A stretch of 64,000 nt of DNA from a phage. The stretch is from the sequence record QB031382.1; one strand, written 5' to 3'. Position numbers and translations under genes: made by a program. Shown in pieces: positions 1 to 64,000 of this stretch. The notes beneath the pieces are model-generated. The model saw nothing but the letters and a program-made list of their open reading frames with translations, was not told where the DNA came from and made no database searches. Each line of letters starts with the position of its first letter. The first letter of the stretch is position 1.

Positions 1-1
1 C

Positions 2-1249
2 AACAAGGCCACAACTGACCTGTTGAATCAGAAAACGGCAGCTTTGACTGAGCAGTTAACCACTGCTAAAGGGCAGATTACAACCAACACCAATAATATT
101 ACTGGGTTGGACAATAAGCTGACTCAGACGAAGAAAGACTTGTCTGCGAATATTTCTGAAACTAATAACGCCACTGTTGATCTGATTAACGGCACAGCGT
201 CAGCTATTCGTCAAGAACTTGCTGTTGCTAAGCAGGAGATCATTGATGGTGTTGGCGATGTGTCCGAGATCAGGGCTGCAGTAGCTACAACAGCTAAGGC
301 TGTGACCGACTTAGAGGGTAAAGTAAATGCTCAGTGGGGTACAAAAATACAGGTAGACTCCGCAGGGAATAAATATGTTGCAGGTATCCAGTTGGGGATG
401 GAAGGGTCTGGGGGCCAAGTTCAATCCTACTTCATGGTTAGTGCAAACAATTTTGCGGTATACAATCCTGGCAATGGAACAGCAACCCTTGCTTTCGCAA
501 TCAAGAACAACCAAGCGTTCTTGAAAGACGCTTTTATAGAGAATGGCACGATCTCCTCTGCCAAGATCGCACAAGAAATTTCGTCAAACAACTACGATGG
601 CAACGGGTACCATAAATACGGTTGGTATATTAACAAGAACGGGCACGCCCAATTTATGGATGTGTGGGTGAAAGGCAACATCAACGCCAGTTCTGGTAAC
701 TTCACAGGGGCAGTTAACGCCACTAGTGGTACCTTCCGTGGGGATGTTTATGCCAATAATGGTAGCTTTAGAGGCACCATAGATGCAACCGGAGGTACCT
801 TCCGTGGTCGTGTAGAAGCTTCTGTTATCCGTGCCAACCAGTTCGAAGGTGCAATTGTTGCACACAGGACTTACGGGGATTGTGCTCCAGTATATAACTC
901 TCAGCAAAGGGTTTGCCGTTGGAGGTGGAGATACGTAGATAACGTTTCAGGTCAGGGTAAGAACGTAACATTCTTCTTTAAACTGAACGGTACTCTTGCC
1001 AGCTCCCAACTGAATGCATGGATAGCTGGTCATCAGATCCTTGCTGGCAAGAAGTATTTTAACGACAACAACGGCATGTGTGCGGTAGGGATAACAGGTC
1101 TGGGTGAACAAACTATAGACATTGTTATCGAGATTTACACACCGTGGTCAACGTCGAGCGTGACAGGTGTCACAATCTCCTGTCCCACTGTGATAGTAAG
1201 TCGTTCAAACTCTAGCTTCCAGGGACCTTGGAACGAGTCTCACAACTAA
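2..1249 (+). CDS. tail fibre / host-specificity protein, C-terminal part (5' end lies outside window)
   Basis: Frame open from base 2; repeated G-x-F-x-G motifs (GNFTGAVNATSGTFRGDVYANNGSFRGTIDATGGTFRG) typical of phage fibre repeats; intrinsic terminator follows. Confidence 0.55.
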   Translation, partial: NKATTDLLNQKTAALTEQLTTAKGQITTNTNNITGLDNKLTQTKKDLSANISETNNATVDLINGTASAIRQELAVAKQEIIDGVGDVSEIRAAVATTAKAVTDLEGKVNAQWGTKIQVDSAGNKYVAGIQLGMEGSGGQVQSYFMVSANNFAVYNPGNGTATLAFAIKNNQAFLKDAFIENGTISSAKIAQEISSNNYDGNGYHKYGWYINKNGHAQFMDVWVKGNINASSGNFTGAVNATSGTFRGDVYANNGSFRGTIDATGGTFRGRVEASVIRANQFEGAIVAHRTYGDCAPVYNSQQRVCRWRWRYVDNVSGQGKNVTFFFKLNGTLASSQLNAWIAGHQILAGKKYFNDNNGMCAVGITGLGEQTIDIVIEIYTPWSTSSVTGVTISCPTVIVSRSNSSFQGPWNESHN

Positions 1250-1257
1250 CCTTTAAA

Positions 1258-1285
1258 GCCCCGCTTCGGCGGGGTTTATTTTTAT
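1258..1285 (+). terminator. rho-independent terminator
   Basis: GC stem CCCCGC-TTCG-GCGGGG followed by TTTATTTTTAT. Confidence 0.6.
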
Positions 1286-1354
1286 GCTCAGATTGACTAT
1301 TGTTACAAAATTTGGTAAAATACCTTGTAGAGATTTTCATACCGGAGGAGTGAC

Positions 1355-2845
1355 GTGGCTAAGTATGGATTGACAGAGGCTGGTTTCGTTATACCAACCC
1401 TAAATGACCTAATCGTTGAAACTAAGCAAAGCCTGATCCGTGCTTTTGGCGAAAACTTCAACGTACAGAGTAACTCCGTTGCAGATAAGCTGACCACTAT
1501 CTTCAACGAGCGAGAGTATCAACTTATTCTTATGGCAGCATCTGTATACGCATCACAGACGCTGTATGGGGCAGAAGGTATTTACCTAGATGAGCTTCTT
1601 GGAAGACAGGGTATTTACCGAAGAGGCCGTTCTAAATCATCAGGTACCTGCCAGTTGACAATCAACACAACTGTGCCGTACAATATGATTTATGATTCCA
1701 AAACTTATACGCTGGACAGTGGCAACTTTGTTCTTAGCAACGATGTGCAAGTAGCAGGGAATCTTATTGCTCACAGAATAAATGCTCCAGACCTAAGGAT
1801 TGGGAAATACAACTTCCAAATTACCAACCAGACAGATGGAAGTATCAAAACAAAAAGCCTGGTTTTAACAGATAAGTCTCTGGACTCTTCTGATTTGCCA
1901 AGCTTTTACGGAGAGATTAAGCAATTCATTGTCGATAATACAACCCTGTTGAACGACGATTTGATTCAGATCGATATGTTGACAGGGACGTTGTGGATAG
2001 GGTACAATTCAAATCTTGATCAAGTTGGACTTAATAGCAGAGTAGATTTCAGAGTATCCCCGATTGTAGGGGAAAGAACTATCACACTGGATGTTATCGC
2101 TAACGAGGCTGGTGAGCTGTCAAGAGAAGCAGAAACCGTGACAACAATGTCGCCTACTCCTAGTGGATTTATCAAGCTTACCAACCGAGAAAGATTCAAT
2201 GAGGGCAGGGATGTTGAGAAGGACTCAGAGTATCGCTTAAGAGCTTCCAGCACTAAACAGTTAACATCTAAAGCTACCCGTCCTGCAATCCTTAGCGCTG
2301 TAAGCGAGGTGAAAGGTGTTGAGAAAGTAAGAGTGTTCTCTAACAACACCGATAAAACGGATGCGAAAGGTATACCACCTTATAAGTTTCAAGTGGTGGT
2401 GTTCGGTGGTGCAACAGAGGATATCTGTCAGGCGCTGTATCAAACCATAGCTTGCACAAACAGAACTTATGGGAATATCTTCTACGATATTACCACATCA
2501 GACGGTCAGACTGAAAGGATTTATTATTCTAAGGCAAACACTTACCGCCTGGATATGAGAATTACCTACTCAGGTGCTGCGCTTTCTACTACCGAAAAAG
2601 ATGCCATTACAGAGGCTCTTTTGCAGGTTGTTAACGGCTTGGATGTTGCCGATACGTTGTACAATATCCAATTGGTCGGTGCTGCATCTGCTGCTGTGTC
2701 GATAGGCAGATTTAATAGACTGGTAATTCAAGTTAAACCTGTGGGAGCTTCTGATGAAGCTTACACTACAAACGACATTGTTGCGAACATGACCGAGGTG
2801 TTTGACCTCGATGAAAGTAATATAACTTTCCAACAAACTATTTAA
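1355..2845 (+). CDS. baseplate J-like protein (baseplate wedge)
   Basis: 496 aa; N-terminal pattern AFG...F.ERE...VY.SQ...A.G..LD.L resembles Baseplate_J family (P2 gpJ / Mu gp47); lies in fibre/baseplate block. Confidence 0.5.
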   Translation: MAKYGLTEAGFVIPTLNDLIVETKQSLIRAFGENFNVQSNSVADKLTTIFNEREYQLILMAASVYASQTLYGAEGIYLDELLGRQGIYRRGRSKSSGTCQLTINTTVPYNMIYDSKTYTLDSGNFVLSNDVQVAGNLIAHRINAPDLRIGKYNFQITNQTDGSIKTKSLVLTDKSLDSSDLPSFYGEIKQFIVDNTTLLNDDLIQIDMLTGTLWIGYNSNLDQVGLNSRVDFRVSPIVGERTITLDVIANEAGELSREAETVTTMSPTPSGFIKLTNRERFNEGRDVEKDSEYRLRASSTKQLTSKATRPAILSAVSEVKGVEKVRVFSNNTDKTDAKGIPPYKFQVVVFGGATEDICQALYQTIACTNRTYGNIFYDITTSDGQTERIYYSKANTYRLDMRITYSGAALSTTEKDAITEALLQVVNGLDVADTLYNIQLVGAASAAVSIGRFNRLVIQVKPVGASDEAYTTNDIVANMTEVFDLDESNITFQQTI

Positions 2846-2856
2846 GGTGGCGGGAT

Positions 2857-3543
2857 ATGGCAGAGATTAAGTCGGATGTTAACCACATCCACACTCTGCC
2901 AGATTTTGTTCAGGGGGGTCTTGACTACCTGCCTGGAGATTTTCTGGCTGAGAAGGTTAATTTAGTCACATTCTTAACCGTGTACCTTAAAAGGTTGGAG
3001 GATGTTGATAAGATGCTGGTAGGTTTGGCTGAAGGAAGATTGCTTAACAATGCCAGCGGAAGATACCTTGACGAAGTTGGTAATCAACTTGGTATTCTTA
3101 GGAATGGACTTTCAGATGCTGATTTTCGTGCCACACTAATTATTCAGCAGGCCGCAGCATCAAGGGGCGGGACTCGCGAAGATGTCATCTCCACCTTGCG
3201 ACAATTGTTCGGAAGAGACAATTTCGATACGTGGAAAGGAGACAACTTCAGGCTTGACATAAATATTAGAAAAACTTGCTTTGACATATTGCAGTCTATT
3301 GATCAGATCTTAGACATGCTACCATTGCCTTGTCATTTGCGTCTTACAGAATCGCAAGGGCAAGCTTTTGGTTTTGAAGGGGACTCTACAGCTCTTGGCT
3401 TCGGATCGGTGTGGGAAGAAAACCAATTCGGAGTTGGTGGGCTGGCTACTTTGTTGTATGTTCCTGACGTAAGACCTGACTGGGACACCACAACCATTTA
3501 TTGTGAAAGTATTACAGTAAACGCAACTAGACAGGAGGGTTAA
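2857..3543 (+). CDS. putative baseplate/tail protein (gpI-like position)
   Basis: 228 aa directly after the J-like gene with good RBS; call is positional only. Confidence 0.3.
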   Translation: MAEIKSDVNHIHTLPDFVQGGLDYLPGDFLAEKVNLVTFLTVYLKRLEDVDKMLVGLAEGRLLNNASGRYLDEVGNQLGILRNGLSDADFRATLIIQQAAASRGGTREDVISTLRQLFGRDNFDTWKGDNFRLDINIRKTCFDILQSIDQILDMLPLPCHLRLTESQGQAFGFEGDSTALGFGSVWEENQFGVGGLATLLYVPDVRPDWDTTTIYCESITVNATRQEG

Positions 3544-5615
3544 TGGCAACAGCTGTTTTTAAACCTTACCGTGATTACTCTACAATGGCTGCACAGTTTC
3601 ATTACCGAACAGTTCAGGATACTGCTGTTCCTGGGAGGGATTATAATCATGTTGAGGGCGATGTAACTATCCCGGTTGGGGCAACCAGTATCGAGATCCC
3701 TGTAGAAATTGTTGACAAATTGCCAAACAGGTTGCCAAGAAGCTTCTTTATGGAGTTTTCATCAAACTCACAAGGGGTTATGATTGGAACACAAAGAGCG
3801 AAATGTACAATAGTTTCAGATGAGAATCTTGACAGAATATCTTGGGATACCGTTGAGGAGAGAATGTTTCACCCAAGATATTGGGTTACAACCACACAGC
3901 AGACTGAAAGCACCTGTATTGTTGCGGATAATAACTGCTGTATTAACCGTTTAGTGTCAAGAACATATGGAGGCATGGCTGGGTGCATTTGGGAAACAGT
4001 TGACAAGTATGACCATTTCGGCATTGGATTTGATGATCACTACGAGATGAGAAACACCAAGCTTTGGTTCAGAATGTCAATAACCAATGCCAGCAACTTC
4101 TCCACCCCTGAAAAGATGATTATGACTGTAGACCTTGTTGATGGCACAATCATCTATGTTCCTTTAGCTCAATATGCTGTCAGCATCTCAGAGGATAAGA
4201 ATGTTGCAGAAATTCATATTGATTTCGAGGACTGCGTCGGGATGGACCAGAACAACAACATGATGGGTGTTGATCCTCGGCAGGTGAGAAGGATTTTAAT
4301 ACCACTTATGCCTAAAGATTGGGTAAGTAATAGCACAGACCCAAGAACGGAAAATGTAGAGTGCGAGTTGCGTCTAGATCTGCTTCAGCCGGACACAGGC
4401 TGGAAAATGATGCAACTTAACAATATCCAGGTGAAAGAGCACGACGTCGGGATCTGCACAGCATATGACGATATGTGGAACGTATCTCCTTTAAGGGTGT
4501 TGAGCAATATCAAGCGTCTAGGCTATACCGGAACCATAAACCATTATGTTGGTATGAGCCATTATTATGATTACACATGGTCCGGAACTCAATGGTCTAT
4601 AAACAGAACAGGAGCTCTAAACGCTGCAGCTTACAAATGGCACGATGATTTTATGTACAATGCCAAACGACATGACTTTGATGTTATGCAGTCTGTAAGC
4701 TTTGAGCTTTACAGTGATGCCTGTCCGTTGGAATGGACCCAAAGGGATTGGAACGATAACTATGCTAAAACAGGCTATACACCTTGTAGTTACCTCCTGT
4801 CTCCAACCATTGAAGAGGGTATGAATTTCCTTACTGCAGTATTTAAGAATTTTGCATCAGCCGCTATGAGGAACAGCCTGCCAGTGATCATGCAGATTGG
4901 TGAACCGTGGTGGTGGTTCAATACCGATACTCGTAAGCCTTGTATTTATGACTACCCTACAAAACAGGCGTTTTATGATGAAACTGGTGAATATGCCCTA
5001 GACATTGGGACTATTGACGATCCTAAAACTGGTGGTGTTTATGACAAGTATGTAGCATTTTGTCGTGGTAAGCTTGGCGCTCGTATTGCAGCTATTTCAA
5101 AGGCAATAAAAGCACACGCTGCATCGGCTCAGATGACAGCCTTGCTGTTTTTCCCAACCATTATGGAAACCGAGCTTACGCAAAAACTGAACCTTGCCGA
5201 CCAATATAAAAAGGAAGCAGGCGCTCTTGATTTCTTCTGCACTGAGTGCTACGATTGGGTGATGCAGGGTGGTATTGAAAAGGCAAAAGAGTCTGTAAAC
5301 ATACCTATCGTTAAGTTAGGTTGGCAACCGTCTGAAATACAATACCTTGCAGGGTTCGTTCCTAGTAAAGAGCTTGCTCCAGTATATGGCTACGACCCAA
5401 CCAGGAATTACCAAGAATTTTTATGGAGATGTATTTGCGGAAACATGGCAACCATAGAGTATAGATACCCTGAGGTAAAACAGTATGTGTGGGCATACCC
5501 GCAAGTAATGTCTGACAGCATCACTGTTACCGCCAGAGATTCTACCGTGCTTCATATGGGGCAGGTTGCTCTGAAAGGGTATGTAGAAGATGTTGTCCCG
5601 CCAGACTTCTCATAA
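3543..5615 (+). CDS. hypothetical virion structural protein (690 aa)
   Basis: Long ORF, start overlaps upstream stop (TAATG), in tail module; no motif recognised. Confidence 0.4.
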   Translation: MATAVFKPYRDYSTMAAQFHYRTVQDTAVPGRDYNHVEGDVTIPVGATSIEIPVEIVDKLPNRLPRSFFMEFSSNSQGVMIGTQRAKCTIVSDENLDRISWDTVEERMFHPRYWVTTTQQTESTCIVADNNCCINRLVSRTYGGMAGCIWETVDKYDHFGIGFDDHYEMRNTKLWFRMSITNASNFSTPEKMIMTVDLVDGTIIYVPLAQYAVSISEDKNVAEIHIDFEDCVGMDQNNNMMGVDPRQVRRILIPLMPKDWVSNSTDPRTENVECELRLDLLQPDTGWKMMQLNNIQVKEHDVGICTAYDDMWNVSPLRVLSNIKRLGYTGTINHYVGMSHYYDYTWSGTQWSINRTGALNAAAYKWHDDFMYNAKRHDFDVMQSVSFELYSDACPLEWTQRDWNDNYAKTGYTPCSYLLSPTIEEGMNFLTAVFKNFASAAMRNSLPVIMQIGEPWWWFNTDTRKPCIYDYPTKQAFYDETGEYALDIGTIDDPKTGGVYDKYVAFCRGKLGARIAAISKAIKAHAASAQMTALLFFPTIMETELTQKLNLADQYKKEAGALDFFCTECYDWVMQGGIEKAKESVNIPIVKLGWQPSEIQYLAGFVPSKELAPVYGYDPTRNYQEFLWRCICGNMATIEYRYPEVKQYVWAYPQVMSDSITVTARDSTVLHMGQVALKGYVEDVVPPDFS

Positions 5616-5627
5616 TCAGGAGATAAA

Positions 5628-6668
5628 ATGTCAAAACCTAGTTTTCCATTAGAGATTTGGGCAGAGGAGGATCAGGTTCTGCCTAACACCCACAGACAGA
5701 ACAGGCTACGCCCGATTGATGATTTGTGGAGAAAAGGTTGGGATCTTGGTCAAAAGCCATCCTGTGAAGAACTTAACTATATTTTCAATATGCTCGGGAC
5801 TTGGGCAAAATACATTGCTGACGAGCAGATCCCCGCTCAAGAAGGCCGCTATCTGGTACGTGATAATAACTTGAGTGATCTTTTGAACATCCCTGTTGCC
5901 CGTAGAAACCTTGGAATTATTACTAAGGAAGAGGCAGACGCCAGGTATGTAAAAGTTACAGGTGATACAATGACAGGCCCATTGGGTTTGCAACGTATCA
6001 ACTTTAAAGCTGCCGAGACAGATAAGGCTTGGATAGAGACAACTATTGGCCCAGATAAGACAACTCTTGACTTTGGGTTAAGTGATAATATTGGAGCGTT
6101 CGATGATGGTGGCACATCTACAGTGGATGCGTTCCGTTGGAGATTCCAGCCAACTCAGCCGGACATTAACCCAGAGTTCACTTTAATGTACCTGAACGCA
6201 ATCACGGCTAATCGTGCGTTGTTGAAAGTGGTGGGCAATGTTGAAGTTGTTGATAACATGCGGTGTAATAACCTCACCATTAGTAGCACAGCAACATTCA
6301 CCAACTGCAATGTAGCCAGTCAGTTGACAGCTGGGTCAGTATATGTCAATGGCGGTGCAAGTTGTGATAGTATGGTTGTAAGAAGCCAGCATTGTGTTGT
6401 CGGTAACAGAAATGTGGTGCGCTCTGTGAATGGAGTGACGGCTAACGGCAACGGCGATGTAACGATCACCATCCTACAGACAGGTGTACAGGATATCAGA
6501 ATCGGTGCAAGACTTGTTGATGGTGTTTCTGAATCTCCAGTTCGCAACGGCTACGTTGTCACAGGTTGGCATTTTGGTGATAAAAAAGAGATGCGTGGTT
6601 CAACCTACTGGGCAGGGCCTTTACAAAAACTTGTAAATGGTCAATGGATCACTGTTAATTATGCGTAG
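5628..6668 (+). CDS. tail fibre protein, paralog 1
   Basis: 346 aa; N-terminus and C-terminal KLVNGQWITVNYA shared with ORF 7684-8727; followed by Tfa chaperone gene. Confidence 0.55.
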   Translation: MSKPSFPLEIWAEEDQVLPNTHRQNRLRPIDDLWRKGWDLGQKPSCEELNYIFNMLGTWAKYIADEQIPAQEGRYLVRDNNLSDLLNIPVARRNLGIITKEEADARYVKVTGDTMTGPLGLQRINFKAAETDKAWIETTIGPDKTTLDFGLSDNIGAFDDGGTSTVDAFRWRFQPTQPDINPEFTLMYLNAITANRALLKVVGNVEVVDNMRCNNLTISSTATFTNCNVASQLTAGSVYVNGGASCDSMVVRSQHCVVGNRNVVRSVNGVTANGNGDVTITILQTGVQDIRIGARLVDGVSESPVRNGYVVTGWHFGDKKEMRGSTYWAGPLQKLVNGQWITVNYA

Positions 6669-6682
6669 ATCGGAGGACTAGC

Positions 6683-7267
6683 ATGAAAATACTTCAAGAG
6701 TTTAAGCTTTACCAGCCGGGATCTGGCGAATACCACACCAACAAAGGTACCAAGGAGCTGACTCCTCAGGAGGTTGAGGATTACACGGCATACACTGGAT
6801 ATTTTTTACGTAATGATGATGGTGATTGGTATGTGCAATCACGAACACTACGACAAGAAAATCCAGGCTGTATCTTCCTACTTGTTGACGAGAAGGGTAT
6901 TCTTAAGACATCTACAGAAGAACCTGATGCCTTGTGGCCTGCTCCAGGTCTTCGTGTGGTTATCGCCAAAAAAGAAGAGGTACCAGAAAACATTATGCTC
7001 CACCACGACGCTTTGCGTTTAGTTGGTGATGAATTTGTCACAGACAATGAATTCTTTGTTCAACAGGCAGAGGGTGTCATAGAGACAGAACTTGCTTGGG
7101 CTACTGCTAGAATTGGTGCCTATCAAGACATGATTGACCTTGAATACGATCTCACTGATGACCAAAAACGCAACATCAGAGATTTGAAAATGTACAGGGT
7201 AAAACTTCTTGAAATAGATACATCTAAAGCCCCTGACATTTTCTTCCCGGAACGACCTACCCTCTAA
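6683..7267 (+). CDS. tfa: tail fibre assembly chaperone (lambda Tfa / P2 gpG family)
   Basis: C-terminal YRVKLLEIDTSKAPDIFFPERP matches the Tfa signature (YRV.L..D.S.APDI.WP..P); located immediately after a fibre gene. Confidence 0.8.
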   Translation: MKILQEFKLYQPGSGEYHTNKGTKELTPQEVEDYTAYTGYFLRNDDGDWYVQSRTLRQENPGCIFLLVDEKGILKTSTEEPDALWPAPGLRVVIAKKEEVPENIMLHHDALRLVGDEFVTDNEFFVQQAEGVIETELAWATARIGAYQDMIDLEYDLTDDQKRNIRDLKMYRVKLLEIDTSKAPDIFFPERPTL

Positions 7268-7278
7268 GAGGAGGTGTT

Positions 7279-7593
7279 GTGGAGTTGGATTTGGCGGCAT
7301 TGTACGGTATCTGCATGGGTACCGTTGTCCCGATCTGTGTATGGGCTTTCAACCAGTGGCACACCAAATGGAAAGGCATTTCCAAGAGGCTGGATGAGCT
7401 GGAGAAAGACCTCATTTTAGTGAAAAATAGCATGGTTACAAAAGATAGACTTGATTCCATTATTGAGACCCGGTTAAGTAAGCTAGAGGCCGATATTAAC
7501 GACCTTAAGCAAGATGTCAGGACAGATGTCTCCGGTATCAGAGCCGATGTGCAAAAGATTTTACACATGCTTGTAGAGCACAGTAAAAGGTAA
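7279..7593 (+). CDS. hypothetical protein with N-terminal hydrophobic helix and coiled coil
   Basis: 104 aa, GTG start after RBS GAGGAGG; hydrophobic N-terminus then heptad-like region. Confidence 0.35.
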   Translation: MELDLAALYGICMGTVVPICVWAFNQWHTKWKGISKRLDELEKDLILVKNSMVTKDRLDSIIETRLSKLEADINDLKQDVRTDVSGIRADVQKILHMLVEHSKR

Positions 7594-7603
7594 ACAAAGG
7601 TCA

Positions 7604-7632
7604 GAACGGCAAGGATGCCGTTCTTGCATTTT
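7604..7632 (+). terminator. rho-independent terminator
   Basis: Stem GAACGGCA-AGGA-TGCCGTTC followed by T-rich tract. Confidence 0.55.
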
Positions 7633-7652
7633 GTTCTCTAAAGTGTTAAAAT
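7624..7652 (+). promoter_or_regulatory. sigma70-like promoter
   Basis: -35 TTGCAT, 17-bp spacer, -10 TAAAAT upstream of gene at 7684. Confidence 0.4.
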
Positions 7653-7683
7653 AGTCCTTAAGGAATTTTCTCAGGAGAACGTG

Positions 7684-8727
7684 ATGACTAAACCAGTTAT
7701 CCCTCTTGATATTTGGGCCAATCAGGATGTTGTGCTTGAAAATACAGGAGAGTTGAACAAATCTCAACCGAACAAAGAAGAGAGATTGAAAGGTTGGGAT
7801 ATGACACAAAGGATAGCATGTGAAGTTGTTAACTTTGAACTCCACATGCTCTCTGCGTGGCTAAAGCATTTAACAGAAGATGTTGTCCCAGGATGGGATA
7901 ATAGATTCTTAAGGGTCACTAATAATCTGGCAGACGTTCCAGACAAAGCTGCTGCACGTCAAGTTCTCAATGTATACTCGCCTGAAGAAATGGATGACCT
8001 TTATGTTGACAAGGCTGGAGACACAATGATCCAGACTCAAACTTTAGGTCTTCAAAGAATCGAGTTTGCATCCGCGTCAACAGATAGTGCGGCGATATAC
8101 ACCACTATAACTCCAGACAAGACGATGATGGATTTCTGGATTATGGACAACATCGGTGGTGCTGACGGCACAGACCTTGATGATCCCTCTCACCAAATAG
8201 ACGGTTTCCGTTGGAGATTTCAACCTTCTGGTGGGCAGCCTGTGTTTTCGGCTATGAAGCTCAATGCTATAACTGCCAACCGTGCAAGACTGGCTATCCA
8301 AGGAAATCTTGAATGCAATGATGCAAAAAGCTCCTCTGCAAATGCTAATGCGGTAACGATACCTAGAGCCACTGTTAATGGACAACAATCCTGCGGCAGC
8401 GCTCAAATAGATGGAAGAGTAGATTGTAACGATAAAACCGCCAGGGGTCAATATGCAACAGTTGGTGGAAGAAACGTGGTCCGCAGGGTAAATGGTAGTA
8501 GCGCAGACAGTAGTGGTAACCTTACTATTCCTATGCCTAGTAGGGGTGTTGAAGATGTAAGGATAGCAAACCGTTTCAGAACCACCTACAGAGAATCAAG
8601 AGTATACCCTGGGCATGTAATGTGCTCCGGCAATTACGCCTATAAACACCCGTATCAGGGCGACTATTGGACTGGAGCTATTCAAAAATTTGTAAACGGT
8701 CAATGGATCACCATATCTTATGCTTAA
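7684..8727 (+). CDS. tail fibre protein, paralog 2
   Basis: 347 aa; N-terminal domain and C-terminal KFVNGQWITISYA paralogous to 5628-6668. Confidence 0.55.
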   Translation: MTKPVIPLDIWANQDVVLENTGELNKSQPNKEERLKGWDMTQRIACEVVNFELHMLSAWLKHLTEDVVPGWDNRFLRVTNNLADVPDKAAARQVLNVYSPEEMDDLYVDKAGDTMIQTQTLGLQRIEFASASTDSAAIYTTITPDKTMMDFWIMDNIGGADGTDLDDPSHQIDGFRWRFQPSGGQPVFSAMKLNAITANRARLAIQGNLECNDAKSSSANANAVTIPRATVNGQQSCGSAQIDGRVDCNDKTARGQYATVGGRNVVRRVNGSSADSSGNLTIPMPSRGVEDVRIANRFRTTYRESRVYPGHVMCSGNYAYKHPYQGDYWTGAIQKFVNGQWITISYA

Positions 8728-8736
8728 AGAGGGTAA

Positions 8737-9003
8737 ATGAAATTAACTCAGTTTTTATGGGGACTGGTTGCAGCATCTGATGACCCTACAAAAGTGTCCC
8801 AATCTAAGCTATGGTCAAACATAGGCATGGCAGTGATGACTGGGGTGTTTATTCATATGGGGTACAATGATACGCTTCCTGAATGGTATGCGTGGATATA
8901 CGCACCTTCAGTAGCCTGCCCCCAGCTTATTAGCAAATTCATCTCGCTCCGGTGGGGTTGCCAGCACCCTGACCACGTTAAAAACGAAGAGCAAAAAGCT
9001 TAA
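8737..9003 (+). CDS. hypothetical small hydrophobic protein
   Basis: 88 aa, RBS present, sits where a fibre chaperone would be but has no Tfa motif. Confidence 0.3.
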   Translation: MKLTQFLWGLVAASDDPTKVSQSKLWSNIGMAVMTGVFIHMGYNDTLPEWYAWIYAPSVACPQLISKFISLRWGCQHPDHVKNEEQKA

Positions 9004-9012
9004 GGAGAAATC

Positions 9013-10758
9013 ATGGCGCAAGACATGACAAGCTTCGAGCAGGCGGTAGATCAAGTAATTGTTGATTCTGAACGTTTGCACTTGATTGTCAACGGTAACG
9101 CTGTGGATGAAGTTGTCGTAGAGGATGGGACCACCATCCCTACGGTACGAAAAGCCATGCTTGACACCCTTTATTTTAAAACGCCACCAATCCCTTGGGC
9201 GTATGGTGCATCCACAACAGTTTTTAACCAGTTATATGAGTTTAAAGGGGACACAGGCCCTCAGTGGTGGTACGCTCCCGCAGCATCAAAATCTAACCCG
9301 GTTAGAATGCCAGCAGATCCTTCACAATCTCCGAACTGGAGATTATATACCGATTCTGCAGTAATGGCAAAATACTACGCAAAACTTAACAGCCCAAGAT
9401 TCGAAGGTGACCCGCGAGTACCTACACCTCCAATGGACGATAAGTCCGAGTCTATAGCAAACACAGAGTTTGTTGTGGACTATGTGGATAGCATATTTAA
9501 AGCCATGGAGGGGATGAAAGTTACTGTAGGGTCTTTGGTGGTAAAAGGTCTTACAGAACTTGCTAACACCATAGTTGGTGGCACCCTTACCTTACATGGG
9601 CCTGTTAATGGAGCGGATTCTACTGCACGCTTCAGGAACCTAATCCTTACTGCAAATACTTCTACACTGACTTTTGCGTGGAGCGATCCTAAGCATGCAG
9701 ACTGGAGAAGCACAGAGCTGCAACCTCATGAAGTAGCCACCCACAGAGTTATAGCTGACACTATAACTTCTGGGAAACCAGTGGCTAATAACAACGATGT
9801 GCATTTTGATGGTCTAGGTAATAACTTTTTTGACTACGTGTACATTCGTGGTAATGCCATGAAGGCAGCAACCGAACCGACATTGCAGGTCGATGGGACC
9901 ACCAGGGTTAAGAACCTTGAGGTGACAGGCACCGTTACAGGAATAACCTACTCTGTAGATGGCACCATGATCTACCCTAGCTATATTGAAAGCACAGGAG
10001 ATGCACTGATCAATGGAGATTTAGAGGTTGGCGGATCTATAGTCATTCGTGGCACAGCATCTGTCCAGAACATATCTTTAAATACTCTGAGGGTGAATGA
10101 GCGTGCCACTTTTGAAGGAGAAGGGCTTACAGCCAACAAAGGTGCAATTACCGAGCTGACAACCACTACTCTAACTGCAACAACTGCAAACTCTGAAAAC
10201 TGCAACGTTACCCGCAACTTGCAGGTAAATGGAGATGTTAGTTTAAACGCAGCAGGTACGGGAACCACTTATCTTCACAACCTTGGAATATCCGGCACGG
10301 TGACTGGGTGGCTGCCAGACTTCTCTAATGTTAACTTTGTCTGCAACGGCATTAACTCCAGTGGTAAGATAACCACCTCTCAAGAAATTGAGGCTGGTAA
10401 AACCATTACTGCCCCTACTTTCCACGCAGGAAAGGTAGATTTTGATTTAGAGGAGGTTGACGCATCTAGTGGGACATGGACACCTAACGGGCAGGCCAGC
10501 ATGTATGTTGTCCACGCGAAAGGGGATTTTACAATAGGCCAATGGCCTGGAACATCGGCTGAAGATAAACCTTACCCGTTTACTGCAATCATCTATGTCA
10601 TTCAAGATGCTGTAGGTCACAACGTGACTTTGCACGATAAGTATGCTATCCTGTCGGCAACACCTGTTATTAACAACAAGGCTAACAGTGTTACCTTGCT
10701 GCAATTAACGTATTGTGGTGTTGGTGATATCGTAGACGTAGTAATTGCACAACGTTAA
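9013..10758 (+). CDS. tail fibre / tailspike-like protein
   Basis: 581 aa, strong RBS AAGGAGA, Thr/Gly/Asn-rich repetitive beta-type sequence, in fibre block. Confidence 0.4.
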   Translation: MAQDMTSFEQAVDQVIVDSERLHLIVNGNAVDEVVVEDGTTIPTVRKAMLDTLYFKTPPIPWAYGASTTVFNQLYEFKGDTGPQWWYAPAASKSNPVRMPADPSQSPNWRLYTDSAVMAKYYAKLNSPRFEGDPRVPTPPMDDKSESIANTEFVVDYVDSIFKAMEGMKVTVGSLVVKGLTELANTIVGGTLTLHGPVNGADSTARFRNLILTANTSTLTFAWSDPKHADWRSTELQPHEVATHRVIADTITSGKPVANNNDVHFDGLGNNFFDYVYIRGNAMKAATEPTLQVDGTTRVKNLEVTGTVTGITYSVDGTMIYPSYIESTGDALINGDLEVGGSIVIRGTASVQNISLNTLRVNERATFEGEGLTANKGAITELTTTTLTATTANSENCNVTRNLQVNGDVSLNAAGTGTTYLHNLGISGTVTGWLPDFSNVNFVCNGINSSGKITTSQEIEAGKTITAPTFHAGKVDFDLEEVDASSGTWTPNGQASMYVVHAKGDFTIGQWPGTSAEDKPYPFTAIIYVIQDAVGHNVTLHDKYAILSATPVINNKANSVTLLQLTYCGVGDIVDVVIAQR

Positions 10759-10767
10759 TATATCTAA

Positions 10768-10795
10768 CCGCTCCTGACGGGGCGGTTTTCTTATC
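10768..10795 (+). terminator. rho-independent terminator
   Basis: Stem CCGCTCC-TGAC-GGGGCGG followed by TTTTCTT. Confidence 0.5.
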
Positions 10796-10806
10796 TGGAG
10801 AACACA

Positions 10807-13800
10807 ATGCTTCCAATCCCTTTGCTAAAACTTGGTCGTCATTTCCTCGATAAGAGGGGTGGAATTAAGGAACTTGCTGTTCTGTCATACCCAATAGACA
10901 ACAGTGATGGCACAAGCACTACAGTACCCTATGTAAATAGCTTAGCTATACTTTTTGATGATGGTCAACTTAATATCACGGGCTATAACAGGTTCGGAGA
11001 GTGCCGTACTGGGGATCTTGACACGATAAACTATCCCAACGAGGCTGCCTGGAACGTTGATCATGTGTGGAGAGCAGACCGTGCGTTTGTAATCCGAACT
11101 TTTGATAATCAGTTTTTCTACATCGGCTGCACTGCAGGGCTTATTGGGTCTGATGCCGCAGGCGGTAATGATGTTTGTGTAAGAGAGTGGACACCTCTTC
11201 CTGAACAGATCGTTAAAGGGTTGCACCTTGACACCCACCCAGAGCGCCTTATTGAGGTGATGGGTGGTATTAACAACACTGTCTGGGTTATTGCAGAGGC
11301 AGAAGGCACTGGTATACTGAACCTGTACGGGTCTGGTAACAACACCTACGGATCTTTGCATGTAGATAAAAATCAGCATGCAACCCCTGTAAAGATCGGT
11401 GAGACATCGGAAAATCCTGAAACAGGCCCTTGGAAAAACCCAAGCATTAACTGCGAGGTGCATGACAACTCTGTTATTTTCGGCGGTCCTAGAGGTTTCT
11501 GGATTGCTGGATACGATTTTCTGAGAAACAACAGTAGAAACGACCTTGTTTGGCCTCCTGTGCAGATTACTCGTAACGATTTGAGGGGCATTCCTGCAGA
11601 TGAGGAGTGGAAAGGGTTTATGTGCGGTCCTAACGGGGCAATAATTGCCACGCAGAGGATGCACACACCCAATGACCAGCAGCTTGTTAACGTATTCTAC
11701 GGGCAAAACGTCTGGGGAGATGACACATGGCGTTCCTTAAATATCACCTACACCCATGAGGTGATAATGGCTCGTGGATACGGCACAAGTGGCATTTTCT
11801 TCAATAATGGCACTAAGCAGTATCGTGGATTCTCTCGCAACTTGTGTAATGATATTGGCGCACAATCTGCAAACAATAGCCCTAGGGCCAATTTTATCCA
11901 CTATCAAGCTCTTGCCACAGCCAAATACGTTGAGCAACGCCTCCCAGTTAGCTGGACAGAGAGTGTTTATTTCCAAGGCATCCACAGGGAAGGTTTCTTA
12001 GGAACCTTTACTGTTGTTAATGGTAAACTTTGGTGGTCAGGCATCCCAAGGGGAAATTTTGCAGGATCTAATAACCTGTTTGGCGGCAGACTTAATAGCC
12101 AAGGGTTCACAGAGGTCCCCGAGAATTGGTATAAAAATGTCCCAGTAGACAGTTGGGGTGTTGAGGATATTTTCGACGTTAACGGTGTTAGCAGCGTTAG
12201 CAATATTTACATTGGTGATACGGTCAAGATGAAATTGAAGCCTCAGCCAGAAGGGGCCACGTTCATTATTGACAAGATTGAACTGGTAAATGCTGCAGGT
12301 ACGGTTGTTACAGATGCAAATTACCAATTCTCTACCAACTGGAACCACGGCGGGGCCAACGAAGTTATTGTTACCCAGTATAACAGGAATGTTAACAGGC
12401 GTGGCCTGTACTCTGTAAAAATAACCTATCATGACAAACATGGCACAGGAAGAACCCACACAACAAGGAATTTGAACTGGAACACTATCGTCCCAGCGTA
12501 TCCGTCTGATGGTAAATGGCATACTGTAGGTAGAAACAAACAGTTCCATGTTAACGACACTGTATACTTTGGACTAAATGCGGCCCAGCCTGCAGTAGAA
12601 GGGGATACATCGTATATGGTCAGACTCCATAGAATGGATGCTGGATCAGTAACTTATGATGTTACCCAAGAGATTTATAATCAGCGACGAAATACCTATG
12701 ATAACTTGGTGCAGACACAGGCCCTATGGGAGTTCAACCCAAACGGAAGGGGTGGTAAAATGTTGCAGGTCAACGAACAAAACGGGACATCGTTGACTGT
12801 TCACGAACACCCAAACCCTTGGCCTGATCCTGGGAAACCGAATTCAGGTGCTCGTACACTAAAAATTGTCAGCCATGACGTAGGATATTTCGGAATACGT
12901 TGGGAAGCCACAGTAAGATATGCCGACGGGACAACAAACAATATTGGGATTACCCTTGGCGGCACCAGTGAGGATAACTCACTGAAAATTGCCTACACTC
13001 CTAGAGGTATTTCTATTGATAATATGGATGTTGTTCGCAATGGTTACGGCGATGTGAATGTCAAAGTTACTCTTGGCGAGCACCTTGGTGGGGAAAGGAT
13101 TATCATGTATGCTTTTGATCATGATCCGCGCACCAATGGAACTTATGCAAATCAGGCATGGAGTTACCTAATAAATGCACCTGAGCCGAATACTAAAGAG
13201 TTCTACTATGGTATGAAGCGAGATGTGTGCAAGAAAACAGGAACACATGACTGGATTGCTATCTGCGTTAAAGATGAGCGCACAGCTTGGGATGAGCCTG
13301 TTAACAGATGGTTCATAGGTATTCCTACCAGAAGTGATAAGTATGTCGCAGAGTATATTGTATGCATGGGCGGTACCAACCTGAACATGTGTTGGAACGA
13401 AGATGTAAACAAATACTCTACTTATGACTATATGAGGGATTATGCTTGTAATCTGTGGTTTAGCCAAACTACAGGTTACCCTCCGCGTCAGGCGAGAGTA
13501 AATCCTGCAATCTTCACAGATACGCAGGTTTTCTTGACAAAACAGGCTAACGAGGTTCAGACCTTTAAGAACAAATACGACCCTAACAAGTGGTTCTACA
13601 ACTGTTCCGGAGCAATATTCTGGGGACCTGCTGAACTGCCTGATACAGGTTCTTGCTTAGGGGCTGCAACCTATGGCAGTGACTATATTATGGGTCAGGT
13701 CAAGAAGTACAAGATAATTCCTGGACCTGCAATTCTAGGTAATGCTGTTGACCCGTACATAAATTTCGCAGCTATACATGCTAATATGGATGGAGGGAGA

Positions 13801-16434
13801 TATCCGTTTGTTGTTCCGTTAAACTGGGGGTACAAACGTGTCGTGATGATTATTAAATGCGATCTGATCGGGAAGCAAGTTCTTGCAGAAAACGGAACCT
13901 CAACACATTTATTCGAGACTGCTCTGCACTACCAGTTTGCAGACTCACCATATGCAGGGGATAAAAGAATATCCGACACAGACTCTAAGCGCTGTAAGAA
14001 AGTTTTACTTGGAGCTGGGTGGTGGTGGTACGAGTTTGATTTGACAGATAAGTTCACAGATGATACCAAAACTCTCACAGGTATCCGTCTGAACCTTGGT
14101 GAGAACATGCATAAAAGTGTTTGTGATGGTACCTACGGTGACCCTACGGTATATCTAAAGTATGTTTCTCTTGAGCATCGCGAAGAGGATGTTTATGGTC
14201 CAAAACTGAGATTGTTTGGCTCATGGATTGCTAAAGACAGAGTAGGTATGGGTAAGAAGGTGAGAGGCTTCTTGATAGATGCAGGGACAGAAGACATGCT
14301 GGTTAATGCAGTATGGCCTGAATTACCAGGAACTCAGTGGGACAACTCTGCCAAATCTATAAACTGGTACAACATTCACAGAGCCATGTGGACCACCAAC
14401 TGCTACTTGTGGAGAGAGCTTAACGATCAGGCTTTCGGCTTCAGTAACGGTAGAAGGATGGCAATCATCTGCTGGACAACGCTGCAAAGATGTTATGACC
14501 ATGACTACGAGATTGGCGGTAGGGCATGGAAAGATATTAGGGATAGAATCATATACAATTTTGCAGATGATAATGGTGGCGGGGCGTATAACTTCGGCAC
14601 AAGCAGGCTCATCCATTTGAACGGATCCTTGGCCTACAAGAAAGAAGGCTACTCTGGGTCCATGATTGAGTGGGGTCTGGTGAAAGATGCTCGCGTATTG
14701 ATGGGTCAACAACTTGCTGCTGCAATAGGACCTAACGCAGTGCAGTCTGTCAAACCAGCGTGGTTCGATATCCCAATATGGTCACCGGGAACTGCGGCAA
14801 TCAACCCTACCACTGGGGATCTGGAAATCTCTTGGGAGGACTTAAAGCAGGTCGGTGGCTGGGATAAGACAGGCTACCAGGTGCAATGGTGGAGATCTGA
14901 CGGATCGTTAGCGGCTGATGAGTTTGTTAAGGACAATTTCTACACCATGTCCTCTGCAAAAGCACAGCAATTGTTTGGTCAGGCCACTCCGTCAACGATC
15001 ACCATGTCCATGTGCTGTAAAGACACCAGGACTGGAGCTCTGGGGCCAAGGGTTGCTAAAGTTTTCTCAGGTATTAAATGGAATCTCCCTGTTCAAGGTG
15101 TTTCATGGAAGCAAATAGGCGATAACAAGCTACTGGTTACTCCTGCCTGCCAGTTCGATGCAACTCTTGACGTTGATCCAGCTGTTGCAGCAAACTCAGC
15201 CAGAGCTTCTGACTTCTCTGTGTCTAACACTGCTATGGCAGATGTGAGAAAGATTGACACACTGAATGCCAGAATTACCTGTAAAAACACTTATGGCACA
15301 TTCCAAATCATCAACAACTTCACAGATACTGATTCTAAGGTGGTGAGGACAGCAAGCCAGACTATGCAGTTGGGTACTCTGGCATACTCTGCCCTGATCA
15401 CTGAACAGTCCTCCACTCTCCAGGGTGGTGGTGTTGGTAAGTTGATCACAACCCCTGTGTGGAAGCCAAACGAGTGGGTTGTGTTTGATTTGACTGTGGA
15501 CTTCTCCAGCGATAATAACTGGACATGGGTGAGGAATTGCTTGTCACAGCTGATGGGTGGCCCAAACTCCATTAGTGATAGCCATGACTCTACTGACCCG
15601 AGTGTGTTCCAGGTTGGTAAAACTCACCCAGAGACTGGGGCACTGTTGCCTGACAGGAAGTATGCTTTGGTTTGCATCTCCAACGGCAAGGCAGATGTAA
15701 CCTTCTCAGGGACACACACATATAACGGCACTTACAACTTCTCTAAAAAGTACAGCCTCAAGGCAGGTAACATTGTAGACGAGGTTGGTGCGTTGTATAA
15801 TCCAGGGAACGGGATAGGGATTGTGGGTGGTAAGCTGCAGATGCAGGAACCTTCTATTACCCCTTCCAATGTGCCAGGAATTAGGAAGACTTGGGAAAGT
15901 AGTGATACCAACATTGCAACAGTGGATGCTACCACAGGGCTGGTAACATTTAAAGCTACTGGGAATGTTACTATAAGGTTTGTAGTTACAGATGATGCAG
16001 GACGCAAAACGTCTTCAACATCGTTTACTGTCAAACAGATGGCACCACAGTGGAGAATGTGGATAGGTACAGCAACAAACGGGGCATATCCTAATCCGGC
16101 AGGGACTTCTGGTATGAAGACTTTCTCTACAAGCAAGCCGATGGAGTACGGCAGCGGTCCTAAGGTAGGGCAGATGGTGTACTTTGGTGCATATATTCCT
16201 GAAATTATAGGGCTTCCGAGAAGTCAGCTTCAGTTGCTGTTTGGGGCTGGTGTTGACGATCTTGCCACTTTCGGGTATAGCGACAACATCGAGGCTGCAA
16301 GGAGTTCAGGATGGGTAGGGTTCAGAATGGAGTCTGGAAAGGAAGGCAGGATTCTAGGGACAGCCTCTATAGGTGTTATGTTCCCTGGTGACCAGCAGTA
16401 TCGTCTGGGAGCCTACGCAACCTTTTCTCGTTAA
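10807..16434 (+). CDS. large virion structural protein (1875 aa) with Ig-like segment
   Basis: Single 5.6-kb ORF with RBS; C-terminal region (KTWESSDTNIATVDATTGLVTFKATGNVTIRFVVTDDAGRK) resembles bacterial Ig-like (BIG2) domain. Confidence 0.45.
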   Translation: MLPIPLLKLGRHFLDKRGGIKELAVLSYPIDNSDGTSTTVPYVNSLAILFDDGQLNITGYNRFGECRTGDLDTINYPNEAAWNVDHVWRADRAFVIRTFDNQFFYIGCTAGLIGSDAAGGNDVCVREWTPLPEQIVKGLHLDTHPERLIEVMGGINNTVWVIAEAEGTGILNLYGSGNNTYGSLHVDKNQHATPVKIGETSENPETGPWKNPSINCEVHDNSVIFGGPRGFWIAGYDFLRNNSRNDLVWPPVQITRNDLRGIPADEEWKGFMCGPNGAIIATQRMHTPNDQQLVNVFYGQNVWGDDTWRSLNITYTHEVIMARGYGTSGIFFNNGTKQYRGFSRNLCNDIGAQSANNSPRANFIHYQALATAKYVEQRLPVSWTESVYFQGIHREGFLGTFTVVNGKLWWSGIPRGNFAGSNNLFGGRLNSQGFTEVPENWYKNVPVDSWGVEDIFDVNGVSSVSNIYIGDTVKMKLKPQPEGATFIIDKIELVNAAGTVVTDANYQFSTNWNHGGANEVIVTQYNRNVNRRGLYSVKITYHDKHGTGRTHTTRNLNWNTIVPAYPSDGKWHTVGRNKQFHVNDTVYFGLNAAQPAVEGDTSYMVRLHRMDAGSVTYDVTQEIYNQRRNTYDNLVQTQALWEFNPNGRGGKMLQVNEQNGTSLTVHEHPNPWPDPGKPNSGARTLKIVSHDVGYFGIRWEATVRYADGTTNNIGITLGGTSEDNSLKIAYTPRGISIDNMDVVRNGYGDVNVKVTLGEHLGGERIIMYAFDHDPRTNGTYANQAWSYLINAPEPNTKEFYYGMKRDVCKKTGTHDWIAICVKDERTAWDEPVNRWFIGIPTRSDKYVAEYIVCMGGTNLNMCWNEDVNKYSTYDYMRDYACNLWFSQTTGYPPRQARVNPAIFTDTQVFLTKQANEVQTFKNKYDPNKWFYNCSGAIFWGPAELPDTGSCLGAATYGSDYIMGQVKKYKIIPGPAILGNAVDPYINFAAIHANMDGGRYPFVVPLNWGYKRVVMIIKCDLIGKQVLAENGTSTHLFETALHYQFADSPYAGDKRISDTDSKRCKKVLLGAGWWWYEFDLTDKFTDDTKTLTGIRLNLGENMHKSVCDGTYGDPTVYLKYVSLEHREEDVYGPKLRLFGSWIAKDRVGMGKKVRGFLIDAGTEDMLVNAVWPELPGTQWDNSAKSINWYNIHRAMWTTNCYLWRELNDQAFGFSNGRRMAIICWTTLQRCYDHDYEIGGRAWKDIRDRIIYNFADDNGGGAYNFGTSRLIHLNGSLAYKKEGYSGSMIEWGLVKDARVLMGQQLAAAIGPNAVQSVKPAWFDIPIWSPGTAAINPTTGDLEISWEDLKQVGGWDKTGYQVQWWRSDGSLAADEFVKDNFYTMSSAKAQQLFGQATPSTITMSMCCKDTRTGALGPRVAKVFSGIKWNLPVQGVSWKQIGDNKLLVTPACQFDATLDVDPAVAANSARASDFSVSNTAMADVRKIDTLNARITCKNTYGTFQIINNFTDTDSKVVRTASQTMQLGTLAYSALITEQSSTLQGGGVGKLITTPVWKPNEWVVFDLTVDFSSDNNWTWVRNCLSQLMGGPNSISDSHDSTDPSVFQVGKTHPETGALLPDRKYALVCISNGKADVTFSGTHTYNGTYNFSKKYSLKAGNIVDEVGALYNPGNGIGIVGGKLQMQEPSITPSNVPGIRKTWESSDTNIATVDATTGLVTFKATGNVTIRFVVTDDAGRKTSSTSFTVKQMAPQWRMWIGTATNGAYPNPAGTSGMKTFSTSKPMEYGSGPKVGQMVYFGAYIPEIIGLPRSQLQLLFGAGVDDLATFGYSDNIEAARSSGWVGFRMESGKEGRILGTASIGVMFPGDQQYRLGAYATFSR

Positions 16435-16445
16435 CAAGGGGTAAA

Positions 16446-16477
16446 TAAAAAGGGGCCAAACGGCCCCTTTCTTTTTA
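16446..16477. terminator. bidirectional rho-independent terminator
   Basis: Stem GGGGCC-AAAC-GGCCCC flanked by A-run upstream and T-run downstream; sits between convergent genes. Confidence 0.7.
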
Positions 16478-16480
16478 TAG

Positions 16481-16681
16481 TTAGTAATACTCCCAACATG
16501 CCCCATCTTCAGACGGCTTGACGCGCTTACCTTTATGGTCAACATAGGTATAGCCACAACCTTCACAAATAACAGGTGCTGCATAGCCTTCCTTCCACTG
16601 ATCCTCAGTGATCAGACCTTCCAAATCTTTGCAGTCAAAGCCAAACAACTCTTCAGAGCAATCTTTACAAAAATCAGCCAT
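16481..16681 (-). CDS. small Cys-rich (zinc-ribbon-like) protein
   Basis: 66 aa with CxxC...CxxC pairs (FCKDC ... CEGCG). Confidence 0.4.
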   Translation of the reverse strand: MADFCKDCSEELFGFDCKDLEGLITEDQWKEGYAAPVICEGCGYTYVDHKGKRVKPSEDGACWEYY

Positions 16682-16684
16682 TTC

Positions 16685-17167
16685 TCAGTCCTCGCATTTA
16701 ACAAATTTTTCTACAGATCCGCCAAGCACAGCTTGTTGCTTGATGGCACTTCCTTCATCATAGTGGATAGATTTATGCTCCGTTCCACCAAACTTCCCTG
16801 TGTGGAAAGTATGCACCCAAATCTCTTTGGGAAGGGATTTATTCTCTTCCTCCACCAACTCCCACATACCCCACAAGTGATCTGTGATATCTCTGATGAA
16901 ATATCCCTCACCAAGATTTGTATTCACACTGTAGGTGGATTTGTGATCTCCGCAAATATAACGGAAGGCAGTGTACTCTTTTCCCGGTGTGAAGTGGGTA
17001 TCCATCAGTATGGCTGTTAGAGAATAAGGGTCTCGAAAGCCCAAGAATTTTAGTTTAACAATTTCGACGTTCACACTTGCAAGATTATCCATGACAATCT
17101 CCTCTGTTTGGTTGGTGAGATAATCATATATAAGTCTGGTGTTAGTGTCAAGCTTAATTTTAAGCAA
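16685..17167 (-). CDS. hypothetical protein
   Basis: 160 aa ORF packed in leftward operon; no confident motif. Confidence 0.4.
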   Translation of the reverse strand: MLKIKLDTNTRLIYDYLTNQTEEIVMDNLASVNVEIVKLKFLGFRDPYSLTAILMDTHFTPGKEYTAFRYICGDHKSTYSVNTNLGEGYFIRDITDHLWGMWELVEEENKSLPKEIWVHTFHTGKFGGTEHKSIHYDEGSAIKQQAVLGGSVEKFVKCED

Positions 17168-17255
17168 TTTGAGAAGGTATTTTATTCAGAAGGGTAATCA
17201 CACAGAGGTAGGCAGTTTATGAAGGCACAGGCCTCTTTTGAGGCCTTAAAATCGA

Positions 17256-17636
17256 TTATGACACTTTGACGTAGCGCTCTGACAAAGCTGGAAAGCCAAC
17301 AGAAGTACCTATGCTGCCGTATGCTATCCACCATTGAAGTTCATCGTGACACCATTTTCCGATCAGAAAGGTGCTGGGGTAGCGAGTCAGTATTTTGGCA
17401 TAAGCTTTAGGATCTGCATCCTCTGGGATAATGATGCTTGGAGCATCTTTGTTATGACCACAGCAGCAGTTTAGAGTTTTCAATCCTGCCGCCCATAGAC
17501 TCATGATAGGCTTAACCATGCACTTATCAAGGCACACACGTTTTTTGCCGTCACGGAGCTTTTTAGGCACATCAACGATAACATTTTGATGCTTGGCACC
17601 TTTCACTTTCCAATTATAGGATTTACACTTGCACAT
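17256..17636 (-). CDS. hypothetical Cys-rich protein
   Basis: 126 aa with CLDKC and LNCCCGH clusters; family not identified. Confidence 0.4.
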   Translation of the reverse strand: MCKCKSYNWKVKGAKHQNVIVDVPKKLRDGKKRVCLDKCMVKPIMSLWAAGLKTLNCCCGHNKDAPSIIIPEDADPKAYAKILTRYPSTFLIGKWCHDELQWWIAYGSIGTSVGFPALSERYVKVS

Positions 17637-17687
17637 TTAATCAGTCTCCATTTAGAAGTACACACTATTACGTTTTTGAGGCATACC

Positions 17688-17858
17688 TTACTTAAAGTCT
17701 TTATCACCTGTTACGATTGCACGAATCCACTCATTGTGATGCTTAATGGCGGTAAGGTGTAACATAATGTAGTGATTGTCATTACCAAACACGGCGCGAC
17801 AAGCTTTAGCAGCACCATGGTGTAACTTCCACATCAAGTAATGGTATCTTCGTTTCAT
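17688..17858 (-). CDS. small hypothetical protein (56 aa, below ORF-track cutoff)
   Basis: ATG overlaps stop of upstream gene; fills otherwise empty 200-bp gap. Confidence 0.25.
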   Translation of the reverse strand: MKRRYHYLMWKLHHGAAKACRAVFGNDNHYIMLHLTAIKHHNEWIRAIVTGDKDFK

Positions 17859-18334
17859 GGCTCTTTCTCCGGTTCAGGATCTGGGTAATCTTCAATAATA
17901 AAGGGCCATCCGTTACGCTTAGCGTCAGACTTATACTCAATTTCCTTCATTGCAAACTCTAGCTGATTCTTGGCTGGAATGCAAGCTGGAGAATCATCAA
18001 CCCAGATGTCCGGGTAGATATCAAACTGCGCCAGATAAGCGGCCTTTTGAACACCTCCAGTATAAAACACTCCAACATCAAGTTCCTTGCGCCAGTATTC
18101 AATGTCCACATTATCTTGAGTGATGAATCGAAAAGTCACAAGGTAGACTGTCCACCCTTCCTTCTTCAGGTCCTTAATCAAGCGGGAGAAGATGAAAGGG
18201 CTCGCATTAAACGTTCCATCAAAGTCAATGGCTATGATATGTGTGCCGTGGCGAGTCTCATATGGATTGCTCGTGGTAAGATTGCTGTAGTTAAAAGGCA
18301 CTTCTTCCCCGCAGTAGCTGTAGTCCATATTCAC
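17855..18334 (-). CDS. HAD-superfamily phosphatase (nucleotidase-like)
   Basis: Motif I IAIDFDGT (DxDGT) near N-terminus and later acidic VDDSP. Confidence 0.5.
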   Translation of the reverse strand: MNMDYSYCGEEVPFNYSNLTTSNPYETRHGTHIIAIDFDGTFNASPFIFSRLIKDLKKEGWTVYLVTFRFITQDNVDIEYWRKELDVGVFYTGGVQKAAYLAQFDIYPDIWVDDSPACIPAKNQLEFAMKEIEYKSDAKRNGWPFIIEDYPDPEPEKEP

Positions 18335-18606
18335 ACCTTCTCGTTAATAAATTTACGGGCGGTTTGGTGAGTTGTTTCTGCTGTCTTCAGAATGATATTA
18401 ATTTTATTGTCAAGATCATTCATCTCAGCAGTTAATTCAGGAATCTCTCCAGCATGCATGGTGAAATCATACATAGACATGCCTAGAATCTCGTTAATGC
18501 GGCGGTTGCATTCTGCAGCACGCTGGTTCATTTTCCACGCTAACACCAAAGCCTCCTGTGTGGCTTCTAATGCAAAGTCTAATACGTCGGCCTCTTCTTT
18601 CGTCAT
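18331..18606 (-). CDS. hypothetical protein
   Basis: 91 aa, start/stop overlap with neighbours. Confidence 0.4.
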   Translation of the reverse strand: MTKEEADVLDFALEATQEALVLAWKMNQRAAECNRRINEILGMSMYDFTMHAGEIPELTAEMNDLDNKINIILKTAETTHQTARKFINEKV

Positions 18607-18661
18607 CTCAGTCTCTCCTGTTTATTGTTGATAGGTGCATGAATGCCTTATAACTAACTCT

Positions 18662-19228
18662 TTATTCAAATTGCAATAGCAAGTCCACCACCGCGCTAGG
18701 TCTGTCAACAAACTCCCCAGGCCCACATGCCCATAGAGGGTATCCGTCCACATACCTCCATATCCAACCTGAAGTGTGGAGCTCAAGAAGGGCAGTACCG
18801 TCCTCACTGTCAACCACTCTTTCCCACAGTGTTGGGCAGCGAAGCTTGAGGATCGGATCCCCGCCCTTATACCCATCCATGTAGATACCCATTGCAAAGT
18901 TCAGCATCATCTTTTTGTGCACTGACCTCTTACTGAGGGTGCTCATCACTTCCTCCTTGTGGATGTTTGTAAGCTTCTCCTTGGCTACCTGCAGATCGTT
19001 GCAGCCATTGTTCAGGAGATCTTCCAGACACTTTACCCTAAGGTCGTGGATATCTTTGTCGTGCACCGTTGGTACAGGGTCGTAGCGATATAGCACTGTT
19101 GATACAAGGTTGCTAGGGTGTGGGTCTGACAGCAGCCCATAACCCCAATACTCTTCTGTATCTGAAAGGACAAGACACCCAATATCTCTGTCAAGCTTTC
19201 CTGTGTTGTACGCCACATTGACCGCCAT
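18662..19228 (-). CDS. hypothetical protein
   Basis: 188 aa ORF in operon. Confidence 0.4.
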   Translation of the reverse strand: MAVNVAYNTGKLDRDIGCLVLSDTEEYWGYGLLSDPHPSNLVSTVLYRYDPVPTVHDKDIHDLRVKCLEDLLNNGCNDLQVAKEKLTNIHKEEVMSTLSKRSVHKKMMLNFAMGIYMDGYKGGDPILKLRCPTLWERVVDSEDGTALLELHTSGWIWRYVDGYPLWACGPGEFVDRPSAVVDLLLQFE

Positions 19229-19230
19229 GA

Positions 19231-19476
19231 TTATAGCTCCACTAACAAAGTGCTTTCAAAATGCCTCTCATGCAGACCGCTATAAGGAACCACTTCCACA
19301 ACACCGTCTCGGATATATGGAGTCATCATGGCAACATAATCACCGAATGGGTTGGCATTATCACTAACCACAACCACATGCTGCCCCTCCTTGGCAGAGT
19401 GCCAGATAGATCTGCATTTCATCATGTGTTCGAGAGCTCCAGGTAAAATCTTGTTACGTTCTTTACGGGTCTTCAT
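19231..19476 (-). CDS. hypothetical protein
   Basis: 81 aa, tightly packed. Confidence 0.4.
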   Translation of the reverse strand: MKTRKERNKILPGALEHMMKCRSIWHSAKEGQHVVVVSDNANPFGDYVAMMTPYIRDGVVEVVPYSGLHERHFESTLLVEL

Positions 19477-19922
19477 AACAGGTATAGCTCCTTATGAAAG
19501 TGGGCTTTCAATTTCTCACCGAGAAACTTCTTGATACCTTCCTCTAAGGTGTTTTCGATGTAGTCCAGCTTAACTGCTTCTATGGACATATCATAGATCG
19601 CCAGCTCTAAGCTGTCAAGTCCCATCATAGCATGAACCATAAGATTTTCATCTTCAGATACATTCAGGGGGCTGCCTATAACATCCGGGGGCAGAATAGT
19701 TTCCCAATTATTCTGGGTGGTAGATCTCTCGCCATCCACCTTACGTCGCAGCTCGAAGGTGTTTTTAGTGTAAAACACTTCATAAGAAACGATACGACTG
19801 TCGCTCTCGTAATAAACGAAGTTCAGGTAGGAGCCGAGCCGTAGTCGGCAAACTTCTACTCCAAACCATTGTTTCTTATAAGAATTCAGGCTAATGCTTT
19901 CGCATTCGCGTTTGCTCAACAC
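19473..19922 (-). CDS. hypothetical protein
   Basis: 149 aa, overlapping stop/start. Confidence 0.4.
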   Translation of the reverse strand: MLSKRECESISLNSYKKQWFGVEVCRLRLGSYLNFVYYESDSRIVSYEVFYTKNTFELRRKVDGERSTTQNNWETILPPDVIGSPLNVSEDENLMVHAMMGLDSLELAIYDMSIEAVKLDYIENTLEEGIKKFLGEKLKAHFHKELYLL

Positions 19923-19937
19923 GGCTCTCTCCTTTTG

Positions 19938-20171
19938 TTAATCTTCGTAAATCAGGATCTCTGCTTTAGGTTTTCGTGCTTTCAGGTCCAGCTCTATCCA
20001 GTGCACCACAGATGTTTCAAGAAAAACAGCCTGTATGCATCCGTCTTCAGCGTGTCCTACTAGCATAACAAGATCTTCACCTTCGTCATCTGCATCACGA
20101 ACATACAGAATCTCTCCAGATTCAAAGTCTTTCACAACCTGGTTGCTGGATAATTTACGAATTTTTGCCAT
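19938..20171 (-). CDS. hypothetical protein
   Basis: 77 aa. Confidence 0.4.
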   Translation of the reverse strand: MAKIRKLSSNQVVKDFESGEILYVRDADDEGEDLVMLVGHAEDGCIQAVFLETSVVHWIELDLKARKPKAEILIYED

Positions 20172-20172
20172 A

Positions 20173-20436
20173 TCAGAAACCCTCTAAAAAGCTCTTGTAG
20201 AAAATAATCTCAGTATCCACACCAGTCACGATCTTATCGTTCCTGATTTCATCTGTAAGATAGGTGTCAAAACGCAGAACCTGTGTGGTGTTGTCACACA
20301 TCCACTCGGCTGTGACCATGGCGAAAATCTTAGCATCTTCATTGTCAGGTGTGAATGTTACCACCTCACCGCATTTAAACTTTTCGATAGGCTGCGTGTT
20401 AGCTTTCGGTTCTGCAATGGTTATTTTTGTGGTCAT
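20173..20436 (-). CDS. hypothetical protein
   Basis: 87 aa. Confidence 0.4.
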   Translation of the reverse strand: MTTKITIAEPKANTQPIEKFKCGEVVTFTPDNEDAKIFAMVTAEWMCDNTTQVLRFDTYLTDEIRNDKIVTGVDTEIIFYKSFLEGF

Positions 20437-20702
20437 TGTTCTTCCTCCATAGTTTCACCAAATACTTCGATACGAGCGTCAAGCTCTGTTGCTTTCAGCT
20501 CTCCAACAAAATCTTTCAGTTCTTTCTCGTCAAGATCATATGCCCACACACAAGATGAGCACGCAGATTTCACGATTAGCAGTGTAGATACACGACCTGA
20601 CTCTGTAATCATGCTCACAATAGTTCCTACAGGAAACGTGTTGATAGCTTTTTTAACTGGGCGTTCAGCTTTAATTACTACTTCTGTTGCCATAAATAAC
20701 AT
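20433..20702 (-). CDS. hypothetical protein
   Basis: 89 aa. Confidence 0.4.
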   Translation of the reverse strand: MLFMATEVVIKAERPVKKAINTFPVGTIVSMITESGRVSTLLIVKSACSSCVWAYDLDEKELKDFVGELKATELDARIEVFGETMEEEQ

Positions 20703-20708
20703 CCTCTC

Positions 20709-22169
20709 TTATTTAGCGTACTCGATCAATTCTACAGTTTTCCCAAAGCTTGGGATATAATTTTTATTATACCCTTCGGTGAGAACCCATAAAGTATCGT
20801 ACTTTTTCCACTTGTTGTCAACAGCCTTTTGTTCAAAGTTATGCTCAAAGTATAGGTCGGTCAGGACGATGACATCTTTTGCATTTGGTATGTTAGCGTC
20901 CAGATACTCGAACACGCAAGCGGCTGTTGTTCCCCATGTTGAGTGGACCTCATAGTTGATCATCTCGTCGATGTTCCCACGAGTGTATACTTTAACCTCT
21001 CCAACCTCGGTTGACCAGCAGAACATCGTAACCTTGAACTCTTTATACAGATTGCACAACCCAGTGATCTCATTGAACATTTTCTTTAAAGTTCTTTGGG
21101 AGATCGATCCAGAAACGTCTAGAGCCACCACAATATCTATAGTGTTTTCCGGATTACGACCTGGAACAACAACGTGCTGATTCTTGTTTATAGCCCCAAC
21201 TTTTCGCATTGTGCTGGTCAAAGACCCAGATCGGCGACCGGGTTTTCTATAGGTTAGTTCAGCCTTTCGTTTAGACAGCATACGTTGCTTAATGATGTCT
21301 ATATAATTGATTACAGGCTTACCTCTGTTCTTGACAAACTCACGCACAGCCTCAGGGCAACGACCTCCGGAAGCCTGCATTGCTGCTTCCAACATGTCAC
21401 CAGAGTCCTGCATGGCTTGATCTTTATCAGATTGACTGATCACTGGTTGTGGCTGATCATACCCCATCGCCTTTCCAAGATCATCACTAGTGCCACCGTT
21501 ACCACTCATGTGATCATCGGTTTGTCGTTTATCTCCTTGAGAGTTCTCTCCTTTACCGTTCTTACTTTTACCGCTATTCTGATCTCTTTGCTTATCAAGA
21601 ACCGCATAGACGTTCTCAGCAATCCATCCATGGAACCTCATGTCACAGTAGCAACTAGCTAAGAAGCCAAAAGGCTTACCTTTTACAAACGTAGTGCTTT
21701 TCCCCTTCGGGAAGAAAACACAAGGTGGCTTGCTAAAGTCAACCACAAGACCTGTGTTGATAACATGATCACAGGCAATATTGAACAGCTCCGGCTCAAA
21801 GCTTTTACCACGGACCAGATGATCACAGATAATATGTCCCACCTCATGCGATAGAAGAAATGCCACCTCTTTCACAGATTTGGGGGAATAGAAAACCTCA
21901 GCCATCTCAAACTGCTTGTCAGTCAAAGATGCCTTAAGAATGGTTTTGCGCTCATCGGCCAATCCCATAACGAACTCAGGACTGTAATAAATGCGTTTAT
22001 GATCTGTTGCCATGGTGGAGCACCATGTGTGGTTTTCTACGAACTGCAACCCTGATAACAGTGTGCCATAAAACGGCAGTTTTTCAAGAAGATACATACG
22101 TGCTGCCTGCAGCATTCGCAAGGCGTCATCTTTTTGTGCGGCAATGATTTCTGAACTTCTGCTATCCAT
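20709..22169 (-). CDS. vWA-domain protein with N-terminal HExxH metallopeptidase-like domain
   Basis: HEVGH zinc-binding-like motif in N-terminal half; MIDAS-type VVALDVSGSIS (DxSxS) in C-terminal half. Confidence 0.6.
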   Translation of the reverse strand: MDSRSSEIIAAQKDDALRMLQAARMYLLEKLPFYGTLLSGLQFVENHTWCSTMATDHKRIYYSPEFVMGLADERKTILKASLTDKQFEMAEVFYSPKSVKEVAFLLSHEVGHIICDHLVRGKSFEPELFNIACDHVINTGLVVDFSKPPCVFFPKGKSTTFVKGKPFGFLASCYCDMRFHGWIAENVYAVLDKQRDQNSGKSKNGKGENSQGDKRQTDDHMSGNGGTSDDLGKAMGYDQPQPVISQSDKDQAMQDSGDMLEAAMQASGGRCPEAVREFVKNRGKPVINYIDIIKQRMLSKRKAELTYRKPGRRSGSLTSTMRKVGAINKNQHVVVPGRNPENTIDIVVALDVSGSISQRTLKKMFNEITGLCNLYKEFKVTMFCWSTEVGEVKVYTRGNIDEMINYEVHSTWGTTAACVFEYLDANIPNAKDVIVLTDLYFEHNFEQKAVDNKWKKYDTLWVLTEGYNKNYIPSFGKTVELIEYAK

Positions 22170-22202
22170 TAAAACTCCAGAAGGGGCCTTTGGCCCCTGT
22201 CA

Positions 22203-23258
22203 TTATTTAACGTGCTTGAAAATACCAGCCAACTCGGTCATTGTCATGCGGGTGGTCTTCATGAGGTCTGTCATAGCCTTCTCCATAATTGGAGATACTA
22301 CCATAAAGTTACCTTTGGTGAAACCTTTATTCCAGTCGGTAACTAATAGTGGTTTAAGTCCGGACCCGAGACGCTCACCAGTTAAAGCACAACATTTTCG
22401 AATGTATGTGCTCTTAAACTGGCTGAATGACAGATCAACTTTCATACCTGCATCGTAGAACGTCTGGCAATAGAAAGTGTAAGCTTTGGCAATCTCAACA
22501 TCGTCAGGCAGTGCAGGAACCTCTTCTGTAAGCTCTTCTTCGCCCCCTTGAGGCTCTTTTTCCTCTTCGTGGTCTTGTTGTATCATTTCTTCAATCTCTT
22601 CTGTTACAGGCTCGTTTACAATGTCAGAAATGTGCTTGTTGGCTCCACGATTAGCCATGAAGTTTTTAAAATCCTGCATTGGTGACATATCTTCCTCCCA
22701 TTCTTCGTCAAAGAGTGCTAGTTTATCCTCTTCCGTTCCATATTGCAAGATGAAATCTTCAAAAGTGTAATCACCTTTCAATTTCTCCATACGCTCTTCG
22801 CTCAGGTGGAGCATCATCTGCTGGACAATTTTTCGATCAGTTTTGTCTTTAATCAAGATTGCGGTCTTTTTATCTACCAGGCAGTCTTTCAGAGAGTTAC
22901 ACCTCAATCCTACCACACAACAGTTATCAATTGCGTAAGGACCTTCATCATCTATCCGCTCCAGAGATGGGTAGAAAGGATTCCCCAGCCCGTTTTCATC
23001 TGTGTGCATGTCGAAAGGTATAAGGGTATAGTCGCATACCCCCTCTCCTAAAAGTTTTTTACCAAATAGGAGGTATTCTTCCCATGACAGGTTGAACTCT
23101 ATATCTCGTTTCCGTGCATTATTTTGTTTGCGTCTGTATTTTTTGAGCAGGCGCTCTAACTCTTCTGGTGTATAATATTTTTCAAGATTCATGAGTTGTC
23201 TCTTGTGCTCTGTAGGTGGAGAAATCTTATCAAGTGCCTGGGAATATGTCAACCTCAA
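22203..23258 (-). CDS. hypothetical protein with acidic central linker
   Basis: 351 aa; Cys-containing terminal regions with a degenerate HNH-like stretch (ERIDDEGPYAIDNCCVVGLRCN), long Glu/Asp-rich linker. Confidence 0.35.
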   Translation of the reverse strand: MRLTYSQALDKISPPTEHKRQLMNLEKYYTPEELERLLKKYRRKQNNARKRDIEFNLSWEEYLLFGKKLLGEGVCDYTLIPFDMHTDENGLGNPFYPSLERIDDEGPYAIDNCCVVGLRCNSLKDCLVDKKTAILIKDKTDRKIVQQMMLHLSEERMEKLKGDYTFEDFILQYGTEEDKLALFDEEWEEDMSPMQDFKNFMANRGANKHISDIVNEPVTEEIEEMIQQDHEEEKEPQGGEEELTEEVPALPDDVEIAKAYTFYCQTFYDAGMKVDLSFSQFKSTYIRKCCALTGERLGSGLKPLLVTDWNKGFTKGNFMVVSPIMEKAMTDLMKTTRMTMTELAGIFKHVK

Positions 23259-23265
23259 AAACGTG

Positions 23266-23294
23266 TTGACTTTACTCTAAATCCACGATATAGT
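23266..23294 (+). promoter_or_regulatory. sigma70-like promoter in divergent intergenic region
   Basis: -35 TTGACT, 17-bp spacer, -10 TATAGT upstream of gene at 23335. Confidence 0.45.
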
Positions 23295-23334
23295 TCACCC
23301 ATTCGAAAGAAAACGAACACAGGAGTACTTAATC

Positions 23335-24234
23335 ATGGCAAATCTTAACAGCTTTAGCACTCGATGGAAACAAGATATCACAACTAATCTCTCTGCAGGC
23401 GATATCCTTTCTGCAATTTACGAGGCTTTGGATGATAAAGCTACTTCAAAATCGGTTTGTACCAACCCGTTAATTCCTATGGTAATGAAGGTGATTGAGC
23501 GTAGGTTGGTATCCGGATCTGATAAGTGGACATATCTGGATAATGGAGGCCACACTTACTCCAACGGCTATGTAGATATAAAAGTAGAATATGCGGTATC
23601 ATATCGCCGGAGCGGCTCTGTAACTTTCAACTTCTCTGGTGGTTTCCGATCTCTGGCAACTTCACCTTTTGTTTCCTCAGAGCAGAAGTTTGAACTTCCG
23701 TTCCTTTGGATGATGGCTAACGCGACAGGCAAAACCCCTGTAAGCATTCGCGTAAAATACAACTACAACGGATCTAGTAAGATCTATGCCGAGAGTGTCT
23801 CAGCAAGTTTTTATTTTGTGATGGGGGATGGAATCCTCAAACATATAAAGATGTGCGATATGCATGATGTTATAAATGAAGTGACTGATAAGAATGTTCT
23901 GGTGAAGGATCTCAACAATTTTTATACACCGGGAGACTATTACGTCAACCGTCCACTGTGCATCTTTAATGCTGCACACCCTTTAGGTGAGTATTTGATT
24001 GCCAATAGTGATATTGCCAATAACCGCTTCGAGGTAGCAAGAGTACAGAATGAGGTGTTGACATCTTGCAAGAGCGGTGATAAGTTTACCGAAGAAGAGA
24101 TGGGTGTTTTAGAAATGATGGGATATAAGTGTAGCCTTTGGGTAGATGAGGTGTTTAATGACGGCATCTATGGACAGGATATTTACCCGTTAAAGAAGTA
24201 TACTGATTCCAGTTTAATTTACGCGGAGATTTGA
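23335..24234 (+). CDS. hypothetical protein
   Basis: 299 aa, first gene of rightward block. Confidence 0.45.
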   Translation: MANLNSFSTRWKQDITTNLSAGDILSAIYEALDDKATSKSVCTNPLIPMVMKVIERRLVSGSDKWTYLDNGGHTYSNGYVDIKVEYAVSYRRSGSVTFNFSGGFRSLATSPFVSSEQKFELPFLWMMANATGKTPVSIRVKYNYNGSSKIYAESVSASFYFVMGDGILKHIKMCDMHDVINEVTDKNVLVKDLNNFYTPGDYYVNRPLCIFNAAHPLGEYLIANSDIANNRFEVARVQNEVLTSCKSGDKFTEEEMGVLEMMGYKCSLWVDEVFNDGIYGQDIYPLKKYTDSSLIYAEI

Positions 24235-24509
24235 CTATGATGAAGGCATGTGGTAGTGTATACTATGTGGGTGAAAATGTTCAGGCAGACAGTGTGTGGA
24301 AATCCATTAAGTCCACCACCGATGATGCCTTCTTGAGCGGGCTATGTTTCCCCAATCCTGGAGACATTCTCCCTCACCCTGGGGATTTTGTTGTTAACAA
24401 GACAGATGGTTATACTGTGTGCCTGATGGTTGAAAAAATCTTTTTAGACACTAGACACAATCACCGTCTTGTGTTAAAATTTCAAGAATGTAAAATGACA
24501 GTTGCCTAA
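24231..24509 (+). CDS. hypothetical protein
   Basis: 92 aa, overlapping start/stop. Confidence 0.35.
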   Translation: MTMMKACGSVYYVGENVQADSVWKSIKSTTDDAFLSGLCFPNPGDILPHPGDFVVNKTDGYTVCLMVEKIFLDTRHNHRLVLKFQECKMTVA

Positions 24510-24521
24510 GGAGGCCTACCA

Positions 24522-24881
24522 ATGTCTAAAGTTACTTATCGTGCAGCTATTTACTGCAATGAGCAACCAATCAATAGTGATGGTCACTGCTTTTTTAAAG
24601 AAAATCAGTTGGGCTGTATTGCCCTCCTTGATGAAGGGGAAGGTTATATGATTGCATTGACAGGGTTTGAGCCTGAAGCCTTGGAAGCCAATCTGGACTA
24701 CCTGGTAGAGAAGGGTGCTGCAGACTTGGTTGCCAATGGCCTCTCCATAAGCCTTGAAGAAGTGGAGCGCTTCATGGGCAATTACCGTGTAGTGCGTGAG
24801 TTTACTGTCGAGGTGGAAACTCCAGAGTGGGGTAGCACTGAAACTAATGCTGAAGAAAAAGAAGAGGGGGTAGAAGAATGA
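24522..24881 (+). CDS. hypothetical protein
   Basis: 119 aa, RBS AAGGAGG. Confidence 0.4.
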   Translation: MSKVTYRAAIYCNEQPINSDGHCFFKENQLGCIALLDEGEGYMIALTGFEPEALEANLDYLVEKGAADLVANGLSISLEEVERFMGNYRVVREFTVEVETPEWGSTETNAEEKEEGVEE

Positions 24882-25135
24882 AAGTGCAGATCTTGACTAA
24901 TGCCGAGAAGATGTTTATCGAAGATACGCCTTTTGAAACTGGTGAGCTACAGTTTGTATATTTTGTTGACTTAGATAAGGTTTTTCCTGCGCTGAATCTG
25001 GGTTTGGAGAAAGTACCTTATAAAACTCTATGCCAGGTTGTCCGTGCCTTAGCTGCAGATGGGGAGTTCCACACCCTTGAAGATATCCAGACCTATGGGT
25101 ATCTTGAACTGCAACGAGAAGAAGAGGTAGACTGA
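24878..25135 (+). CDS. hypothetical protein
   Basis: 85 aa. Confidence 0.4.
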   Translation: MKVQILTNAEKMFIEDTPFETGELQFVYFVDLDKVFPALNLGLEKVPYKTLCQVVRALAADGEFHTLEDIQTYGYLELQREEEVD

Positions 25136-25137
25136 TA

Positions 25138-25518
25138 ATGGCCCAGTGGAAGACAACAGTTGACCTTCATGATCAGTGGTTAGGACGCATAACTGAAGAC
25201 GGGAAACTGGTAGAGTGGGACAACAAGCATGTTAGCGAGTTGGCAAGTATTGTGGCTGGCAAGTTACGCTCCAAGTTCCCTGAACAACTGGATCCTGATA
25301 GTTCAAAGTTCGATCCTGAGTTGGAGGATGTTGTATACTACTTCGACACCGTGGATGACTACGATGCGTGGTTTGCAGCACTGGAGTTATACCCACAAGG
25401 ATCCGCTATGCGCCGGATGGAAGAAGATTACCCTCCGTGTGAGCAATTCAATAGTGCAATGACTTGCCTTTATGATTGGGCAGATAAGAACCTTGTCTGG
25501 ATTCGGACTGCATTTTAG
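25138..25518 (+). CDS. hypothetical protein
   Basis: 126 aa. Confidence 0.4.
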   Translation: MAQWKTTVDLHDQWLGRITEDGKLVEWDNKHVSELASIVAGKLRSKFPEQLDPDSSKFDPELEDVVYYFDTVDDYDAWFAALELYPQGSAMRRMEEDYPPCEQFNSAMTCLYDWADKNLVWIRTAF

Positions 25519-25562
25519 TGGGTAGGGATGGCGGCAAGGATGCTGCTTAAGGAGCAGTAGAG

Positions 25563-25832
25563 ATGTTATACCAGCAGTACGAACTTCGTGCAGAAAAAGA
25601 ATTAAATTTTGACAAAGATATTCACAGATATTATTATGGGAAAGTTAGAGGACAAGCAAGAAAGTGTACTCCAACACTCTTTCATGCCAGCAGACGACTA
25701 GCTCCAGAAGAGGCAACAGCAGAAAGGGTTGCATATGGCTGGAGAGTTGCGTATGATATTGACAGATCCGATGTGATGTCTGTTTTGGAAAACTTTGAAA
25801 ACACTTACACACAAGTAGAGGACTTTTACTAA
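25563..25832 (+). CDS. hypothetical protein
   Basis: 89 aa. Confidence 0.4.
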   Translation: MLYQQYELRAEKELNFDKDIHRYYYGKVRGQARKCTPTLFHASRRLAPEEATAERVAYGWRVAYDIDRSDVMSVLENFENTYTQVEDFY

Positions 25833-27016
25833 TGTCAAGAAACGTATTCGAAAGTGGTCAAATCACTGTCCGCGAGTTGCCAGCTATTATTCAATTTGCC
25901 CAGCGTCATAACCGATCTGTCCTGATTTTAGGACCGATGGGTGTGGGGAAGAGCCAGGTGATGAAGCAGATTGCTGATAATATGTTCGGTGAGCGAGATG
26001 ACAACCTGGTTGACGTGCGGCTGTCAGATAAAGATCCTGCTGACTTATCTGGACTACCTATCCCTGTAGAGGCAGATGGAACTACACGCACAGTGTTTGC
26101 AATTCCAGAATTTTGGCCTGCAGACTCGGACTGGAGCGGAATTATCTTTCTGGATGAGCTTACTCATGCAGATAACTACCTGCAGAAGGTTGCAATGCAA
26201 ATTATGCTCGACCACAAGTGCGGCACCTATGCATTTCCTAAGGGCTCTGTTTTTGTAGCTGCAGGTAACCGTGCTACAGATGGTGCTGTTCTTTCGGCGC
26301 TCGAAGCTCCTCTGGCTAACCGCTTTATCATTGTAGAAGTTACAAGCAATGCAGAGGTATTTATTGAGGACTACGCATTCCTTAATGGTGTACATTCCTC
26401 TGTAATTGGATATCTGAAAAGAGTTCCATCAGCTATCGATAATTATGAGGCTATGGCTGAGATTAATTGTCCGTCTTTTGCCACACCGCGATCTTGGGTT
26501 GCTGCATCTGACATCCTGCACGATTTTGACAGCGGTATTATTTCTGACGCTATGGCTCGTGTTCTTCTGCAAGGTGCTATTGGTCACACTGCAGCGGTAG
26601 AAATCTGGACCTACCACACCAAGAAACGAAACTTGCCAGAAATCGGTCGGATTATGGCAGGGGGTTGCAAAGAGTATGTAGGTCCTAAGCAGCCAGACAT
26701 CTTGTGGATTCTGGGGTCTGAAGGTTGTATCGCTATTCGTAACATGATGGAAAATGCAAGTATCTCCGACGAAGATCTTGTCAGCTGTGTGGCAAACTTC
26801 CTTGATTTCCTTTGGGAAAATTTCAAAGATGAAAACCGAGACTTTGTATTCTCAGTCTTTATGGCGATGATGAAACCCAACGCCCTAGGGAATGCCTTAC
26901 TTATTGGTAAAGGCCGGGACAAGATCGTTGCTCAGCTGATCAAAGCATACCCAAACCTGATGAAGATTGTAAAAGAGTTTGGTGAAGAGTTTAGCGCCAT
27001 TTTAGCTAAAGCTTGA
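25832..27016 (+). CDS. AAA+ ATPase (MoxR/CobS-like)
   Basis: Walker A ILGPMGVGKSQ and Walker B IIFLDELTHAD; about 390 aa. Confidence 0.7.
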   Translation: MSRNVFESGQITVRELPAIIQFAQRHNRSVLILGPMGVGKSQVMKQIADNMFGERDDNLVDVRLSDKDPADLSGLPIPVEADGTTRTVFAIPEFWPADSDWSGIIFLDELTHADNYLQKVAMQIMLDHKCGTYAFPKGSVFVAAGNRATDGAVLSALEAPLANRFIIVEVTSNAEVFIEDYAFLNGVHSSVIGYLKRVPSAIDNYEAMAEINCPSFATPRSWVAASDILHDFDSGIISDAMARVLLQGAIGHTAAVEIWTYHTKKRNLPEIGRIMAGGCKEYVGPKQPDILWILGSEGCIAIRNMMENASISDEDLVSCVANFLDFLWENFKDENRDFVFSVFMAMMKPNALGNALLIGKGRDKIVAQLIKAYPNLMKIVKEFGEEFSAILAKA

Positions 27017-27025
27017 GGAGGTTGT

Positions 27026-27406
27026 ATGGCTAAAGTAGGTAAGCGGGGAAACTACCTGGTGGTATTGACAGAGGAGCCGGAGAAGGAGTACGAATGCAGC
27101 TCCACCTGCGTGATCGATATCCGAGAAAAAGATGTAGATGAAATCTGGTTTAAAATACTGGACGCTTGCGACAGTAGTGATTATTTCTTCATCTATGTCA
27201 ACGATAAAGCTGGGTTCTTCCATGACGATGGAGAGTTACCGTATGAAATCTATGAACTTGTAGAGGCTTGCCATCGTGGAGATGCGGAGTTGTTTGGTCT
27301 ACGGCTGAAAAGCGGTAAATTTTTCTACCAAGATGAGTGCATGAATCTTCACAACTTCGTAGAGGGGACTTGCAATGATGGAGAGATTTTGGCACACTAC
27401 GACTAA
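27026..27406 (+). CDS. hypothetical protein
   Basis: 126 aa, followed by terminator. Confidence 0.4.
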   Translation: MAKVGKRGNYLVVLTEEPEKEYECSSTCVIDIREKDVDEIWFKILDACDSSDYFFIYVNDKAGFFHDDGELPYEIYELVEACHRGDAELFGLRLKSGKFFYQDECMNLHNFVEGTCNDGEILAHYD

Positions 27407-27418
27407 TTTCTAAGACCA

Positions 27419-27446
27419 CCCCCGCTTCGGCGGGGATTTTCTATTT
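27419..27446 (+). terminator. rho-independent terminator
   Basis: Stem CCCCGC-TTCG-GCGGGG then ATTTTCTATTT; same stem core as the terminator at 1258. Confidence 0.6.
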
Positions 27447-27455
27447 GGAGTTATT

Positions 27456-27956
27456 GTGAAAATTAAGATCTTTGCTATTATTTTGAGCGCATTTTTATCG
27501 CTGCCTGTTGTTGCAGCACCAAAACAAAAAGTATATCACACCTGCAAGCCATCGGATACTAAGGAAAACATTCTAGCATGTAATATCTACAGGGAGGCTA
27601 GAGGGGATGGCACGATGGGTATGCTGGCATCAGGGTTTGCCACACTAAACAGGAAATCTCACCCCAAATACCCGGACACCATAAGAAAGATTGTCTACCA
27701 ACCTAACCAGTTTTCGTGGACAAACCACGGCAAAACTTTTAAGGTGACAGAAAAAGATTCATGGGATCACGCTAAAAGTCTTGCAAAGATGCTTCTAAAG
27801 GTCTATAATAACAACCATGTTGCATACATGGCTATGGATATAACAGGTGGAGCAACACACTATCATACAACAAAAGTACGACCGAAATGGGCAAAAAAGA
27901 TGCAGAGGACAGCTCAATTCGGGAGTCATATCTACTACAAGGAGCGCAATAAATGA
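27456..27956 (+). CDS. secreted cell-wall hydrolase, SleB-like (candidate endolysin)
   Basis: N-terminal signal peptide MKIKIFAIILSAFLSLPVVAAP; motif NIYREARGDG resembles the GEARGE signature of SleB-type hydrolases. Confidence 0.55.
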   Translation: MKIKIFAIILSAFLSLPVVAAPKQKVYHTCKPSDTKENILACNIYREARGDGTMGMLASGFATLNRKSHPKYPDTIRKIVYQPNQFSWTNHGKTFKVTEKDSWDHAKSLAKMLLKVYNNNHVAYMAMDITGGATHYHTTKVRPKWAKKMQRTAQFGSHIYYKERNK

Positions 27957-29935
27957 TTGTAAACAGTAATGAAACTAAAGCAGTGCTAACTGGGAATTTG
28001 GAGGTAACAAGGGGATCAATTTCTCTGAACAAAGAAACTTTTGGGTTAATCATTAAAGGGATTTATGAAGATAAGGTGCTGGCAAGCTGCCGTGAACCAA
28101 TCTTCAATGCTGTGGACTCTCATGTTGAGTCTGGACGTGGTGATGTTCCGATCATCATTCACTCCCCTACAGATCTTGAACCATACTTCTTTGTGCAGGA
28201 CGTTGGCCTCGGTATGTCAGAAGAGATGGTCCGCAACACTTTCATGAACCTCGGCGAGTCAACCAAGCGCGACAGCAACGATCTGGTAGGCAATAAAGGT
28301 GTTGGTTCAAAGGCCCCGTTCAGCATGGTGGACACTTTCGATGTAATCAGTGTGCACAATGGTGTGGAAAGCACATACCTATTGTTCTTGGACCAGGGTA
28401 TCCCAAATGTCACCAAGATCCGTGAGCGGAAGACTGAAGAGCACAATGGAGTAAAAGTTCAGTTTCATGTTAAGAAAGAGCATGTTCTGAAATATCGCAC
28501 CGCTATTGCATCATGTCTGCGCTATGCAAAATTTCCGTTCACTGTCACCGATCCGATGACGAGCAAGATGCTGGAGGGAGACAAAGTAGAGGCGCAGTAT
28601 TATTATGAAAAAGATGGTTGGAAGATGACCATCCTGAAGGGCTATACCAGCTCTGACGAGAGTCGTGTGGTAATGGGTCACCAACCTTACCGTTCTAAGT
28701 TCCTGGAAACACTAACAGATTATCCTGCAATTTGTGTAGAGATCCCTATCGGAGATTGCAATATTAACCCAGGGCGTGAATGGACCATAGAAGGTCACGA
28801 CGATGGTGGATTCCAAGAGCGTTTGGAAGCTTTTGTCAAAGAAGGCATTCGCCTTCGTGGAGCAGAAGTTGTTGCAGAACTGGAGACAGCAAAAACATCC
28901 TCAGAAGCACGCGAGATGATGAAGAACAGTGGAGTGTTCGGGCACATCTTCGGTAAGAATTTTATGTATAACCGTTGGGAAGAAACAGGACTAGGGAATT
29001 TGGGGGACTGCGAGATCTTCGCGGGTGGCTTAAATAAAGGCCGCATAGGCTACGCTTGTTACGGAAAGGTAGAATTCTTACGAGGAGTCTATTTAGTATT
29101 TAACGACGGAGACGGTAAATATAACCGAAATAAGTGTAACTACTTAAGCGAGATCACCGGACGCAACGTTTTCTATTGCCGGAACACGGATCTGGTAAAA
29201 GAGTTTAAAGAGGCGGCACACCATCCGTTTTTTGCAGATACGGTCAAATTGTTATCAGAGCTTCCTCGCCGACCTGTGAAGAAAGGTGAAACCAAAACTC
29301 GTTACGAGCCAGGCTATTGGGTTAAAAAACTTGAGAAGGATGGTTACTTCCGTCGTGAGCGTATTACTAAGGCAGAGTTCAGGAAGATTAAGCACTGCAT
29401 TCCTTATGAGGGTGATATCCAACGTGGAAGTTGTTGGCTGGGACAGCTGAGTAACATCTACCAGCAAAATTATGACCGTGTGCGTGCGGCACTCCAGATT
29501 CCTGAAGGGGAAGATCTGTACCTAGTATCAGAATCTCGTCTGCTTTGGACTGATCCTGATTGCCAGTATGTTACAGAGAAGAATGTGGAACATTTGTTGA
29601 AAGAGGACGCCTGGAAATTCTTACTGACTCGCGCAGCAAATGAAACTTCATATGACAGCCTGTATAGACAATTAGGGAAAATTATTCCCATGCAAGATTT
29701 TGGAAATTATCGGCCACATTTCCACAAGTGGGAAGGTAACACCGCGTGGAAGCACAGTGAGCTAAATCATCGTGCCAAAATCTTAATCGCCAACCGAGTT
29801 AAATGCGGGAAGGCCTATATTGCAAGATTGGAAAAGAAATACCCACTTTTGAAGCATGTAGGCTTGAAATATTGGGACACTCCTGCTATGATTGAATACC
29901 GTGAACTGATCGATACAAAGAATAACATCAAATAA
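27953..29935 (+). CDS. HSP90/HtpG-like GHKL ATPase
   Basis: N-terminal KETFGL...YEDKVL...REPIFNAVDS, G1 box VQDVGLGMS, G2 box GNKGVGSKA line up with the HSP90 ATPase domain; start overlaps upstream stop (ATGA). Confidence 0.55.
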   Translation: MIVNSNETKAVLTGNLEVTRGSISLNKETFGLIIKGIYEDKVLASCREPIFNAVDSHVESGRGDVPIIIHSPTDLEPYFFVQDVGLGMSEEMVRNTFMNLGESTKRDSNDLVGNKGVGSKAPFSMVDTFDVISVHNGVESTYLLFLDQGIPNVTKIRERKTEEHNGVKVQFHVKKEHVLKYRTAIASCLRYAKFPFTVTDPMTSKMLEGDKVEAQYYYEKDGWKMTILKGYTSSDESRVVMGHQPYRSKFLETLTDYPAICVEIPIGDCNINPGREWTIEGHDDGGFQERLEAFVKEGIRLRGAEVVAELETAKTSSEAREMMKNSGVFGHIFGKNFMYNRWEETGLGNLGDCEIFAGGLNKGRIGYACYGKVEFLRGVYLVFNDGDGKYNRNKCNYLSEITGRNVFYCRNTDLVKEFKEAAHHPFFADTVKLLSELPRRPVKKGETKTRYEPGYWVKKLEKDGYFRRERITKAEFRKIKHCIPYEGDIQRGSCWLGQLSNIYQQNYDRVRAALQIPEGEDLYLVSESRLLWTDPDCQYVTEKNVEHLLKEDAWKFLLTRAANETSYDSLYRQLGKIIPMQDFGNYRPHFHKWEGNTAWKHSELNHRAKILIANRVKCGKAYIARLEKKYPLLKHVGLKYWDTPAMIEYRELIDTKNNIK

Positions 29936-29945
29936 GGAGACCAAG

Positions 29946-31151
29946 ATGATTTTCATCTACGAACATTTCAAAACCCGTAAAGAAGCAAGAGACCGCCGTG
30001 CAGAACTTGAGAAGAAGGGTTTCATATGTGCCATTGAGAAAGGCGACACAACCTGGACACTGGCAGTTGGTGCCCCAGAGTTGTTCGATCCTGACCGTGA
30101 CAGCGTCTGCTACACCCGTGAAGATTTTGAAACCCGCGAAGAGGCCCGTTTATTTCGATACGGTCTGGAAGATAACGGTAAGTACGCCATGATCTTAGAT
30201 TTAGGCGAAGGGTCCGTTAAACGTTGGGGCGTGGTATACCCACTGTGTGTTGTTCATGGTGTGGGGTTCACTGGGGTAGCAATCAAGTCAGAAGAACCTT
30301 TAGTAGAAGTCAAAGATCCGGTGCTGGAGGTGGTGAGCAGTGTATCTCAGCAACAGACTCGAAGTATTGAGCCTTTGGTAGTTATTTGTGGGGAACTCCT
30401 CCAGATCACCTGCAACGAAGGCATTTTTGAAATTCGCCGCAGTGAAAGTGAGGAAGTTTACCAGAAAGTCTTCGACCATATCTCTGCCCAGAAATATGAC
30501 GAGGCAATTGGTGAAATCCTTGTCTGGTTGGAACGCAAGAATGAGTTCACTACACTTGCAGACAACCTGATCATGAAAGATGGTAAGCTCTACTACTACG
30601 GTGTAGAGATGCGATCCACCATTGCAAAGAAAATTGAGAAAGATTATGCAGACGGAACACTAGATGACCGCTATGTGAAATTCCTAGTTCGCCTGCTACG
30701 CAATCCTTCTGCAAAATCTGTAAACATGCTCTACGATTTTATGCAGGCCAACGATATCCAGGTTGCAGAAGATGGTCGAATCATTTGCTACAAAGGGGTT
30801 CAGTTTAACGGCAGCAAGTGGGTGGATTGGCACAGTGGTAAAGTTCCACAATACCAGGGTGCTTTTGTATCCATGCCTCGTAACTTTGTAGAGGATGATC
30901 CTGAAGCTGCTTGCTCCTATGGCTTACACTGCGCCAGCAAAGAGTATGCAAAGAGCTACGGCACTGTAATGACTGTTATGGTTGATCCTGCAGATGTGGT
31001 CAGTGTGCCATACCAACACAATAGCGCTAAGTGCCGTGCATGCCGCTATGAGATTGTGGTAGCTCCGGAAGCACGCAAAGACGGAGACCCTATTGAATAT
31101 GTAGTTGATCGTGACGGTAACACTATCGACATTCTTTACGAGGAGGCGTAA
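29946..31151 (+). CDS. hypothetical protein with duplicated N-terminal module
   Basis: 401 aa; two about 35-aa repeats (FKTRKEARDRRAELEKKGF / FETREEARLFRYGLEDNGK); Cys/His-rich C-terminal part. Confidence 0.45.
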   Translation: MIFIYEHFKTRKEARDRRAELEKKGFICAIEKGDTTWTLAVGAPELFDPDRDSVCYTREDFETREEARLFRYGLEDNGKYAMILDLGEGSVKRWGVVYPLCVVHGVGFTGVAIKSEEPLVEVKDPVLEVVSSVSQQQTRSIEPLVVICGELLQITCNEGIFEIRRSESEEVYQKVFDHISAQKYDEAIGEILVWLERKNEFTTLADNLIMKDGKLYYYGVEMRSTIAKKIEKDYADGTLDDRYVKFLVRLLRNPSAKSVNMLYDFMQANDIQVAEDGRIICYKGVQFNGSKWVDWHSGKVPQYQGAFVSMPRNFVEDDPEAACSYGLHCASKEYAKSYGTVMTVMVDPADVVSVPYQHNSAKCRACRYEIVVAPEARKDGDPIEYVVDRDGNTIDILYEEA

Positions 31152-32521
31152 TGGAAAAAGGGCAGTATGATGTAGGCACAGATGCTGCCCTCGTTGCAAT
31201 CATGAGCGGTGAGAATGTCTTCGTTTCAGGACCTGCAGGTTGTGGGAAGACGTATCTCATCAACATGATCCAGTCAATGTATGGAGACTCTTGCATAACG
31301 GTTGCCCCGACAGGGGTAGCCGCTTTAAACGTTAATGGAGCAACAGCACACCGAACCTTCGATCTTGCAGCAGGTGTGAGCATGGAGTCAGACTGGACCG
31401 CAATAAGGGCAAAAACAGCAAAGCCTTTGAAAAGCAAGGCATTTACCATCCTAATTATCGATGAAATCTCTATGATCCGTGCTGATAAGTTTATAGAGAT
31501 GGATAGGAAACTCCGCTTCCTTCGAAAAAATGACAAACCTTTCGGAGACATACAGGTCATATTGTTTGGCGATTTTTACCAGGCACCTCCTGTTGTCTCT
31601 TCTATGGAGAAGGAAGCCTACTTCAACTTCTACCATACGGACCTGTGTTGCTATACCGAATCTTGGAAAGAGCTTGACCTCCACAACATAGCCCTAGTAG
31701 ATCAGTTCCGACAGGAGTCTATTCGATTTGCCACAATGCTCAACTGTGTTCGTGAGGGTCGTCGCATAAAAGAGGTTGTAGCAGAACTTAATGCTCGCTG
31801 TTACAAAGGCGGTGTACCAACAGACGCTCTCACAATTTGCGCCACCAACAAACAAGCGGAGGAAGTGAACAGAAGGTTCTATGATGCCATCAACGCCCCA
31901 GAGAAGGTATACACTGGTGAAATGAAGGGTAAGTTTCCCTCCACCCTGCCAGTTGAGCAGGAGATGAAGTTGAAAATTGGCATGAAAGTTATGATAACCG
32001 CCAACGATGTTGACCCGACGCACAAGGTACCTTATTATGTTAACGGAACACGTGCCACAATTGTTAAATTTAAGAACAAGGCGGTGGTGGTAGAGCTTGA
32101 AGATGGAACACAGGTTGACATAGAGCAGAGGTTGTGGGAGAATAACGAGTATAAGCCATCTCAGAGATACAACATTGCAGAAAGGAAGATGGAGAAGTTT
32201 ATAGAGAGGGTAGTGATTGGGTCATACAAGCAACTTCCTCTGAAATCTGGGTACGCCGTAACATCTCATAAAAGTCAAGGGCTTACGCTAGATTGTTACA
32301 ACCTAGACCTTGGAAAGAACGGAGCTTTCTCTCCTGGGATGACGTATGTCGCTTTGAGTAGAGTTAAGACAATACAAGGAATAAACTTGTTGCGTCCACT
32401 AAGAGAAGTTGACATTATTGTTGACCCGCGAGTCGTAGAGTTTTACAATACAACATTCCCTGACTTAGACAAAATTGTCAGGAAAGATTTTGAAACCAGA
32501 GTAGAAGAGGGGGACGTATGA
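31151..32521 (+). CDS. SF1B DNA helicase (Dda / Pif1 / RecD-like)
   Basis: Walker A GPAGCGKT, Walker B IIDEISMI, C-terminal TSHKSQGLTLD. Confidence 0.75.
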   Translation: MEKGQYDVGTDAALVAIMSGENVFVSGPAGCGKTYLINMIQSMYGDSCITVAPTGVAALNVNGATAHRTFDLAAGVSMESDWTAIRAKTAKPLKSKAFTILIIDEISMIRADKFIEMDRKLRFLRKNDKPFGDIQVILFGDFYQAPPVVSSMEKEAYFNFYHTDLCCYTESWKELDLHNIALVDQFRQESIRFATMLNCVREGRRIKEVVAELNARCYKGGVPTDALTICATNKQAEEVNRRFYDAINAPEKVYTGEMKGKFPSTLPVEQEMKLKIGMKVMITANDVDPTHKVPYYVNGTRATIVKFKNKAVVVELEDGTQVDIEQRLWENNEYKPSQRYNIAERKMEKFIERVVIGSYKQLPLKSGYAVTSHKSQGLTLDCYNLDLGKNGAFSPGMTYVALSRVKTIQGINLLRPLREVDIIVDPRVVEFYNTTFPDLDKIVRKDFETRVEEGDV

Positions 32522-32859
32522 GTTTGTGGAGAAATATCGTTAACTACGTGTGTGGCAATCCGACTCCTGAAGAGAAGGTTGTTGTGATTCACGATTTTAC
32601 TAAAAGATCTCGTGAAAAAGATCTACTGCTAACAAAGGTGACTGATAAAGATCCTGCAGTAGGGGACTGGGCAGGTTTTGCGTTTACATCGGACAAATAC
32701 ACCTTTAACAAAGGTGACTACCTTGTTGTAGATTTTAACGAAGACATTGAGGGTGCTGAACCTTACTATCAAACCCTTATTGTTGCAGGGTGTGTTAATC
32801 TCTCTGCAGGCATGCACAGTTTGATTCTTTTTGAGCTTGACTCTGAAGACCTTGAGTAG
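32518..32859 (+). CDS. hypothetical protein
   Basis: 113 aa, start overlaps helicase stop. Confidence 0.4.
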   Translation: MSLWRNIVNYVCGNPTPEEKVVVIHDFTKRSREKDLLLTKVTDKDPAVGDWAGFAFTSDKYTFNKGDYLVVDFNEDIEGAEPYYQTLIVAGCVNLSAGMHSLILFELDSEDLE

Positions 32860-32920
32860 TAAGATGTGAGTATAAAGGGGAGGCACTCCTCCCCACAAAA
32901 ACTAAGGAGAGCACCAAACG

Positions 32921-34249
32921 ATGAGTAAAACCAAATTAGAACTTACCTGGGTAGGTAAAAACGAGCGCAAAAAGTTAGAGCCGCACATTTTGTTAGAAGA
33001 TTCTAGCAAATCTTACCACAGCCAGAAAGTGACCGAAAACGATATTTTTGATAATAAACTGATTTTTGGAGATAACTTATTAGCATTGAAGGCGCTAGAG
33101 CAAGAGTATGCAGGCAAAGTGAAGTGTGTTTACATAGACCCACCATTCAATACCGGGAGGGCTTTTGAGCACTACGATGATAGCCTGGAGCATTCCATTT
33201 GGCTGGGCTTAATGAGGGATAGGTTAGAAATAATTCGTAATCTTCTGAGTGATGATGGGGTAATATTCGTTCACTTAGATGGTTGCGAAATGGCGTATTT
33301 AAAAGTTTTGATGGACGAGATTTTTGGTCGTGCAAATCAGTTAAATACCATCTCGATGACCACAAATTCCCCTTCAGGATTTAAGGCAACAGGAGCCACA
33401 GTTTTCTCCACAGCAAACTTTTTGCTTGTATATGCAAAAGATCGCAACCAGAAACCGCTTAACAAAATCTATATACCTAAAGGGTATGATACAGGATATA
33501 ACAAATACCTATTAAACCCGGATGACCATTATAAAAATTGGACGTGGTGTGGTATTGCCGATGCGTTTGCAAAGGCCCATGGCTATAAAGATGCAAAAGA
33601 AGCCAAGAAAAAACTGCCTGACACATTCGATGATGAATTAGCACAATTCGCAATTGATAATGCAGAACGTGTATTTCAATCTGTTGCAATTGGTGGTGGT
33701 GCTAAAATAAAGAGAAAAGAAACTATCGAGAAGTCAAAGAAAGATAGGGATAAGGTTTATGTACATCCAAATGAGGATGTTGAAGGATTTTATATCGCAA
33801 ATGGTAGGCAAATGGTCTTTTACTCCAACAGGCTTTTGGAAATTGACGGTGAGATGCAGCCTGCGGAACTAATAACTGATGTTTGGACAGATATTAGTTG
33901 GAATGGAATAGCAAATGAAGGTGGCGTTAGTTTCAAAAATGGTAAAAAACCAGAAGCGCTTTTGAAGCGGATTTTCGAAATGTGTACGCGAGAAGGCGAT
34001 TTGGTATTGGATTCATTCGGTGGTTCGGGAACTACTGCTGCTGTAGCTCACAAAATGAAAAGACGTTGGATCTTGATCGAACTGGGTGATCATTGTCATA
34101 CCCATATTATTCCGCGCTTGGAAAAAGTGATCGATGGCGAAGATCAAGGTGGTATTTCTAAGTCTGTAAACTGGCAAGGTGGTGGTGGTGGCTTCCGTTA
34201 TTACAAACTTACCCCGGCCTTAATTGCGAAAGATATGTCTGATCAATAA
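32921..34249 (+). CDS. DNA methyltransferase, beta-class amino-MTase (N6-adenine or N4-cytosine)
   Basis: Motif IV DPPF (CVYIDPPFNTG) precedes motif I FGGSGTT (DSFGGSGTTAAVA); strong RBS AAGGAGA. Confidence 0.75.
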   Translation: MSKTKLELTWVGKNERKKLEPHILLEDSSKSYHSQKVTENDIFDNKLIFGDNLLALKALEQEYAGKVKCVYIDPPFNTGRAFEHYDDSLEHSIWLGLMRDRLEIIRNLLSDDGVIFVHLDGCEMAYLKVLMDEIFGRANQLNTISMTTNSPSGFKATGATVFSTANFLLVYAKDRNQKPLNKIYIPKGYDTGYNKYLLNPDDHYKNWTWCGIADAFAKAHGYKDAKEAKKKLPDTFDDELAQFAIDNAERVFQSVAIGGGAKIKRKETIEKSKKDRDKVYVHPNEDVEGFYIANGRQMVFYSNRLLEIDGEMQPAELITDVWTDISWNGIANEGGVSFKNGKKPEALLKRIFEMCTREGDLVLDSFGGSGTTAAVAHKMKRRWILIELGDHCHTHIIPRLEKVIDGEDQGGISKSVNWQGGGGGFRYYKLTPALIAKDMSDQ

Positions 34250-34262
34250 AGAGTACAATCAA

Positions 34263-34568
34263 ATGATGAAACGTTATAAACCATACACTTTTGAAATCGA
34301 TTTCGAACTTGACGATATGTTTACTGTAGAAGCTCAGGCAGTTGTCCAGTTGCCAGACCCGGAGTGCCGTGATTCTGATGTTGACTATTACGGATTTAGA
34401 CAAATTACCGATGTGCATGTTTACCACAACGGTGAAGAGGTGGACCTCCACCAACTGCCAAACGATTTGCGACACTCAATTTACAAACGTGCAGCCCGTG
34501 AACTAGAGTCCTATCTGGATGCAGCGACGACAGCAGCTGCATTTGCTGAAGAAGTGGGAGGTTTCTGA
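34263..34568 (+). CDS. hypothetical protein
   Basis: ORF-track frame from 34224; first ATG at 34263; start uncertain. Confidence 0.35.
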   Translation: MMKRYKPYTFEIDFELDDMFTVEAQAVVQLPDPECRDSDVDYYGFRQITDVHVYHNGEEVDLHQLPNDLRHSIYKRAARELESYLDAATTAAAFAEEVGGF

Positions 34569-34966
34569 TGATTACAGGTGTGAAGATTATCCAATACCAC
34601 TTAACTAAATTGGAAGATGCTGAAAAAGAGCTTGCAGAAGTTCTGAATAGCGGATATACTTTGCTATCATGCGCCTGCTCAGATACCTACGCTGTGTGGA
34701 CACTTATCCGGAAGGAAGAGCCTGCGGGGATCTTGGTGCCAAACCCTAAGATCATTAGTGAGGTGGATGACTATGCTCAGGACGGCCTGCCAGAAGGCTG
34801 GGAAGTATGGGAAGGTGGTGAAAACCCTGCACCAGGTAAGTGGGTAAAATACAAACTACGTAGCGGTGCACAGTACGCTGACTACTCTGATGACCTGGAT
34901 TGGAGTCATTCTTCACCAGGATCATCTGCAAGTTCATATGATATCATAGCTTTTCAGGAAGAATAA
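34568..34966 (+). CDS. hypothetical protein
   Basis: 132 aa. Confidence 0.4.
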   Translation: MITGVKIIQYHLTKLEDAEKELAEVLNSGYTLLSCACSDTYAVWTLIRKEEPAGILVPNPKIISEVDDYAQDGLPEGWEVWEGGENPAPGKWVKYKLRSGAQYADYSDDLDWSHSSPGSSASSYDIIAFQEE

Positions 34967-34978
34967 GGAGATAGTGTT

Positions 34979-35461
34979 ATGTCAGATTTTATGTGGAAAG
35001 TAGGTTACGCAGCTCCTGAAATGTGTGAGGCTTGCTTTGTGAAAATAGGCCGCGAGGATATCGACAAAGTGATCCTTAAGTTTCGTGATGTGGCTGTGAT
35101 CGGCAACCGAGTGCTTAAGCACTTAAAGAATTTGAAGCTCACTAAAAAGAAGTTCTTCGGACTTTTCGAAGAGAAAGTTGATGCTTGGACCCATTGCATC
35201 CAGGAAGCTAAATCTCACTACAGTGCTATCGTTACTCCAGAACGGGTAGCCAAGATGGAAGGATTCATCAACAGCACAGAATTTGAGTGTCTGAAAGCTG
35301 CACTCGATAGTTATCCGAAATGCCTCAAGCACTTGGACAAGTATGTAGAAAAGGATGGGGAAATGTATCTCACCCTGGACGCATACTATGAGATGCAAGA
35401 AATTTTAAATTTAGATTTGACATTGGTATCCACCGAGTATACAATAGGTATCCGGGTTTAA
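34979..35461 (+). CDS. hypothetical protein
   Basis: 160 aa, RBS AAGGAGA. Confidence 0.4.
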   Translation: MSDFMWKVGYAAPEMCEACFVKIGREDIDKVILKFRDVAVIGNRVLKHLKNLKLTKKKFFGLFEEKVDAWTHCIQEAKSHYSAIVTPERVAKMEGFINSTEFECLKAALDSYPKCLKHLDKYVEKDGEMYLTLDAYYEMQEILNLDLTLVSTEYTIGIRV

Positions 35462-35466
35462 CACTA

Positions 35467-35494
35467 GGCCCTGCCCGAAAGGGTGGGGCTTTTT
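35467..35494 (+). terminator. rho-independent terminator
   Basis: Stem CCCTGCCC-GAAA-GGGTGGGG (two G-U pairs) then CTTTTT; same element recurs at 45952. Confidence 0.55.
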
Positions 35495-35512
35495 GCATTA
35501 GGAGACAGCAAA

Positions 35513-36277
35513 TTGAAATTCATCTACAAAGAACACTACCACAAAGGTGTTGTGTGGAGTCTATTTGACGGGTCTGGTGGTGCAGTTATTGACTGGGCAA
35601 AAGCTGGGTACCTGTGCCTGTGCTTTAATGCAGAAGGTGCTGACCACGGCAGTTATGCAGAGGTGATAACCGATCATCCAAATATTCACTATGTGGATTA
35701 TTGGATTGACCCATGGTTCCCTCAAGAAACTTTTTGCATGTATCCAGCTCCAGACTTTATTCTTGCATTTCCTCCGTGCACGCATTTAGCGGTATCAGGA
35801 GCTGCACACTTTAAGAAAAAGCTGGCTAAGGACCCACTGATCCAGATTAACGCTGTAAAGGATGCTCGGGTTGCAGAAGAGTTGGGAGAGATTTACGATT
35901 GCCCGTGGCATGTAGAGAATCCTGTGGGTGTTATGTCCACGCTGTGGCGCAAACCTGATTACCGTTTTCACCCTTCTGATTATGGCGGGTATTTACCGGA
36001 GGATGATGTAAACCCCTGGTTTCCTGAATTTATAGCTCCACGTGATGCCTATCCAAAAATAACTTGCGGCTGGATAGGTAATGGATTTATAATCCCGGTC
36101 ACAAAACCTGTCCCGCAAATAGTTGACGCGGTTAGCGGGTATTCCATGCAACACGCCAAGCTGGGGGGAAAGAGTGCAAGAACAAAGATGATTCGAAGCC
36201 TCACACCCCGTGGCTGGGCAAAAGCTGTATTCTTAGCAAACGAGCCTGCAGTAAGGAGCAGAATTAATGGGAAGTAA
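35513..36277 (+). CDS. cytosine-C5 DNA methyltransferase-like protein
   Basis: Motif I LFDGSGG, motif IV-like FPPCT (PCQ variant), motif VI ENPVG, C-terminal RSLTPRGWAKA resembling motif X; start taken as TTG after RBS AGGAGA, uncertain. Confidence 0.5.
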   Translation: MKFIYKEHYHKGVVWSLFDGSGGAVIDWAKAGYLCLCFNAEGADHGSYAEVITDHPNIHYVDYWIDPWFPQETFCMYPAPDFILAFPPCTHLAVSGAAHFKKKLAKDPLIQINAVKDARVAEELGEIYDCPWHVENPVGVMSTLWRKPDYRFHPSDYGGYLPEDDVNPWFPEFIAPRDAYPKITCGWIGNGFIIPVTKPVPQIVDAVSGYSMQHAKLGGKSARTKMIRSLTPRGWAKAVFLANEPAVRSRINGK

Positions 36278-38345
36278 ATTTATGGCATCTGCATACAACC
36301 GTTTCGGTGAGCCAAACCCGAAAGCAACTAAGTATAAAAGTGGGGGAAGTGTGAAACGAGACTATCGTGATGAAAAAGAAGTTGAAACTGTAGAGACTGT
36401 TTTAGAAAATACCAAAATTGTCCCCGTCCCACAACAAAATATCGGTCTGATGGCTGCACAATATTTTGGTGTGCGATCAGCATTATCCCAAGAAGATGGT
36501 GTGACAGTCACTGCAACATATTTCCCATATTACGACCGCTACGGAAATCTGTCCGGTTTCAAAAAGCGTGACTGGACGATTCCTAAAGAGCAAAGAGGCC
36601 ATTTCTCCGTTGTTGGCATAGTAAAGGCTAACTCTCAGATGTTTGGTCAAAAGCTGTGTGCATCTTCCAACAACCGTAAGCAGATTAACGTTTGTGAGGG
36701 AGAAGGTGATGTTATTGCAGCATGGCAGGCTGCATATCAGATACAAGTAAAAGGGATTCTCACCAACGCTAAAGCCCCGGCAAAGGTGAAACAGTGGGCT
36801 AAAGAGGTCCAGGACGGGATCGATGCAGTTATCAACGGTGGCGATCTGGCAGGAAAACCATGCCTGCCTTTTGTTGGAATTAACTGTGGATGTGCAAACG
36901 CAGTAGATACTTTTGCAAACAATGAGAAGTTTATCCGTAGCTATGGAACAGTTGTGCTGGCAATGGATAACGATGCAGCTAACGAGGTAGAGAAGCAAAA
37001 ACACGTCATTAAAGGTGTTGAGGCCACGCACAATATCGCAGCATTTTTGATGGCTGATAACGTTTACCACGTGGAATATCCTGGCGAGGTAAACGACCCT
37101 GATGGTGTAAAAGATATCCGTGACATGCTGAAGGCTAAAAAGCTGGAAGATATTGTAAACATGTTCCGGCATCCTGTTAAGTATGTGCCGGATGCTGTGT
37201 CGGATTTAGAAGACTTCTCTATCGAATCTTTGCGGAAAAAGACTTCCAACGGGGTAGATATCAGCGCAGAGTTCCCAAAACTGCAAAAAATGCTGAAAGG
37301 CTTGCACAAAGGGACACTCGTAATGCTTACAGGGCCATCAGGGGGCGGTAAAACAACTGTAGCTAAAAAACTGGAACATTGTATTGCAAGATACTTGATG
37401 GACCCGACATGCCCGAAGGCCGATGACTATGAAGAGGATGATCGTCTATGCATGATCCATCTTGAGGAGGACCCAGAGGAAGCAATTAACTCCTTGTATG
37501 CAAACCAGTTAGGGTTTGATGTTAAAGAGTTTGTTGAAGATCCTAGCCAGTTTTTAACTGATCAAGAACACGCAGAGATTCACCAATCATGGGCAAAAGC
37601 TGGAAAAATCAAAGTGTTCAAACATTTCGGATCTATTCCGGTGGACGAGTTGATTACCAAGCTTAAGCAAATGGTTTGCCTGTACCATTGCCGTTATATT
37701 GTGCTGGATCACCTGTCCATGGTAATTTCAGGGCTTAATGTTAAGGATGAGCGAAAAGAGCTGGACATGGCTATGACCCAACTGGCTGCGTTTTGTAAGC
37801 AGTTTAACGTGTTTATCCTAGTGATCGCTCACCTCAAACGTACAGAGATTGTGCCTCCTAAGGACAAGGATGGTAACCCGTTACCTTTCTGGTATCCTGT
37901 GCGAAAAGAGAATTTGCGAGGATCGGCTGGGCTTGAACAGTTGAGTTGGGTAGTCATAGGTGTTGAGGCTGAAGAAATGGTAGATCGTTCTCGTGGTCGT
38001 GTCCGTTTAGTAGGTCTTAAAAACCGTCCAGCAAAAACATTGGGTATTGCGGATACTTTGGTTATGGACCCACATACAGGTAAGTTCCATGATGCCAGTA
38101 ATTGGTACTGGGACAAAGAAATGCAGATGTTTACAGACGGAGAAGGTGGGGAGGTTGTTTGGAGACCTCAGGCCATGTTTGAGGACCAAGAGCATGCAGT
38201 TGTAGAAACACCTATGGGCAAGGTTGTAGCTGATAAGGTTGTAACTCCTACTATTAAGCCTGTTGACACGCAGGAAGACCTCCAGTACGATGATCCATCT
38301 TCTGATCCGGTCCCCGGTTTTGAAGATGATGAAACACCTTTTTAA
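36267..38345 (+). CDS. primase-helicase (TOPRIM primase fused to DnaB/gp4-like helicase)
   Basis: TOPRIM acidic motifs VCEGEGD and LAMDNDAANE; helicase Walker A LTGPSGGGKTT. Confidence 0.7.
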   Translation: MGSKFMASAYNRFGEPNPKATKYKSGGSVKRDYRDEKEVETVETVLENTKIVPVPQQNIGLMAAQYFGVRSALSQEDGVTVTATYFPYYDRYGNLSGFKKRDWTIPKEQRGHFSVVGIVKANSQMFGQKLCASSNNRKQINVCEGEGDVIAAWQAAYQIQVKGILTNAKAPAKVKQWAKEVQDGIDAVINGGDLAGKPCLPFVGINCGCANAVDTFANNEKFIRSYGTVVLAMDNDAANEVEKQKHVIKGVEATHNIAAFLMADNVYHVEYPGEVNDPDGVKDIRDMLKAKKLEDIVNMFRHPVKYVPDAVSDLEDFSIESLRKKTSNGVDISAEFPKLQKMLKGLHKGTLVMLTGPSGGGKTTVAKKLEHCIARYLMDPTCPKADDYEEDDRLCMIHLEEDPEEAINSLYANQLGFDVKEFVEDPSQFLTDQEHAEIHQSWAKAGKIKVFKHFGSIPVDELITKLKQMVCLYHCRYIVLDHLSMVISGLNVKDERKELDMAMTQLAAFCKQFNVFILVIAHLKRTEIVPPKDKDGNPLPFWYPVRKENLRGSAGLEQLSWVVIGVEAEEMVDRSRGRVRLVGLKNRPAKTLGIADTLVMDPHTGKFHDASNWYWDKEMQMFTDGEGGEVVWRPQAMFEDQEHAVVETPMGKVVADKVVTPTIKPVDTQEDLQYDDPSSDPVPGFEDDETPF

Positions 38346-38403
38346 TGTTTAACAAAGAGTGGGAGGGGTAGTACAACCGCCTCCCCTTTAAGGAGAACTG
38401 TAT

Positions 38404-40827
38404 ATGAGCATGTGGTCGTTCGATTTTGAGTCATCCGGTTTGCTGGAAGACCCAGATCTTTATTATCACTGCGGTCTGTTTAAAGAGTTGAATAAGAACC
38501 GTTTTATGCTGTTCCTTCCTCTAAATGACCGCACACACTACTCCGAGGAGGATATAGAAAAGGCTAAGAACTTCATTCTGGCAAAGAAAACTCTTTATAA
38601 AGATTTTGAAGTTCGCATAGCAGATTTTTCGGAGTTGGAAGGTTGGCTTACAGGAAATTCTGACTGGTCACCAACAGCTTTGAACTGCCATAACTGCTAC
38701 AGTTATGACTTTATGCTGATGGAAAGATTATCCGGTATTCATTTTGATATGTTCCGTGATCCTAAATGCATGGGGACTATCAACGACCACCAGGTTAACC
38801 TGTTTGATACGTTGGCGATGAGCCGAATCTTATGGCCTGATCGCCCTTTACCAAAAGGTTGTCCTGACTCCGTATTCAACCCGGTTACTAAGAAAATGCA
38901 GCCTGTTGGTCCTCACGGCCTTATGGCATGGGGCTACGCCCTTGGTAACCAGAAAGTTCAAATTGATGACTGGCGCGATCTTCCGTTGTGGAAGTATGTG
39001 GATCGTGTATTCGAGGACGTTATCATCCAGGAGCTGCTCTGGAAAGAGCTGGTAGCGGAATCAAAAGGTGTATTCTACGGCAAATCTGACATGCAGAACT
39101 TTATGTACGATCCTGCCAAAGAGAAGCCGAAAGGGTTCAAGAAGATCACCTGGAAGAACGCATTGCGCCGGGGTATGCTGCAACACTTCCTGATGGAGCT
39201 GCAGGCCCGTCAGGGTGTGTATTTTGACATAGATGGGGCTATTGCTTTACGTGACCGTTGCGATGCGTGGATGAAAGAAATCGCTGATCGTGTTGAACCA
39301 CAACTACCTTTAAAAGAGCTGTCAATGTCTCAGCGGCCCAAGTTCCCTGAAAAGCCGTTTAACCAAGATGGGACAATCTCCAATAATGGTTGGAAATGGT
39401 TAAAAGATAAGCTTGGCTATCCTGTGGACATGAGCGCTTTAGAGTTCAAAGCCCCACCTAAGCGAGCATTTACCTCCACAGGGGATGTCAGTAAGATGGG
39501 GATAAAATGGTGTGAAGAGATGGGCTGTAAAGACCCTGATAAGATGGCTGATTTCTTGAGGGGCTATATTAAGGGCACTTCCACACCACAACCTTTACCT
39601 AAAGAGCTAATGGATCAGGCAATAAGTGATCTACAGCAGAAGCGAATGCCTGACTGCAAGATACCTATGAAAATCAGCAATCAGGACGACATTAAGCGAT
39701 ACCTGATTAGTGCTGGTTGGCTTCCGACAATGTGGAGAACTAAGGATGTAACTAAAGACAGCAAGAAGAAAGCTCTACCTGATGCAGATGTTGATGCACG
39801 AGTATATGCATATATGGACGAGCTTTTAGAGTCAGAGTATTGTGACCTGATTATCAACTTCTGGAACAAAACTGATGCTAAGTTCCAGACAACCGTGCAC
39901 AAGTTCCGAAGCTTTCCTAACTCCGAAAGGATTAAAAAGGAAGTATTCGGGAAAATACGTAGAAAAGCTAGGGCACTTATTACTTCTCCGCAACTGAAAG
40001 ATACGTTTGGACACCTATGCCCTAATCTTGAAAAATTGAACGGAGAGATGGCTAAAGATATCGTCTTGTGGTTATCATTGCGAAACCGCAGATCGGTACT
40101 TGATCCAATTAAGGAGGATAAGGTTGATACTGGTCTTCTTAATCACCCACGTTTGAAGATTGACCATAAGCTTCCTGCTAAAAGTTCTGGGTTAACAAAC
40201 ACTTCCCGACAGAAACACAGTATTTGTGCGAACATGCCTAAACCATCTCCTAAAGTGGTTATGGGTAAAGAGATGCGTAGTCTGTGGGGTGTTCCTCCGG
40301 GATACTTTGAGATCGGTATTGACGGGTCCAACTTAGAGCAGCTTATCGGGGCTTGGGGTGCCTTTGAGTTCGACAACGGCTTGTATTATGATGTTGTAAG
40401 TAACGGGGACGCACACCAAAACAATGCTGAGGCATATACAAAAGTAGCAGGCAGAGAGGTGTCTCGTAACGACGGTAAACCTATCACGTATGGGGTTATG
40501 TACGGGGCACAAAAAGATAAAGTTGCAGACATGCTGGATATCTCTCCAGAGTTGGGGCAAAGGGTAATCGATGCGCTTTGGGATGCCAACCCCGGTCTTA
40601 AGGGGCGTAAAGAGGATCTAGAGAAATTCTGGGAAGCAACAGGTAAGAAATTTATCTACTCTTTTGACGGTCATGCCATTTGGACCCGCTCTAAACACTC
40701 TTTGCTTAATGCATATCAGCAAAATGGCGGTGCCTCGTTGTGCGACTTGGTCGGAATCCTCATGCACCACCAAATGGTGAAGCGTGGATGGTATGATGAG
40801 GGTGTTCGTCGTATTATTTATTACCAT
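38404..40827 (+). CDS. DNA polymerase family A, exon 1 (3'-5' exonuclease, polymerase motifs A and B)
   Basis: Exo motif FDFESSGL; motif A IGIDGSNLEQLIGAW; motif B RNDGKPITYGVMYGAQ; tail aligns with T7 gp5 up to just before HDE; the in-frame stop at 40831-40833 is intronic. Confidence 0.8.
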
Positions 40828-41155
40828 AAATAACATTGTGGCTTCGTGCAGTGATGCACGTCGAAAACCTCTTTAATTGACGGGAAGGCTAAGTTGACTT
40901 TTACACCTAAACATGGTAAAAGCTCAATATGCTAATCCGCAGCGAAGCATCCGAGAGGATGAACGTTCAGAGACTATCGAAAGCATAGCTCCAACATAGT
41001 TTGGTGTGAAGAAGCGAGTAGAGTAGGCCAGCAAGTGCGGTCGAAATGAGAGGTGCCTTGGTAACAAGGCAGTGAGATAGTCCGATCCATACGGGAAACT
41101 GTATGGCTATGCACGTAATGGTGCGGGGTAGCTTAACGACCTACCTGAACTATTG
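40828..41155 (+). ncRNA. group I self-splicing intron (no internal ORF)
   Basis: Conserved P/Q/R/S elements in order: AATTGACGGGAAG (40875), AATCCGCAGC (40934), GTTCAGAGACTA (40965), GAGATAGTCC (41074); exon ends in U (40827) that can pair with GTGG guide at 40838; intron ends in G (41155); splicing gives YYH-DEYQLQV. Confidence 0.8.
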
Positions 41156-41509
41156 GATGAGTACCAACTTCAAGTACCTGACACACCGAAGTATAAGACT
41201 GTGTACACCTTCGACACAATCGAAGAACTGGAAGCATTTAAGGCAGAGCAGGAGGCCAAACTTCATGTGTTCGACGGTCATAAGTACAAAAAGGCACGCA
41301 AGGATGAGGACGGAAACGAAGTGGTTGACAAGGACGGAAATACGGTATACGATCCTATCTTGAACGATGACGGAAAGCTTGAACTTATCTGGAGCCCTGT
41401 GGGCGAAATGGTGGTGCATTGCTTCTGGCAAGCTTCTAAAATGATGGGCGTTCCGTTCCAGATCACAGGTGAATACTTGTGTGGTCGTAATTGGGGTGAT
41501 TGTCACTAA
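41156..41509 (+). CDS. DNA polymerase family A, exon 2 (motif C HDE and C-terminus)
   Basis: Starts GAT GAG (D-E of HDE); ends GRNWGDCH, comparable to T7 gp5 C-terminus GPNWAICH. Confidence 0.75.
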   Translation, partial: DEYQLQVPDTPKYKTVYTFDTIEELEAFKAEQEAKLHVFDGHKYKKARKDEDGNEVVDKDGNTVYDPILNDDGKLELIWSPVGEMVVHCFWQASKMMGVPFQITGEYLCGRNWGDCH

Positions 41510-41558
41510 TGTAAACTATCAACACATGGAAGTGTTGTTGAGCAAAGAGGAGACTTTT

Positions 41559-41843
41559 ATGGTAGTAGAACCAACAAAAACATTTACATCCATGACTATC
41601 CCTGTTATTATGCAGGTGGAGTGTGTTCAGGTATCTCAAGTGTGGCCAGGCACTAAAATCCCAACAGGGCCTGATTTCTTTCAGGTTGGCAAAGTGTACA
41701 ATGTCTGGAAGGCACCAGATTGTTACCCTTTCATCAAAGATGACCGTGGAATGCTGTGGTATCTTGGAAATGATTTGACACTGCACCTTGGGAATGCTAT
41801 TATTGCAGTATTCAGACTTAACAAGAAGGAGACTGATCAATGA
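41559..41843 (+). CDS. small protein, KDDxG paralog family member
   Basis: Start at ATG with RBS AGGAGA; motif GKVYNVWKAPDCYPFIKDDRGMLWYL. Confidence 0.4.
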   Translation: MVVEPTKTFTSMTIPVIMQVECVQVSQVWPGTKIPTGPDFFQVGKVYNVWKAPDCYPFIKDDRGMLWYLGNDLTLHLGNAIIAVFRLNKKETDQ

Positions 41844-42067
41844 CGACTTTGGTTAAAGCTACCTTTGTAGAAGAAAAGATGACAGACCTGTCATTCTTTA
41901 AAGAAGGAAAGACCTACGAGGTTTATTACGATAAAGCTCGTGCAAACAAGATGATTAAAGACGAGGAAGGGATTGCTTGGTTTATCTCCCATCTGGCAAA
42001 CGGTGAGTATCATATCTACGGAACCACCCTGCTTGCCAAGTTTGTAGCTGTTGAAGAGGACCTATGA
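41840..42067 (+). CDS. small protein, KDDxG paralog family member
   Basis: 75 aa; GKTYEVYYDKARANKMIKDEEGIAWFI. Confidence 0.4.
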   Translation: MTTLVKATFVEEKMTDLSFFKEGKTYEVYYDKARANKMIKDEEGIAWFISHLANGEYHIYGTTLLAKFVAVEEDL

Positions 42068-42258
42068 AAGTAAAGTATCTGGCTGAGGGTATGAGTAGGT
42101 ATTTCACCCTTGGTGAAGAATATTGGCCCTTTACGGAAAATGGAGATGTATACGTGAAGGATGACCAAGGTGTGCCGTGGTTTCTGCACCATAATGGGTT
42201 GGGGTATTCCATCTACTGCGGTGCAGTGAACAACACAACCCTTGCAGAGTTTGTCTAG
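42064..42258 (+). CDS. small protein, KDDxG paralog family member
   Basis: 64 aa; GEEYWPFTENGDVYVKDDQGVPWFL. Confidence 0.4.
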   Translation: MKVKYLAEGMSRYFTLGEEYWPFTENGDVYVKDDQGVPWFLHHNGLGYSIYCGAVNNTTLAEFV

Positions 42259-42268
42259 AGGAGGCAGA

Positions 42269-42640
42269 ATGTTAGTAAAAGGTACCCACACAGTAAAGCA
42301 ACGTATTGAAGTTGAGATCGATGATTGTGAGCTGAAGCATATTTTGCGGTCATGCTCCAACGTTTTGCTCCTTAGTATTCTCCAGGAGCGAGCGGAGAAC
42401 GAGTTCTTAAATGCACTGGCAGGCCGTCCTGGGGACTTCTGTGTGCGTAAGCGTGAAGATCATAAGTCATGGTTGTGGGAAATCGATGCCGACTGGGATT
42501 ACCACAAAAATGAGGGCATAGATGAGCCTATTCGTGAATTGACAGATAAAGAGATTCAGATGTACAATGAAGTTTGTCATTGGGCAAAACGCCAACAAAT
42601 TTACCTCGACCCTGTGTGGATGATTGAAAATAGCCATTGA
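42269..42640 (+). CDS. hypothetical protein
   Basis: ATG after RBS AGGAGG; about 123 aa. Confidence 0.4.
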   Translation: MLVKGTHTVKQRIEVEIDDCELKHILRSCSNVLLLSILQERAENEFLNALAGRPGDFCVRKREDHKSWLWEIDADWDYHKNEGIDEPIRELTDKEIQMYNEVCHWAKRQQIYLDPVWMIENSH

Positions 42641-42665
42641 CAAGAAGTAAGATTGGATATAAGAT
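42637..42665 (+). promoter_or_regulatory. sigma70-like promoter
   Basis: -35 TTGACA overlapping upstream stop, 17-bp spacer, -10 TAAGAT. Confidence 0.45.
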
Positions 42666-42716
42666 GCTTCACACAAACAGAGAGTTGATTTTTAAATAAT
42701 TGAGGAGACTGCCAAG

Positions 42717-42971
42717 ATGAAAATTACTTTGAAGCCAGAATGCGTTGCAAATGACCGAGCTTTTAAAGATTGCACAGTCGGTGCAATTTATGAAGCAGAG
42801 TTTTGTGAGAACCCTCTGGTAAAAGCCCTTCTGGAAGAAGGGGCCCCTTTATCACAAGAAGAGATTGATGAGCTGGAAAACTCAGCACAGTGCCTTACCT
42901 TTAAAGATGACGAAGGAGACTCTGTCTGGTGCACTGTTAATGAAGTAGTTTTTGTAAAACCTGAACATTAA
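42717..42971 (+). CDS. small protein, paralog of 43035-43307
   Basis: 84 aa; shares RAFKDCT and KDDEGD...CT motifs with next gene. Confidence 0.45.
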   Translation: MKITLKPECVANDRAFKDCTVGAIYEAEFCENPLVKALLEEGAPLSQEEIDELENSAQCLTFKDDEGDSVWCTVNEVVFVKPEH

Positions 42972-42974
42972 TAC

Positions 42975-43003
42975 TTGACAACAGTGATGTGGCCTAATAT
43001 AAT
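42975..43003 (+). promoter_or_regulatory. sigma70 consensus promoter
   Basis: -35 TTGACA, 17-bp spacer, -10 TATAAT; the ORF-track TTG start at 42975 is this -35 hexamer. Confidence 0.55.
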
Positions 43004-43034
43004 GGCCCTATCGAAACGGAAGGGGATCACAGCA

Positions 43035-43307
43035 ATGACCAAACAATATCAACGAATTAAAGCCAAGGTTAAGCCAGACTACTTGGAGAAGGACTCTGCT
43101 TTTCGGGACTGCACCGCAGACAAAGTTTACACAGGGGCCGTCCTGTTGAACGACGAATTTGAAGTGGATGTGCTGGGTAAAGAGGCTACTATCAAGGACG
43201 ACCAGGGAGATTATGTTTGCTGCACCACACGCGAGCTAGAAATCTTAGAATACTTCGGTGAAATCTTCACCTCTCTTGATGATTACTTAGATGATGAGGC
43301 AGAGTGA
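43035..43307 (+). CDS. small protein, paralog of 42717-42971
   Basis: ATG after RBS AAGGGG; motifs SAFRDCT and KDDQGDYVCCT. Confidence 0.45.
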   Translation: MTKQYQRIKAKVKPDYLEKDSAFRDCTADKVYTGAVLLNDEFEVDVLGKEATIKDDQGDYVCCTTRELEILEYFGEIFTSLDDYLDDEAE

Positions 43308-43708
43308 TGAAAAACATTTGGGATATCAATATCTTTGAAGCCTCTGAGCTTGACGGTGCCGATGGGGTTATTATAGTTTCTGATGGAAAGGCAACACTGA
43401 CCTCTGGACTGACCTATGAGGACACTACCTACGCATTGGGCGATCTTGCCTTGTTGAAATCAACAGGCGACTCTCTGGAAGAACGTCTGCAAGGATTTGC
43501 CTTTAAAGAAGGCACAAACACCACACTGATGTGCACTACACGCACTGTTCAGTTGGGCAACGGGGTATATATGGTCATTGCAGTGTGCCCCAAATTCAGC
43601 AACATTAATAAAGATGATGCTGACGCTGTCAACGACGTGGTTGTCCTATTCGTGGGTGACGCTATGGCAGATCTGATGAATGCAGGAGAAGCAGCAAATG
43701 AAGACTGA
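43304..43708 (+). CDS. hypothetical protein
   Basis: 134 aa. Confidence 0.4.
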   Translation: MMKNIWDINIFEASELDGADGVIIVSDGKATLTSGLTYEDTTYALGDLALLKSTGDSLEERLQGFAFKEGTNTTLMCTTRTVQLGNGVYMVIAVCPKFSNINKDDADAVNDVVVLFVGDAMADLMNAGEAANED

Positions 43709-44000
43709 AAACATTACACCAGAAGGATTCCTGAAAGTATACCGTGAACTATTGTATACCACAGAGGATAGTGTTCTAGAGTACCCAGAATATCTTTTGC
43801 TGTATAAGTATCTGCAGGAAGCTGGTGAAAATCTTCCAATTAGCGCAGAAGGTGGTCCAAACTGGGTCTACAGTGCATGGAGAAAGGTTGACATTCTCCC
43901 AGATCCCGGTAAAGATATGGTAGTTTGGCAGCTTATCAACAACATCGGGATTCCAATCTTTGATGAAGCTGTTAAAATCTATTTTGAACTTGACGATTAA
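43698..44000 (+). CDS. hypothetical protein
   Basis: ATG after RBS GGAGAAG. Confidence 0.4.
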   Translation: MKTENITPEGFLKVYRELLYTTEDSVLEYPEYLLLYKYLQEAGENLPISAEGGPNWVYSAWRKVDILPDPGKDMVVWQLINNIGIPIFDEAVKIYFELDD

Positions 44001-44017
44001 TATCAGGAGACCTTAAG

Positions 44018-44263
44018 ATGGCTGAAGTAGTTGCTCGTGCAGGACAGAAAGTGCGTTGTGTTGAAGTGGGTTTTGGTGGCAAAGGGTGTCAAAACTTGAC
44101 TCAAGGTAAGGAATACACTGTTGTTTCTGGCGGTGGTGACGAAAGTATTGTGTTCGATGACCATATTCTGGATGTTGAAAACTTTGAAATAATTGATGAT
44201 GATGGTGATCCGATCACCTGCCTGCTGAACGGGAGTTGGGGTACTTTCGAAGTAATTGGCTAA
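44018..44263 (+). CDS. small protein, distant KDDxG-family-like
   Basis: 81 aa; QGKEYTVVSGGGDESIVFDDHIL. Confidence 0.35.
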   Translation: MAEVVARAGQKVRCVEVGFGGKGCQNLTQGKEYTVVSGGGDESIVFDDHILDVENFEIIDDDGDPITCLLNGSWGTFEVIG

Positions 44264-44345
44264 CAAATATCTGTTGTAATTTACAGAAGGAGATGCTAAA
44301 ATGGTGTCTCCTTTATGTTGTTCAAATAAAATCGGAGATTCCATA

Positions 44346-44711
44346 ATGGAACAAATGAACGATCAAGCGTCGGTTGCGATGAACGAGCAAGAACAACCTC
44401 AAGAATTTTTCTTAGGGTTAAGCAAAGATCAGGTGTCTCTCCTGCTAGTGCTCTCTTCTTTCATGGGGAGACTTCAGGAGCTCACACAACAACCAGAGGC
44501 TGAACAATTATTTCAGGCTCTGCGCGAAGAAGAAAAATATCGTCGTTTGGATTATGCCTTAGGTTGGGTAGCTCAGCAACGAGATATGCTAATGGCCCTT
44601 TCTGGGACGACAAGTTTTGCAATGGGCCTGTTGGCTCAAGTGCAGGACAAATTAATTCAAGCAGGGTTTGCACACACAGCAAACACCAACGAAGAACAAG
44701 GAGACAAATAA
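44346..44711 (+). CDS. hypothetical protein
   Basis: ATG after RBS GGAGA; Gln/Glu-rich. Confidence 0.4.
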   Translation: MEQMNDQASVAMNEQEQPQEFFLGLSKDQVSLLLVLSSFMGRLQELTQQPEAEQLFQALREEEKYRRLDYALGWVAQQRDMLMALSGTTSFAMGLLAQVQDKLIQAGFAHTANTNEEQGDK

Positions 44712-45937
44712 TGAGCGTTATTCAACAATTTGCCAACCCGATGAATCCGCGTGAAACTGTTTTACTGGCTCACGGCATGATTAAACGTGTCAGCATCAAA
44801 CCTATCAAAGGTGCTGATCCTACAACAGGTATTAAAACCACTGTGTGGCAAGGTAAGAAAATCGAGTCCAGTCACACCATCTCTTTACTGATTTCTGAAC
44901 TGGATTCTTCTGATAACCTACTTCAAGGTGGTGAAGAAGTTTGGATCAGTATGGGTGATAAATTGCTCAAACCTGGTCATCAAGATTCCGTCTCTGTTAA
45001 AATTGATGACAAGTGGGAAACAGTAACGCCAGGATGGATCGTAAATATCCCTTTAAAGGCAAATGAGCATAACGGTAAGACCTACTACAAAGGCTCATTG
45101 GCTAAAATGGTTAAGCTGGGGGCAGGAGAGGCTCCAGCAGCTCCACAGCAACAAAAACAGCAACAAGGCACACAATCACAAGGCCAGAAGCAGAAACCTC
45201 AGCAGAATGCCAATCAGGACGTTTTACGCATCTATGGTGATGTGACTCAGATTGTTGGTAACGTGGTTACTGTCAATGACCACAAGATTGGCGAAGGTGC
45301 TATGGTTGTCTCCGATGAGCAGCTTAAAGACCTGGTGGTTGGCGGTCGTGTTGCAGCTATTGTTGACAAAGACACCGGGAATATTATCAGCGGCTTCAAG
45401 GCCTACCCGCCTAAAGCAGAGAACGGTACACAAGGTTCTGGTGGTAAGCGTAAATCCTCTTACGACCCCATTGGTGTAGAGACAGGGCACAGTATCAATG
45501 CGTTGCAGATCATTCTGGATCGCGGGTTTAAGATTGACAGCCCTTTAGATGTGGCTAAAACATTGCACGTGGTCACCATCGAGCTTAAGAAAGAGTACGC
45601 TCAAGCCACCAACCGGACTGAAGATGAAGTAGGTGCCAGTGTTGGTAACGCGGTATTGAATGCTTGTCGCCGTATTGACAAGAAAACGAAAGTTGATGAT
45701 TTTGCAGCAGCAATTACTGCAGAGGCAAAAGATGTCTTGACTAATCTTGCTGAACCGTTGTACGATTGGATCAAGAATGGTGCGGGGACTACTGAGCATC
45801 AAGAACCTCAAGCTGCCAAACAGGAAGCCACTCCACAGCAAAACACTGTAGATGCCCCTCCTGTAGATGATGACGGAGATGACCCGATGGATCAGAATCC
45901 GGCACAATACGCCTTTGATGATGACATTCCTTTTTAA
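44711..45937 (+). CDS. SSB-like protein with acidic C-terminal DDDIPF tip
   Basis: Start ATG after RBS AAGGAGA; terminal ...AFDDDIPF matches the bacterial SSB C-terminal tip; Gln-rich linker; N-terminal body not a clear canonical OB fold by eye. Confidence 0.5.
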   Translation: MSVIQQFANPMNPRETVLLAHGMIKRVSIKPIKGADPTTGIKTTVWQGKKIESSHTISLLISELDSSDNLLQGGEEVWISMGDKLLKPGHQDSVSVKIDDKWETVTPGWIVNIPLKANEHNGKTYYKGSLAKMVKLGAGEAPAAPQQQKQQQGTQSQGQKQKPQQNANQDVLRIYGDVTQIVGNVVTVNDHKIGEGAMVVSDEQLKDLVVGGRVAAIVDKDTGNIISGFKAYPPKAENGTQGSGGKRKSSYDPIGVETGHSINALQIILDRGFKIDSPLDVAKTLHVVTIELKKEYAQATNRTEDEVGASVGNAVLNACRRIDKKTKVDDFAAAITAEAKDVLTNLAEPLYDWIKNGAGTTEHQEPQAAKQEATPQQNTVDAPPVDDDGDDPMDQNPAQYAFDDDIPF

Positions 45938-45951
45938 CATCTAGTTAACAT

Positions 45952-45980
45952 AGCCCTGCCCGAAAGGGTGGGGCATTTTT
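45952..45980 (+). terminator. rho-independent terminator
   Basis: Stem CCCTGCCC-GAAA-GGGTGGGG then CATTTTTG; duplicate of 35467 element. Confidence 0.55.
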
Positions 45981-45999
45981 GTATAAGGAGATCTGAAAA

Positions 46000-46416
46000 A
46001 TGACATTAGAAGATATCATTGTTAAACCTGAGAACTATGACCAATACAATCTATCAACTCAATCTGTGGACCTTGGATGCGCCACTGCCAGTGCGTGGCT
46101 GGTTAACGGAAAAGAGCTGGATAAATGCTTAGAAGCTCACATGTCTATTAACAAGTTTCTGGATGAAAATACTCACTGGCTTGAGGGTGCAGGCGTATAT
46201 GCTTCATGGTTGGAGAGTATGGGATTCGACTACCAATCTGAAGAGGGGTGGTGGAGCTATTTAGCTATCTGTCCAGAGACGCTACAATGCTTCATGAAAT
46301 ATTCTGAAGATTTGGAGTACCGGGCGATGGTTGATAGTGCTATTGCCCGTTATAGCCGTAAACCTTTTTCCCACGACATTAAAACTGTGGAAGAATTTGT
46401 TGAAGTTTTCTGTTGA
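46000..46416 (+). CDS. hypothetical protein
   Basis: 138 aa, RBS AAGGAGA. Confidence 0.4.
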   Translation: MTLEDIIVKPENYDQYNLSTQSVDLGCATASAWLVNGKELDKCLEAHMSINKFLDENTHWLEGAGVYASWLESMGFDYQSEEGWWSYLAICPETLQCFMKYSEDLEYRAMVDSAIARYSRKPFSHDIKTVEEFVEVFC

Positions 46417-46441
46417 CACAGATTGAAAGGTGTGCAATTAT
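46413..46441 (+). promoter_or_regulatory. sigma70-like promoter
   Basis: -35 TTGACA overlapping stop codon, about 17-bp spacer, -10 AATTAT/TATAAC. Confidence 0.35.
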
Positions 46442-46512
46442 AACTTCATAGAACGGGAGGACGTGATGAACGAAGAAAACTGGGATGTATAACTAACAGG
46501 AGGCCACTGCCC

Positions 46513-46710
46513 ATGATTTATCGAATCCGTGTAAGAGAAGATGCACCAGGCTGTTACTTTGACTGGCGTGGGTGGTGGTTTCTCCACCCGATGGATGGAC
46601 TCACAGATAGAATGCTGGATGCTGCCCTTTATACAGATACCGACATAGAATATAATCTCTATCTGAAGGACGGTATAGATAACGGTCTATTTGAAGCAAT
46701 TCCTGTGTAA
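46513..46710 (+). CDS. hypothetical protein
   Basis: 65 aa, RBS AGGAGG. Confidence 0.35.
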   Translation: MIYRIRVREDAPGCYFDWRGWWFLHPMDGLTDRMLDAALYTDTDIEYNLYLKDGIDNGLFEAIPV

Positions 46711-46778
46711 GAGGATGTGATAGCCATGTTTTATGATCTTCCTATAGCGCCACCACCTGTTGAACCCGGAGAACTAAG

Positions 46779-47204
46779 ATGACCTATGAAATGCCAAAAC
46801 TGATTCGTGACGATGCCCAAAACGCTCACACCATTATTATGGGCAAACGCATGGATATTATTTGTCATAAAGATTTCTGGGAAGGAAGTTACTTCACAGA
46901 GTATTTTGGTAAACTGGACAATGGTCTGCTGATCCAGTTCTACACCGATGCGGAAAACAACATTCACTGGGAGTTCGAAACTGAAGATATCCATAAACTT
47001 TTCACCTTCCTCGGTATTAAGGTTGAGGCCAAGTTTGAAGAAGGTGAGTGCGACGATTGTGGATTCTACGAGGTAACAGATTTCTATCTTCCGAGTGGTG
47101 AGAACCTTTACTATGAAAGCCACTTCGGTAACTCCAATATGCCACAGTGCTGGACTGAGTTTTTTGAAATTGTGGAAGAGGAGTTGGCATATCGTGATTA
47201 TTGA
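46779..47204 (+). CDS. hypothetical protein
   Basis: 141 aa. Confidence 0.4.
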   Translation: MTYEMPKLIRDDAQNAHTIIMGKRMDIICHKDFWEGSYFTEYFGKLDNGLLIQFYTDAENNIHWEFETEDIHKLFTFLGIKVEAKFEEGECDDCGFYEVTDFYLPSGENLYYESHFGNSNMPQCWTEFFEIVEEELAYRDY

Positions 47205-47652
47205 TACTGTAGAGGGAGATTTAATCTCCCTTTTTAAGAGTGGTGCTGGTCACCTGATCCACGGTTGTAACTGCTTCCACACAATGGGCAAGGGTGTAGC
47301 AAAACAGATTGCCCGTGAGTTCCCTCAAGCATTGGCAGCTGACAAAACGACTACCTACGGTTGCCTAAGTAAGCTAGGTGCGTTCTCTCGGTGGGAGCAC
47401 TTATCTCCGAAAGGTATTGTCTACGGAATCAATCTATACACTCAGTTCTACCCAGGGCCTAATGCTGAATATTTCTCAATTCTGAAAGGCTTTGAACGAG
47501 TCAATGAGATATTCAAGGGATCTACTTTACCATTCTACATCCCTAAGATTGGGTGCGGCATAGGCGGCTTGAAATGGGGACACGTAGAGGACGTTATTAA
47601 CCTTGCCACTTTTGATATAGATATTATCGTGGTGGAGTACAAAGAGTGTTGA
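47194..47652 (+). CDS. macro-domain protein (ADP-ribose binding/processing)
   Basis: GTG start after RBS GGAG; motifs IHGCNCFHTMGKGVAKQI and IGCGIGGLKWG match macro-domain signatures. Confidence 0.55.
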   Translation: MIIDTVEGDLISLFKSGAGHLIHGCNCFHTMGKGVAKQIAREFPQALAADKTTTYGCLSKLGAFSRWEHLSPKGIVYGINLYTQFYPGPNAEYFSILKGFERVNEIFKGSTLPFYIPKIGCGIGGLKWGHVEDVINLATFDIDIIVVEYKEC

Positions 47653-47677
47653 CAGCCGGATTTTAAGGTGGTATAGT
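47649..47677 (+). promoter_or_regulatory. sigma70-like promoter
   Basis: -35 TTGACA, 17-bp spacer, -10 TATAGT. Confidence 0.45.
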
Positions 47678-47705
47678 CACCACAACGATTAAGACAGGGG
47701 GCACT

Positions 47706-47906
47706 ATGGAGACTAAAATCTTAATTCTAGCTGTGATAGATACAACAGAAGGGGCTATATTTGAATCTGCAGGAGGGTATTTCTACCTGCCCTATGGAAA
47801 AAGAACTTCCGAGCCGAGTAAAGATTCAATCCTCAAAGTGTTCCCGTGTTCTTTCTGGCTGGAGATTCTGGTAGAGGATTGCAAAGGATTGGAGAGACAA
47901 TTATGA
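47706..47906 (+). CDS. hypothetical protein
   Basis: 66 aa. Confidence 0.35.
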   Translation: METKILILAVIDTTEGAIFESAGGYFYLPYGKRTSEPSKDSILKVFPCSFWLEILVEDCKGLERQL

Positions 47907-48097
47907 GAAACAAGAAAGAGCTTTACTCTGGTGAGTGGATCAACGATCAACAGATCGGAGAGGTAACCTGCTTCCGATGTTTTACCAGGTACAATATTAA
48001 AACTGCACCAAAAAGTGTTCCAAAGACTGACGGTTATTACATAAAAGAACCTCATTGCCCAAAATGTAAATGCCGATTGTACTGGAGCAATCTGTAA
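47903..48097 (+). CDS. small zinc-ribbon protein
   Basis: ATG after RBS GGAGAGA, ATGA overlap; CFRCF ... CPKCKC. Confidence 0.4.
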   Translation: MRNKKELYSGEWINDQQIGEVTCFRCFTRYNIKTAPKSVPKTDGYYIKEPHCPKCKCRLYWSNL

Positions 48098-48101
48098 GAG
48101 G

Positions 48102-48129
48102 TTGACATCTGAAAACTGCAGTGTATAAT
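48102..48129 (+). promoter_or_regulatory. sigma70 consensus promoter
   Basis: -35 TTGACA, 16-bp spacer, -10 TATAAT. Confidence 0.5.
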
Positions 48130-48160
48130 ATACTCATAAACTAACAGAGAGCGATGTATT

Positions 48161-48352
48161 ATGGTAATTTTTAACCGGGATGGTATCATAGTTAGACAGC
48201 ACCCGTTCCTTGAATACTATCAAATTGAGCAATGGTGCTACGGGGATTGCAGTCACTCCTATGGGCAAAGTTGGGGATATCGCACAGTTTTTGAATCAAC
48301 AGACCTTGACAAAGTAAGACAGAAAGTTTTAGAACTTATTAACAACAAGTGA
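48161..48352 (+). CDS. hypothetical protein
   Basis: 63 aa. Confidence 0.4.
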   Translation: MVIFNRDGIIVRQHPFLEYYQIEQWCYGDCSHSYGQSWGYRTVFESTDLDKVRQKVLELINNK

Positions 48353-48359
48353 GTATGAT

Positions 48360-48692
48360 ATGGTAACATTAGAAAGACGTAAAGCTATTGCCGCTACACT
48401 GGCAGACATCTTTTGGGATTGTAATTTAAAAGATACCCGATATTGCGGCGCATCTGTAGATGTATTATTCCCACGGCCCACCATTGTTGCAATGGGCAGT
48501 CTACTGGGCGTAGTTGCAGGTGCATGGGATAAGGAAGGCGGTTTTTATATCTGGCAACCTGACTACGGTACCTGGAAAGAAGTAAGGGGTGCTGATGACT
48601 TTGGGCCTGCAGTTGCTAAGATGGATGGCTGGGAAATTTATGTTGGAAACGACATGAAGCTGAAAGGCGAGATTGTTTACTGGTTACCTTAA
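48360..48692 (+). CDS. hypothetical protein
   Basis: 110 aa. Confidence 0.4.
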   Translation: MVTLERRKAIAATLADIFWDCNLKDTRYCGASVDVLFPRPTIVAMGSLLGVVAGAWDKEGGFYIWQPDYGTWKEVRGADDFGPAVAKMDGWEIYVGNDMKLKGEIVYWLP

Positions 48693-48712
48693 GAAAGTGC
48701 AGGAGATAAAGT

Positions 48713-48958
48713 ATGAACAAAGGGTGGACATTCGTAGACGGCGTTGAAAACATGCCTCTCGGAAAGTATATCGTAGCCATGGCTGACAAGAATGGCAATG
48801 TAGATTTCGGAGCTTGCGAGGTTGTTCTTGCAGGATCTGGTGGCTATGTGCACAAAACTGGGGTAATTAATGGTCAGTTCTACTTTGATCACAACCCTGT
48901 TGTAGCGTATATGGCTATGCCAGAGTTCAAGCTACCAAAGGAAGGTGCTGATGTTTAA
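48713..48958 (+). CDS. hypothetical protein
   Basis: 81 aa, RBS AGGAGA. Confidence 0.4.
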   Translation: MNKGWTFVDGVENMPLGKYIVAMADKNGNVDFGACEVVLAGSGGYVHKTGVINGQFYFDHNPVVAYMAMPEFKLPKEGADV

Positions 48959-49184
48959 GCTTAAATCTGCATGGAACATTGCTGTAGGCGATGAGATCCG
49001 CATTCCGGGTGGGAAGACCGTTATGAAGATATCCCGTATTGAATACGAAGGTGACCGTGTATTCCATATTTTTGCAGAAGATGGTCGAGAAATTTATATA
49101 CAGGCGGGCTCACACATCTATATTCGTAAAGGGGATGACAAACGACAGAGATCATCATTTCAACTGCAGGGTATGTATTCCTGA
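48951..49184 (+). CDS. hypothetical protein
   Basis: ATG after RBS AAGGAAGG. Confidence 0.4.
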   Translation: MFKLKSAWNIAVGDEIRIPGGKTVMKISRIEYEGDRVFHIFAEDGREIYIQAGSHIYIRKGDDKRQRSSFQLQGMYS

Positions 49185-49784
49185 CAATCATTGCGCTGAT
49201 CATCTTGGTGGTGGTGTATGGATTTGTTATCCTGCCTATTCTTGAGACATTTAGTTTGTGTCGGTGTTGGAGAAAGGCTTACGGACCACAGCCGTGGAAA
49301 GACTGGCCTCATCTGTTACGCATAGCGTTCTCCTATGCCTATGATCACTCCAGCAGTGCATGCATAACTGGGTATCACGCCCACAACTGGAACTGGGAAG
49401 GGTTGGGGAGATGGAATGTTATAAAAACTATACCTCTACGCATGTACAAGCCTAAAAACAAAGATAGTTGATACTTGAAAATCCCTGGCACATCAAACAT
49501 AAGGAGGATTTCTAAAATGGATTTCCTCCTTTTGATATTTTACCTGGCCGGATATTTTAAAATTCTTAGAAAATCAGAAAATGGATCGAAAACTAAAATG
49601 GATTTTTTCAAGACAGGCACGATAAGCTGTGCTAATCATCCTATCGTTCGCACCGTACTTCAAATCACCGTTCCAGATTTTCCGCACACACTCTCACCCT
49701 TCTACCAGAACTTTCCCAACTTACCTTCGGCCTTTTATGACAATAAGTTAATTATTATCAGTAAGTTTTGATACATCTCTCTCA

Positions 49785-49975
49785 GTACTCGATCTGTTTT
49801 TCATTTCAAAGATTGGATTTTCTGAAAATTTTTCTCGATAAATTTTTCGGTACTCGATCTGTTTTTCGTTTTCTGAATCGGATTTTCTTGAAATTGGTCC
49901 AGCACCAGATCTAAAATTTTTGGGAACGAAAGCGATTTTTCGTTTTCAGAAATGGATTTTTAAAATTTCTATATG
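49785..49975. repeat. AT-rich tandem direct repeats (about 64 bp, two full copies plus a partial)
   Basis: GTACTCGATCTGTTTTTC(A/G)TTT... at 49785 and 49849, partial third copy near 49930. Confidence 0.5.
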
Positions 49976-50082
49976 GGAATATTTTATGAGGTATTATTTT
50001 ATATAGAATTGTCACGGTAGGTAATTAGCATGCTAACTAAATTTATGAAATGCGAAAAGTTCTCATTTAGAATTTTGAATGA

Positions 50083-50135
50083 TAATCATTCTCGTTTGCA
50101 GAATAACGGGCACCCCCGGTGATTGTCTCCCGGCC
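50083..50135 (+). repeat. GC-rich repeat element, copy A
   Basis: 50103-50131 ATAACGGGCACCCCCGGTGATTGTCTCCC is the exact reverse complement of 58211-58239. Confidence 0.6.
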
Positions 50136-50218
50136 CCTACTGCCCCGGCTTGCTATTATAGTATCACACAGGACAAAGAAAGCAAGGAGTTTTTGCATAA
50201 ATTTTTAGACGATAATGA

Positions 50219-50280
50219 TAATCGTTCTCATTTCATGCAGCGCCCATCCCCGGTGGTTGTCTCCCCCGTCACCGGTGCCT
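50219..50280 (+). repeat. GC-rich repeat element, copy C (direct, degenerate)
   Basis: GATAATCGTTCTC...CCCCGGTGGTTGTCTCCCCCGTCACCGGTGCC, about 85 percent identical to copy A and to the inverted copy B. Confidence 0.5.
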
Positions 50281-50640
50281 GCCGTCCTTTCGATATGTAT
50301 ATTGTGCCACCTGGCGGGGCCGCTGTCAACACTTTTCAAAAATTTTTTTCTAACCTGATGCACTAACCGCTGCAACCTGGCGGGGCCAGCCTGGCAGGAC
50401 CTAACTGACCAGGTGGGCCTATGCTATAGGATAGGTAACAATTGAAGAGGAGGTACAAAAAATGGAAGGTAATATGATCCCCTGGAAAATGTAGCTATTA
50501 ATGACGCTGAGGCTATCGCCCTGGTTGAAAAGGCTATGGCGGGAGCGTTGGAACATAAAGAAGAGTACGAAAAAATTATGGTTAACCTGGCAGGGTCGGC
50601 GGCTGAGGAATTTTGCCCAAAAAATAATTTTAACTAGTGG

Positions 50641-50669
50641 TTGACAGCTCGGACAGTTTTTGCTATTCT
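50641..50669 (+). promoter_or_regulatory. sigma70-like promoter
   Basis: -35 TTGACA, 17-bp spacer, -10 TATTCT. Confidence 0.45.
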
Positions 50670-50721
50670 TATCCTCGCAAGGTGAACAACACCACACTAA
50701 TTAACAGAGAGGATAAAAATC

Positions 50722-50919
50722 ATGAACGCCTACGGAATCAAAGTACGTCGCAACACTCGCCAGGTGGTCACCAATCAAGTGATTTGCCGGGCGGATGTAA
50801 CCATCAACAACGGGCAAGGCCTTTATAAATTTCGTCGCGGTCATAGTTATACCCTGCAACAGCTTAATCGTTGCGCCCTGACAAAAGGCCAGATCAACCA
50901 CTGGTTTAATAAAAAATAA
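50722..50919 (+). CDS. small hypothetical protein
   Basis: 65 aa, RBS GAGAGGA. Confidence 0.45.
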   Translation: MNAYGIKVRRNTRQVVTNQVICRADVTINNGQGLYKFRRGHSYTLQQLNRCALTKGQINHWFNKK

Positions 50920-50922
50920 GTA

Positions 50923-50951
50923 TTGACATATAGCCTGACACAAAATACACT
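50923..50951 (+). promoter_or_regulatory. sigma70-like promoter
   Basis: -35 TTGACA, 17-bp spacer, -10 TACACT. Confidence 0.45.
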
Positions 50952-50983
50952 AAAAGCACAAAAGACACTAAGAGGATAAAATC

Positions 50984-51382
50984 ATGAAAACCACTACCTT
51001 TAATTTTGACAATGCGGACTTTTCTTTTTCTGATGTCAAGAACTGCCGCCGTGATCGTGGATTTTATAAGGCTTATAATCTGGTGGGCCTGGACGATGAC
51101 AATAATTTGCACGAAGTAGCTGAGATCCGGTATTATGCCGCCGCCAGTGGGAACACTCACTACTGCGTTTTTTGGATACACGACAACAAGAACAATAAGT
51201 ACGGCTATACTGGCGGCAAGGCGAGCGGTCACGGTTATGATAAAGCTAACGCAGCACTTGAGAGCGCATTAAATGCTATGGGGATCACTGCCGACGGCTG
51301 GATCTACGAAGAAGAGTTTTTGTCGGCACTTGCTGACCGCCTGGGATATAAAAAGCACATTGTAACATGTGCCCACGAATAA
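50984..51382 (+). CDS. small hypothetical protein
   Basis: 132 aa, RBS AAGAGGA. Confidence 0.5.
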   Translation: MKTTTFNFDNADFSFSDVKNCRRDRGFYKAYNLVGLDDDNNLHEVAEIRYYAAASGNTHYCVFWIHDNKNNKYGYTGGKASGHGYDKANAALESALNAMGITADGWIYEEEFLSALADRLGYKKHIVTCAHE

Positions 51383-51393
51383 AAAAAAAATTA

Positions 51394-51421
51394 TTGACAC
51401 GCTGCAAAATTCAAGTAAACT
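51394..51421 (+). promoter_or_regulatory. sigma70-like promoter with 5' leader hairpin
   Basis: -35 TTGACA, 16-bp spacer, -10 TAAACT; leader hairpin GGCGGGAA-TGT-TTCCCGCC. Confidence 0.45.
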
Positions 51422-51469
51422 AGACACAAAAGGCGGGAATGTTTCCCGCCAACACAAAGGAAAAAGATC

Positions 51470-51874
51470 ATGAATAAGAACGTACGCCGCATCATGAACG
51501 AGTTGGCAAACGATGAAAAAATTATTGACATGCATTTGATCAACATTTGCCGCCGTTGTGTAACATATAACAACCGCGCCGCAAAAGCGCGTGAGATGAA
51601 CGCAAAAGGCACCTTAAAGCCATTCCAGGTGGTGGTAAAGGCCATTAAAAATGTAACTAATACGGCAAACCAGGTACAGGGGAACACCAACGAGAGTACC
51701 AATATTGATCCGGCTTACATCATGAAACGGATCCGGACCTGTAAGAACAAAGAGCAAGTGTATAATGTTATAGACTGGTTGGATTCTATGGGCGACGTGG
51801 TGTACAATAGATTCTCGGCAGCTATTGAGATCCAGCTTGACAGGTTGGACGGTAAAGTACTGAAAACTTATTAA
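51470..51874 (+). CDS. small hypothetical protein
   Basis: 134 aa. Confidence 0.5.
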   Translation: MNKNVRRIMNELANDEKIIDMHLINICRRCVTYNNRAAKAREMNAKGTLKPFQVVVKAIKNVTNTANQVQGNTNESTNIDPAYIMKRIRTCKNKEQVYNVIDWLDSMGDVVYNRFSAAIEIQLDRLDGKVLKTY

Positions 51875-51875
51875 G

Positions 51876-51921
51876 TTTATTTTTAGATGGCCTTGACTCC
51901 AGGGCCATCAATAAAGTAAAC
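51876..51921 (+). promoter_or_regulatory. conserved palindromic intergenic element, copy 1
   Basis: TTTATTTTTAGATGGCCTTGACTCCAGGGCCATCAATAAAGTAAAC; 7-bp stem GATGGCC/GGCCATC with TTGAC in loop; T-rich upstream, A-rich downstream. Confidence 0.4.
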
Positions 51922-51954
51922 TAGTCTCAACTAAGCGAAAAAGGGGGCTTTAAG

Positions 51955-52074
51955 ATGAGCACTACACGCCAATACACAAAGGTAACTATTATCGTTTGCG
52001 TTGTCGGTTACATCCTGGCGCAAATGTTAATGAGTAGCGCCAACAGTTTTGCAAAATTTTTCTTAAATTTTTAA
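51955..52074 (+). CDS. small hydrophobic peptide (39 aa, below ORF-track cutoff)
   Basis: ATG after RBS AAAGGGGG; sequence MSTTRQYTKVTIIVCVVGYILAQMLMSSANSFAKFFLNF. Confidence 0.3.
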   Translation: MSTTRQYTKVTIIVCVVGYILAQMLMSSANSFAKFFLNF

Positions 52075-52102
52075 TTGACAAGCTAACCCAAATCAGTATA
52101 CT
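52075..52102 (+). promoter_or_regulatory. sigma70-like promoter with leader hairpin
   Basis: -35 TTGACA, 16-bp spacer, -10 TATACT; hairpin GGGAA-AAC-TTCCC. Confidence 0.5.
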
Positions 52103-52153
52103 TAAACACGTAAACGGGAAAACTTCCCAGAACACACAAAAGGAGAAAACACC

Positions 52154-52495
52154 ATGACTACTATGACCGCCGCAGAAAAAGCTATGCAGATCGCCGCGCT
52201 GAAAAAACAGATCGCAGACCTTGAGAACAAGATCGATAACTTTGAAATCGACGAGGACAAGTACGACGAAAACTATAATGAATGGCTAGACGAGATCCAC
52301 GGCGAAATTATGATCGGTAACATTTCTTTTCTTCCGTCGCGTATCCTCAAGGAGTTAGATCCTATCGCTTACCGCTGCGGATTTAGCGACTACATCGACA
52401 GCCTGGGCATTGAGGACGACGAAGACTATCAAGAATTGCAGACAGAGTTGGAAGAAATGAAAGAGGAGCTTTCAAAGCTGGAAGAAAACGAGTAA
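52154..52495 (+). CDS. small acidic hypothetical protein
   Basis: 113 aa, RBS AAGGAGA. Confidence 0.5.
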   Translation: MTTMTAAEKAMQIAALKKQIADLENKIDNFEIDEDKYDENYNEWLDEIHGEIMIGNISFLPSRILKELDPIAYRCGFSDYIDSLGIEDDEDYQELQTELEEMKEELSKLEENE

Positions 52496-52497
52496 AA

Positions 52498-52543
52498 TTT
52501 ATTTTTAGATGGCCTTGACCCCAGGGCCATCAATAAAGTAAAC
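52498..52543 (+). promoter_or_regulatory. conserved palindromic intergenic element, copy 2
   Basis: TTTATTTTTAGATGGCCTTGACCCCAGGGCCATCAATAAAGTAAAC. Confidence 0.4.
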
Positions 52544-52581
52544 TTTACACTGTTACACTGAACTAATGAGGAGTTAAAACT

Positions 52582-52827
52582 ATGGCAGCACTAATCACAA
52601 AATATTATGCGCCCACCAACACCAAAAGCGCCCGTATCATGGTAAAAGGTTTCGGACGTAAAAAGGTCTACACCTGGGACTATTCCCTAGATATGGAAGA
52701 CAATTATACCAACGTAATGACTGATTTTATTAATGATCTGAATAAACAGATCCTAACCGACTACAAAGTGACCGATATTGTTTACATAGGTGAAGGCGGG
52801 ATCTGTTTTGTAGGCATTGTGAAATAG
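52582..52827 (+). CDS. small hypothetical protein
   Basis: 81 aa, RBS GAGGAG. Confidence 0.45.
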   Translation: MAALITKYYAPTNTKSARIMVKGFGRKKVYTWDYSLDMEDNYTNVMTDFINDLNKQILTDYKVTDIVYIGEGGICFVGIVK

Positions 52828-52875
52828 TTATTTTTTCGGTGGTCCTGGTTGCAGGGGCCATCTATAAAGATAATT
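52828..52875 (+). promoter_or_regulatory. conserved palindromic intergenic element, variant copy
   Basis: TTTTTTCGGTGGTCCTGGTTGCAGGGGCCATCTATAAAGATAAT; shares GGGCCATC(A/T)ATAAAG core. Confidence 0.3.
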
Positions 52876-52903
52876 TATTAACACCATGAAAGGAGAAAGT
52901 AAC

Positions 52904-53257
52904 ATGATCAGCGGGGCCAGTTTTATTATCGGCGCTATTGCTACGGCTTTAATTGTAAACAAGATCCAGGATAAAAAGGAAAGAGGAAGTACCGCCCTTG
53001 CAGAATATCCATTTTGGACATTCAACGATAACGAAGATTATATTATAAAGTATAAAAATAAAGAAGGCGACCAAGTAACACCGCGACCGATCCCGGCTTA
53101 CAAAATGCAGGAAACACTATACCGCCTTGAGGCGGGCGGCGCAAAAATTGTTGACTTTTGGGGATACGACCACACAGATCAGGAAGTTATAAAGCGCCGT
53201 ATCCGGGCTATTCAGGCCAATATTGAGGTTAGCAAGAGGGGAATATATGAAAATTAA
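52904..53257 (+). CDS. small membrane-anchored hypothetical protein
   Basis: ATG after RBS AAAGGAGAAAG; N-terminal hydrophobic helix ISGASFIIGAIATALIV. Confidence 0.45.
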   Translation: MISGASFIIGAIATALIVNKIQDKKERGSTALAEYPFWTFNDNEDYIIKYKNKEGDQVTPRPIPAYKMQETLYRLEAGGAKIVDFWGYDHTDQEVIKRRIRAIQANIEVSKRGIYEN

Positions 53258-53444
53258 TTTCGAGAAAATTGTAAAGCGCCCTCATGATTCCGAAGAGTTG
53301 CCAGAACGCCGCCAGCGCAACAATAAGCTGAATAAGCCAAAAAGGTTTGGGAAGATCTGGCGTAATCATTATGATCGTAAATTGCCCGGCCTACTTTTGG
53401 AACGTGAACGACAGGCAGAACGCTACCGCCATAAAGACAAATAA
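53247..53444 (+). CDS. small basic hypothetical protein
   Basis: ATG after RBS AAGAGGGG; 65 aa. Confidence 0.35.
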   Translation: MKINFEKIVKRPHDSEELPERRQRNNKLNKPKRFGKIWRNHYDRKLPGLLLERERQAERYRHKDK

Positions 53445-53452
53445 CAACCAAC

Positions 53453-53480
53453 GCCCCGCCATTGTGCGGGGCTTTTTATT
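53453..53480 (+). terminator. rho-independent terminator
   Basis: Stem GCCCCGC ... GCGGGGC followed by TTTTTATTTC. Confidence 0.6.
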
Positions 53481-53601
53481 TCTATCCTACGAATAGCGCC
53501 CCTGGTTGGCCCTGTAAGCGCCAAAAAGGCCCCCACCTATGCAATCGCCCCTTTAACCTGAAAACATCGCCCAGGGCCGTCCTATGGCGTTAAAAATATC
53601 A

Positions 53602-53629
53602 TTGACATCGTCAACAGGTTAGCTATACT
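53602..53629 (+). promoter_or_regulatory. sigma70-like promoter
   Basis: -35 TTGACA, 16-bp spacer, -10 TATACT. Confidence 0.5.
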
Positions 53630-53661
53630 AACCACATCAAAGAGAGAAAGGAGTAAACGCC

Positions 53662-53922
53662 ATGCGTAAATTAAAAAATTTTGATAAAGTTGATGTTATC
53701 CTGAATAATTTTTACTACTGCAACAATAAAGCTATCTGGTGGCGGGATAGTTCCACCGATAAAGTCAAAGCGCGCTTTCTTCAAGGGCACTGGCAAGGCC
53801 GCCCAGTGATTAAAATCATGGGGCAATTGGTAGCGTTTAAAAATTGCCGCCGCGTTGATGACGTTGAGGAGATTTTAAACATTTTGCGCCACAATAATTT
53901 AAAAAATAGTGTTGACAAGTAG
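53662..53922 (+). CDS. small hypothetical protein
   Basis: 86 aa, RBS AAAGGAG. Confidence 0.45.
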   Translation: MRKLKNFDKVDVILNNFYYCNNKAIWWRDSSTDKVKARFLQGHWQGRPVIKIMGQLVAFKNCRRVDDVEEILNILRHNNLKNSVDK

Positions 53923-53939
53923 ATCTCAATAAGTATAAT
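53912..53939 (+). promoter_or_regulatory. sigma70 consensus promoter with leader hairpin
   Basis: -35 TTGACA inside end of upstream ORF, 16-bp spacer, -10 TATAAT; hairpin GGCGGGAA-AAC-TTCCCGCC. Confidence 0.55.
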
Positions 53940-53996
53940 TAAACACACAGGCGGGAAAACTTCCCGCCACTAACAAAGAAAACAGGAGAAAATATC

Positions 53997-54620
53997 ATGA
54001 CCACCGTTAACATTACCACAGGTTACAATTTATCTTTCGACGTGCTGACCGACGAACAAAAAGAAAAAGCCATTGAAATGGTCCGCGAAAGAGAAGAACG
54101 TAGCGGGGACGATTTTTTCGCAGAAAATGTAATTGAATACTATAAAGAACAAGTTTTTCCAGAGTACGGCCTTGAGGATACCGAAGTACATTGGTCCGGC
54201 TTTTGGTGTCAAGGCGATGGCGCATCGATCAGTGCTGAAAATGTAGACTTAGAAAAATTCTTGCGTAAAGTCAAGGCCCTGACCAAGTTCAGATCAATTC
54301 GTCACTTGTTCGGCACAATGCACGATGGCGAACTATCCGCCAGTGTTGAACGCGACAAGTACAGCCATTACAGCCATGAAAACACTATAAGCGGGTACAT
54401 TGATACCACTTGGATAGATCTGACCGCCAAACAAGAAAACAAAGTGGAAGACCTGGAAGAATTGATCACCGAGACGGTACGGGAGCTATCCCGCAAGGTT
54501 TACGTAGACCTTGAGGAGGCCTATCTAGAACAGTTCACCGCAGAAAACCTGATCGGCCTTATTCAGGCCAATGATTGGCGGTTTGATGTCGATGAATATG
54601 GTGAGATGACTTTTTCATAA
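53997..54620 (+). CDS. hypothetical acidic protein
   Basis: 207 aa, RBS CAGGAGAAAA. Confidence 0.5.
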   Translation: MTTVNITTGYNLSFDVLTDEQKEKAIEMVREREERSGDDFFAENVIEYYKEQVFPEYGLEDTEVHWSGFWCQGDGASISAENVDLEKFLRKVKALTKFRSIRHLFGTMHDGELSASVERDKYSHYSHENTISGYIDTTWIDLTAKQENKVEDLEELITETVRELSRKVYVDLEEAYLEQFTAENLIGLIQANDWRFDVDEYGEMTFS

Positions 54621-54628
54621 ATAAAGTG

Positions 54629-54656
54629 TTGCAATAACCTAAAAACCTGCTATATT
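54629..54656 (+). promoter_or_regulatory. sigma70-like promoter with leader hairpin
   Basis: -35 TTGCAA, 16-bp spacer, -10 TATATT; hairpin GGGCAA-GACAT-TTGCCC. Confidence 0.45.
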
Positions 54657-54713
54657 AAAACTCAAGGGGGGCAAGACATTTGCCCGCCAACACAAAACAA
54701 AGAGGATAACATC

Positions 54714-55094
54714 ATGAAAAATACTACTAAGGCTATTGACACCGTTATGTTTAACCTGGTTACACTCCGTGAAGATATGAAAGATCTTCCGCGTGAAACA
54801 GTGTGCGACCATATCGAAAACTATCGCAAACTAATCAAAGAGTTGCCATTAAAACGAGATCAGTACGCGGCTAACGCTATGCTAAACGCCATGATCAAAA
54901 AGATGATCCAGTGTGATCTAACCCTGGCCTATGATTATGCAGGCGGTCGTTTTGCAGTATACAATCAGCCCGTGCCTGGTATGAGCACCACCGAAGAATT
55001 GCACGCGCTCAATCTAAAACAGGACGTGTGGGATAGTATGCCTCGCGTGGTGGTATGGGTAGAAAGCGGGAAGATTTACGGCGATAATTTTTAA
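54714..55094 (+). CDS. small hypothetical protein
   Basis: 126 aa, RBS AAGAGGA. Confidence 0.5.
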   Translation: MKNTTKAIDTVMFNLVTLREDMKDLPRETVCDHIENYRKLIKELPLKRDQYAANAMLNAMIKKMIQCDLTLAYDYAGGRFAVYNQPVPGMSTTEELHALNLKQDVWDSMPRVVVWVESGKIYGDNF

Positions 55095-55103
55095 TCAGGT
55101 AGC

Positions 55104-55131
55104 AGGCGGCATAATTGCCGCCTTATTGTTG
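55104..55131 (+). terminator. rho-independent terminator
   Basis: Stem AGGCGGCA-TAAT-TGCCGCCT then TATTGTTG. Confidence 0.45.
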
Positions 55132-55158
55132 ATCAGAACTGCAAAAGGGGTACATAGA

Positions 55159-55530
55159 ATGGAATTTATTATTTTGGCCGTATTGGTTGCCTTATTTAAC
55201 GCCTGGATCGCTGGCAAGATGGGAAGATCCGCCTTTTTATGGTTTATTATATCTATTTTCCTGGGGGTGGTTGCAACTATTGTACTGGTTATCCTTGCAA
55301 TTGTTGACAAGGGGAATAATAGAAAGGGTAAAGTATTTTCAGACCTGTACGACGCTCAAACGTTTGTCAACGCCTATTACAGCGATCTTCCAGTCTCCCT
55401 ACGTTGCAGCCTTGCACAACAGGTTTTTGATGAGGCTAAAACCAGAGATCACGCCCATGAGATTTGTTTAACTGAGGCGGATCGCTTATTTGAGAGGAAT
55501 AGAAAATATGTGGGCCAGCCGTTTAAATAA
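55159..55530 (+). CDS. small membrane protein
   Basis: ATG after RBS AAAGGGG; two hydrophobic helices. Confidence 0.45.
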   Translation: MEFIILAVLVALFNAWIAGKMGRSAFLWFIISIFLGVVATIVLVILAIVDKGNNRKGKVFSDLYDAQTFVNAYYSDLPVSLRCSLAQQVFDEAKTRDHAHEICLTEADRLFERNRKYVGQPFK

Positions 55531-55729
55531 TACCACGTTAATTAATCCATTTAGTGAAGATTTGAGGCCAGCCGCCTGGCGGAATGGATTCAATAACGAA
55601 AAATTTACTTTTAGGCCTGATCTTGAGGAATTTTATAACAATGGATCGAACAACGACAGAAATAATTTTTCTCGTAATGTGCGTGGCGATAATACTCCTG
55701 GGGGCCATTGTAAACCACGTCACTGCTAA
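55508..55729 (+). CDS. small hypothetical protein
   Basis: ATG after RBS GAGGAA, overlaps upstream gene end; Asn-rich. Confidence 0.3.
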   Translation: MWASRLNNTTLINPFSEDLRPAAWRNGFNNEKFTFRPDLEEFYNNGSNNDRNNFSRNVRGDNTPGGHCKPRHC

Positions 55730-55749
55730 CAGGAGGAAAGGGGGAGACG

Positions 55750-55869
55750 ATGACAACCAAGGATAAGCCCAGCACCGACAAGGCGCGCCGCGTTATGGTA
55801 TGGCTTGAGATTATCGCCCTTGAAATATTGTTAGGCGTAGGGATGTATTTTATCGCCGTACGTACCTGA
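55750..55869 (+). CDS. small hydrophobic peptide (39 aa, below ORF-track cutoff)
   Basis: ATG after strong RBS AGGAGGAAAGGGGGAG; C-terminal hydrophobic helix; terminator follows. Confidence 0.3.
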   Translation: MTTKDKPSTDKARRVMVWLEIIALEILLGVGMYFIAVRT

Positions 55870-55873
55870 TAAC

Positions 55874-55905
55874 GGCCCCCGATCCCTGGGGGCCTGACTT
55901 TTTTC
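55874..55905 (+). terminator. rho-independent terminator
   Basis: Stem GGCCCCC-GATCCCT-GGGGGCC then TGACTTTTTTC. Confidence 0.6.
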
Positions 55906-55933
55906 AAAAAAAAAAATTTTTTCTTCCGGGGTG

Positions 55934-55961
55934 TTGCAATCCGGTCCGGAATATGGATAAT
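55934..55961 (+). promoter_or_regulatory. sigma70-like promoter with leader hairpin
   Basis: -35 TTGCAA, 16-bp spacer, -10 GATAAT; hairpin GGGGAG-ACA-CTCCCC. Confidence 0.45.
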
Positions 55962-56020
55962 AACAATCAACGGGGAGACACTCCCCACCACACAGACAAA
56001 GTTCCAAAAGGAGAAACAAA

Positions 56021-56221
56021 ATGAGCAACAATATCCGCGTTATTAACTTCAAAAAAGAAGAAAAAATAGCTGTGCTGGTTGATGGTCAAGAAATATTCAA
56101 GGGGTATTACGAAGATCATCAGGCGGCGATCAGTATTACCCGCGTAATTGGTTACCATAATTTTTACCCTCAAGGCGCTGAGGCAGCAGTAAAACGAATT
56201 AAGGAGATTGTAGGCCTGTAA
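56021..56221 (+). CDS. small hypothetical protein
   Basis: 66 aa, RBS AAGGAGAAA. Confidence 0.5.
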   Translation: MSNNIRVINFKKEEKIAVLVDGQEIFKGYYEDHQAAISITRVIGYHNFYPQGAEAAVKRIKEIVGL

Positions 56222-56223
56222 AA

Positions 56224-56270
56224 TTTATTTTTAGATGGCCTTGACCCCAGGGCCATCAAATAAAGTAAAT
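56224..56270 (+). promoter_or_regulatory. conserved palindromic intergenic element, copy 3
   Basis: TTTATTTTTAGATGGCCTTGACCCCAGGGCCATCAAATAAAGTAAAT. Confidence 0.4.
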
Positions 56271-56313
56271 TTAAAACCTGTTAAAATAATCAGTGCAAAA
56301 AGGAGAAATGATC

Positions 56314-56613
56314 ATGTTTATACCCGCCAATGATCTTTATTTCTTTGATGGTCAGATCGTAGACGGCGTGGAAGTTGAGATCGCTGGATGTAAAGGCGGC
56401 CAGGTAATGATCTTCCGCAATAGTGCCTTTAACGATCATTTTATTACAATGACTGTGGAAGTTAAAAAGCTGGATGATAAGAAAACACTCATTGACTATT
56501 CCGTGAAAGATCATCCAGACTACCACATGATCTATGGTGATTTGTGCATTGTTGACCGTGACAAGGTGGGCGGCATTGTGATCGCTATTGTGAACGATGT
56601 TTTCTCTGAATAA
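56314..56613 (+). CDS. small hypothetical protein
   Basis: ATG after RBS AAAGGAGAAA. Confidence 0.45.
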   Translation: MFIPANDLYFFDGQIVDGVEVEIAGCKGGQVMIFRNSAFNDHFITMTVEVKKLDDKKTLIDYSVKDHPDYHMIYGDLCIVDRDKVGGIVIAIVNDVFSE

Positions 56614-56672
56614 TTCCGGCAAATGATGCAAAATAAGGCCCATGGCAGGGCCTGCAGCGATATAATCACACA

Positions 56673-56704
56673 AAGGCTATGCAGTTGCATGGCCTTTTTA
56701 TTTT
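56673..56704 (+). terminator. rho-independent terminator
   Basis: Imperfect stem GGCTATGCA...TGCATGGCC then TTTTTATTTT. Confidence 0.45.
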
Positions 56705-56751
56705 AGCGCTACAGCGGCCCCCAAGGCGTTTAAAAAATTTTTAAAAAGTAC

Positions 56752-56779
56752 TTGCATCAAGTCCGACAATATGGATAAT
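56752..56779 (+). promoter_or_regulatory. sigma70-like promoter
   Basis: -35 TTGCAT, 16-bp spacer, -10 GATAAT; G/C hairpin in leader. Confidence 0.4.
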
Positions 56780-56838
56780 AGGACTTATCAGGGGGGGGCG
56801 GCCCCCAATCATTAACCGGATAGATGGGAGTTAAAATC

Positions 56839-57123
56839 ATGGCTATTGTTACCGTGGGCGATGTAGTAGAAATGGAAGCAAAATACTTAAAAGCGGGTAT
56901 GCATATCCTACGCAACGATCTTGAACTAGTCCTGACAATGGTCGACTATAATCCCGGTCAGGATTATCCAAGCATCGACTACTTTTTCCAGTATGTTGAC
57001 GAAGAATTAAAAGAAGATGACGCTTATCGTGGTGAATTTTGCAATTTCTTTTGCCCTGATGAGGTTGTAAAAGTTATCTATCAACCTGGCGTACCTTTCC
57101 CGTTGCACGCCATCAATAAATAA
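56839..57123 (+). CDS. small hypothetical protein
   Basis: Second ATG chosen (RBS GGGAG); 94 aa. Confidence 0.45.
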   Translation: MAIVTVGDVVEMEAKYLKAGMHILRNDLELVLTMVDYNPGQDYPSIDYFFQYVDEELKEDDAYRGEFCNFFCPDEVVKVIYQPGVPFPLHAINK

Positions 57124-58195
57124 GCCTGGCGGGGCCGAAAAAGGCCCCTCCTGAAACTATGAAAAAATAAAGATAGGTGAATCATCATGATGGAACAAAT
57201 TAAACGCGCTGAGGCTATTAATGGCAATGATGCCGCCAACATGACAGAATGAAAAACATCATTTACAGATTGACAAAACGCAACATCATGATCGCCACCG
57301 TGATCGCTTGCCTTTTCGCTTTCGTGAGTAACGCAACGTTTAACGCCGTGGGCCGGGTGGTGTTTAATGCTGGCAGTGTTTCAACAGCTAACACAATAAT
57401 CGATTGTTTGCAACTTTTCTTTTATGTTGCCTTTCGTTTAAAAATAGCTTGCAAGGTAGACCGTTTTGATTTACCTTTTATTTGTGGCGGCGTGATCGCT
57501 ATCGTATGCTAACAGAGGATCAGAAGAAAAGTGTACGACATAGGGCGGGGCAATAAGGCAACGCCCATTAATGAGGGTGGAATCATGTTAGAAAAAATTT
57601 TCACGGTTGTAGTAGTTGGCATGGCATTATCGGTTGGAGTGGTTGCAACTATGGCTAACATGATCCTATCTTCCCACGGTATCGGGTAAGGTGAAACAAA
57701 TGATCACGAACAAAACAGGAAAAACGGAATTTTTACGCGGCTTGCAAATAGGTAAGCCTGAGATCTGGTATTGCACTAAAACACCACGTGACGAAATGAA
57801 AGATTTTACCGCCACGCTGAAGCGGGTAAAGATATCTATCACGCAGAAAAAGCCTTGATAGTGGTGGAAGGTGAGATCCCTCAAGCCGTTGTTATAGTTG
57901 AGCGTACAGCATAGTTTAATCTATACCGTACGCCCCATTAACTAACAAAGCATAAGCAGGCGGCGGTGACCGCCTTGAACGCAACAGAAAGAGAATAGAA
58001 AAGCATGAGAAAGGTAATTATCACCATAGGGATCGTGGCGGCAATGTTGGCGATCTTTCCCTTTATGGTTAGGTATGTGCTGATCAGTATTGTCCTGATA
58101 GTCAGTGGTCTATTGGAAACGGTTGGCAACTGGTTTTAAGATAATAAACAGGGCTTGCAATGGTCCTGTTTTTTGTTATACTTATCTCACGGGTG

Positions 58196-58239
58196 GCACC
58201 TGGCGACGGGGGGAGACAATCACCGGGGGTGCCCGTTAT
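58196..58239 (-). repeat. GC-rich repeat element, copy B (inverted)
   Basis: Reverse complement of 58211-58239 equals 50103-50131 exactly; lies just upstream of promoter at 58259. Confidence 0.6.
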
Positions 58240-58258
58240 ATAAAAACTATAAAAACAG

Positions 58259-58287
58259 TTGACATCTGCCAGGTGGTTAGGTAACAT
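58259..58287 (+). promoter_or_regulatory. sigma70-like promoter with leader hairpin
   Basis: -35 TTGACA, 17-bp spacer, -10 TAACAT; hairpin GGGCA-AAAG-TGCCC. Confidence 0.45.
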
Positions 58288-58341
58288 TTATCTTGAAGGG
58301 GCAAAAGTGCCCACACAACAACCAGAAGAGAGGAAAACATT

Positions 58342-58614
58342 ATGTCAAGCTGGATTAATCAAAAAGTTGAATCACGTTTTAATGCTATCTGGGATCTCAT
58401 CGAAAAAGAGGACGGAACATCAAGCCCTTACCTCAATAATCTTGAATTCCATTTTGTGGAAGCGATGAACGCAGAACATGATCACAAAGGTGGCGCGGAT
58501 GAGTTCGCTCAAGGGTATGGCTTCAACAATGCCAACGAAATGATTGAAGCGGTTGTACTTCAGGCTGAGGAAGATTATCAATTAAAAACACTTGAATTTT
58601 GCCGCCGTAAGTAA
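58342..58614 (+). CDS. small hypothetical protein
   Basis: 90 aa, RBS AGAGAGGAAAA. Confidence 0.45.
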   Translation: MSSWINQKVESRFNAIWDLIEKEDGTSSPYLNNLEFHFVEAMNAEHDHKGGADEFAQGYGFNNANEMIEAVVLQAEEDYQLKTLEFCRRK

Positions 58615-58675
58615 TAAGATAATGACACGGGCCAAAAGGCCCACCAAACCAGAACCCCATAAAGAGGAAAACATC

Positions 58676-58939
58676 ATGAAACGCCTTGATCAGCTCAAAC
58701 TAGTTCAGTACATGGCCTACAAAGTTATTGAAGTCCAAAAAGGTAGTAAAAAGGAGGTTTGCGAGAAAGCGTATAAGATCTTTACTCGTAAAAAAGATGA
58801 TTGGATGTTACGCCAGACCAAAAAGGCTGATATCCTGGGGTACCTGGAAGAAGAGATCCGGCTTGAAGAGCAAGAAGAGATCCGCCGCAGTGAGGCAGAT
58901 TATCAGGCAGCTTGGGAAAGCTGGATGAGAAACAAATAA
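58676..58939 (+). CDS. small hypothetical protein (Lys/Glu-rich)
   Basis: ATG after RBS AAGAGGAAAA; leader hairpin GGGCC-AAAA-GGCCC. Confidence 0.45.
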   Translation: MKRLDQLKLVQYMAYKVIEVQKGSKKEVCEKAYKIFTRKKDDWMLRQTKKADILGYLEEEIRLEEQEEIRRSEADYQAAWESWMRNK

Positions 58940-58951
58940 TAAACATTATCA

Positions 58952-58978
58952 AGGGGCTTAGGCCCCTTTCTTTTTGTT
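58952..58978 (+). terminator. rho-independent terminator closing the rightward small-gene block
   Basis: Stem AGGGGC-TTAG-GCCCCT followed by TTCTTTTTGTTTG. Confidence 0.65.
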
Positions 58979-59583
58979 TGCTCTTTTCCTACCATAAACG
59001 GCCCTACCTGGCAAGTGGAATAATTGACGAGCCATTAATCCCGCACACTGTACAAATATACATATAAAATAACTATTGCATAATCTTTCATCTTGTGGTA
59101 GCAGGGTCATTTTTACACGTTTTTCCTTCCAAAAATGCACGTAATGCAGCTATTGCACAAAATTTAACCTGATGCACATTTTCAGCATACTGTCAACAAT
59201 TAAAAACCCTTATAAATCATACACTTACACAAACCAAAAAGCGTGTCCTACGTGAAAAATCGGGTGTAACTATAGCCGACAGATCTCAGAATCCACGTAC
59301 GATCACCATTCTATAGCCTGCTAAGTATTTATTCCAACCACAGAATAACGGAATAGTCAATACCTGTACAAAATAATTATTCGTATAAACTGCATAACAT
59401 AAATTTTCTCATGTGTAAACATTTTTCGTAAACAGTCCGAAATTGTCACGATAGGTTACTATAATCAGAGAAATCTTTAGTCGTCTAATGTTTACTGCAC
59501 ATAACTATACTGACTGGAATCATTAGATGACTAAGAGAAAGATAAGAAATAGTTAACAATGTAATTGTTTTACCTGTAACAAT

Positions 59584-59760
59584 AAGGCAACTATGCAAAC
59601 GAATGTCATGGCGCGACGGAGTCGCGACATAATATAAAAGCAGTAACCATCACCCCCGTGATAGTTTATCTGCAAACTATTGATCAGATCATAGTTGCCT
59701 TAGATTTAGTTAATCATGACATAATAAGCAAGGCAACTATAGATCTGATAATAGTTGCCC
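59584..59760. repeat. cluster of four AGGCAACTAT motifs in alternating orientation
   Basis: AAGGCAACTAT at 59584(+), 59691(-), 59730(+), 59751(-); last pair forms 10-bp inverted repeat with 10-bp spacer; 19-bp direct repeat ATGCAAACGAATGTCATGG at 59595 and 59852. Confidence 0.55.
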
Positions 59761-59790
59761 TGCTTTTATATTATGTCATATATTATTAAC

Positions 59791-59850
59791 CTGTTAATTG
59801 TCAGCTTATTGGCTGTTAGCTTGTCAATTGTTAACTTGTTAATTGTTATC
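59791..59850. repeat. four tandem about 15-bp repeats (TTGTYAATTGTYARC)
   Basis: tgttaattgtcagc / ttattggctgttagc / ttgtcaattgttaac / ttgttaattgttatc. Confidence 0.5.
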
Positions 59851-59878
59851 ATGCAAACGAATGTCATGGCTTATCATC

Positions 59879-59986
59879 TTTGTGTAAACTGTCAGGGTGT
59901 AGACTATTCAAGGTGTAAATTATTCAGATGCAAACTATCCAGGCGTAAACAGTCTATGCGGGAACAATCTGCACGTGAACAATGAA
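59879..59986. repeat. six to seven degenerate tandem about 16-bp repeats (iteron-like)
   Basis: gtgtaaactgtcagg / gtgtagactattcaag / gtgtaaattattcaga / tgcaaactatccaggc / gtaaacagtctatgcg / ggaacaatctgcacgt. Confidence 0.5.
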
Positions 59987-61482
59987 ACATGAAATAATAA
60001 CAGTCGTTATTGTATCGAAAGTGTATAAGGTGTCAGATTATGGCATATTGTGTGACATTGTGTCAGACAAGTTTTTCTCCTCTTTGTCAAGTGCTGCATG
60101 TAAAATTTACAAACTGGTATGGTAGCATTTTTGCGGCCCTGTTTACATTCAGGAGTGTATGTATAACCCTTGTTGTGTGGGCGTTTAGACGTCTGGACGG
60201 TCAGAAGTCTGCAGGTTAATATCTAATCTATTGGTCGCTAACTATATCCCCACAAATAATAAGAAATGCAATTGTTATATGCGTAAACAGTAACTCATGT
60301 TATCAATCCCTGTATGTATCGCCAGTGGTGCGCATAATGGGTATTATGTTAAATTGCCCGTAATGATAACGATTCTCACAATGATAGGTATTCTCATTCA
60401 CCCGCCCAGGATAGGTTGCAAATGTTGTGCCACTGTGTGAACGGCCTCGCCTATTAATTTGCCTCACTGCCCCGATATTTGAGAATTATTATAAGAATGA
60501 GAAGTATTCCCATTTCGTCCGCCTGGCAGCACTCCTGTAGGACAAGCACAAAATCGTGGCATAACTGTACCTGTTCAGATATTTCTGGCTGACTCTTCAG
60601 GTCTGTGTGGGAAAAGCCAACCTCTCCGGCGGCGGGGAGTGGGTCAATTAAAAAATTTACGTGGTGTATGAAGCGCTCTTCAGGTAAGGCAGGTATTATG
60701 GGATGAATCACTCTTCAGGTGATGATATTTGTAGGTGTGATATTTGCTGGAAAGCCAGATATGACGGGACTCCCGGCGGGGCAGGGGTAGTACAGACAGG
60801 GAAAATGTGGAGAATGTGGTGGGTAAATTGATCAAGCAGGTAGAGTATGGAATATGTTACAGGTATGTTAAATATGGAGGTAAGATATTTGTAAGATTTG
60901 TGTGTAAAATCAAAGACTTAAGTAGTGTTGTGGTATTTTCTATAAATAATTCAAGTTTAATAGGGAATATTTGCCTCTATCCACTTTGTATGGTAACTAT
61001 ATTCTAATTGAATTGGTTTACAAGTGTATATAAAGTATACAAATTAAAGATACAAGAAACCCCCCTCCCCCTTCGGCTACCATTCACCTTTTCCTCTGAC
61101 TGGTACTTAAACACTTATTCAGACTCTTCAGGTTATCACTCATATATCATATGGCAGTGACTGGTGTCCTCCGGCCCCTCTTTCGTCACCCGTCCGCTTC
61201 GCCATGCTAATGCCATAGCTAACTGTTCGGTTGTTCACCCTGTTCACTCAGGTGTATCTCCATACCCCTTCAAACCGAAGAGAACAGAAAACCCGAATTA
61301 CTCGGTAAAAGAAAAGAGAAGAACTTAATTTTATCAGGATAGGCAAGAATGTCAAGGCATGACTGCTCACTAAACAAGCAAACAGTCATGTGTGGGAGGT
61401 AAGTGATTGTGGTGGTAGGAAATTTAGTTGAAAGATGTGTTATAGGTGCTTCCAGCACTTTAGCCTGGCAGCTAATTGTGTG

Positions 61483-61698
61483 TCAGTCCAGCGGTTCATC
61501 CTCTACTTCACTGAAATCAATGTTCAGGGTCTCTTCCCAACCATCGATCTCAGCACAAGAGTGGAGTTCTTTAGGGTTTACTCCCAAAGCCTCAGCAACA
61601 GAGTCTATATTTAACACCTCTGGCAGGTATGATTCATCGAATTCAAGGTAAATCAGGCCACGAGTGTTGTCAGCTCCACCAAATATTTCTATCTTCAT
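61483..61698 (-). CDS. small acidic hypothetical protein
   Basis: 71 aa; RBS GAGGAG upstream of ATG on minus strand. Confidence 0.4.
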   Translation of the reverse strand: MKIEIFGGADNTRGLIYLEFDESYLPEVLNIDSVAEALGVNPKELHSCAEIDGWEETLNIDFSEVEDEPLD

Positions 61699-62280
61699 AA
61701 AATCTCCTCTGGAAATGAGAGTGTGAACAGGGTTATACGTTCCAATGCGCAGGAATTTATATACGTTTGCCTCTTCAGGCCATGCTTTAGCATGATAAAC
61801 TTATGTGGGCTCGGTGCTTCATAGTCTGCCACCTCTGAACTCTTCGTGCTCGGGCAGGATAGAGAACCAGATGTCTAAGATGTCTTCCCACGTCAGGTCA
61901 TCAGCCTCAGGGTCTAAGTTTTCCTCTACGGTCACTTCTTCAGATGTCTCTTCAGATGCATGTGTGTTGGTCATGTTCCACCCGTTAGTATTCCGGCAAC
62001 AGCCGCTATGGACGTAATGATCATCAGGATCACCACTAAAACTTCGGACAATGTTTTCATTGCGTATTCCATATTCTTCAAACGATGTGAGGATACTATC
62101 ACAGGAGCGGTAATGTGTCAACAGAAACGCCGCGAGGGTTGGTTAAAATCCGAGCGTATGGTGATTTGGGTCAAAACGGACGTGCGTTCTCGCTACGCTC
62201 GAAATAGAGAGTTGTTTACAGGCCGCCCTTAAACGCTCTGTAATAAGATTATCCATCTAAGGTATGCAATCGTGCACCAG

Positions 62281-62308
62281 ATAAAGAAAAGGACGCCACA
62301 GAGCGTCC
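62281..62308 (-). terminator. rho-independent terminator (minus strand)
   Basis: Stem GGACGC-CACAGA-GCGTCC with T-run on minus strand (plus-strand ATAAAGAAAA). Confidence 0.5.
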
Positions 62309-62333
62309 TAGGTGCCTTAAATTTGATATTTTG

Positions 62334-62645
62334 CTATACCCATGAGGGCTTGTCCAGGTTGGAGTAACTGAAAGGGGTCAAAAGGTGACTGTCAAAATCT
62401 TTCAAACTGTCCAGATCTTTTTCCTCGTCCTGACACCATCTGTGTCTACATTTATTGTTGTAGTGCATGGAATGCATAGCGTTCTGCAACTTAATAGGCA
62501 CAAGTGATTCAGGAGTAGATAGAATTGTTGGGTATGCCAGAACTATCTCAAACAATGGAAACACATCGAAACTAAAGTCTACCTCTGCAGAGGTTGATGG
62601 CATATAGGAGTATTTAGCCGCCCTTGTAGACATAATCCACCTCAC
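62334..62645 (-). CDS. hypothetical protein
   Basis: 103 aa ORF ending just upstream of minus-strand terminator. Confidence 0.35.
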   Translation of the reverse strand: MRWIMSTRAAKYSYMPSTSAEVDFSFDVFPLFEIVLAYPTILSTPESLVPIKLQNAMHSMHYNNKCRHRWCQDEEKDLDSLKDFDSHLLTPFSYSNLDKPSWV

Positions 62646-62872
62646 ACAGGTTTGATAATACCTTTACCGAATAACTCTTCGTATCTAATCTTATCCGGAT
62701 CCCACTCCTGGATAATTTCGAAGACAATATCTAACCCAGGGATAATCACTTCTCCAGTATCAAGTTTGGCAAGAACAAAACCAGAAGGCTGAATGGTTTC
62801 CCAGTTGCGACGATTGGAATAGAAGACCTCAAAAATATCACCGACCTCGATCTGTTGATCAAGATGGTTCAA
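62642..62872 (-). CDS. hypothetical protein
   Basis: 76 aa; TTG start in ORF track, true start uncertain. Confidence 0.3.
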   Translation of the reverse strand: MNHLDQQIEVGDIFEVFYSNRRNWETIQPSGFVLAKLDTGEVIIPGLDIVFEIIQEWDPDKIRYEELFGKGIIKPV

Positions 62873-62985
62873 GATTCTCTTTCATACGGACGCAGCGGAT
62901 TTTTCGTGCAGGCCATAGACCACCTGCATCACGTTCATTCAACTCTTTTACAGTGATCGGTATACCCATCTCAAATCTCCTTCAT

Positions 62986-63016
62986 AGATAGTAAAAAGAG
63001 GGGCCCAAGCCCCTCT
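62986..63016 (-). terminator. rho-independent terminator (minus strand)
   Basis: Stem AGAGGGGC-CCAA-GCCCCTCT; T-run on minus strand. Confidence 0.55.
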
Positions 63017-63024
63017 CTTTGTCA

Positions 63025-63330
63025 TTATTCTACAGAGCGTTTGAACAGAATGTCTGCTTCAGACATGTGCTCAACCTCTTCTTCGATTTTAGCTCGACGT
63101 TTTTCAGCTTCGTAGCGGATATCGAACTCGGTAGCCACCAGAGATTTGATGAATTTAGGAGAATACAGATGATCCTGCTTCTCAACAAGAATGATATCTT
63201 TGATAGCATCTTTCAGATCTTTGATCTGAAGCTGGAGTTCCACCAGTTCTTCGATTGTTTTGCGAAGGCGATCACGTTCTGCAGTGTCAGAAGGAAGAGA
63301 GGTGAACAGTTCAACTTTAGATTTAGCCAT
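63025..63330 (-). CDS. hypothetical coiled-coil protein
   Basis: 101 aa, Lys/Glu-rich heptad-like. Confidence 0.4.
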   Translation of the reverse strand: MAKSKVELFTSLPSDTAERDRLRKTIEELVELQLQIKDLKDAIKDIILVEKQDHLYSPKFIKSLVATEFDIRYEAEKRRAKIEEEVEHMSEADILFKRSVE

Positions 63331-63358
63331 AGTAAAAGTCTCCTTATGTTGTTTTAAA

Positions 63359-63610
63359 TTAACGTTCTACAAAAATACCGTTCAGTTCAATAACCAGGAA
63401 TTTCTGGTCTTCACTATCGTCTCGTGCCAGAACCTCACAGACGTATCGGTCATCCCCATCATCATCGCAGTCAAATACAAGACTGAGGACTTTATCATGG
63501 TAAACCTTCGCCACTACCGCCTCGTAAGTATTGCCGATTGTGAATCCAAGATAATCTCCGATGCATTTGACAACAACATGGTCGCCAGCATTTAAGTCAA
63601 TCTTCGTCAT
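63359..63610 (-). CDS. small hypothetical protein
   Basis: ATG at 63610 preceded by RBS AAGGAG on minus strand; ORF-track upstream extension lacks RBS. Confidence 0.4.
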   Translation of the reverse strand: MTKIDLNAGDHVVVKCIGDYLGFTIGNTYEAVVAKVYHDKVLSLVFDCDDDGDDRYVCEVLARDDSEDQKFLVIELNGIFVER

Positions 63611-63765
63611 TACTGTGCTCCTTGGGTGATAATATGGTATGTAAAACTTTAACCAGAGATGTGAATAACGCCCCAAAACACACAGATAGCGCTAAAACGG
63701 ATAAGGCCATCATTAAAGCTTCAGTAAAATCAGTCATTCCTCACCTCTTGTTAGTAACTATACTA

Positions 63766-63966
63766 TCATTTATCTTCGCCGTCAAGAACTTTTTTAAATC
63801 TCTCAGGAATATCTCCTGTTCTTAGATAGCTCATGACCTCCCAAGGTTTCCACTTGAACTTCTTGCACAGTAAGGCAGCCGAGATCGTCTCGTTGCGAAA
63901 AGAAAGGATATTAATATCCCACTCTGAGAACCCCAATTTCCGAAGAGTGGCTATAGAAATCCTCAC
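63766..63966 (-). CDS. small hypothetical protein
   Basis: 66 aa near window edge. Confidence 0.3.
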   Translation of the reverse strand: MRISIATLRKLGFSEWDINILSFRNETISAALLCKKFKWKPWEVMSYLRTGDIPERFKKVLDGEDK

Positions 63967-64000
63967 AGCAACCTAACAAGAGAGGCACGCAACAAACGCC

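Follow-up and report, generated by a model that had tools for sequence, protein, structure and literature searches.

Terminal repeats of the type considered here are already documented in close relatives. Phage Gotham was reported to have 459-bp terminal repeats and a single specific packaging start, the repeat being recognised by its raised read coverage (PMC7471380), and Korf et al. gave "458 bp terminal redundancies" for EdH4 and HdK5 (PMC6563267). In the sister genus Mydovirus, KPP-1 has a 514-bp direct terminal repeat (DTR) with about twofold coverage, and PhageTerm indicated T7-type packaging (PMC9862379); the same 514 bp are annotated as a repeat_region at the start of the phage DP record, and the KP12 record starts there. 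However, on the other hand, rV5 was described as circularly permuted (PMC3606486), four bovine Vequintavirus genomes as "circular permutated" according to PhageTerm (PMC8407724), and BpE1AUH as headful (PMC13211470). The published notes state how long the repeat is; its position relative to the rV5 "non-coding" box and the motifs flanking it are not described there.

The window analysed here is a stretch of 64,000 nt of phage DNA (QB031382.1), and its matches to phage records identify the source as a Vequintavirus, i.e., an rV5-like E. coli myophage. About 120 phage records align to the region of interest with 90-97% identity. A bidirectional intrinsic terminator (58951..58968, both strands), annotated also in Murica, Gotham and Alma, ends the rightward replication/early operon and borders the non-coding DNA, and the first leftward gene (61483-61698) belongs to PHROG 12108. 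The PHROGs to which the genes flanking the non-coding region belong are of unknown function, and Pfam domains are absent from these genes. The original prediction had described a convergent boundary without a convincing ORF, and this was borne out: six ORFs of the region matched no PHROGs or Pfam family, no ORF in 58970-61482 was supported by gene callers or protein families, and the gene calls of 10 independent assemblies left the 2.5 kb empty. The small ORFs in the stretch are annotated inconsistently between annotators and are rated here as spurious. A 39-aa ORF is broken in the window and intact in the others of 13 genomes; ORF preservation across these genomes is non-discriminating, because the DNA is too conserved. 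In blastn, the whole non-coding region had no match in 5,426 complete E. coli genomes and its sequence is therefore not host-derived, and ARAGORN found no tRNA or tmRNA in the window. Among contigs of independent assemblies that matched the region, it was internal in all those returned.

The probable terminal repeat and its junctions

The annotated DTR of Gotham aligned end to end with positions 60066-60523 of the window at 95.7% identity, and the boundary bases matched exactly, base 1 of Gotham being the complement of window base 60523 and its last base the complement of 60066. In the Gotham record (MT682716) the repeat_region occupies 1-459 and 136567-137025. The base matching 60066 is also the exact record end of HdK5, EdH4, ECP2303, ECP2309 and YN3, and the Pr121LW record begins at it. 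Two repeat copies are present in HdK5, EdH4, ECP2309 and YN3 as well as in Gotham. In at least six GenBank records, which come from several laboratories, the first or last base coincides exactly with a DTR boundary. The terminal repeats of Gotham, EdH4 and HdK5 (458/459 bp) are homologous to the 458 bp of the window over the full length and share its boundaries, the difference being that the repeat of the window is seen once and internally because the assembly was collapsed or circularised. Judged from this homology, the region is probably the terminal (concatemer-junction) region of a phage with fixed virion-DNA ends and a short, T7-type DTR. With 60066-60523 as the DTR, the physical genome ends would fall within the stretch, which is supported by the comparison with relatives, and by implication the sites of terminase cutting would lie here too. 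Record ends identical between isolates point to fixed ends, although the three papers cited above report permuted or headful genomes. In the CM1 record, a tandem duplication of 524 bp comprises 66 bp plus the repeat, which could be caused either by a different boundary there or by mis-assembly.

The original prediction had offered a replication origin, a pac or cos region or the genome ends as possible functions. Physical ends gained support from the homology to the terminal repeat of the relatives, and a headful pac site or a cos site did not. The reasoning toward genome ends was nevertheless indirect, because none of the repeats that prompted it lies inside the terminal repeat; all of them flank it.

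Short sequences at the junctions are shared between genera. The pentamer TGTCA (60061..60065, plus strand) abuts the start of the DTR and is invariant in 13 genomes, and at the other boundary TGGCA (60524..60528, plus strand; TGCCA on the minus strand) forms an inverted pair with it. Such inverted pentamers bracket the DTR in three genera in the form TGYYA-DTR-TRRCA, with TGTCA-DTR-TGGCA in Vequintavirus versus TGCTA-DTR-TAGCA in Mydovirus and Seunavirus, the boundaries in Seunavirus being taken from the alignment. Common to the genera are also an A followed across the boundary by G(G/A)CGGAC at the repeat start, and GTAAATTT-N11-CTTGACAA(A/G)GAG..TTGT(C/G) at the repeat end. The putative cut at the 60524..60528 pentamer sits inside a CCTGG (Dcm) site. 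Seven-bp palindromes at the cut sites (GTCAGAC and GCCTGGC) were discarded as a general rule, since they are absent from Mydovirus and Seunavirus. The Mydovirus phages KPP-1 and DP (Vequintavirinae) likewise have the DTR at a convergent, gene-poor boundary, and its junctions are homologous (A followed by GRCGGAC, and CTTGACAA..TTGT). They also share the inverted pentamers and the CCTGAAGWG boxes, as well as the GTGTAAACTGTCA island and, on the same side, a hairpin module. However, the bulk of their sequence is not alignable by blastn, their repeat is 56 bp longer, the last gene is only 334 bp from the repeat with no counterpart of 61050-61450, and their C-rich tract is on the opposite strand.

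If the region is the concatemer junction, the 1.1 kb on the left of the repeat (58970-60065) would be the inner side of one physical end and the 0.96 kb on the right (60524-61482) the inner side of the other, and in the linear molecule both terminal operons would face outward, toward the ends. Replicative concatemers would have one repeat copy per junction. Terminase may nick opposite strands at the two repeat boundaries, in each case just 3' of an outward-lying TGYYA (TGTCA^G at 60065/60066, and TGCCA^G on the minus strand at 60524/60523), and phage DNA polymerase would then extend the 3' ends as in the Watson/T7 scheme of staggered nicks and fill-in, which would leave a full repeat at both ends of each packaged genome. 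The motif arrays outside the repeat, i.e., the CCTGAAGWG boxes to its right and, to its left, the GTAAAC-type units and the large hairpin module, would most likely be recognition or positioning sites for the packaging machinery, and the same arrays could possibly be sites for replication or transcription factors.

T7 itself has a 160-bp terminal repetition with the short repeat arrays SRL and SRR beside it, and pacB. The likeness to T7 consists in a short exact DTR with short-repeat arrays directly inside each end, in T7-type packaging according to PhageTerm (for KPP-1) and in a T7-like replisome. However, the window phage is a myovirus of ~137 kb without a phage RNA polymerase, its genes face outward at both ends whereas those of T7 face inward from one end, the two phages are dissimilar in sequence, and the role of the repeat arrays is a candidate one in both systems. 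Boxes that bind terminase are also found in several copies beside the cut site in lambda cosB (R sites) and P1 pac (TGATCA/G hexamers). Repeated short boxes within about 200 bp of the presumptive terminase cut site are comparable to these, and GATC sites also occur in the module, but the ends in those systems are cohesive or headful and permuted, in contrast to the 458-bp direct repeat here.

Most of the about 120 public Vequintavirus records open at arbitrary points, and the 458-bp repeat inside the rV5 "non-coding" box could serve as a common, biologically meaningful start point for therapy-relevant genomes. Its placement predicts packaging of the T7 type and not of the headful type, so that the risk of generalised transduction would be low. 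The cis-elements flanking the repeat are undescribed so far and modestly interesting. The comparison of three genera yields candidates for direct mutation (the TGYYA pentamers, CCTGAAGWG boxes, GTAAAC units, the hairpin module and the conserved promoter unit), and mutating them could reveal how short terminal repeats are generated and recognised in a large myovirus. EdH4 has reportedly been edited already by a Cas13a-based method (PMC9712115).

Elements on the two sides of the repeat

The density of repeats in the stretch is far above chance: 34 exact 10-mer direct repeat pairs were counted against 5.5 +/- 3.1 in dinucleotide shuffles, and 23 inverted repeat pairs against 9.3 +/- 4.0. All repeats listed in the original prediction were recovered, a few of them at slightly different coordinates. 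The left-end unique non-coding DNA (58970..59580) is about 85-94% conserved and contains an invariant 14-bp inverted repeat (TTAGTCGTCTAATG at 59477-59490 and CATTAGATGACTAA at 59521-59534) as well as GTAAAC motifs at 59413 and 59428. Next to it is a module (59593..59870) bounded by a direct repeat, previously given as 19 bp long, which is in fact a perfect 20-mer, ATGCAAACGAATGTCATGGC (59593-59612 and 59851-59870). This module is present in 118 of the about 120 records, and the FV3 record lacks exactly that unit, corresponding to a deletion of 258 bp if the record is correct. AGGCAACTAT occurs at 59585 (+), 59691 (-) and 59731 (+), with GGGCAACTAT at 59751 (-); the copies at 59731 and 59751 make up the expected 10-bp inverted repeat with a 10-bp spacer, and the palindrome CGCGAC-GGA-GTCGCG is at 59612-59626. 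As for the four tandem 15-bp repeats, about four units can be recognised at ~59791-59850, and TRF scores 2.3 copies.

Within the module, 152 nt on the minus strand (59626..59777), including the AGGCAACTAT inverted repeats, form a predicted hairpin or cruciform whose outer stem is a perfect 18-bp inverted repeat, GACATAATATAAAAGCAG. The folding z-score was -9.4 for DNA and -7.5 for minus-strand RNA, and in all 12 genomes compared the minus-strand RNA was more stable than its plus-strand counterpart. A promoter-like site (TGn-CATAAT, 59797..59770) and a terminator-like site (59666..59645) are both on the minus strand. These sequences may encode an sRNA of ~130 nt (minus strand, ~59764 to 59632) or may instead serve as palindromic binding sites for proteins. 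An analogous hairpin module is present in KPP-1 (z = -11.7), and a large hairpin-forming module on this side of the DTR is common to the three genera. Further toward the DTR (59879..59986, plus strand), the 16-bp iteron-like repeats of the original prediction proved to be seven degenerate units of 15-16 bp with the core GTAAAC(A/T)(G/A)T, scored by TRF as 4.5 copies with 73% identity, and both the copy number and the length of the array differ greatly from genome to genome. Its first unit, GTGTAAACTGTCA, forms a conserved island, which Mydovirus and Seunavirus also have, about equally far from the DTR. A scan of IMG/VR with the 14-mer TGCTAGACGGACAG returned mostly chance matches on unrelated contigs.

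On the other side, the right-end unique non-coding DNA is about 92% conserved and has four boxes CCTGAAGAG on the minus strand (CTCTTCAGG on the plus strand) at 60593-60601, 60676-60684, 60711-60719 and 61124-61132, the first two at the positions proposed earlier and the other two shifted by 2-7 bp from the positions proposed for them. A fifth copy (61771-61779) is in an intergenic spacer. In the 64-kb window CTCTTCAGG occurs six times versus 0.55 expected, and five of the six are clustered here on one strand. The form CCTGAAGWG is found four times in Seunavirus (0.04 expected), on the same side and in the same orientation as in the window, and three times in KPP-1, again on the side and in the orientation of the window, which has five on the minus strand. 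Several roles considered for CCTGAAGAG were rejected: the spacing to -10-like hexamers is inconsistent with a part in sigma-70 or T4-like promoters, CTCTT is all that it has in common with a lambda boxA-like site, and a conserved hairpin is contradicted by differences from copy to copy. The palindrome TGTATA/TATACA placed near 61025 was found as GTATA..TATAC at ~61024-61040.

A conserved non-coding block of ~345-400 bp on the minus strand (61050..61450) was at least 96% identical in 118 of 118 records, as tight as the helicase gene used as control. Many-genome comparisons singled it out; in the pairwise profile against AlexBoehm, by contrast, it did not stand out (98.5%, 95th percentile). It contains a near-consensus sigma-70 promoter (TTGACA-16-TAAAAT with TG, 11/12; 61355..61328, minus strand), closely preceded by an 8-bp inverted repeat (CATGACTG/CAGTCATG), as well as a hairpin with a T-run (61305-61293) and ~255 nt of invariant sequence. 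At the end of the block is a C6TC5 tract (61060-61071), unique in the window, which reads G5AG6-UUUCUU on the minus strand, and conservation stops at this G-tract/U-run. For 61040-61322, neither strand stood out in RNA folding (z = -1.0 and +0.1). The 20-mer of the G-tract was found in one IMG/VR contig only, so that the scan added no diversity for covariation.

Alternative explanations

The three reports of permuted or headful Vequintavirus genomes (PMC3606486, PMC13211470, PMC8407724) would be in concordance with headful packaging of circularly permuted DNA from a pac site, starting nearby and leaving the ends unfixed. Such a pac site is unlikely, and strongly so, in view of the identical start and end bases in at least six records from several laboratories, the repeats annotated at both record ends, the twofold coverage step over the KPP-1 repeat with the Gotham repeat found likewise, the DTR/T7-type result of PhageTerm for KPP-1, and the conservation of both junctions across genera. 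Short terminal repeats are often missed by transposase-based libraries and low-coverage Sanger assemblies. A cos site was rejected, since the relatives have a duplicated terminal segment of 458-514 bp and not cohesive ends; with defined ends and a 458-bp repeat, neither headful pac nor cos fits. The many indels, the small GC-rich hairpin insertions that vary between genomes and the inconsistently annotated spurious ORFs could be expected of a neutral spacer, in which genes decayed and repeats accumulated without function. This reading is scarcely credible and is already contradicted by the conservation data, as large parts of the region match or exceed essential genes in conservation and its motifs and architecture are common to three genera that are otherwise barely alignable, if at all. 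It is possible, though doubtful, that the region is a non-coding RNA locus independent of packaging, with one or both of two units expressed as functional RNAs, namely the ~130-nt hairpin (~59764 to 59632, minus strand) and ~270 nt from the promoter at 61355..61328 to the G5AG6-U at ~61050. For the longer unit, the promoter, the helicase-like conservation of 61050-61450 in all 118 records and the end of this conservation at the G-tract/U-run are consistent with transcription, and for the hairpin unit so are the extended -10 promoter, the terminator-like site, the z-score of -7.5 and the greater minus-strand stability in all 12 genomes. However, a search of 58000-62500 against Rfam gave no match at E<=1, folding of the 283-nt unit is thermodynamically unremarkable (z = -1.0), sequence variation is too low for a covariation test, and a DNA cruciform or operators would explain the hairpin module equally well.

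A replication origin of the iteron type, in which an initiator is bound at the GTAAAC-type units and AGGCAACTAT palindromes (59580-60000) and melting occurs in the AT-rich DNA next to them, is considered rather unlikely, and it could coexist with the terminal repeat. Consistent with it are the seven tandem 15-16-bp units, two 26-bp palindromic sites 60 bp apart, and the lowest GC content of the window (0.349 at 59001-60000). The T7 origin is promoter-driven, and minus-strand promoter-like sites (60066..60037 and 60036..60009) point into the array. The replisome is also T7-like (primase-helicase and DNA polymerase in the AlexBoehm annotation), and the replication proteins of rV5 were described as gp4-like and PolA-type (PMC3606486). 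However, length and copy number of the array are very variable between genomes otherwise 90-95% identical, the FV3 record lacks the whole AGGCAACTAT module, and the adjoining genes have no recognisable initiator domain in PHROGs or Pfam. DnaA boxes do not cluster, with one relaxed box in the region and fewer than expected by chance window-wide, and the GC-skew profile here fits the reading of the rV5 authors, who attributed turning points to changes in transcription direction (PMC3606486).

A variant of the origin reading concerns the other flank, where G5AG6-TTTCTT (61071-61054, minus strand) follows the promoter at 61355..61328 by ~255 nt and resembles human mtDNA CSB II (GGGGGAGGGGGGGTTTG), an R-loop/hybrid G-quadruplex primer site (PMC4176368, PMC5027508). 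It would be a long shot that ~61395-61050 (operator-like inverted repeat, promoter, 255 invariant nt and G5AG6-U) acts as a transcription-primed origin and the AGGCAACTAT hairpin module as a phage sRNA of ~130 nt. In such a case the G-tract would stall the host RNA polymerase, and the primer for a replisome of the T7/mitochondrial type would come from a lasting R-loop or hybrid G-quadruplex. The comparison, based on GCCGAA-G5AG6-UUUCUU downstream of a strong promoter and on a replisome of the same type, is purely a resemblance. It differs in that E. coli RNA polymerase would transcribe here, and that no more than 11 G make up the tract, human variants of 8-11 G causing almost no extra termination in vitro. 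In Mydovirus and Seunavirus the tract is on the other strand.

Gene-free boundary and probable terminal repeat

The 2.6 kb around the feature matched about 120 phage records with identities of 90-97%; almost all belong to Vequintavirus, the rV5-like E. coli myophages. A rightward transcription unit ends here at ~58.9 kb and a leftward one starts at 61.48 kb; the genes flanking the stretch matched PHROGs of unknown function, and the lowest GC content of the window (0.349) was at 59001-60000. The original prediction that 58980-61480 contains no convincing ORF was upheld, as none of its six internal ORFs matched PHROGs or Pfam, the small ORFs annotated in it differ from annotator to annotator, and gene calls on 10 independent metagenome, SRA and genome assemblies left the whole stretch empty. 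A "non-coding" grey box that "contained no ORFs" was already drawn in the original rV5 paper, where the origin was sought by GC/AT skew and only turning points coinciding with changes in transcription direction were found (PMC3606486). One turning point, at rV5 positions 104425-105475 (PMC3606486), overlaps the rV5 counterpart of this non-coding region, and the composition profile of the window agrees with that account. Nineteen UNVERIFIED MG0656xx records (A135, A142, C2 and others) labelled 'Campylobacter phage' were 91-94% identical to E. coli Vequintavirus here and are probably mislabelled or contaminating coliphage.

Judged from sequence records of relatives, the region is probably a terminal region of the direct terminal repeat (DTR) type. 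The GenBank record of Gotham (vB_EcoM_Gotham, MT682716) opens at the terminal repeat, annotated as repeat_region 1-459 and 136567-137025. When both record ends were read and aligned to the window, Gotham base 1 was the complement of 60523 and its last base the complement of 60066, and a 1-bp deletion makes the window copy 458 bp long. The records of HdK5, EdH4, ECP2303, ECP2309 and YN3 end, and that of Pr121LW starts, exactly at the counterpart of 60066; the segment is present twice in Gotham and in four of these six. Korf et al. described "short terminal redundancies of 458 bp" in EdH4 and HdK5 (PMC6563267). Together, these data place the physical ends of virion DNA, as reported or annotated for several close relatives, midway along the gene-free stretch. 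The inner sides of the two ends of the linear molecule are 58970-60065 and 60524-61482, and both terminal operons are directed outward. The suggestion of physical genome ends was thus supported by homology to repeats reported or annotated in relatives, but the repeats listed in its support are flanking elements and not the ends themselves. The terminal repeat is already known for close relatives; its placement inside the rV5 non-coding box, the conserved junctions, the inverted pentamers, the motif architecture common to three genera and the highly conserved promoter unit appear to be undescribed in the literature examined.

The DTR (60066-60523) was ~93-99% conserved in a 13-genome alignment and includes a 30-bp island in common with KPP-1. 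A 34-bp imperfect tandem repeat with a period of ~18 (ATGATAACGATTCTCAC / AATGATAGGTATTCTCATTC) lies inside it at ~60364-60397; the nomo, magaca and Alma records list it as a repeat_region. In Shigella phage CM1 (MK962749), the equivalent of ~60000-60523 shows a tandem duplication, in which the unit comprises the terminal repeat and the preceding 66 bp, and the sequence restarts at GTATCCAGTG after ...CGTCCGCC. Either both terminal repeats were kept in tandem by the assembly, which would imply a longer repeat (~524 bp) with another left boundary in CM1, or the duplication is real.

Junctions across genera

KPP-1, a Klebsiella phage of Mydovirus in the same subfamily, has a 514-bp DTR determined from twofold coverage and PhageTerm, and T7-type packaging was called (PMC9862379). 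Like that of the window, it lies at a convergent, gene-poor boundary; the same 514 bp are annotated as repeat_region at the record start in phage DP, and the KP12 record starts there. The bulk of the sequence is not alignable between Mydovirus and Vequintavirus, whereas both junctions are: the repeat starts with ..A|G(G/A)CGGAC and ends with GTAAATTT-N11-CTTGACAA(A/G)GAG..TTGT(C/G) in both genera. Both junction sequences also occur in Seunavirus GEC_vB_MG. In all three genera an inverted pair of pentamers lies outside the repeat, i.e., TGTCA (60061-60065) and TGGCA (60524-60528) in the window, and TGCTA and TAGCA in Mydovirus and Seunavirus. Natural variants of the right pentamer in the 13-genome alignment read TGCCA, TGCTA and TGCCT on the minus strand. 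This symmetry would be expected if a single nuclease made its two nicks on opposite strands, one at each boundary and just 3' of TGYYA, and the repeat might then be duplicated by fill-in synthesis. Nicking followed by fill-in is also the model classically put forward for T7.

The repeat boundaries are also centred in 7-bp palindromes, GTCA|GAC (60062-60068) and GCC|TGGC (60521-60527), which were not conserved in Mydovirus and Seunavirus. The latter includes CCTGG, a Dcm site, and a Dcm-like C5 methyltransferase is encoded by relatives (AlexBoehm bas56_0071); in rV5 this palindrome is preserved, with only its central base changed (T to A).

Repeats of the two flanks

All the repeats of the original prediction were found in the window, with minor corrections: the direct repeat at 59593 and 59851 is real and perfect but 20 bp long instead of 19, and the four CTCTTCAGG units are real but lie at 60593, 60676, 60711 and 61124, with a fifth copy at 61771. 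The repeats are much denser than expected by chance, with 34 exact 10-mer direct pairs (5.5 +/- 3.1 in shuffles) and 23 inverted pairs (9.3 +/- 4.0). In 64 kb, six copies of CTCTTCAGG were found (0.55 expected), of which five are clustered here on a single strand. None of the listed repeats is within the terminal repeat; all are in the two non-coding flanks, which were subdivided by identities per 50 bp in the 13-genome alignment.

The left flank begins with a segment (58970-59580) of ~83-94% conservation. A 14-bp inverted repeat at 59477-59534 (TTAGTCGTCTAATG ... CATTAGATGACTAA, spacer of 30 nt) does not differ among the 13 genomes, while the neighbouring DNA is variable. The following module (59593-59870), bounded by the 20-bp direct repeat and present in 118 of ~120 records, has a core (59626-59777) that folds as one long hairpin or cruciform (DNA folding z = -9.4) with four AGGCAACTAT copies as stems. 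The minus strand is predicted to carry a promoter-like site whose -10 is extended (59797..59770), together with a hairpin and U-run resembling a terminator (59666..59645). The predicted 133-nt minus-strand RNA has a fold z of -7.5, and RNA stability was greater on the minus than on the plus strand in 12/12 genomes. These features make a minus-strand sRNA of ~130 nt possible; the module could equally well act as DNA, with two 26-bp palindromic sites separated by 60 bp. An analogous module in KPP-1 (21-bp stem, several hairpins, z = -11.7) lacks sequence similarity to this one but occupies the same side of the repeat at much the same distance, and a homologue of the KPP-1 module was found in Seunavirus. 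Exactly one repeat-to-repeat unit (window 59613-59870), and hence the whole hairpin module, is missing from the record of phage FV3 (JQ031132); either a genuine deletion stimulated by the palindrome or an artefact of cloning or assembly could account for this.

Next to the repeat, the GTAAAC(A/T)(G/A)T array (59879-60065) differs widely in copy number and length between genomes, and identity falls to 26-55% in most 50-bp bins of 59800-60049. Four of the eight GTAAACWRT copies in the window (2.5 expected) are in this region. The first array unit, GTGTAAACTGTCA, is a conserved island that also occurs in KPP-1 and Seunavirus, ~100-180 bp from the repeat. Genomes also vary near 59715, 59780, 59850 and 60545-60640 in short (30-55 bp), GC-rich insertions that can form hairpins, e.g., CTGCAAGGACTCTAGCTGAAAGCTAG..CCCTTCGGG directly after the repeat and AGAAACACCCGAAGGGGTGACC..GGTCACC past the hairpin module; these resemble miniature mobile elements or products of slippage.

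The right flank (60524-61040, ~81-98% conserved) carries the CCTGAAGAG boxes, which are the CTCTTCAGG units read on the minus strand. The box is enriched in Seunavirus (four copies, 0.04 expected) and KPP-1 (three copies), in both cases on the same repeat side and in the same orientation as in the window. The fifth box (61771-61779, minus strand) lies in the spacer of two leftward genes, ~40 nt past the stop of the upstream gene, and two KPP-1 boxes (at 1690 and 1742 of its locus) are at gene ends or intergenic spacers. Considering these positions, the box may act at the transcript level rather than in packaging only.

Conserved block and alternative explanations

The block at 61050-61450 is at least 96% identical in all 118 matching records and at least 99% in 23, and its conservation is equal to or tighter than that of a control segment of the helicase gene, in which 16 records were down at 90-95%. 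Its core (~61395-61050) is almost invariant in 10 further independent assemblies. In minus-strand order it contains an 8-bp inverted repeat abutting the -35, a predicted near-consensus sigma-70 promoter (TTGACA-16-TAAAAT preceded by TG, 61355..61328), a hairpin with a T-run (61305-61293) and an invariant stretch of ~255 nt. Conservation ends at the only C6TC5 tract in 64 kb (61060-61071), read on the minus strand as GCCGAA-G5AG6-UUUCUU. No match was found in Rfam, no signal in RNA folding, no supported ORF by PHROGs and Pfam, and no homologue in the E. coli genomes searched. We read the block as a putative discrete transcription unit or cis-element. The tract is mostly G5AG6 among assemblies, with G5AG7 in ERZ16268092 and G5AG5 in ERZ16268251, and APECc02 and nomo are likewise divergent there; this reflects either in vivo homopolymer slippage or sequencing error.

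Vequintavirus genomes were called circularly permuted or headful in three papers (PMC3606486, PMC13211470, PMC8407724), and the pac site of the original prediction would agree with that. However, a headful pac site conflicts with record ends that are identical across laboratories and with repeats annotated at both ends; we gave more weight to the DTR evidence because permuted ends would not be expected to yield boundaries that coincide between isolates and between genera. An iteron-type origin at the GTAAAC array or the AGGCAACTAT module is a weak candidate, since the array is hypervariable among genomes, the module is missing from the record of one viable phage (FV3), no DnaA-box cluster was found, and PHROGs and Pfam revealed no recognisable initiator among the neighbouring genes.

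A transcription-primed origin at the conserved block is improbable. The G5AG6-UUUCUU end resembles human mitochondrial CSB II, GGGGGAGGGGGGGTTTG, where the replication primer is made by a hybrid G-quadruplex/R-loop (PMC4176368). The replisome is also of the T7/mitochondria type, with a primase-helicase and DNA polymerase annotated in phage AlexBoehm and rV5 proteins described as gp4-like and PolA-type (PMC3606486). However, the phage tract has only 11 G, and 11 G are nearly inactive in the human system (PMC5027508); transcription here would depend on E. coli RNA polymerase, and in Mydovirus and Seunavirus a C-rich tract is on the opposite strand. In AlexBoehm the DNA polymerase gene (21753-25372; the window equivalent would lie at about 35.9-39.5 kb) is annotated as two joined pieces that enclose a putative homing endonuclease gene, which suggests that an intron or intein-like element has inserted into the replication module.
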